From Candidatus Scatoplasma merdavium (GTDB lineage: Bacteria > Bacillota_I > Bacilli_A > RFN20 > CAG-288), in contig JADING010000051.1 in assembly GCA_017694135.1 (NCBI GenBank), forward strand, positions 1 through 28,656: 28,656 bases of DNA, written 5' to 3'. Below are positions 1 through 28,656 of this stretch, in pieces. Numbering within the stretch: the first letter of the stretch is position 1; the number at the start of each line of letters is the position of its first letter. The notes under the pieces were generated by a model. That model was given only the letters and a program-made list of their open reading frames with translations. It did no database searches and was not told where the DNA came from. Made by a program: the position numbers and the translations under genes.

Positions 1-2
1 CG

Positions 3-824
3 AGAGAAGTTTATAATGCTAATGAATCTAAAATGAGTTTTAATCCTTTAGAATTAGCTAAAAAAAGCAACGATTTTAAATTAAGTGTAGATGAATTATA
101 TAAGTTAATTGTTAAAGGAATGTATCCAGAACTTTACGATAACCAAAATTTAGATTTAAATATGTTTTATTCAAATTACGTTACTACCTATATAGAAAGA
201 GATGTATCTCAATTAATTAATCTTAAAGATAAACTTAAATTTCAAAATTTTTTAGAAATTTTAGCTTCTTTAACTGGTCAAGAATTAGTCTATGATACTT
301 TAGCTAAAGCTCTTGGAGTTAAAGTTGATACAATTAAATCTTGGATCAGCGTTTTACTAGCTGGGGATATAATTTATCTTCTTGAACCATATAATGAATT
401 ATCAATTGTTAAAAGAATAGTTAAAAGGCCAAAAATCTATTTTTCCGATACTGGATTAGCTTGTTATTTAGCTAAACTAAATAATGAAAATGTCTTAAGA
501 AATTCAATATTTAACGGGAGATTTATCGAAACTTATATTGTTAATGAGATTAGAAAATCGTTTTTGAATAACGGAATCAAAGATAATTTTTATTACTATC
601 GAGATAAAAATCAAAATGAAATTGATTTAATTATCTTAGAAAATGGAATCTTGCATTGTATTGAATGTAAATCGGGAGTTAGCTTTACTAAAGAAGATGT
701 TAAAAGCTTTTCTAAATTAAAAGATTCAAATTATCAAATTGGTTATTCTTATTTAATTTGTAATACTGAAACGATTTATAAACTTGACGATAAAGTGTTT
801 TGTATTCCAATTTCCTCAATATGA
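3..824 (+). CDS. AAA+ ATP-binding protein with DUF4143-type C-terminal domain (5'-truncated)
   Basis: Frame is open from position 3 (REVYNANESK precedes the track's Met at 33), so the N-terminus/Walker A lies outside the window. Family-typical motifs: GMYPE, YVTTYIERDV, KRPKIYFSDTGL, GRFIETYIVNE and YYYRDKNQNEIDLI...IECKS (PD-(D/E)XK-like end). Confidence 0.8.
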   Translation, partial: REVYNANESKMSFNPLELAKKSNDFKLSVDELYKLIVKGMYPELYDNQNLDLNMFYSNYVTTYIERDVSQLINLKDKLKFQNFLEILASLTGQELVYDTLAKALGVKVDTIKSWISVLLAGDIIYLLEPYNELSIVKRIVKRPKIYFSDTGLACYLAKLNNENVLRNSIFNGRFIETYIVNEIRKSFLNNGIKDNFYYYRDKNQNEIDLIILENGILHCIECKSGVSFTKEDVKSFSKLKDSNYQIGYSYLICNTETIYKLDDKVFCIPISSI

Positions 825-896
825 GTTTTATAAATTATCTTTTTAAAAGATCAGCAAAGGGAGTTAACTTCCAACTGTGTTCTAATAAGGAATTAT

Positions 897-939
897 TCAA
901 CTACTTGTAATTAAATACATATACTTTAACACCAATATC
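897..939 (+). repeat. Dispersed 43-bp direct repeat, copy 1 (partner at 28381-28423)
   Basis: tcaactacttgtaattaaatacatatactttaacaccaatatc versus tcaactgcttataattaaatacttatactttaatatcaatatc: 38/43 identical, no gaps. Confidence 0.85.
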
Positions 940-969
940 CATAGTGGGCACAAATTGGTATTTTTTGAT

Positions 970-1000
970 AAAAAAACCTACAATGCTAGAGCATTATAGG
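970..1000 (-). terminator. Intrinsic terminator of tRNA-Ser
   Basis: Minus strand cctataatgc-tcta-gcattgtagg (10-bp stem with one G-U) followed by T7, 15 nt downstream of the tRNA. Confidence 0.85.
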
Positions 1001-1015
1001 CGGTTTTCTTAAATA

Positions 1016-1102
1016 CGGAGCAAGAGAGATTCGAACTCTCGCACAGGATAACCTGTCTAAATCCTTAGCAGGGACTCCCCTTAACCACTTGGGTATTGCT
1101 CC
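1016..1102 (-). tRNA. tRNA-Ser(GCT), CCA not encoded
   Basis: Reverse complement folds as a cloverleaf: acceptor GGAGCAA/TTGCTCC, D-arm with GG, anticodon loop CT-GCT-AA, long variable arm acagg-ttat-cctgt, T-arm GAGAG-TTCGAAT-CTCTC, discriminator G. Confidence 0.98.
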
Positions 1103-1121
1103 AGTCGCATGACGCCTCTTT

Positions 1122-1150
1122 ATTATCGTTTATCGCTTTTAGGTTGTCAA
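1122..1150 (-). promoter_or_regulatory. SigA-type promoter of tRNA-Ser
   Basis: Minus strand TTGACA (1150-1145), 17-nt spacer, GATAAT (1127-1122). Confidence 0.8.
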
Positions 1151-1176
1151 TTAAAAATATTGGTAGATTGTTTGTC

Positions 1177-1205
1177 TAGTCTACGTGACTTTTCTATTTT
1201 ATAAT
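1177..1205 (+). promoter_or_regulatory. Putative SigA promoter for the RDD pair (probably leaderless mRNA)
   Basis: TAGTCT (1177-1182), 17 nt, perfect TATAAT (1200-1205); ATG 8 nt later with no Shine-Dalgarno. Confidence 0.55.
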
Positions 1206-1213
1206 ATATTGAA

Positions 1214-2356
1214 ATGGCAGAAGGAAACGTTGAAAAAAAGAATGTTGAATATGTATCAATAACAGCACTAAGTAAGGGCAGAAGGATGCTAGTTATGCTA
1301 GGCGATATCTTTTTGACTTTTATGCTGGCGGTTTTTCTTTTTAATTTAGTTATCTTTCCGATTTTTCAGGCTGTCAGTGGATTTGAGAGTAAATATTCTG
1401 CACAGGAAAATTACGAGCGTGATAGGTATGATATTCTTTATGACAATGAAATATTGTTTTATGATTTAGATTCTACTGCAGATAAATACGATATTAATGA
1501 GAGTCTTACTTACACTGGTAAAGGATTTATAAGATATTACACATTTAAAAATGAAAGCGATAAAAAATACGAGGTATTTTATCGTTATTACACTCAAGTT
1601 TCACATAGCGTTAGTGATTCTAATTACTGGAGCGAAGTTTTTGAAAGAATGGGAAATGAGGATGTAAATAAGTTTTTTTCTGCTTCTCTTGATTCGGTTA
1701 GTTTAAAAGAAGAATACATTGAGGAGTTTAAGACGATTTTTGATGAGCAGGATGAACCTTCTAGCCAAGCGGTTCAAGATTACAACGATGTATTTAATTC
1801 AGTTTTTCTAGGGCTGTATGCGATGATGATTGACGATATTAAAATCCACGATATTTCTAGTCCAAATTACGAATTGTCATACAATGAAATGCAAGAAGAA
1901 CTTTCAAAGTTGTCATCTTATTCGGACAGTTTAGTTTATCTTTGCGCTTATGGATCTTTCGCTATTTCGTTCTTGATTTTAGAAGTTTTATATCCTTTTT
2001 TGAATAAGAAAGGGCGGACTTTAACAATGAGGATAATGAAAGCTGAAACAGTTAGCATTGATAATTACGAACATCCGCGAAAACTAAAACTGGTTTTAGT
2101 AAGCTTTTACAGACTTATTGAATCTTTGTGCTTAATTATGTTTGTTCCTTTGCCAATGGTATCTATCGGTTACGTGTTTGCTTTACCTCAATTGAGCTTT
2201 TTAACGATAGTTAGTTTAATGTATGTTTTAATCTTTGTTTTTTTCACCATATTCAATTCATTTAATCGTTCTATTTCGGACTATTTGTCGAGAACAGTTG
2301 TGCTGACAGAAGAATCTTTAAATGAGGTTTATAGAGCTAAAGGATATCAGTTATGA
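1214..2356 (+). CDS. RDD family membrane protein with large extracytoplasmic loop
   Basis: RRMLVMLGDIFL (R..D motif plus TM1), ~190-aa polar loop, GRTLTMRIMK, further TMs, terminal SISDYLSRTVV motif. Confidence 0.7.
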   Translation: MAEGNVEKKNVEYVSITALSKGRRMLVMLGDIFLTFMLAVFLFNLVIFPIFQAVSGFESKYSAQENYERDRYDILYDNEILFYDLDSTADKYDINESLTYTGKGFIRYYTFKNESDKKYEVFYRYYTQVSHSVSDSNYWSEVFERMGNEDVNKFFSASLDSVSLKEEYIEEFKTIFDEQDEPSSQAVQDYNDVFNSVFLGLYAMMIDDIKIHDISSPNYELSYNEMQEELSKLSSYSDSLVYLCAYGSFAISFLILEVLYPFLNKKGRTLTMRIMKAETVSIDNYEHPRKLKLVLVSFYRLIESLCLIMFVPLPMVSIGYVFALPQLSFLTIVSLMYVLIFVFFTIFNSFNRSISDYLSRTVVLTEESLNEVYRAKGYQL

Positions 2357-3432
2357 GTATTGAAGATGAAAAAGTTGAGGTTGTTTCTGGGCAATTAACT
2401 CCTATTGAAAAACATGTAGAAACACCAGTAAAAAAGATAGAAATTCACTATGTTAGAGCACTGTTCCACAGAAGAGTGTTAGCTAACTTAATTGACTTTC
2501 TTTTGTTTATCGTAGCTTTCTTATCTCTATTTATGCTAGTTAGATATATTGTAACTTCTACGCCGGAATACAAAGTTAAAGAAGACGAGTTATCGCGTTT
2601 GAGATTAGATAGTTCTTTATATGTTGAAGTAAACGAGGAACAACAGGATATAGTCACTTATTTAAATTCCCAAGATATTGCTGCTAGCGAAAAATATAAC
2701 CGCGGTTATTCCACTATTGAAGAATTTATTTCTTTTGCTTATTTAAAAGGAGGAAATGAATTAGGAGATGAAATATTAGAAAACTTTCAAAATTGCATGT
2801 TGGATGAAAATATGACCTTTGAGGGGCAACAGATGTATATTTCAGATCTTGCTTCATCTTTAGGGATAAAGCGAAACCCCGATTGCAAAGCAAACTATCA
2901 AGAATATTATAATAGAGCAATCTCTCCTTACATTGATGAACAGTGCCAAGGCTATTTGGTAAGTTCTATCCCGGGATATTTTGAAAATACTAAATATATT
3001 TCTAATATGTTAATTTTTGTTGAGCTTCCTATTAGTTATTGTATAGGGGGAATTTTAATATACCTTATTCCAACTTTGATTTTCAGAAGAGGGAGAAAGA
3101 CTATAGGGAAAGCTATTTACAAAATTGGATTGGTTGATTCAACCACACTTTTAAATCCGAAATTTTCTAAGTCTCTAGCTCGGTTTGCGATATTTTTCTT
3201 CGCTGAGCTTTTATTAGCGCCTTTTACTTTGTGTATTCCTTTTATTATTTCTGTTTCTCTAATGGGATTTTCTAAAAAGAGACAAGGTTTTCCAGATTAT
3301 TTGTTGAATTTGCAAGAGGTTGATAACTCTAGAGAAAAGATATATTTCTCTAAGAATGAAATTATTGTTGAATCGATGAATTCTAATAAAAAACCTGTCG
3401 ATTTTGAACCTATAAGTAGATTAGATAAATAA
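2353..3432 (+). CDS. RDD family membrane protein with large extracytoplasmic loop (paralog)
   Basis: RRVLANLIDFLL, long loop, GRKTIGKAIYKIGLV, terminal GFPDYLLNLQEV; ATGA overlap with the upstream gene. Confidence 0.75.
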   Translation: MSIEDEKVEVVSGQLTPIEKHVETPVKKIEIHYVRALFHRRVLANLIDFLLFIVAFLSLFMLVRYIVTSTPEYKVKEDELSRLRLDSSLYVEVNEEQQDIVTYLNSQDIAASEKYNRGYSTIEEFISFAYLKGGNELGDEILENFQNCMLDENMTFEGQQMYISDLASSLGIKRNPDCKANYQEYYNRAISPYIDEQCQGYLVSSIPGYFENTKYISNMLIFVELPISYCIGGILIYLIPTLIFRRGRKTIGKAIYKIGLVDSTTLLNPKFSKSLARFAIFFFAELLLAPFTLCIPFIISVSLMGFSKKRQGFPDYLLNLQEVDNSREKIYFSKNEIIVESMNSNKKPVDFEPISRLDK

Positions 3433-3550
3433 AGCGACTAATTGCATATTATTATAGATGTATATTAATAAGGATTTATAGATTGAGCTGTTTGACTGTG
3501 TTTTGTTATATTCTTGTAAAATCTGCGTCAAAACAGGTAAATATCAGGCT

Positions 3551-3571
3551 AATTTTACTGATTGTAAAATT
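3551..3571. promoter_or_regulatory. Candidate operator, perfect inverted repeat AATTTTAC-N5-GTAAAATT
   Basis: 8-bp perfect dyad ending 6 nt upstream of the -35 box at 3578. Confidence 0.45.
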
Positions 3572-3577
3572 GTATCG

Positions 3578-3606
3578 TTGTAAAGCTCGTTTGTTTTTCT
3601 TATAAT
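3578..3606 (+). promoter_or_regulatory. SigA-type promoter of the nuclease/ABC operon
   Basis: TTGTAA (3578-3583), 17 nt, TATAAT (3601-3606), followed by an AGGAGG RBS before ATG 3655. Confidence 0.75.
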
Positions 3607-3654
3607 AAATCTGAAATCGAAGTAGCTTTTTATTAGGAGGGCCCACTCGACAAC

Positions 3655-5673
3655 ATGATTCTTAAACGTATTACGGGTGCATTGGTGTTAGCGCTGGGAG
3701 TATTTTCTCTTGGTGTTTCTAACTCACCCTCTTCTCTTTATGATGCTCCAATTCACAATGCCAAGAACGCGTTGGCAACCTCAACTGATAGTGAAGAAAT
3801 CGGCGTTGAATACGATGGCGCCGGTTTTAACGAATCGGAGACTATTCCTTTAGGGGAACAGATGTTAGTGTCTATTACATCATCCACATACACCGATACC
3901 ACTCAATCTTATACATTTAGATTCTCATCGCAGTTTAATACTTATTACACCAGATATCGCGATTTGAATTTCACAATTAATGATCCGACATTTGATGTTA
4001 ACGCGGATTATTCTACCGGTTTACCTGATTCAGAGCTTCCTCATTTTGATGCTTATGTTTATTCAATTAAACCCCGTACATCTGGTTCTAATAGAGGGCA
4101 TGTTATTATTCCTAGTCAAGTTGTCAGAAAAGGCTTTTATGTTTTAGATATTGTTGGCATCATGTCTGATGCTGTTATTGAGGATCAGGCAGAAGGCATA
4201 GAGGCCATTGATATTCCTTCTAGCGTAGTTAGTGTTTATGATAACGCTTTAACTAATTTGCCAGAAACATGTGAAATTAATGTTGCTTATGCTGAAGATA
4301 ATTTACCCGAAGGGTATTCAGAATTTTGGACTGATAGTTCCAATGTCAACTATGGCGTTGAATTAGAAGAAACTAGTTATAACGTTTCTGGAACTTCTTC
4401 TATCGGTACTGGAGAAAACTTCATTTACGGGTTTTTAGGAAATGAACAGACTGGAATTGAACAGCTTCCACTTCGTGTTACTTACGATGTAGTACATGCT
4501 GATGGGTCTGTTGAAACTAAACATTTCTATCCTGAAATTGAACATTCCCAGGGCAATAGATATGAAGGATGCGGAAGTTCAATTGCCAGTTCTTCTGCTA
4601 CAAAGTTTGTCGATATTCCGCTTGCGAAAGGCGATTCTATCGATGATGAATCTATAGTTTTATCTAATATTTATAAAGCTGAAAGAAGCGAGATATCTCA
4701 GCGTTATGAACCGTTGGTATCAGATGGCCAATTTTCCGTTCACCCTTCGATTAGTTACAAAGAGAAATATTCTGTAGATTACTTCTTAAATATGGAATAT
4801 GATTCTACGAAGTCTTTCGGTGGCTACACTTACGTTTCTACTAAGATTGATCAGCAACCTGACATATATCAAGAGTTGAACTATTCTACTTACTCTTCTT
4901 ATAAAGACAGACTTGAAAGTAATTCTAACTATCAAATTCGCTATCGTTTTACGCAAATAGCAACAGGTAATTATAAAGTTAGTTATTTATCTAACAACGA
5001 AATTAAAACTGTTGAAATTTCTACTGAGTCTCCTGTCGCTTATTTCCAAATTAAAAAAGGAAATGACAATCTCGTTACATTTGAATTTAAAAACGAATGG
5101 GTTGGAGATGATTTTGATCCGAAGAATCTCGTCAGTTTCTCCTTAGAAGGCATGAGCATTACTCTCGATATCTTCAATAAATCAACTAACGCTATCATTA
5201 CTAAATCTAATGTTTCCACTAGATTTGGTTCCATTCCTATTTATGAACAGAGTTTTGATTTGAACTTCTTATCAGTCAATTCTATGTACATCTTTATTTT
5301 TGTAGGTTATGTCGCTTTGTTTGCTGCTGTTACTGCGGCTAACTTCTTCTACAAGAAGAACAAATATAAAAACGATGAGTTTAAGCGTGTTAATCCACGT
5401 TCGTTCTTCATTAATGCTGGTGTAGCTTTGGTAGGTGTAGGTACAATTTTGTTATCTATTCTAACCATTGTCTCACGTGCTACTTTCTTGAATAACTCAG
5501 TTGTTACTTATAACCCTATCGATGTAGTTGTCATTGTTTCCTCTATCTTCGCCGTTCTTTTCCTCGGCTATTACATTCGTTACTTTGTTACAGAATTTAA
5601 AGCTTATAGAGAAAAGAAGAAAGTTGAAGCGTTAAAACTCAATGAAGATAAAGCTGATGATGGTACTAATTAA
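3655..5673 (+). CDS. Large extracytoplasmic protein with signal peptide, BspA/LRR_5-like segment and three C-terminal TMs; function unknown
   Basis: Basic-hydrophobic N-terminus without lipobox Cys; GHVIIPSQV...IEAIDIPSSVVSVYDNAL resembles a BspA-type repeat start; three hydrophobic helices near the C-terminus followed by a charged tail. Confidence 0.6.
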   Translation: MILKRITGALVLALGVFSLGVSNSPSSLYDAPIHNAKNALATSTDSEEIGVEYDGAGFNESETIPLGEQMLVSITSSTYTDTTQSYTFRFSSQFNTYYTRYRDLNFTINDPTFDVNADYSTGLPDSELPHFDAYVYSIKPRTSGSNRGHVIIPSQVVRKGFYVLDIVGIMSDAVIEDQAEGIEAIDIPSSVVSVYDNALTNLPETCEINVAYAEDNLPEGYSEFWTDSSNVNYGVELEETSYNVSGTSSIGTGENFIYGFLGNEQTGIEQLPLRVTYDVVHADGSVETKHFYPEIEHSQGNRYEGCGSSIASSSATKFVDIPLAKGDSIDDESIVLSNIYKAERSEISQRYEPLVSDGQFSVHPSISYKEKYSVDYFLNMEYDSTKSFGGYTYVSTKIDQQPDIYQELNYSTYSSYKDRLESNSNYQIRYRFTQIATGNYKVSYLSNNEIKTVEISTESPVAYFQIKKGNDNLVTFEFKNEWVGDDFDPKNLVSFSLEGMSITLDIFNKSTNAIITKSNVSTRFGSIPIYEQSFDLNFLSVNSMYIFIFVGYVALFAAVTAANFFYKKNKYKNDEFKRVNPRSFFINAGVALVGVGTILLSILTIVSRATFLNNSVVTYNPIDVVVIVSSIFAVLFLGYYIRYFVTEFKAYREKKKVEALKLNEDKADDGTN

Positions 5674-5694
5674 AGAATAAAGGAGCGAACACAT

Positions 5695-7608
5695 ATGGAA
5701 ATTCGTATTAAGGAACTGACTAAAATCTTCCCGGGTGATGCTAAAAAGCACATTCGTGACACCGTGGCTGTCAAGGACTTAGACTTTGAAGTCCCCGATG
5801 GCAAACTTGTCGGTTTATTAGGGCCTTCTGGTTGTGGTAAATCTACAACCCTTTATATGATTTCTGGTCTGCAAGTTCCGACCAGCGGTGAAGTTTGGTT
5901 CGGTGATCAGGAAGTTACTAATTTGGCTCCGGAAAAACGCGGTATCGGTTTGGTTTTCCAAAACTACGCTTTGTATCCGCATATGAGCATTTATAAAAAT
6001 ATTGAATTTCCTCTTACTAATTTGAAAGTTGAAGTTCCTTTAGTCACTTTCTATGATTTCCATTTGGTATACACTTACACATTAAAGAAAGATGATATTG
6101 TTGATGGTATCGTTAAGTCCATTGCTTCTTTGGTTAAGAGAATCGGCTTGAAAAAGAAAGCTTGTATGGTTACTACAAGCACACAAGCCGGAGTTTTAAC
6201 TATAGACATTAAACTTCACGATATTTCAGAAGCGAGCGAAGATCTCTTTAAAGAAAATATGCCTTTGATTATTGAGGCAACCCTTATTAGCGAAGAAAAG
6301 ATTCAAACTTCAGAAGCTAAATACGACGCTTCGTTCCGCGCCACTATCAATGTTAAATCTGATGAAGATGTTCTTGATTTGCTATTTAAAGGCCGTTTAA
6401 CTCGCGACTTTGTAACTGACAAAATCGATGAAACCATTAACGCTTTAAAAACCGCTTTAAAACCTTATGGTAATTCTGAAGGCGTCATTATTACTCGTTT
6501 GCCGACCGGCGAATATGAAGCCATGGTTCGTGCTGTTAATGTAAAATCTACCAATTATGAAAAGTTAGTTGGAGATCTTAACAAAGCCGCTTTCTTTTCT
6601 ACGAGCACTTGCTCGATTGTTAAAGTTAAGAACCACCATTTGGTTCAGCGCTTTAGAAAGATGTTCCTCAAGAGAAAAATTCACGGTTCTGATTTAAAGC
6701 TTTATTACGCTAATAATCAATCTAAGGTTTTCTTCACTGTTACAAAGATTACTAAACCTGAGAGTGAAGAAATGAAAAACATTTTTGAGAATGAATTCCA
6801 GCTTACTGATATTGAGATGGAACTTAAACAGGCTATTACTCACCGTAAACTTACTAAAGAAGAAAGAAGAGATATCGTTATGGATACCGCAAAGTTGGTT
6901 CAAGTTGACGAATATTTGCAGCGTAAACCTTCTCAACTTTCAGGTGGTCAACAACAGCGTGTTGCTATTGCCCGTGCTTTAGTTAAAAAACCTAAGGTTC
7001 TTCTTTTAGACGAACCTCTTTCTAACTTGGATGCTCGTTTGAGATTGCAGACTCGTGAAGAAATCCGCCGCATTCAGCAGGAAACAGGTATTACTACTGT
7101 TTTCGTTACTCACGACCAGGAAGAAGCTATGTCGATTTCTGATCAAATTGTCGTTATGAAATTAGGTGAAATGCAGCAAATCGATTCACCGCAGAACGTT
7201 TATAACAATCCGGCGAACCTCTTCGTTGCCCAGTTCTTAGGAACCCCTCCTATTAACGTTTTTGATGGGTATATTAAAGATAAAAAGATTTATATTGGCG
7301 ATGATATTATTGCGGAAGTTAAAAAGGACATCCCTGATCAACAGCTTAAGATTGCTATTCGTCCAGAAGGTTTCCAAATTGAATCTGATAGAAACAAATA
7401 CGGTTTAACTTGCGAGGTTGAACAGCTTCAGATTCTCGGCCGCGATATTTCTATTATTGCTCGTAACCCTCAATGCACTAAACCTACCTTTAAGTTCATC
7501 ATTTCTGCGGAGGATGAAACCACTGCTAAGAAACTTAAACTTAAAGTTAAACCTAATAAAATGTTCATATTTGATGTCGTTACTGAAAAGCGCATCTACA
7601 CCGAATAG
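5695..7608 (+). CDS. CUT1-family (MalK/UgpC-like) ABC ATPase with ~273-aa insertion
   Basis: Walker [10 protein letters not shown]-loop [11 protein letters not shown], signature [10 protein letters not shown], Walker B/D-loop [12 protein letters not shown]-loop VTHDQEEAM. Residues ~111-383 are inserted between NIEFPL and RKLTKEE. Confidence 0.95.
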
Positions 7609-7616
7609 GAGTCAGT

Positions 7617-8876
7617 ATGGAACAATACATTAGAATAGGAGCAGAGCAAGAAGCTAAGCAGGCCGTTAAAGATGCTAAGTTTGAAGCTAAGCGAGCTATT
7701 AAAAAAGCAAAGATTGAGCTTCAAAAGGCTTTACGGTCGGCTGATACTGAAGAAGAAAAAGCTTCTTTGACTGCTGATTATCAAAAACTCGTTGCTGATT
7801 CTAACGCTAAAATTGAAGAAGCTATCAAAGCTGAGGAGCAATTAAATGCCAAGATTGCTGAGCAGTTGCAACATCCGGTTCAATACGATTCTGAAACTAA
7901 AAAGGTTATTCGTTTAGTTTCTACTCGCCGTCCTAAAAAGGCATATCAAATTACTGGTGTTGAAGATGTTGCTTCCAAAAACAACTGGAAAGCGTGGCTG
8001 TATTTAGCTCCCGTTTTGGTTTTGCTCGTTGTTTTCTTAATTTATCCGTTAATCAATACGATGTTTATCGCTTTTACTGATAACTATCTTTACGCCGCTG
8101 GCACTTATGACGGATTAACTTTGAAAAACTTTGCTGTTATTTTAGGCATTACATCTATGTCTAGTGGTGCTAAAGAAATATTCTTTACTCAGTACGCTAT
8201 TCCAAATACATTTATTATTGTCTTTATCACAGTTCCAATATCGACTTTATTGGCGTTGATTATTTCTGTCGCTTTAAATTCGCTTAAATGGTTCCAGAAA
8301 TTCTTACAAACAGTATTTTTCTTACCGTATGTCACTAACGCTATCGCGGTCGGTATGGTTTTCTCAGTTATATTTGATGTTGATGGTGTTATTAATTACA
8401 TCTTTGGGTTAGACAACTACGCTTGGATTTATGGCGCTGATCGTTCAGTTGCTATGATACCTCTTTGTATCTACATCGTTTGGTCGTCTATTCCGTTTAA
8501 GATCTTAGTCTTCTTATCTGGTTTACAGGGTATTGATAAGCAGTACTATCAAGCTGCTCAGATTGATTCTTGTTCTCACATGAAAGTCTTGTGGAAAATC
8601 ACTGTTCCTTTGCTTTCACCGCAGATTCTTTACATTGTTATTACTTCCTTTATCGGAGCGTTTAAAGAGTATACATCTATCGTCGGTTTATTCGGTGGTC
8701 CTGGTACTTTCGGTGATAACGGCGATCCTAATATGTATACTATCGTTTATTACATTTATGAGAACTTGCAAGAAAACACTTCTTTAGCTGCTGCTGCGGC
8801 AGTCTTCTTGTTCGTTATCATCTTGATTTTCACCTTCTTCCAGATGTGGATCTCGAAGAAGAGAGTGCATTATTAA
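7617..8876 (+). CDS. CUT1 ABC permease (MalF/UgpA-like) with N-terminal coiled-coil extension
   Basis: WLYLAP first TM, FFLPYVT motif, EAA-loop variant LQGIDKQYYQAAQIDS, ITVPLLSP, six-TM pattern; ~120-aa K/E/A-rich N-terminus. Confidence 0.92.
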   Translation: MEQYIRIGAEQEAKQAVKDAKFEAKRAIKKAKIELQKALRSADTEEEKASLTADYQKLVADSNAKIEEAIKAEEQLNAKIAEQLQHPVQYDSETKKVIRLVSTRRPKKAYQITGVEDVASKNNWKAWLYLAPVLVLLVVFLIYPLINTMFIAFTDNYLYAAGTYDGLTLKNFAVILGITSMSSGAKEIFFTQYAIPNTFIIVFITVPISTLLALIISVALNSLKWFQKFLQTVFFLPYVTNAIAVGMVFSVIFDVDGVINYIFGLDNYAWIYGADRSVAMIPLCIYIVWSSIPFKILVFLSGLQGIDKQYYQAAQIDSCSHMKVLWKITVPLLSPQILYIVITSFIGAFKEYTSIVGLFGGPGTFGDNGDPNMYTIVYYIYENLQENTSLAAAAAVFLFVIILIFTFFQMWISKKRVHY

Positions 8877-8888
8877 AGGAGGAAATGT

Positions 8889-9872
8889 ATGGTTAAAACT
8901 GCTTCAAATAAAACCAAGAGCTACATCGACTTTAATAATCATTCTTTGAATCAAGAAGTCGTTCTCTCAATTGAAGAATCTGGTAGAACCGTTGAATCTA
9001 TTAAAAGAGCCGAGAAGATAGGGCATATCGTTTCTATGGTACTTGTCTATGCTTTTATTCTTGCTCTGGCTATTGTTGTTATATTCCCGTTCTATTGGAT
9101 GTTAATTACATCTTTGAAACAAAAAGATGAAATTGACGCTCAAGTTCAGACGTTTTTCCCTTCAGTCGTTATGTGGTCAAACTACGTTTACGTTTTCCAG
9201 GTGTTCAAATTTGGTACGTTTATGTGGAACACCATAGTTGTTGCAATTTTCTCAACCATCGGTACTTTGTTAACTACAATCTTTGCGGCTTTCGCTTTCG
9301 CTAGATTGAAGTTCAAAGGCAGAGAAGCTCTGTTTATGGTCTTCTTAATGACTATGATGATTCCTGGTGAAATGATGGTTATCACAAATTACATTACAGT
9401 AGCTTCCTTCGGTTGGATTGGTGATGGTCAAACATTGACAGAAGCTTACTTATCTATGATTGTTCCGTTCTGGATTTCTGTTTTCTATATTTATTTGTTG
9501 AGGCAGAACTTTAAACAGATACCTAACGAGCTTTATTTAGCTGCTAAAGTTGACGGCAAATCAGACTGGTCATTCCTTTGGAAGGTTATGGTTCCGCTTG
9601 CTGCTCCGACACTAATTTCTATTACTATTCTTAAGTTCATGGGCACTTGGAACTCCTATGTCTGGCCTGATTTAGTTACTAATAAAGAAGAGTTCCGCTT
9701 GATTTCTAATGGTTTGCGCGGTTCAACATTCCAAGATGTTGATACCGGTCAAGTCGAATACGGTTATCAAATGGCTGCTACTGTTTTAGTTACAGTTCCG
9801 CTTTTCTTGCTCTTCGTGTTCTTTAGAAAATACATTATGCGCGGCGTTGGACGTGCTGGTATTAAAGGTTAA
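8889..9872 (+). CDS. CUT1 ABC permease (MalG/UgpE-like)
   Basis: FPFYWMLITSLK, AAFAFARLKFKGR, MMIPGE, EAA-loop variant IPNELYLAAKVDG, WNSYVWP, C-terminal FRKYIMRG. Confidence 0.93.
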   Translation: MVKTASNKTKSYIDFNNHSLNQEVVLSIEESGRTVESIKRAEKIGHIVSMVLVYAFILALAIVVIFPFYWMLITSLKQKDEIDAQVQTFFPSVVMWSNYVYVFQVFKFGTFMWNTIVVAIFSTIGTLLTTIFAAFAFARLKFKGREALFMVFLMTMMIPGEMMVITNYITVASFGWIGDGQTLTEAYLSMIVPFWISVFYIYLLRQNFKQIPNELYLAAKVDGKSDWSFLWKVMVPLAAPTLISITILKFMGTWNSYVWPDLVTNKEEFRLISNGLRGSTFQDVDTGQVEYGYQMAATVLVTVPLFLLFVFFRKYIMRGVGRAGIKG

Positions 9873-9874
9873 TG

Positions 9875-9899
9875 GTTTAATCAGGATAGCCTGTTAAAC
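9875..9899 (+). other. Intercistronic RNA hairpin between permeases and binding proteins
   Basis: gtttaa-t-cagg-atag-cctg-ttaaac (10 bp with one bulge), no U-tract. Confidence 0.5.
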
Positions 9900-9936
9900 A
9901 TATATGTCTTAGAAATTTCATATAAAGGAGGAAATT

Positions 9937-11520
9937 ATGAAAAAAAGTCGTTTGTTACTTCTACCGATCTTAGCTACATTGGCTTTTACGGTCTCATGTG
10001 AAGATGGCTCTAGCGAGGGATCATCTTCATCTTCGTCTGCCTCTGAAACTACCAGTTCTTCAAGCAATGGTGGTGATCAAAGCAGTTCTAGCACTTCTGA
10101 AGAACAACCATATGTTCCTAAGATTACTGAACCTACCACGATTTCCATTTGGACTACGATGGATGATTCTAAGCAAGAGCTTTTGAACTCCTGGATTGAA
10201 GACTTCAAAGAAATAGAACCTAACGTTACTATTAATAACGTTAAACAATCTGGAGATTACACTTCATTAAGAGAAAAGATTGTTCAGGGTTTTGCTGCTG
10301 ACAACTATCCGGATATCACCTATTGCTATCCTGACCACGTCGCTGATTATATTAACTATAATAAAGCATTAGATTTAACTGACTATGTCAGTGATTCTAA
10401 GTATGGCTTTACTGAAGAAGAAATTTCCAATGATTTTGTTGAAGCTTTCTGGCAAGAAGGTAGTGAATACTCTATCCCGGGTATTTACTCGTTGCCTTTC
10501 GGTAAATCAACAGAAGCCATGTTCTATAATGCCGAGGCCTTAATCGATTTGGATTTAAGTACTATTGATAAGTCTATTAATGGTGGTAATCCTTTGAATG
10601 AAAACTATTTGAACAATCTTACTTGGGAAGAGTTGTTTAATAAGCTTTGTCCGGCTATCGTTAAATACAATGAAACTGTAAAACAAATCATTGATTTATC
10701 TGACCCTTATTCCGCTATTGTTGGTTATGATTCTGATGATAACTTCTTTATTACTTTAGCTGAGCAATATGGTTACGATTACACTAGTATTAATCAGGTT
10801 ACCGGTGTCGGTTCTGCTGATTTTAACAACGATGAAATGAAAGACTTGATGAAGATGTTCTATGACGCTGCATCTAAAAAGTACTTGATTACTTCTGGTT
10901 CTAATGCTGATGGTGCTTATACTTCTGATTTATTTAAAGTTAATAAGACTTTGTTTGGTATTGGTTCTACCGCTGGTGCTAAACATCAAATTGCTTCTAC
11001 TGATCCTTTCCCTGTTGGTGTTGCTCAAATTCCGGGCGCTCAAAACGGCAATAATCGCATTATCTCTCAAGGTCCTTCTATGACAATTTTGAGACACGAT
11101 AAAACCTCTGGTGGCGTTGATGAAAATAGAGCCTGGGCTTCTTTCTTGTTCTATAAATACATCACTAATACAGATAATGGTGCTGTTTTCTCGCTTAACT
11201 CCAACTATGCTCCGGTTAGATATTCTTCAACCGAAACTGAAATCTATCAAGATGCTTTAGCAGCTGCTAATGTCAGTGAAACTACCGATGTCGAAGTTAT
11301 CAATGGTCTAGTCTTAAAATACTTCAATGAAGTTTTAGACAGATTCTATGTCTCTCCGGTTTTCGTTGGTTCTTCTGCTTGCCGTGATCAAGCTGGTAGT
11401 ATTATGACCCAAGTTATGAATGCTGGACGCGGTAAGACTCAAACTGATGAAACTCTTGATTCTTGGCTCGATACCATCTTCTCAACTGCCTATAATGAAG
11501 CTATCAAGTCAATTAAATAA
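9937..11520 (+). CDS. ABC solute-binding lipoprotein 1 (carbohydrate/CUT1-type fold)
   Basis: Lipobox-like TVS-C, Ser-rich tether, then TISIWTT, YPDHVADY, YSLPFGKSTEAMFYN, SQGPSM, YAPVR motifs typical of family-1 extracellular solute-binding proteins. Confidence 0.88.
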   Translation: MKKSRLLLLPILATLAFTVSCEDGSSEGSSSSSSASETTSSSSNGGDQSSSSTSEEQPYVPKITEPTTISIWTTMDDSKQELLNSWIEDFKEIEPNVTINNVKQSGDYTSLREKIVQGFAADNYPDITYCYPDHVADYINYNKALDLTDYVSDSKYGFTEEEISNDFVEAFWQEGSEYSIPGIYSLPFGKSTEAMFYNAEALIDLDLSTIDKSINGGNPLNENYLNNLTWEELFNKLCPAIVKYNETVKQIIDLSDPYSAIVGYDSDDNFFITLAEQYGYDYTSINQVTGVGSADFNNDEMKDLMKMFYDAASKKYLITSGSNADGAYTSDLFKVNKTLFGIGSTAGAKHQIASTDPFPVGVAQIPGAQNGNNRIISQGPSMTILRHDKTSGGVDENRAWASFLFYKYITNTDNGAVFSLNSNYAPVRYSSTETEIYQDALAAANVSETTDVEVINGLVLKYFNEVLDRFYVSPVFVGSSACRDQAGSIMTQVMNAGRGKTQTDETLDSWLDTIFSTAYNEAIKSIK

Positions 11521-11543
11521 TTAATTATAGAAAAGGTAAAACA

Positions 11544-13082
11544 ATGAAATTTAAGACGTTAAGTATTCTCACCCTAGCAGCTTGCACGCTGCTAGGTGGG
11601 CTTACTTCTTGCGATGACGGTTCATCTAGTGGTGAAACTACATCATCAGCATCAACATCTACATCTACATCTTCATCATCTACCAATGGTGAAATCCGCC
11701 ATGTTACTGTTAATTTTTGGCACACTTTTGGTCATGGTATTGAAGAGCAGATGCAAGCTTTTGCTAGTCAATTCCACAATATTATCCTCGAAAATGAAAA
11801 TGTCGATGTAAATATCGAATTTACCTATCAAGGTGGTTATGACGATATAAGAAATAAAGTTATAAAGTCGTTCCCCGCAGGAAGTACGCCTACAATTTCT
11901 GTCGCTTATCCTGACCATATTGCAGATTATCTCCGTCAAGGAGAAAATAACGTGGTTGATTTAACTTCGTATATGAATTCTAGTGAATATGGATTTGATA
12001 CACAGGATTATCTTGGTGATGACGTTGATGGTCACCCTGGTACGGAAGATTTTGTCGAATCCTTCTTTGATGAGGGTGAAAGTTATCAAAAAGATGGCAT
12101 CTATTCTTTGGCATTCATGAAGTCTTCAGAGGTAATGTTCTACAACGTTGAAGTTTATAATGCTGCTATGAGCATTTATAAACCTGAATTGACTGGTGAG
12201 GCTAGAGACAATTGGATTCAAACCTGCTCTTGGGATGAATTAATGGAACTTTGTGAAGTTATTCAAGAACATAAAGATGATGCAGGTACTGAACTATATC
12301 AATATGCTTCAGCTGTTGACTATCCGGCTTATTATGATTCTGATTCTAATTTGTTTATCACAGAAATTTATCAGAACAATATTCCTTATTCTTCTATCGG
12401 TGAAGATGGAAAGGGCGTTATTGGGTTTGAAGAGGCTGAAGCTTTTGGAAAACTCGAAGGTATATTGAATGAATTAGCTGGCTGGTATAACGGGCATTTA
12501 CTCACTACAAAAGGTGTAGAAAACGAATATGGTTCTACCGCTTTTACAAGCGCTCAAACCGTTTTCTCTATCGGCTCCTCTGGTGGTGCCGGTTACAATA
12601 TTCCGACAACTGACGATTTCACCGTTGGCGTCGCTATGGTTCCTTACTTTAATGACGAAGCTTCTCGCTCATATATTTCTCAAGGGCCTACTCTCACTAT
12701 TTTGAGAAACAGTTCTTATTCTGATGAAGAGAACAACTTGCGTGCTGAATATGCTTGGAAGTTCTTAAAGTACATTACTAACGAGGAAAACAACGCTATT
12801 GTTTGTATCAATGGTTCTGAAGGTTATGTTCCGGTTAGACAATCTTCTTACGAAACTGCCTTGTTTAATCAGTTTATGGAAGATGGTGAGGATTACGCTT
12901 TAACAGCTGACACTGTCATCAATAAAATCAATGGTAAATACATTAACACCCCTGTTTTCCCTGGTTCTGCTGAACTTCGTGACCAAGGTGGTGCTGTAAT
13001 TACTCAAGTTTTAAAGGGAACTAAGAATGCTGAGACAGCTTTGAATGATGCTATTTCAGCAACTAAACTGCATTTGAATTAA
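11544..13082 (+). CDS. ABC solute-binding lipoprotein 2 (paralog of 9937-11520)
   Basis: Lipobox LTS-C, Ser/Thr tether, VNFWHTFG, YPDHIADY, YSLAFMKSSEVMFYN, SQGPTL, YVPVR, collinear with SBP1. Confidence 0.88.
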   Translation: MKFKTLSILTLAACTLLGGLTSCDDGSSSGETTSSASTSTSTSSSSTNGEIRHVTVNFWHTFGHGIEEQMQAFASQFHNIILENENVDVNIEFTYQGGYDDIRNKVIKSFPAGSTPTISVAYPDHIADYLRQGENNVVDLTSYMNSSEYGFDTQDYLGDDVDGHPGTEDFVESFFDEGESYQKDGIYSLAFMKSSEVMFYNVEVYNAAMSIYKPELTGEARDNWIQTCSWDELMELCEVIQEHKDDAGTELYQYASAVDYPAYYDSDSNLFITEIYQNNIPYSSIGEDGKGVIGFEEAEAFGKLEGILNELAGWYNGHLLTTKGVENEYGSTAFTSAQTVFSIGSSGGAGYNIPTTDDFTVGVAMVPYFNDEASRSYISQGPTLTILRNSSYSDEENNLRAEYAWKFLKYITNEENNAIVCINGSEGYVPVRQSSYETALFNQFMEDGEDYALTADTVINKINGKYINTPVFPGSAELRDQGGAVITQVLKGTKNAETALNDAISATKLHLN

Positions 13083-13095
13083 GGAGGTGGTTGTA

Positions 13096-14592
13096 ATGAA
13101 TAAAAGTAGAATTTCTGTATTGCTTTTATCTCTACTCATGGTAGGTGGTATCACCGGTTGTAACGATGGAACTTCTTATTCATCAGTACTTTCATCGTCT
13201 ACTTCTGATATCTCATCATCGTCTACTTCTGATATCTCATCTTCTTTAACTACTTCTGAAAGCAGTTTGCCAGATTGGGTTGAATACACCGATAGACCTG
13301 AAGCTAAGCTTCAGTTAGATTACGAAGGAAGAGATTTCTTTACTGAAGGTGTCGGCGAAGTTGATTTGCATTTAGCTATCGATGGAGATACCGCTCACTT
13401 TATTCAATCTGATGGTTCTAAAGACACTACTATTAAAGGGCGTTTTTACGGCTGTGATACTCCGGAGAGCACTGGTGATATTCAAGAGTGGGGAAGAACT
13501 GCTTCTAATTTCACCAAAGAGAGATTGAAGGAAGCGGATAAAAACGGAACTATTGTTATAGTTTCTATGAATTACGATCATTACGGAACCCCTTCTCAAG
13601 ATTCTAACGGGCGTGATTTGGTTTTGGTTTATTACAATGAAACAGTCGAACACGCCAGTAAAGATCAACTTAAGTTGTTGAATCTTGAAATTGTTGAGCA
13701 AGGCTTATCTTGGGCTAAGAACACTTCTAATATCAAAGCTTTAGAATCTGTTTTCTATGATGCGGAAACTCAAGCTAGAGAATATAAATTGAATATGTTT
13801 TCTGGTGTTCCTGAAGAAGGATGGGTTCCAGCTACAGAAGACAATTACGGCGATGTTTCTTTGCTAGATTTGAAAAATGAAGTTGCTAAGCAAATAGAAG
13901 ATCGCAGCTATTCTAACAAATACGACAACGTTCGTATGCGCGTTAATGGGACTGTTGTTGGTTACGTTGATAACACTTTGTATATCAACGCTTATATTCC
14001 TAATGATCCGGATGATGCCACCAAAGGTGGACAATACGCTGGTATTAATATCTTTACAGGTATGTCGAAGATTCCTACCAAATATACCAAGATGAATACC
14101 TATTTGCAGATTATGGCTATTGGTAATGATTCTGAAAACTTCGGCTTCCAGCTTACCGATGCCGATTTCCCGATTGCTTCTATTGATAGCTTAGATTCTC
14201 AAGTTATTTACACTCCGGAAGAAAACGCTGATACTGATCAAACCATGCACGTTTTCACTTATACCAAAGATCAGTTAAACGAAGTAGCTACTACTCGCAA
14301 TTTAGAGTCTTTGTATGGGCGTATTGAAGTTACTGACACTTTGGAAGTCGACAGGGTATATCAGTCTCAAGATGAATCTGCTTACACTGTTTATTTCAAA
14401 GATTCTGATTTTAACTTGTATGTTCCGTTTAACTATCGTCCAGAAGGCGACACCTATTGGAAGACTGAGGAACAATGGTTGAATAAGAAACTTAAAATTA
14501 AGGGTGTTTACGCTTACCATTACACAACTAGTGGAAATTTGACTTTCCAAGTCATTCCAAACGATTCAAGCGACATCATTGTTGTTGAATAA
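13096..14592 (+). CDS. Lipoprotein thermonuclease (SNase family) with C-terminal OB-fold-like domains
   Basis: Start moved to ATG 13096 (AAGGAGG at 13081-13087); lipobox ITG-C. SNase motifs IDGDT (13381), GRFYGCDTPE (13441-13467), DSNGR (13600-13614), LNLEIVEQGLS. C-terminal half has OB-type patterns (RVNGTVVG; KLKIKGV...FQVIPNDSSDI). Confidence 0.88.
   Translation: MNKSRISVLLLSLLMVGGITGCNDGTSYSSVLSSSTSDISSSSTSDISSSLTTSESSLPDWVEYTDRPEAKLQLDYEGRDFFTEGVGEVDLHLAIDGDTAHFIQSDGSKDTTIKGRFYGCDTPESTGDIQEWGRTASNFTKERLKEADKNGTIVIVSMNYDHYGTPSQDSNGRDLVLVYYNETVEHASKDQLKLLNLEIVEQGLSWAKNTSNIKALESVFYDAETQAREYKLNMFSGVPEEGWVPATEDNYGDVSLLDLKNEVAKQIEDRSYSNKYDNVRMRVNGTVVGYVDNTLYINAYIPNDPDDATKGGQYAGINIFTGMSKIPTKYTKMNTYLQIMAIGNDSENFGFQLTDADFPIASIDSLDSQVIYTPEENADTDQTMHVFTYTKDQLNEVATTRNLESLYGRIEVTDTLEVDRVYQSQDESAYTVYFKDSDFNLYVPFNYRPEGDTYWKTEEQWLNKKLKIKGVYAYHYTTSGNLTFQVIPNDSSDIIVVE
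13192..13239 (+). repeat. Perfect 24-nt tandem duplication in the nuclease Ser-rich linker
   Basis: tcatcgtctacttctgatatctca x2 (13192-13215, 13216-13239); in frame, encodes SSTSDISS twice. Confidence 0.95.
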
Positions 14593-14610
14593 TAATAAAG
14601 GAGGAACGAT

Positions 14611-15090
14611 ATGTATTGTTACCACTGCGGAAAACATTTTGATGAAAAGAAGCTCGAGGTAAAGTCCTCTTCTTTGGAATCTGTTCAAGATCAAGAATTT
14701 GTTGGTGAACAAGAAGTGTGTTATATCTGTCCGCGCTGTGGTCAGATCGTTCACTCTGGTCATACAGAAAAAGATATTAAATCTCTCTCACGCGCTGCGC
14801 ATTCTGAAATCCAGCGCGCGAGAAATTCTTTTGCTAGCGGAATGGGATTTGTTTCTGTTTCTGTAATTTTGTTGGTTTTAGCAATAATGTTTTTCTTGCT
14901 TGCTAAAAAACCTAATAACCAATATCAGTTGGTTACTACCTGTGCAGAATTTTACGTATTTGTAGTTCTGCTCGTTGTCGGTCTGATTCTTTTAGTAACG
15001 GGAGTGTCTTTTGTTTCTATCGGTGTTGTGAAGAAACATCAGTATTCTTCGTTGCTTAAGGATATACAAAACGAAACTTTCGTCCAGTAA
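14611..15090 (+). CDS. Zinc-ribbon (CxxC...CxxC) protein with two C-terminal TM helices; function unknown
   Basis: MYCYHCG and YICPRCG, then two long hydrophobic segments; AAAGGAGG RBS. Confidence 0.75.
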   Translation: MYCYHCGKHFDEKKLEVKSSSLESVQDQEFVGEQEVCYICPRCGQIVHSGHTEKDIKSLSRAAHSEIQRARNSFASGMGFVSVSVILLVLAIMFFLLAKKPNNQYQLVTTCAEFYVFVVLLVVGLILLVTGVSFVSIGVVKKHQYSSLLKDIQNETFVQ

Positions 15091-15101
15091 GCGGAAGTTT
15101 C
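15073..15101 (+). other. RNA hairpin spanning the stop codon, upstream of the last operon gene
   Basis: gaaactttcg / cggaagtttc, 10-bp stem (one G-U), 9-nt loop containing the TAA. Confidence 0.5.
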
Positions 15102-15133
15102 AAAGTTGTTTGTGCGATTAAAGGAGGAAAATT

Positions 15134-17566
15134 ATGAAAAAAAAGGTATTTGCTTTACCGATCGCCTTATTGTGTTTGTTTGGTCTAGTCGCTTGTGACG
15201 ATTCCACTTCTTCTAGCGTTTCCAGTTCCAGCGCTTCTAGTTCTACTAGTTCTACAACAAGTTCTGTAACAAGTTCTACAACAAGTTCTAGTTCCGAATC
15301 GATTGTAGAGACAAATTATACTAGCGTTGCTATTAACAACAAAACTGAATTAACCGCTGAATGGCATGCTAACGAAGCTGATCGCGAGTTAGATATTGTT
15401 ATTTCTCCTGAAGGAAATATTGATTATCTTATTTCTAAAGGTGTAATCGTAGTTACTTCTTCTGATACTGCCGTAGCTGTTGTTTCTGGCGCTCATATTT
15501 ACCCGGTTGGTGCAGGTAGTGTTACTATTACAGTAACTGTTAACAATCCTGATGGCACTACTTTATCTGACACTGTTGAATTGAATATTTTAGAATCTTT
15601 AACTGAACCCGATTATGTTGCTGCGACAAATATTGCGGCAATTATTAATGATACCGAACACGCTGATAAGACCGTTGTTTATCGCTTAAAGACTACAGTT
15701 AAAAGCTTAGGTCAAAAAGCGACTGATACTTCTGCGGGTGACTATGGTAACCTTCATGTTTCTGATGCTTCTTATGAAGACTTGTTGGTTTATGGTTCGA
15801 CTGTCAATGCTAGTGCTTTAACTTATTCATTAGCTACGAAACAGTACACCTTTAGTAATCCTAAAAATTATCAACTCAATGAAACTACTAAGAATATAAA
15901 AGTTGGCGATGAGTTAATTGCTTATGTTATCCGCGATGAATACAATGGCACAAAGCAAATTAATGCTGTTATTTTAGCTGTCAATGGCACTCCGGTTTCT
16001 AACACTCAAATGACCAGTGATGAATTTGAAGGTGAAACTGAGCCTGATGCCCGTTATTTCCATGAAGTTACTGGTAAAATTACTACGATTGATAGTACCG
16101 AGTATGGAAACTTACATATTAAAACCGAAGGCTCTGATAAAGAAGTTTATGTGTATGGTTTAACCTCTACTACTACCGCTTTAACTTTTGATGAAGCTAC
16201 TGGTTTACCTGCTTTTGATAATCCGAAAGATTACTCCACTAATGAAGCTACTAAGAACCTTAAGGTTGGTGATACTATCACTGTTCGCGGTATTTATGAA
16301 AAGTACAATGAAACTCGCGAACTCATGGGTATTTTAATTCCGACAGTCGACAAAGCAGAAAAAGCTACAAAGATTTCTGAAATTGTCGAAGTTGGTCAAG
16401 AAGCTGAAGTAACCGGTGTTGTTGCCGCTAAAAATAGCAATGCTTTAGTTATTTCTGATGGTGAAGCCTCTATTTACTATTACGATAGAGATGTTGTTGG
16501 TAACTTTGAAGTTGGTGATTATGTTAAAGCTTCTGGTAGTATTGGTGCTAACAATGGTGTTTTGCAGTTCAGTTACAGCGGCTCTTCTCTTGAGAAAGTT
16601 CAAGATGGAACTGCCCCAACTCTTCCTCAAGCTACACCTTTAACCGCTGAAATTGCTGATGGTTTTGCTACCAATCCTTATTCAACTACAGCTAATAAAC
16701 TTTATACCTGGGATACTATTATCGGCGAAGCAGGTAGTTTTGCTACCTATCCAATTGATGGTTCTGATACTGTCATTGAAGCTCCATACAGCAATTGGGG
16801 TGAGGCTGGTAAGAAGTATACTGTTACTGGTTACTATGTTGGTTATGAAACCAAAAACAAGTATGCTACCTTTGTCTTTACTGATGTCAAAGCAATCACT
16901 GTCAACGCTACTGCCGTTGAATTGTCTGGTTCTAGTACAGTTGAAGTTGGTGCTAAAACAACTTTAGTTGCTACTCCGACACCCGCTGAAGCTACTGACA
17001 CCTGGACTTGGACTTCTTCAAAGCCTGAGATTGCCACTGTTGAAAACGGTGTTGTAACTGGTGTTAAAGAAGGTGAAACTACTATTACTGTTACTTCTGC
17101 TACTACAGCTACTGTTACAGATACTTTCACTGTTAACGTCGTTCCTGCAACCGTTAAAGAAACCATTGCAAGTTATAACTTTGTTAACTATGAAGGGTTA
17201 ACTGGAAACTCAGACTCCTATAAAACAGCTGATTTGCAAAAGGTCTTCGATGATTGCATAGGCGATGATCAATCAAACAAAGCGACAATTACTGCTACTG
17301 ATAAAATCTCTGCTGGTTATAGTAGTAAAGGTGAAACTTTTTATCAATTTGGATTAAAAGCTGGTACTAGTTCAAAAAATGGATATATTGATCTATCCTT
17401 TGCCAACGAAACTGTCGAAACAGTTAAAATTAAAGCCATCGGCTGGAAAGCTTCTGATAAGTTAGGCGTGTCTACATCAGGTACCCCTACTAATTACACC
17501 ACTATATCTAATATGGGTTATGCCATATGGGTTATGCCGATGAAGGTGCTGCCCTTACTGAATTAA
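15134..17566 (+). CDS. Surface lipoprotein with two Big_2 Ig-like domains and a tandem OB-fold array; C-terminus frameshifted (833 aa to 17649 if the 14-nt duplication is removed)
   Basis: Lipobox LVA-C, Ser/Thr tether. Big_2 motifs TSSDTAVAVVSG...GSVTITVT and WTSSKPEIATVENGVVTGVKEGETTITVT. Internal 120-aa repeat (YGNLH...NPK.Y..NE.TKN.KVGD) plus further OB-like units (EVTGVVAA...FEVGDYVKASG). Confidence 0.8.
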   Translation: MKKKVFALPIALLCLFGLVACDDSTSSSVSSSSASSSTSSTTSSVTSSTTSSSSESIVETNYTSVAINNKTELTAEWHANEADRELDIVISPEGNIDYLISKGVIVVTSSDTAVAVVSGAHIYPVGAGSVTITVTVNNPDGTTLSDTVELNILESLTEPDYVAATNIAAIINDTEHADKTVVYRLKTTVKSLGQKATDTSAGDYGNLHVSDASYEDLLVYGSTVNASALTYSLATKQYTFSNPKNYQLNETTKNIKVGDELIAYVIRDEYNGTKQINAVILAVNGTPVSNTQMTSDEFEGETEPDARYFHEVTGKITTIDSTEYGNLHIKTEGSDKEVYVYGLTSTTTALTFDEATGLPAFDNPKDYSTNEATKNLKVGDTITVRGIYEKYNETRELMGILIPTVDKAEKATKISEIVEVGQEAEVTGVVAAKNSNALVISDGEASIYYYDRDVVGNFEVGDYVKASGSIGANNGVLQFSYSGSSLEKVQDGTAPTLPQATPLTAEIADGFATNPYSTTANKLYTWDTIIGEAGSFATYPIDGSDTVIEAPYSNWGEAGKKYTVTGYYVGYETKNKYATFVFTDVKAITVNATAVELSGSSTVEVGAKTTLVATPTPAEATDTWTWTSSKPEIATVENGVVTGVKEGETTITVTSATTATVTDTFTVNVVPATVKETIASYNFVNYEGLTGNSDSYKTADLQKVFDDCIGDDQSNKATITATDKISAGYSSKGETFYQFGLKAGTSSKNGYIDLSFANETVETVKIKAIGWKASDKLGVSTSGTPTNYTTISNMGYAIWVMPMKVLPLLN
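15251..15289 (+). repeat. 12-nt tandem repeat (x3) in the Ser/Thr linker
   Basis: tctacaacaagt / tctgtaacaagt / tctacaacaagt. Confidence 0.9.
17511..17538 (+). repeat. Exact 14-nt tandem duplication causing a frameshift
   Basis: atatgggttatgcc at 17511-17524 and again at 17525-17538. Confidence 0.95.
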
Positions 17567-17649
17567 CTTTTGATATCTCAGCATCTAGCACCGTTCACAT
17601 TGAATTCAATCTCCGTGGATTTATCGGTGCGATTGAGTTTATCGGTTAA
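17539..17649 (+). pseudogene. Out-of-frame native C-terminus of the OB/Ig lipoprotein
   Basis: Reads DEGAALTELTFDISASSTVHIEFNLRGFIGAIEFIG-stop, a beta-strand pattern continuing the preceding domain and ending just before the terminator. Confidence 0.85.
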
Positions 17650-17672
17650 GCAGTTTATTAATTTGTAACCTT

Positions 17673-17714
17673 AAAAGCCTTCACTTCATCTAATGAAGTG
17701 TTGGCTTTTTATTT
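17673..17714 (+). terminator. Intrinsic terminator of the nuclease/ABC operon
   Basis: aaaagcc-tt-cacttcat-cta-atgaagtg-tt-ggcttttt-attt. Confidence 0.88.
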
Positions 17715-17973
17715 GAAATGTAAGAAAACTGTTTTGTATTAATGAAACCTGTTATTCCGCTATCTTTATAATTTCTTTAAATGATGAATGGCCTAGGATA
17801 TTTAACAAAATTATTTTTTGCAACATATAAAATTAGTCTATGTTTTTTAGACATTTAATTTGAAAGGGAGTATAAATTAAAAGCAATATTGCTGACTAAA
17901 GATTAACAAATTTTAATTCATTGTGTTTTTACATAATTGATATCATATATAAAAATTTAAACTCAAACAAAAG

Positions 17974-18020
17974 GTGCAATTAATGATAGGGTAAAATCTG
18001 CAATAAAGTGCAATTAATGA
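17974..18020 (+). repeat. 13-bp direct repeat gtgcaattaatga x2
   Basis: Copies at 17974-17986 and 18008-18020 (34-bp period) in the AT-rich gap. Confidence 0.7.
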
Positions 18021-18123
18021 AAATATAGATAGTTTTATAGTTGTTTTTTAAGAGTTTTATTAATAAGATTATGAGTAATAGAGAGTTAATTTTATTTTTG
18101 AATAAGATTACTAATAAAAATCG

Positions 18124-18152
18124 TTGCATCTAGTTTGACAAACTGCTAAAAT
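18124..18152 (+). promoter_or_regulatory. SigA promoter of rplK-rplA with extended -10
   Basis: TTGCAT (18124-18129), 17 nt, TAAAAT (18147-18152) preceded by TG at 18144-18145. Confidence 0.8.
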
Positions 18153-18194
18153 ATCATAGCTTTCGGAAGTGCGTATTTTCGCGCCTTTGAAAGT

Positions 18195-18226
18195 CGTGGG
18201 AGAACAGTTGCTGTTCGTTAACCACG
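18195..18226 (+). promoter_or_regulatory. L1-binding autoregulatory site in the rplK leader
   Basis: cgtgg-GAG-aacag-ttg-ctgtt-cgttaa-ccacg matches the GTGGGAG...ACCAC architecture of Firmicute rplK leaders. Confidence 0.75.
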
Positions 18227-18256
18227 CACGGATACATATATAAAGGAGGATATCGC

Positions 18257-18670
18257 GTGAAAAAGATTCTCAGAACTATGAAAATCGAAGCCATGGGCGG
18301 CGAAGCTAGCCCGGCTAAACTCGGTCAGAAGTTAGGTCCTTACGGCATCGGCGGTAAGTTCTGCGTTAAGTTCAACGCCATGACATCTGATCGCCACGGT
18401 GACTTAGTCCCGTGCATTTTAACGATTTACGAAGATAAGTCTTTCGATATCGTTTTAAAGACTACCCCTGTTACTTTCCTTATTAAAAAGGCCTTGGGTA
18501 TTGAAAAAGGCTCTAAGGATAAGAGTGTTTCTGCCGGAACTATTTCTAAGGAAGAAGTTAAGAAGATTGCTGAGTATAAGATGCAAGACTTAACTGTCGA
18601 TTCTTTAGAAGCTGCTATCCGCTGTGTCGAAGGCACTTGCAAATCAATGGGCGTTAAAATCGCTGAATAA
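18257..18670 (+). CDS. rplK: 50S ribosomal protein L11
   Basis: GTG start with AAAGGAGG RBS; FCVKFN, IYEDKSF, KTTP, KMQDL, EGTCKSMGV; upstream of rplA. Confidence 0.96.
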   Translation: MKKILRTMKIEAMGGEASPAKLGQKLGPYGIGGKFCVKFNAMTSDRHGDLVPCILTIYEDKSFDIVLKTTPVTFLIKKALGIEKGSKDKSVSAGTISKEEVKKIAEYKMQDLTVDSLEAAIRCVEGTCKSMGVKIAE

Positions 18671-18687
18671 GAGAGGGGAGTAACAAG

Positions 18688-19365
18688 ATGAAAAGAGGAA
18701 AGAAATACACTGCTGCTCTCAAGCTTGTTGAAAAGGGTAGAAAATACACTTTAGCTGAAGCTTGTGAGCTTGTTAAATCTACTGCTGTTACCAAATTCGA
18801 TTCGACTATCGACATTTCATTCCATTTGAATTTGGATACAAAACAGCCTGATCAACAGCTTAGAGGTACTATCACTTTACCTTACGGCAATGGTAAAACT
18901 AAGAAAGTTTTAGCTATTACTGCTGCTAAAGTTGAAGAAGCTAAGGCTGCTGGCGCTGATTACGCTGGTGGAGCTGAACTTCTTGAGAAGATTCAAAAAG
19001 AGAACTGGTTTGATTTCGACGTTATCGTCGCTACTCCGGATATGATGGGTCAACTCGGTAAAATGGGCCGTATCTTAGGTCCTAAAGGATTAATGCCTAA
19101 CCCTAAATCTGGTACCGTTTCTCCTGATATCGCTACTGCTGTTAAAGAAATTAAGAATGGTAAGTTAGCTTATCGTGTCGATAAAGATGGAAACCTTCAT
19201 CTTTCTATTGCTCGCGTTTCTTTTGATAACGAAAAAATTCAAACTAACTTACAGACTGTTATCGATACTATTAACCGCATTAAGCCTAGTGCAGTTAAAG
19301 GTACTTACATTTTGTCCGCGACTCTCCACACTACCATGGGTCCGGCTATCAGACTCGCTATCTAA
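18688..19365 (+). CDS. rplA: 50S ribosomal protein L1
   Basis: KFDSTIDI, DQQLRG, FDVIVATPDMM, GRILGPKGLMPNPKSGTV, TTMGP. Confidence 0.99.
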   Translation: MKRGKKYTAALKLVEKGRKYTLAEACELVKSTAVTKFDSTIDISFHLNLDTKQPDQQLRGTITLPYGNGKTKKVLAITAAKVEEAKAAGADYAGGAELLEKIQKENWFDFDVIVATPDMMGQLGKMGRILGPKGLMPNPKSGTVSPDIATAVKEIKNGKLAYRVDKDGNLHLSIARVSFDNEKIQTNLQTVIDTINRIKPSAVKGTYILSATLHTTMGPAIRLAI

Positions 19366-19392
19366 TTGAGTCTAATTAATTAAAAAAGCAAC

Positions 19393-19497
19393 CAATATAC
19401 CATAGACAGCAGCTGCGCAACGCTTAATTCGCTGCCGAGGTAGCAGGAATACTATTGCAAAATCGTTTCTTCCACCTAGAAGGTGATATGGATATTG
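19393..19497 (+). ncRNA. L10 leader (cis-regulatory RNA upstream of rplJ)
   Basis: Core TAGACAGCAG...CTTAA...CTGCCGAGG (19403-19440), closed by caatat/ccat pairing with atgg/atattg; internal cacct-aga-aggtg hairpin. Confidence 0.85.
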
Positions 19498-19524
19498 TTG
19501 CCTATATATTTAGGAGGTGTACAG

Positions 19525-20013
19525 ATGAACCAAGCCATTCTTAACGAGAAAAAAGCTCAGGTTGAGAGACTTAATAGCGAACTTAAAAATGCTAAGTGCG
19601 CTGTCATTGTCACTTATCACAACTTATCGGTTTCGAAGATCAATAAGTTGAGAGCTAATCTCAAAAAGAACAACGGCAAAATGGAGGTCGCCAAGAACAC
19701 TCTTATCAAGAGAGCTCTTGAGGCTGAGCACTTCGAAAAGCTCGAATCTTTATTGCAAGGTCCGAACGCTTTGTTGACTTCTGAAGATGCTACTTCTATT
19801 TTACCTACACTTGCAGACTTCGTTTCTAAGAACAAAGAAATGGAAGTCAAAGGGGCTATCATCGAGGGTACTTTCTGCGATGCCGAACGCGCCATATCTT
19901 TGGCCCATGTCGGTTCGAAAGAAAACGCTCTTTCCATGTTGCTCTCGGCTTTGCAAACCCCGGTTCGCAGCTTTGCTATCGCTTGCAAAGCAGTTGCTGA
20001 ATCGCGCAATTAA
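19525..20013 (+). CDS. rplJ: 50S ribosomal protein L10
   Basis: Start moved to ATG 19525 (AGGAGGT RBS); KLRANL, VAKNTLIKRAL, LQGPNAL, VKGAIIEG; 162 aa. Confidence 0.97.
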   Translation: MNQAILNEKKAQVERLNSELKNAKCAVIVTYHNLSVSKINKLRANLKKNNGKMEVAKNTLIKRALEAEHFEKLESLLQGPNALLTSEDATSILPTLADFVSKNKEMEVKGAIIEGTFCDAERAISLAHVGSKENALSMLLSALQTPVRSFAIACKAVAESRN

Positions 20014-20069
20014 TTTTGTTACAGAGCTATACGCTCAAGCCAATTACTAATTAGGAGGAAATATTGATT

Positions 20070-20441
20070 ATGGCTAAATTAACCAATGAAGAGATCATCA
20101 ACTCGTTAAAAGAGATGACTATTGTTGAAGTCATGGACTTAGTTAAGGCTATCGAAACTGAATTCGGTGTTACCGCTGCTGCCGCTGTTGCTGCTGCTCC
20201 GGCTGCCGCCGCTGCTGAAGATGCCGCTCCGTCTGAAGTTACCGTTATGCTCAAATCTGCTGGTGCCTCTAAGGTCAAGGTCATTAAGGCTGTTCAAAAC
20301 ATCACCGGTATGGGCTTAATGGATGCTAAGAAGATGGTTGACTCTGCTCCGGTCGCTGTCAAAGAAAAGATCTCCCCGGCTGAAGCTGAAGATTATCGCA
20401 AACAGCTCGCTGATGCTGGTGCTGATGTCGAAGTTAAGTAA
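20070..20441 (+). CDS. rplL: 50S ribosomal protein L7/L12
   Basis: ATG 20070 (MAKL); LVKAIETEFGVTAAA, Ala-rich hinge, KVKVIKAV, GLMDAKKMVD. Confidence 0.98.
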   Translation: MAKLTNEEIINSLKEMTIVEVMDLVKAIETEFGVTAAAAVAAAPAAAAAEDAAPSEVTVMLKSAGASKVKVIKAVQNITGMGLMDAKKMVDSAPVAVKEKISPAEAEDYRKQLADAGADVEVK

Positions 20442-20464
20442 TAACTTAATACAATCGCATTGAA

Positions 20465-20498
20465 CTCTTAGGGGCAAAAAGCCCCTAAGAGGTTATTT
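20465..20498 (+). terminator. Terminator/attenuator between rplL and rpoB
   Basis: ctcttaggggc-aaaaa-gcccctaagag, perfect 11-bp stem followed by an interrupted U-tract (gttattt). Confidence 0.8.
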
Positions 20499-20576
20499 GC
20501 TATTTAAAACGATATCAAAAATAGCCTTGTTTGATATGTTTATTTTTAAGGCCTTCAAAAAGGAGAAACACGATAA

Positions 20577-23500
20577 ATGAAAACTTTCGAAGAGATATTT
20601 GCAGGTAAGAAGATCCGCTATTTAGAAAACAATCGCGCTGATTTTTCTAAAATTTCTGGTCAATTACCGCTCCCTTACCTCTGCGAGATTCAAACTGCTT
20701 CTTTCCAGTGGTTGCTCGACGAGGGTATCGAAGAAGTTTTAAAAGACTTCTTTCCCATTAAGAACTCTGATGAGACTATGGAGCTTGATTACGTTTCTTT
20801 GTCTTTTGGAGAACCGAAGAACGATTATTTTGAATGCAAATCATCTTCTTTGACATACTCAGCTCCTTTGCATGTCGTTTTGCGTTTAAAACGCGCTGAT
20901 GGCACCATGCAAGAAGGCAAGATTTTTATGGGTGATTTCCCGATGATGACTCAATCTGGCACCTTTATTATCAACGGCGTTGAAAAGGTCGTTGAATCTC
21001 AGATTGTTAGATCGTCTGGCGCTTATATGCACAAAGATGAAATCGCCGCTTCCGCTTCGTATATTTACGGGGCAGATATAATTCCACAAAGAGGAACTTG
21101 GTTGGAGTTCTTATCTGATCCTAAAGGTGTTTTATATGTTCGTATCGATAAGCAGAAGAAGGTTTCTGCTTCCGTTTTACTCCGCGCTTTAGGCTTGGTT
21201 GATGACGCTGATATCTTAGCCTTATTCGGCGATAACAGCATGCTCGTTCACACTCTTGAAAAGAACCCCGCTCCTAATGATGGAAGAGATATTTCTATCG
21301 ATGCTTTAAAGATTATTTACTCTAAGCTCCGTCCGGGTGAACCGGTTGAAGACTCCGATGTCGCCAGACAAATTCGCACGAGATTCTTCAATCACCGCAA
21401 CTATGATTTAGGCCCGGCTGGACGTTTTAAGATCAATAAAAAACTCGGTATTTACAATCGTTTAATCGGCGCTACTTTAGCTGAAGATTTAATTTCCGCT
21501 AACGGTGAAGTCGTATATGAAGCTGGCACCACTTTAAGCCGCGATATGGTCCTGAAGCTAGCTGAAGAGCACTTCTTTGAAGCTGGTGCGCACGTTTACA
21601 ATTTCCCGCTGAACTTCGATTTAGACGATCACAATATTGTTAACATTGTCAAAGTTTACGCCGATGAAGATCAGACTAAGATTGTTAATGTTGTTGGTAA
21701 CAACATGAACAATCAAGAAGAGTTTGTCACTGCTTCTGATATCATCGCTTGCTTCTCTTATTTCACTAATATCATCGATGGCGTCGGTACGATTGACGAT
21801 ATCGATCATTTGGGGAACAGACGTATTCGTTCTGTTGGGGAACTCATTCAAAATCAGTTCCGCACCGGTTTATCGAGAATGGAAAGAATCATTTCCGATA
21901 AGATGTCTGTTTCTAAAGATAAAGAGAACGTCACACCTGAACAGCTTATTAATATCAAGCCTTTAACTTCTGCTATCAGAGAGTTCTTTAATGTGTCTCA
22001 GCTTTCTCAGTTCATGGATCAGACTAACCCTCTTTCTGAACTCGCTAACAAACGCCGTATTTCAGCTTTAGGTCCTGGTGGTTTAACTAGAGATCGCGCT
22101 TCTTTTGAAGTTAGAGATGTCCACTATTCTCACTACGGACGTATCTGTCCAATCGAAACTCCTGAAGGTCAAAATATCGGTTTAATTTCTAACTTGGCTT
22201 GCTACGCGAAGATCAACAAATACGGTTTTATTGAAACTCCGTATCGCCGCGTTAAAGACAAGGTTGTTTCTGATGTCACTGACTACTTGTCTGCTGATGA
22301 AGAAAGATCGCACATTATCGCTCAAGCTAACGTCAACTTAGACGAGAATCACACCATTACTGACGAGAGAGTTTTAGCTAGATACAATGGAGATACAATT
22401 ATGGCTCGCGCTGAAGATGTCGATTACATCGATGTTTCACCTAAGCAGATTGTTTCTATTTCTTCCGCTTGTATTCCTTTCTTGGAAAACGATGACTCCA
22501 CTCGTGCTCAGATGGGTGGTAACATGCAGCGTCAAGCTTTGCCTTTGCTCCGTCCGCACGCTCCGTATGTTGGAACCGGTTTGGAACACAAGATTGCTAA
22601 AGACTCTGGCTTTGCTGTAATTGCTCAAAACGATTTAGTTGTCAGCTACGTTGACGGAACTAGAATCGATACATTAGAAGGGGAAAACAAGGTCCCTCAT
22701 ACATATAAGCTACGCAAGTTCATGCGTTCTAACCAAGGAACTTGCATTAATCAAAAACCGATTGTCAAAGTAGGTCAATTCGTTAAGAAAGGTGAAATCT
22801 TAGCGGATGGTCCGGCTATGGATAACGGCGATTTAGCCTTGGGTCAAAACGTCGTCATCGCCTTTACCACTTGGCACGGTTACAACTATGAAGACGCTGT
22901 TATTATCTCTCAGCGCTTAGTTAAAGAAGATACTTATACCACTTTACACATCGTTGAATATTCTATCGATCGTCGTAAGACTAAAAACGGTAAAGAGCAG
23001 TTTACCGCCGATGTTCCTAACATTTCTCCGAAGATGAAGGCTCACCTCGATGCCGATGGTATCATCGTTCCTGGTAGCGAAGTCAAAGAAGGTGAAATCT
23101 TAGTTGGTAAAACTTCTCCTAAGGGCGACACTGAAGCTTCGCCGGAAGAGAAACTCTTACAGTCAATCTTCTTAGCTAAGTCTAAAGATCAGAAAGATAC
23201 TTCTTTCCGCGTGCCTCACGGCGGTGGCGGTATTGTTTTAGATGTCAAGCGCTTCTCGAGAGAAAACGGCGATGAACTTCAACCTAACGTCTTAGAAACT
23301 GTAAAGGTCTTAGTTGTTCAAAAACGTAAAATTTCCGAAGGTGACAAGATGTCTGGACGTCACGGTAACAAAGGTGTTATCTCACGTATCGTCCGTGAAG
23401 AGGATATGCCTTATTTAGAGGATGGTACTCCGGTTGATATCTTGCTTAACCCTCTCGGTGTTCCTTCCCGTATGAATATCGGTCAGATTTTAGAAGTCCA

Positions 23501-24236
23501 CTTAGGTATGGCTTGTAAGAAGCTCGGTGGATTGAAGGTCGCTACTCCGGTATTCGATGGTATATCTAACGAAGAAATCATGACCATGATGAAAGCTGCC
23601 GGTATGGATGAAGATGGCAAATCTGTCTTGTATTCTGGTGAAACCGGTGAGAGGTTTGATGCGAGAGTCAATGTCGGTGTCATGTATATGATTAAGCTCG
23701 TTCACATGGTTGACGATAAGCTCCACGCTCGTTCAGTTGGTCCTTACTCGTTGGTCACTCAACAACCTTTGGGCGGTAAAGCTCAAAACGGTGGTCAGCG
23801 TTTCGGTGAAATGGAAGTTTGGGCTTTGGAAGCTTACGGTGCTGCTCATGTCTTGCAAGAAATGCTCACTATTAAATCCGATGATATGATTGGGCGTAAC
23901 AAGTGCTATGAAGCTATCTTAAAAGGCCATCCGATCGAAAAGCCTAATATGCCGGAATCCTTCCGTGTTTTGATTAAAGAGCTTCAGTCTCTTGCTATCG
24001 ATGTTCGCTTGTATGAAAAAGATGATAGCGGCGAAGAAAAAGAAGTCGATATCTCTTCTATCACCAGCGATACGATGAACACTGTTCGCAACATCAAACA
24101 CAATATTCAAACTATGGGTGAAAACGCCTCACACGAAGAAACTTCCGCGCAGGAAGAAGAAATTGATGATGACGATATTCACAGATCGTTGCTTCACATC
24201 GTCGAAACAATGGGCGATGATAACGGCAACGAATAA
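20577..24236 (+). CDS. rpoB: DNA-directed RNA polymerase subunit beta
   Basis: [64 protein letters not shown]. Confidence 0.99.
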
Positions 24237-24253
24237 TTAAGGAGGTCAGCAAC

Positions 24254-27200
24254 GTGTTCGATTTAAATAAACTCACTTCAATTCAAGTTAAACTTGCCTC
24301 CCCGGAAACTATTAACTCCTGGTCTCACGGTGAAGTTAAGAATCCGGAAACTATCAACTATCGCACTCAACGTCCGGAACCCGATGGTCTTTTCTGCGAA
24401 AAGATCTTTGGTCCTACTAAGGACTACCAGTGCTATTGCGGTAAATACCGCAAACCTCGCAATTCTGGTATTGTCTGCGAAAAGTGCGGTGTTGAAGTTA
24501 CAACTAAAGCTGTTCGTCGTGAAAGAATGGGGCATATTAAGCTCTATTCGCCTTGTACGCACATTTGGTACTTAAAAGGCACTCCTTCGCGCATCTCGGT
24601 TTTGCTTAATATTCCTCCTAAACAAGTTGAGGAAGTTATTTACTACGCTTCTCACATCGTTTTAAATCCTGGTACTTCGAAGATTCTCTTCAAAGGGGAA
24701 GTTTTAAATGAACGCGATGCCAGAGAGCAGTTTATCAAAGTTATCGAAGATTTATTGAACTCTAATATCGCGACTGATATCATTCGCGGTCAAGAGTTAT
24801 TAGGCCGCTTGAAATCACCGGATATCCCTGTTGATTTCACGACTACTTCTAAATACATCAACACTTATACCGGCGCTGAATTTGATTGGGGTGCCGCTGC
24901 TATTCAGAAGCTTTTGAAAGAAGTTGACTTAGACAGCGAATTTGAAAAGATTCAAGCGGAATTGAAAACCACTAATTCTCCGAAGAATCAAAAGAGAGTC
25001 AAACTCTTGAAGCGCTTGGAATTAGTCGATGCTTTCCGCCGCTCTAAAAACGATCCTTCTTGGATGGTTTTAACTATCCTTCCGGTTATGCCGCCTGACC
25101 TTCGTCCGATGCTTCCGCTCGATGGAGGACGTTACGCTGCTTCAGATTTAAACGATCTTTATCGCCGCGTTATTATGCGTAATAATCGTTTGAAGAAATT
25201 CATCGATATTCGCGCTCCGCAGATCATTACCATTAACGAAAAGCGTATGCTTCAAGAAGCTGTTGACGCTTTGATTGATAACGGACGCCGTTCTAAGCCG
25301 GTTACCGGTGGTGGAAATCGCCCGCTTAAGTCTCTTTCCAGCCAGCTTAAAGGTAAACAAGGTCGTTTCAGACAGAACCTTTTAGGTAAGCGTGTCGATT
25401 ACTCTGGCCGTTCGGTTATCGCTGTTGGTCCTACTTTGAACATGGATGAATGCGGTATTCCTCGTGAAATGGCTATCAATTTATTCCGTCCGTTTATCGC
25501 TGGTAAGCTCATGGCTGACAAAGTTGCTTCAACCCGCAAACAGGCTGATACAATGATTGACCAGCTAGATGAAAAGGTCTTTGATGCTATTGAAGAAATT
25601 ATTTCTGAGCATCCGGTTTTGCTTAACCGCGCTCCGACTTTGCACCGTTTAGGTATTCAAGCTTTCCGCCCGAAACTTGTCGAAGGACGCGCCATTCGTC
25701 TTCACCCGTTAGTCTGTACCGGATTTAACGCTGACTTTGATGGTGACCAGATGGCTGTTCACGTTCCTTTGTCAAAGAAGGCTCAGCAGGAAGCTATCGA
25801 GTTGATGATCGCTAATCACAACATCTTGGGTCCGAAAGATGGTAAACCTATCTGTATTCCTTCCCAGGATATGTTGCTTGGTAACTACTATTTGACAATG
25901 GAAGAAGACAAAGCCGGTCTCTCTCAACGCGCCAAATATTACCGTCAGCACAACGATGAAGAAGAAGCGAAACATTACGACAATTACATAATTTCGGAAG
26001 GTAAGGTCTTTAAAGACTACAACGAAGTTATGTTGGCTTACTTCAACCACGATGTTTCCTTGCATTCTCGCATCGCTATCCGCGCTTCATCTTTAAAGAA
26101 GAACTACTTCAATAAAGCGATGAAGTCTTCTTACTTGTTAACTACTCCTGGTAAGCTCATCTTTAACTCTATTTACCCTGAAGATTTCCCGTATATCAAC
26201 GGGGCAGAAGATTGCAAGTTTACTCACAACGGTCAACCTTCTTTAATTGAAACTGATGAGAACTATCTTCCGGCTGGGTTTGTTCCTTACGGAACTAATT
26301 TAGTAGAAGCTATTGAAGCCACTCCGCTTCACAAGCCTATCTCTAAAGATGAAATTACCGATATTATTACCGAACTCTTCTACCGTTACCACGCGGAGAT
26401 GACTTCTCATATCTTAGACGCAATTAAGAACCTCGGATTTGAATATTCAACTATCTCTGGTATCACTGTTGCTCTCTCGGATATTTCCGCTAAAACTTCC
26501 GATGGTTCGACCTCGCCTTTAGCTGATAAACAGCAACTGTTTGATCAAGCTAACGAAAAGATCAACAAGTGGCGTGAACAAGCTGATGAAGGTGAACTTT
26601 CTGAAGAAGAAAGATACAACCGCGTTGTTCAAGAATGGCAGAGAGTTTCTTCCGAAGTCTCGAACCGCGTTAAAACCCTTATTTCTCACGAAACCAATAA
26701 CCCGGTCTTCATTATGTCCGCTTCTGGTGCTCGTGGTAAGTTAACTAACTTCGTTCAGTTGATTGGTATGAAGGGCTTAATGGCTAAACCAGATGGTTCG
26801 GCTATTGAAATTCCTATTCTTTCGAACTTTAGAGATGGTTTGACTGTTTCCGAGTTCTTTACTGCTACTCACGGTGCGCGTAAGACCGGTACAGATACAG
26901 CCTTAAAGACCGCTGACTCTGGTTATTTAACTAGACGTTTAATCGACGTTTCTCACGATGTTATTGTCAGGGAAGAAGACTGCGGCTGTGACCACGGTAT
27001 TATTGTTTCTGACATTATGTCGAGAGAAGCTCATCCGGATGATGATATCAAGGGTCAACATCCTGAGGTTATCGTTTCTTTAGAAGAAAGATTAATCGGG
27101 CGTTTCACCGTTCACGATGTTATCAATCCTTCTACCAACGAAGTCATTGTTCCTGCTAATACAATGATTTCAGAGAATCAAGCTTCAGAAATTGTCAAAG

Positions 27201-28255
27201 CTGGCATCAAACAGGTTGAGATTCGCTCTTTGTTTACTTGCGAAACCAAAGATGGTGTTTGTGTCCACTGCTACGGACGCAACTTAGCTACTGGCCGTTT
27301 GGCTCAAATTGGCGATGCTGTTGGTATTATGGCAGCTCAATCTATTGGTGAACCTGGTACTCAGCTCACTTTGAAGAACTTCCACTCTGGTGGTGTTGCT
27401 GGTTCTGACGATATCACTCAAGGTCTCCCGCGTGTTCAGGAAGTCTTAGAAGCTCGTAACCCTAAAGGTGAGGCTTTAATTAGCGATATTCCTGGTTACG
27501 TCAGCGCTATTGAGACTCACGATAAAGATAAGAAGATTTACGATATTACTATCGTTAACGATAAAGTTAATCTTAACAAAGGTGGAATCGAAGTCTACGA
27601 AGAAAAGACTTACACCACTAACGCTCACGCGAATGTCATCGTTGAGGTTAACCAACGCGTTAAAGCTGGCCAAAAGCTCACTTCTGGTGCTATTGATCCT
27701 AAGAAGTTATTGGCTGCTACTTCGGTTAGCGAAGTTGAAGCCTACTTGTTAGAAGAAGTCGAAAAGGTTTATCGCAACCAAGGTATTGGCATCTCTGATA
27801 AGCACATTGAAGTTATCGCTAAGCAGATGCTTAGAAAGATGCTCGTTATTGAATCTGGTGACACTGATTTGTTGCCTGGTTCGAGAGTCGATATCGTCGA
27901 TTTCACTTCTGCTAACAATAAAGTCTTATTAGAAGGTAAGCGTCCGGCGGTTGGAAGTCCGATTGTCTTAGGTATTACTAAGGCTGCCTTGGATACCAAT
28001 TCCTTCTTGTCTTCCGCTTCATTCCAAGAAACCACTCGTGTTTTAACAGATGCGGCAGTTAAGGGTAGAGTCGATCATCTCCACGGCTTGAAAGAGAACG
28101 TTATGATCGGTAAGCTTATCCCGGCTGGTACTGGTTTCTACGGTGATACTACTGAAGAAACTTTAGATAGCAACCCTTATATTAAGAATTCCCGTGAATC
28201 TGAGCTCGAGGAAGAGGAAGAGACTTCTTCTCTTGAATCCGATTACGATTTCTAA
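24254..28255 (+). CDS. rpoC: DNA-directed RNA polymerase subunit beta'
   Basis: GTG start with GGAGG RBS; zinc ribbon, GKRVDYSGRSVI, catalytic NADFDGDQM, SIGEPGTQLT, GLKENVMIGKLIPAGTG. Confidence 0.99.
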   Translation: MFDLNKLTSIQVKLASPETINSWSHGEVKNPETINYRTQRPEPDGLFCEKIFGPTKDYQCYCGKYRKPRNSGIVCEKCGVEVTTKAVRRERMGHIKLYSPCTHIWYLKGTPSRISVLLNIPPKQVEEVIYYASHIVLNPGTSKILFKGEVLNERDAREQFIKVIEDLLNSNIATDIIRGQELLGRLKSPDIPVDFTTTSKYINTYTGAEFDWGAAAIQKLLKEVDLDSEFEKIQAELKTTNSPKNQKRVKLLKRLELVDAFRRSKNDPSWMVLTILPVMPPDLRPMLPLDGGRYAASDLNDLYRRVIMRNNRLKKFIDIRAPQIITINEKRMLQEAVDALIDNGRRSKPVTGGGNRPLKSLSSQLKGKQGRFRQNLLGKRVDYSGRSVIAVGPTLNMDECGIPREMAINLFRPFIAGKLMADKVASTRKQADTMIDQLDEKVFDAIEEIISEHPVLLNRAPTLHRLGIQAFRPKLVEGRAIRLHPLVCTGFNADFDGDQMAVHVPLSKKAQQEAIELMIANHNILGPKDGKPICIPSQDMLLGNYYLTMEEDKAGLSQRAKYYRQHNDEEEAKHYDNYIISEGKVFKDYNEVMLAYFNHDVSLHSRIAIRASSLKKNYFNKAMKSSYLLTTPGKLIFNSIYPEDFPYINGAEDCKFTHNGQPSLIETDENYLPAGFVPYGTNLVEAIEATPLHKPISKDEITDIITELFYRYHAEMTSHILDAIKNLGFEYSTISGITVALSDISAKTSDGSTSPLADKQQLFDQANEKINKWREQADEGELSEEERYNRVVQEWQRVSSEVSNRVKTLISHETNNPVFIMSASGARGKLTNFVQLIGMKGLMAKPDGSAIEIPILSNFRDGLTVSEFFTATHGARKTGTDTALKTADSGYLTRRLIDVSHDVIVREEDCGCDHGIIVSDIMSREAHPDDDIKGQHPEVIVSLEERLIGRFTVHDVINPSTNEVIVPANTMISENQASEIVKAGIKQVEIRSLFTCETKDGVCVHCYGRNLATGRLAQIGDAVGIMAAQSIGEPGTQLTLKNFHSGGVAGSDDITQGLPRVQEVLEARNPKGEALISDIPGYVSAIETHDKDKKIYDITIVNDKVNLNKGGIEVYEEKTYTTNAHANVIVEVNQRVKAGQKLTSGAIDPKKLLAATSVSEVEAYLLEEVEKVYRNQGIGISDKHIEVIAKQMLRKMLVIESGDTDLLPGSRVDIVDFTSANNKVLLEGKRPAVGSPIVLGITKAALDTNSFLSSASFQETTRVLTDAAVKGRVDHLHGLKENVMIGKLIPAGTGFYGDTTEETLDSNPYIKNSRESELEEEEETSSLESDYDF

Positions 28256-28264
28256 ATTAAACTT

Positions 28265-28299
28265 AAAAGGATGGATTAGTAATTAGTCCATCCTTTTTC
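28265..28299 (+). terminator. Intrinsic terminator after rpoC (likely bidirectional)
   Basis: aaaa-ggatggatta-gtaat-tagtccatcc-ttttt. Confidence 0.9.
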
Positions 28300-28380
28300 T
28301 TATGGTTAGATTAGATACTTTTGTTCTTCTTTACAGGCATTAGAGAAAATATTTTAAAGTAAGTCCGAACTAGAGGTTAA

Positions 28381-28423
28381 TCAACTGCTTATAATTAAAT
28401 ACTTATACTTTAATATCAATATC
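28381..28423 (+). repeat. Dispersed 43-bp direct repeat, copy 2 (partner at 897-939)
   Basis: 38/43 identity to 897-939, same orientation. Confidence 0.85.
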
Positions 28424-28434
28424 TAAAATTTGAT

Positions 28435-28656
28435 TTATTTGTCTTTGTTTAAGGCTAAAATTATGGCTGAAGCGTATTTTTCTTTTCTTTTTTGTAGAAA
28501 AGATTTGTATATAGGGTAGTTAGTTGACACCATGATGATGCCGAGAATGCCGATGATGATTCCTAAGACCATCATTGTTGTTCCGCTTCCGATAACTTCC
28601 ATCGCTAAACACATACCGATGCCTAAGATTAAAGCTCCGATAATCCCGTAAATGTA
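28435..28656 (-). CDS. Two-TM hypothetical membrane protein (5'-truncated; absent from the ORF track)
   Basis: Open from the window end: YIYGIIGALILGIGMCLAMEVIGSGTTMMVLGIIIGILGIIMVSTNYPIYKSFLQKRKEKYASAIILALNKDK-stop (73 aa). Confidence 0.8.
   Translation of the reverse strand, partial: YIYGIIGALILGIGMCLAMEVIGSGTTMMVLGIIIGILGIIMVSTNYPIYKSFLQKRKEKYASAIILALNKDK

What the first reader, a model, noticed from the sequence alone, without database searches (positions are those of the whole stretch)
27371..27385. RpoC trigger loop reads TQLTLKNFH instead of the near-universal bacterial TQLTMRTFH
Seen: ttg aag aac ttc cac = L1040-K-N-F-H1044; three adjacent codons differ, so this is unlikely to be a single base error. 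Known: E. coli beta' M932 stacks on the incoming NTP base, R933 contacts the triphosphate and H936 assists catalysis; Leu at the first site is the archaeal/eukaryotic state. Inference: altered speed, fidelity or NTP affinity, possibly compensating the bridge-helix change and speculatively suited to scavenged, fluctuating NTP pools.
Basis: partly seen in the sequence, partly recalled or inferred. Interest (0 to 1): 0.6.

Follow-up and report, generated by a model that had tools for sequence, protein, structure and literature searches.

The report
Recurrent LKN trigger-loop variant of RpoC
The RNA polymerase of this uncultured chicken-gut bacterium has three changed amino acids in the loop that closes on each incoming nucleotide; the change is real, shared by most of its family and has arisen more than once, but each new residue is a mild one already seen in other polymerases, so it is probably an alternative working solution and not a new mechanism.

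Summary
Confirmed: 27371-27385 encodes L1040-K-N-F-H1044 (E. coli M932L/R933K/T934N) in the only rpoC found in this 67%-complete bin, and contigs from three studies carry the same letters. The organism is in family CAG-288, order RFN20. LKN is fixed in 51 of 61 readable family genomes, against 120 of 122 MRT in other orders of the class. No single residue is exotic: K933 is common in Patescibacteria, anammox bacteria, archaea and Pol III, and M-to-L is near wild type in Taq RNAP. What I did not find described is the coupling. LKN carriers are not one clade (AU p=1e-5): a lineage in another family gained the same triple plus the same bridge-helix G782T and a beta N-to-S change. In Bacillota K933 came with N934 in 19 of 20 hits, elsewhere in 0 of 99. 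Covariation with the bridge helix is partial (3 of 4 LKN groups; many T/S782 enzymes keep MRT), and KTGT is private to this species. The nucleotide-scavenging idea is unsupported. Best reading: an epistatically coupled, near-equivalent trigger-helix haplotype (0.55); selected retuning is possible (0.25). No kinetics exist. The scan has noted another trigger-loop variant elsewhere, but not this one.

The parts
27371..27379 (+). Variant triplet L1040-K1041-N1042 of the first trigger helix (E. coli M932, R933, T934)
27347..27385 (+). N-terminal hinge and nucleotide-contacting part of the trigger loop; Q1037 (Q929), F1043 and H1044 (H936) are canonical
27386..27433 (+). Short trigger-loop tip without an SI3 insertion and start of the second trigger helix; Gln at the G1136-equivalent as in Thermus and Bacillus
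26873..26893 (+). Bridge-helix N-terminal hinge G-A-R-K-T-G-T; T878 (26885-26887) is E. coli G782. Two glycines remain (778 and 783) because most sampled relatives have K-G-G
22188..22190 (+). RpoB S538 (E. coli beta N573, numbering from memory): Ser/Ala/Gly in nearly all LKN carriers read (one metagenome contig, L249, has Asn), Asn in most MRT/MKN/MKT relatives
   Evidence: coordinate computed from the ORF start
24254..28255 (+). rpoC, 1333 aa, single copy in the bin; catalytic NADFDGD motif intact
20577..24236 (+). rpoB, 1219 aa, in the rplK-rplA-rplJ-rplL-rpoB-rpoC cluster
   Evidence: gene names from the translations

Best explanation
This is an ordinary housekeeping RpoC whose trigger helix has switched to an alternative, internally coupled haplotype. 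SHOWN: LKN is inherited and fixed; it is connected to MRT through states that exist in living relatives (MRN, MKT, MKN); it has arisen or switched several times; K933 and N934 travel together in Bacillota. INFERRED: Leu still stacks on the NTP base and Lys still puts a positive charge at the triphosphate, so folding-coupled catalysis works as in E. coli or Thermus with at most a few-fold change. Asn934 is the permissive or compensating partner that makes Lys933 acceptable in this enzyme background, and Leu932, beta S573 and bridge-helix T/N782 are later adjustments. The likely driver is drift plus compensation in fast-evolving small-genome gut lineages, followed by entrenchment. A side effect on backtracking or pausing is plausible.
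For: Fixed in 9/9 g1, 40/40 g4 and 2/2 g5 genomes with many synonymous codons. Intermediates: MKN in the sister genus g2, MKT in g7, MRN in G027. At least 4, 5 and 5 changes at 932, 933 and 934 on a 26-taxon tree built without these columns; LKN monophyly rejected, p-AU 1e-5. N934 in 52 of 401 order genomes, 51 with K933. A small-genome clostridial family has 9 MKN, 4 MRN, 0 MKT of 69 read (counted by eye). Bacillota K933 hits 19/20 with N, others 0/99. Taq M1238L near wild type; yeast Pol III has Lys at the 933 site. Even E. coli R933A costs about 4-fold (PMC3325174) and G782A about 2-fold (PMC5791816). Catalytic motifs and the GreA acidic tip are intact.
Against: No kinetic data exist for R933K or T934N in the papers I could search. 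Thermus R1239A costs about 50-fold, so the site can matter. Other small genomes of the class (0.6-1 Mb) keep MRT, so drift alone does not explain why RFN20 varies. The repeat of the same triple plus two distant sites also fits selection. Which residue comes first is not settled (g7 has K without N).
Confidence: 0.55

Rival explanations
1. Convergent adaptive retuning: LKN with beta S573 and T/N782 was selected repeatedly because it gives a different balance of elongation speed, pausing, backtracking or fidelity.
For: The G173/G431 lineage departs at only 24 of 1014 conserved RpoB/RpoC sites, yet includes M932L and R933K and also N934, T782 and beta S573. Its flanks are of its own genus, so it is convergent. 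E. coli M932L lowers occupancy of the backtracked state (10.1101/410746); G782A/V raise fidelity.
Against: Epistasis alone gives the same convergence. No shared ecological or genomic correlate was found: GreA is present and normal in G173/G431 and nucleotide synthesis does not track it. MRT and LKN genera are interleaved in one family.
Confidence: 0.25
2. One reading: the trigger-loop changes compensate for loss of the bridge-helix hinge glycine G782.
For: G782 is replaced in g1 (6/6), g4 (36/39 searched) and G173/G431. In family f3 only 5 of 283 genomes matched a non-G782 pattern and both LKN genomes are among them.
Against: g5 (LKN), g2 and G092 (MKN) keep G782; G155, G473 and four f8 genomes have T/S782 with MRT. 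In the metagenome scan 64 S-L and 5 T-L hinges go with MRT. In g1/g2 the KN change is older than T782. A second glycine (783) remains.
Confidence: 0.08
3. Escape from natural inhibitors that bind the secondary channel or bridge-helix cap (lasso peptides, salinamide-like compounds).
For: T931I next door resists microcin J25 and capistruin (PMC6347699). Salinamide contacts or resistance sites include beta' 738, 744, 782, 783 and beta 677 (PMC4029172), and g1 differs from the E. coli sequence (as I recall it) at these positions.
Against: None of 932-934 was named as a resistance site in the papers read. Several of those positions vary across the whole order whatever the trigger-loop state. No producer or exposure is known.
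Confidence: 0.06
4. One reading: adaptation to scavenged, fluctuating NTP pools.
For: purM and pyrB were not found in this bin (67% complete) or in most of the family. An earlier unchecked note proposes a nucleotide-import operon in this window. K933 is frequent in Patescibacteria.
Against: MRT sisters lack the same genes. G004, G074, G075 and G082 are LKN and keep both. K933 also occurs in anammox bacteria.
Confidence: 0.04
5. Artefact, or spread of one allele by horizontal transfer or gene conversion.
For: Only the two trigger-loop windows of G173 are closer to family f1 than to its own genus.
Against: Independent assemblies agree (L302 repeats the G173 type). Residues about 17 codons upstream and 7 downstream are of the host genus, and a short tract cannot explain the parallel changes at 782 and in RpoB.
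Confidence: 0.02

Closest known systems
Canonical bacterial beta' trigger loop (E. coli M932-R933-T934-F935-H936; T. thermophilus 1238-1242; B. subtilis, PDB 6WVJ)
   Same: Same position and flanks; Q929, F935, H936, the GEPGTQ hinge and the catalytic aspartates are kept; no SI3, as in Bacillus and Thermus.
   Different: All three of 932-934 are replaced; no bacterial structure in the alignments shown has this state.
L-K-T trigger loops of Saccharibacteria, WOR-3, Asgard archaea; yeast Pol III Lys at the Pol II 1082 site
   Same: Leu and Lys at 932/933: 57 LKT and 41 MKT among 120 hits; Pol III Lys from PMC5127505.
   Different: They keep Thr (or Ser) at 934. Asn934 with Lys933 was seen only in Bacillota, and the full LKN only in RFN20-type sequences.
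Lineage-specific trigger-loop variation tuning RNA cleavage (Deinococcus M1271 / E. coli G1136M; PMC4756841)
   Same: Natural trigger-loop substitutions that may modulate catalysis without changing the mechanism.
   Different: That case lies in the C-terminal helix and was measured; this one is in the NTP-contacting residues and is unmeasured.
Epistasis in Pol II trigger-loop haplotypes (PMC5127505, PMC12391331)
   Same: Conserved trigger-loop residues are context-dependent, and natural variants are more easily suppressed.
   Different: Shown by yeast genetics; here it is inferred from repeated natural co-substitution in bacteria.

Membership tests
Housekeeping bacterial RNAP beta' (RpoC) | Catalytic NADFDGD motif | tested here: met
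Housekeeping bacterial RNAP beta' (RpoC) | Single full-length copy next to rpoB in the rplKAJL-rpoBC cluster | tested here: met
   (bin 67% complete, so a second copy is not excluded)
Housekeeping bacterial RNAP beta' (RpoC) | Bridge helix and trigger loop present, with Q929 and H936 | tested here: met
Canonical MRTFH trigger loop | M932, R933, T934 | tested here: not met
Canonical MRTFH trigger loop | Wild-type-like kpol, NTP Kd and fidelity | not testable with these tools
   needs purified enzyme
Family CAG-288, order RFN20 (Bacilli) | Same family as the clade that reads AGG as Met (genus UBA7642, PMC8629427) | tested here: met
   G043 of the same family has 52 AGG codons in rpoBC, most often at Met columns (18), then Leu and Ile (7 each).
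AGG-to-Met recoded clade | AGG at Met columns in this genome | tested here: not met
   both AGG codons in rpoBC sit at Arg columns (only 2 codons)
Archaeal/eukaryotic-type trigger loop | TQMT flank and R-E-G bridge-helix hinge | tested here: not met
   window has TQLT and R-K-T-G; the archaeal hits have TQMT

The most novel reading that the evidence does not exclude
LKN, with beta S573 and bridge-helix T/N782, is a second adaptive peak of the bacterial RNAP active site with measurably different speed, pausing or fidelity, reached repeatedly under selection by small-genome gut Bacillota.
Probability: 0.25. Interest if true: 0.62.

Novelty: new variant of a known kind. Interest (0 to 1): 0.38.

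Why it matters
The NTP-contacting trigger-loop residues are treated as fixed in bacteria and have been probed mostly with alanine mutants. This lineage supplies a natural substitution series (MRT, MRN, MKT, MKN, LKN) in close relatives, with an independent repeat, and names candidate partner sites (beta' 782, beta 573). That makes active-site epistasis, so far shown mainly in yeast Pol II, directly testable in a bacterial enzyme. It does not imply a new catalytic mechanism; if the kinetics are neutral it is a lineage marker and an example of compensated change.

Tried and rejected
Sequencing or assembly error: rejected. Genetic-code effect: a subclade of genus g4 reads AGG as Met, but this genome does not, its LKN codons are unambiguous, and LKN is older than the recoding. 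GreA loss or damage as the cause: GreA found in 62 of 67 family genomes with an intact acidic tip; normal in G173/G431. Strict covariation with KTGT or any non-G782: rejected. Link to loss of nucleotide synthesis: not supported. Horizontal transfer of rpoC to G173: rejected by both gene trees and sliding windows. G232 'TQFTLKLFH' and L045 are off-target matches. The second, MRT-type rpoC in G049 lies on a 2.4-kb contig and falls outside family f1 in the tree, so it was treated as contamination. L260 (g4-type hinge with a Bacteroides-like trigger loop) was treated as a probable chimeric contig. The RNA run X19 holds only a 97%-like fragment that stops before the motif, so it is no evidence of expression. 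Paper searches for the motifs and mutants found nothing on RNAP R933K/T934N; the library lacks most subscription journals. No structure was predicted, because the tools return no contact map and a model cannot rank kinetics. Limits: the genome-wide K933 scan stopped at 120 rows and is not a frequency; the hinge patterns miss Ala/Val/Asp/Glu at 782 (G096 has Val); tallies were read by eye.

Full report
Observation. Window 27371-27385 reads TTG AAG AAC TTC CAC, which is L1040-K-N-F-H1044 of a 1333-aa RpoC, the only copy found in a 0.97-Mb, 67%-complete bin. A proxy sequence aligned without gaps to E. coli beta' 747-942 fixes the numbering: these are M932, R933, T934, F935, H936, and the bridge-helix T878 is G782. 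Contigs from three separate studies span the region with 3-4 other letters, none in the motif, and 14 cluster members carry the same residues. The named holders are mostly chicken gut metagenomes.

Organism. A member of the same family (G043) has 52 AGG codons in rpoBC that align mostly to Met, Leu and Ile columns. [quoted passage not shown] CAG-288 is predicted to lack a wall and spores (PMC10868615). This genome itself has AGG at Arg columns.

Distribution. Of 61 readable family genomes, 51 have LKN (all of genera g1, g4, g5), 2 MKN (g2, sister of g1), 3 MKT, 4 MRT and 1 LRT. The LKN state is written with six Leu codons and both Lys and Asn codons and has not reverted inside these genera, so it is held by purifying selection (inference).

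Repeated origin. Trees of RpoB and RpoC with the trigger loop and bridge helix masked place G173 and G431 (LKN) deep inside an MRT genus of another family. LKN monophyly is rejected (p-AU 1e-5), with at least 4, 5 and 5 changes at 932, 933 and 934 on 26 taxa. Inside family f1, several gains or one gain with reversals cannot be told apart. G173 departs at 24 of 1014 conserved sites, and two of these are M932L and R933K. Its flanks match its own genus, so this is convergence and not transfer. An independent metagenome contig repeats the G173 type (L302).

Coupling. In 401 order genomes N934 occurs 52 times, 51 of them with K933. In a small-genome clostridial family, 69 readable genomes give 9 MKN, 4 MRN and no MKT. 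In another small-genome order of the class the one K933 genome of 55 is MKN. Kin are not independent, so these counts are not a formal test, but the pair recurs in RFN20 families f1, f3 and f5, in Clostridia and in a further order. A second companion is RpoB S538 (E. coli N573 from memory): Ser, Ala or Gly in all four LKN groups, Asn in most MRT, MKT and MKN relatives, with exceptions.

Bridge helix. G782 is replaced in g1 (T), g4 (mostly N, two T) and G173/G431 (T), but not in g5 or the MKN genomes checked. T/S782 also goes with MRT in G155, G473 and four f8 genomes, and in 69 metagenome loci. KTGT is private to this species. Most relatives have K-G-G, so K-T-G still leaves two glycines in the hinge, and E. 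coli G782A is only about 2-fold slower (PMC5791816). In g1/g2 the KN change precedes T782. The link is therefore partial and points from trigger loop to hinge, not the other way.

Mechanism. M932, R933 and H936 contact the NTP when the loop folds (PMC4227799). Taq M1238L behaves near wild type, both M and L occur in bacteria, and yeast Pol III has Lys at the 933 site, where it is a loss-of-function allele in the Pol II context. R933A costs about 4-fold in E. coli and 50-fold in Thermus. E. coli M932L lowers occupancy of the backtracked state. From my own knowledge, the three swaps barely change helix propensity, and helical-wheel reasoning puts 934 away from the NTP, facing the partner helix; neither was computed on a structure. 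The simplest account is that Leu and Lys keep stacking and charge, Asn934 permits or compensates Lys933 in the Bacillota background, and the other sites adjust afterwards (0.55). Selection for altered kinetics is the main rival (0.25), because the convergence is precise and other small genomes of the class keep MRT. GreA is present with an intact acidic tip. Nucleotide scavenging does not track the variant.

Novelty and verdict. I found no paper on this haplotype or on R933K/T934N in bacterial RNAP, though large trigger-loop alignments exist (PMC12391331) and probably contain some of these states. It is a new variant of a known element: real, lineage-wide, recurrent and coupled, with unmeasured and probably modest effects.

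Noticed in passing
G661, G669, G703, G710, G722, G638, G686, G705; G783: Bacterial trigger loops with Asn at 933 (MNV in 7 genomes, MNT in 1), the Pol II state, in a small-genome clostridial family; one MQT in another order. The positive charge is lost, which is more surprising than LKN.
   Followed up: no
order RFN20 family f3, genera g25 and g36: A large clade has Val at 934 (MRV), so position 934 is unusually labile in this order.
   Followed up: partly
G173:C2:109830-109861 and G431:C58:2374-2405: Bridge-helix hinge S-A-R-K-T-G: both G778 and G782 are replaced, leaving only G783; E. coli G778A/G782A is about 600-fold slow. Lys at the G1136 position too.
   Followed up: partly
window rpoB near S538 and the DDSTRAQ motif; rpoC 26816-26893: Genus g1 has further changes around the bridge-helix cap (beta N677T, L680Q, A683G equivalents by my numbering; beta' R744K in 6 of the 8 g1 genomes aligned), overlapping salinamide contact sites.
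   Followed up: partly
G000:C126:1304-1510: GreA of genus g1 has a one-residue deletion in the first coiled-coil helix and scores lower than relatives; acidic tip intact.
   Followed up: partly
G000:C77:190-266 and C7:926-1000: tRNA-Ile with anticodon UAU and tRNA-Pro with anticodon AGG; tilS not found in this 67%-complete bin but present in three congeners.
   Followed up: partly
G043 (L180): Reads AGG as Met, matching the published recoded clade; used for taxonomy.
   Followed up: yes
   Followed up: partly
   Followed up: no
L208, L257, L265, L285, L294, L301, L248: Other Firmicutes-like contigs pair T782 with N934 (MRN): 7 of 12 T-L hinges against 0 of 73 S-L hinges, a hint that 782 and 934 interact; few independent clades.
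   Followed up: no
G031, G037 (family f8) rpoC: About 37-residue insertion in the F-loop just before the bridge helix.
   Followed up: no
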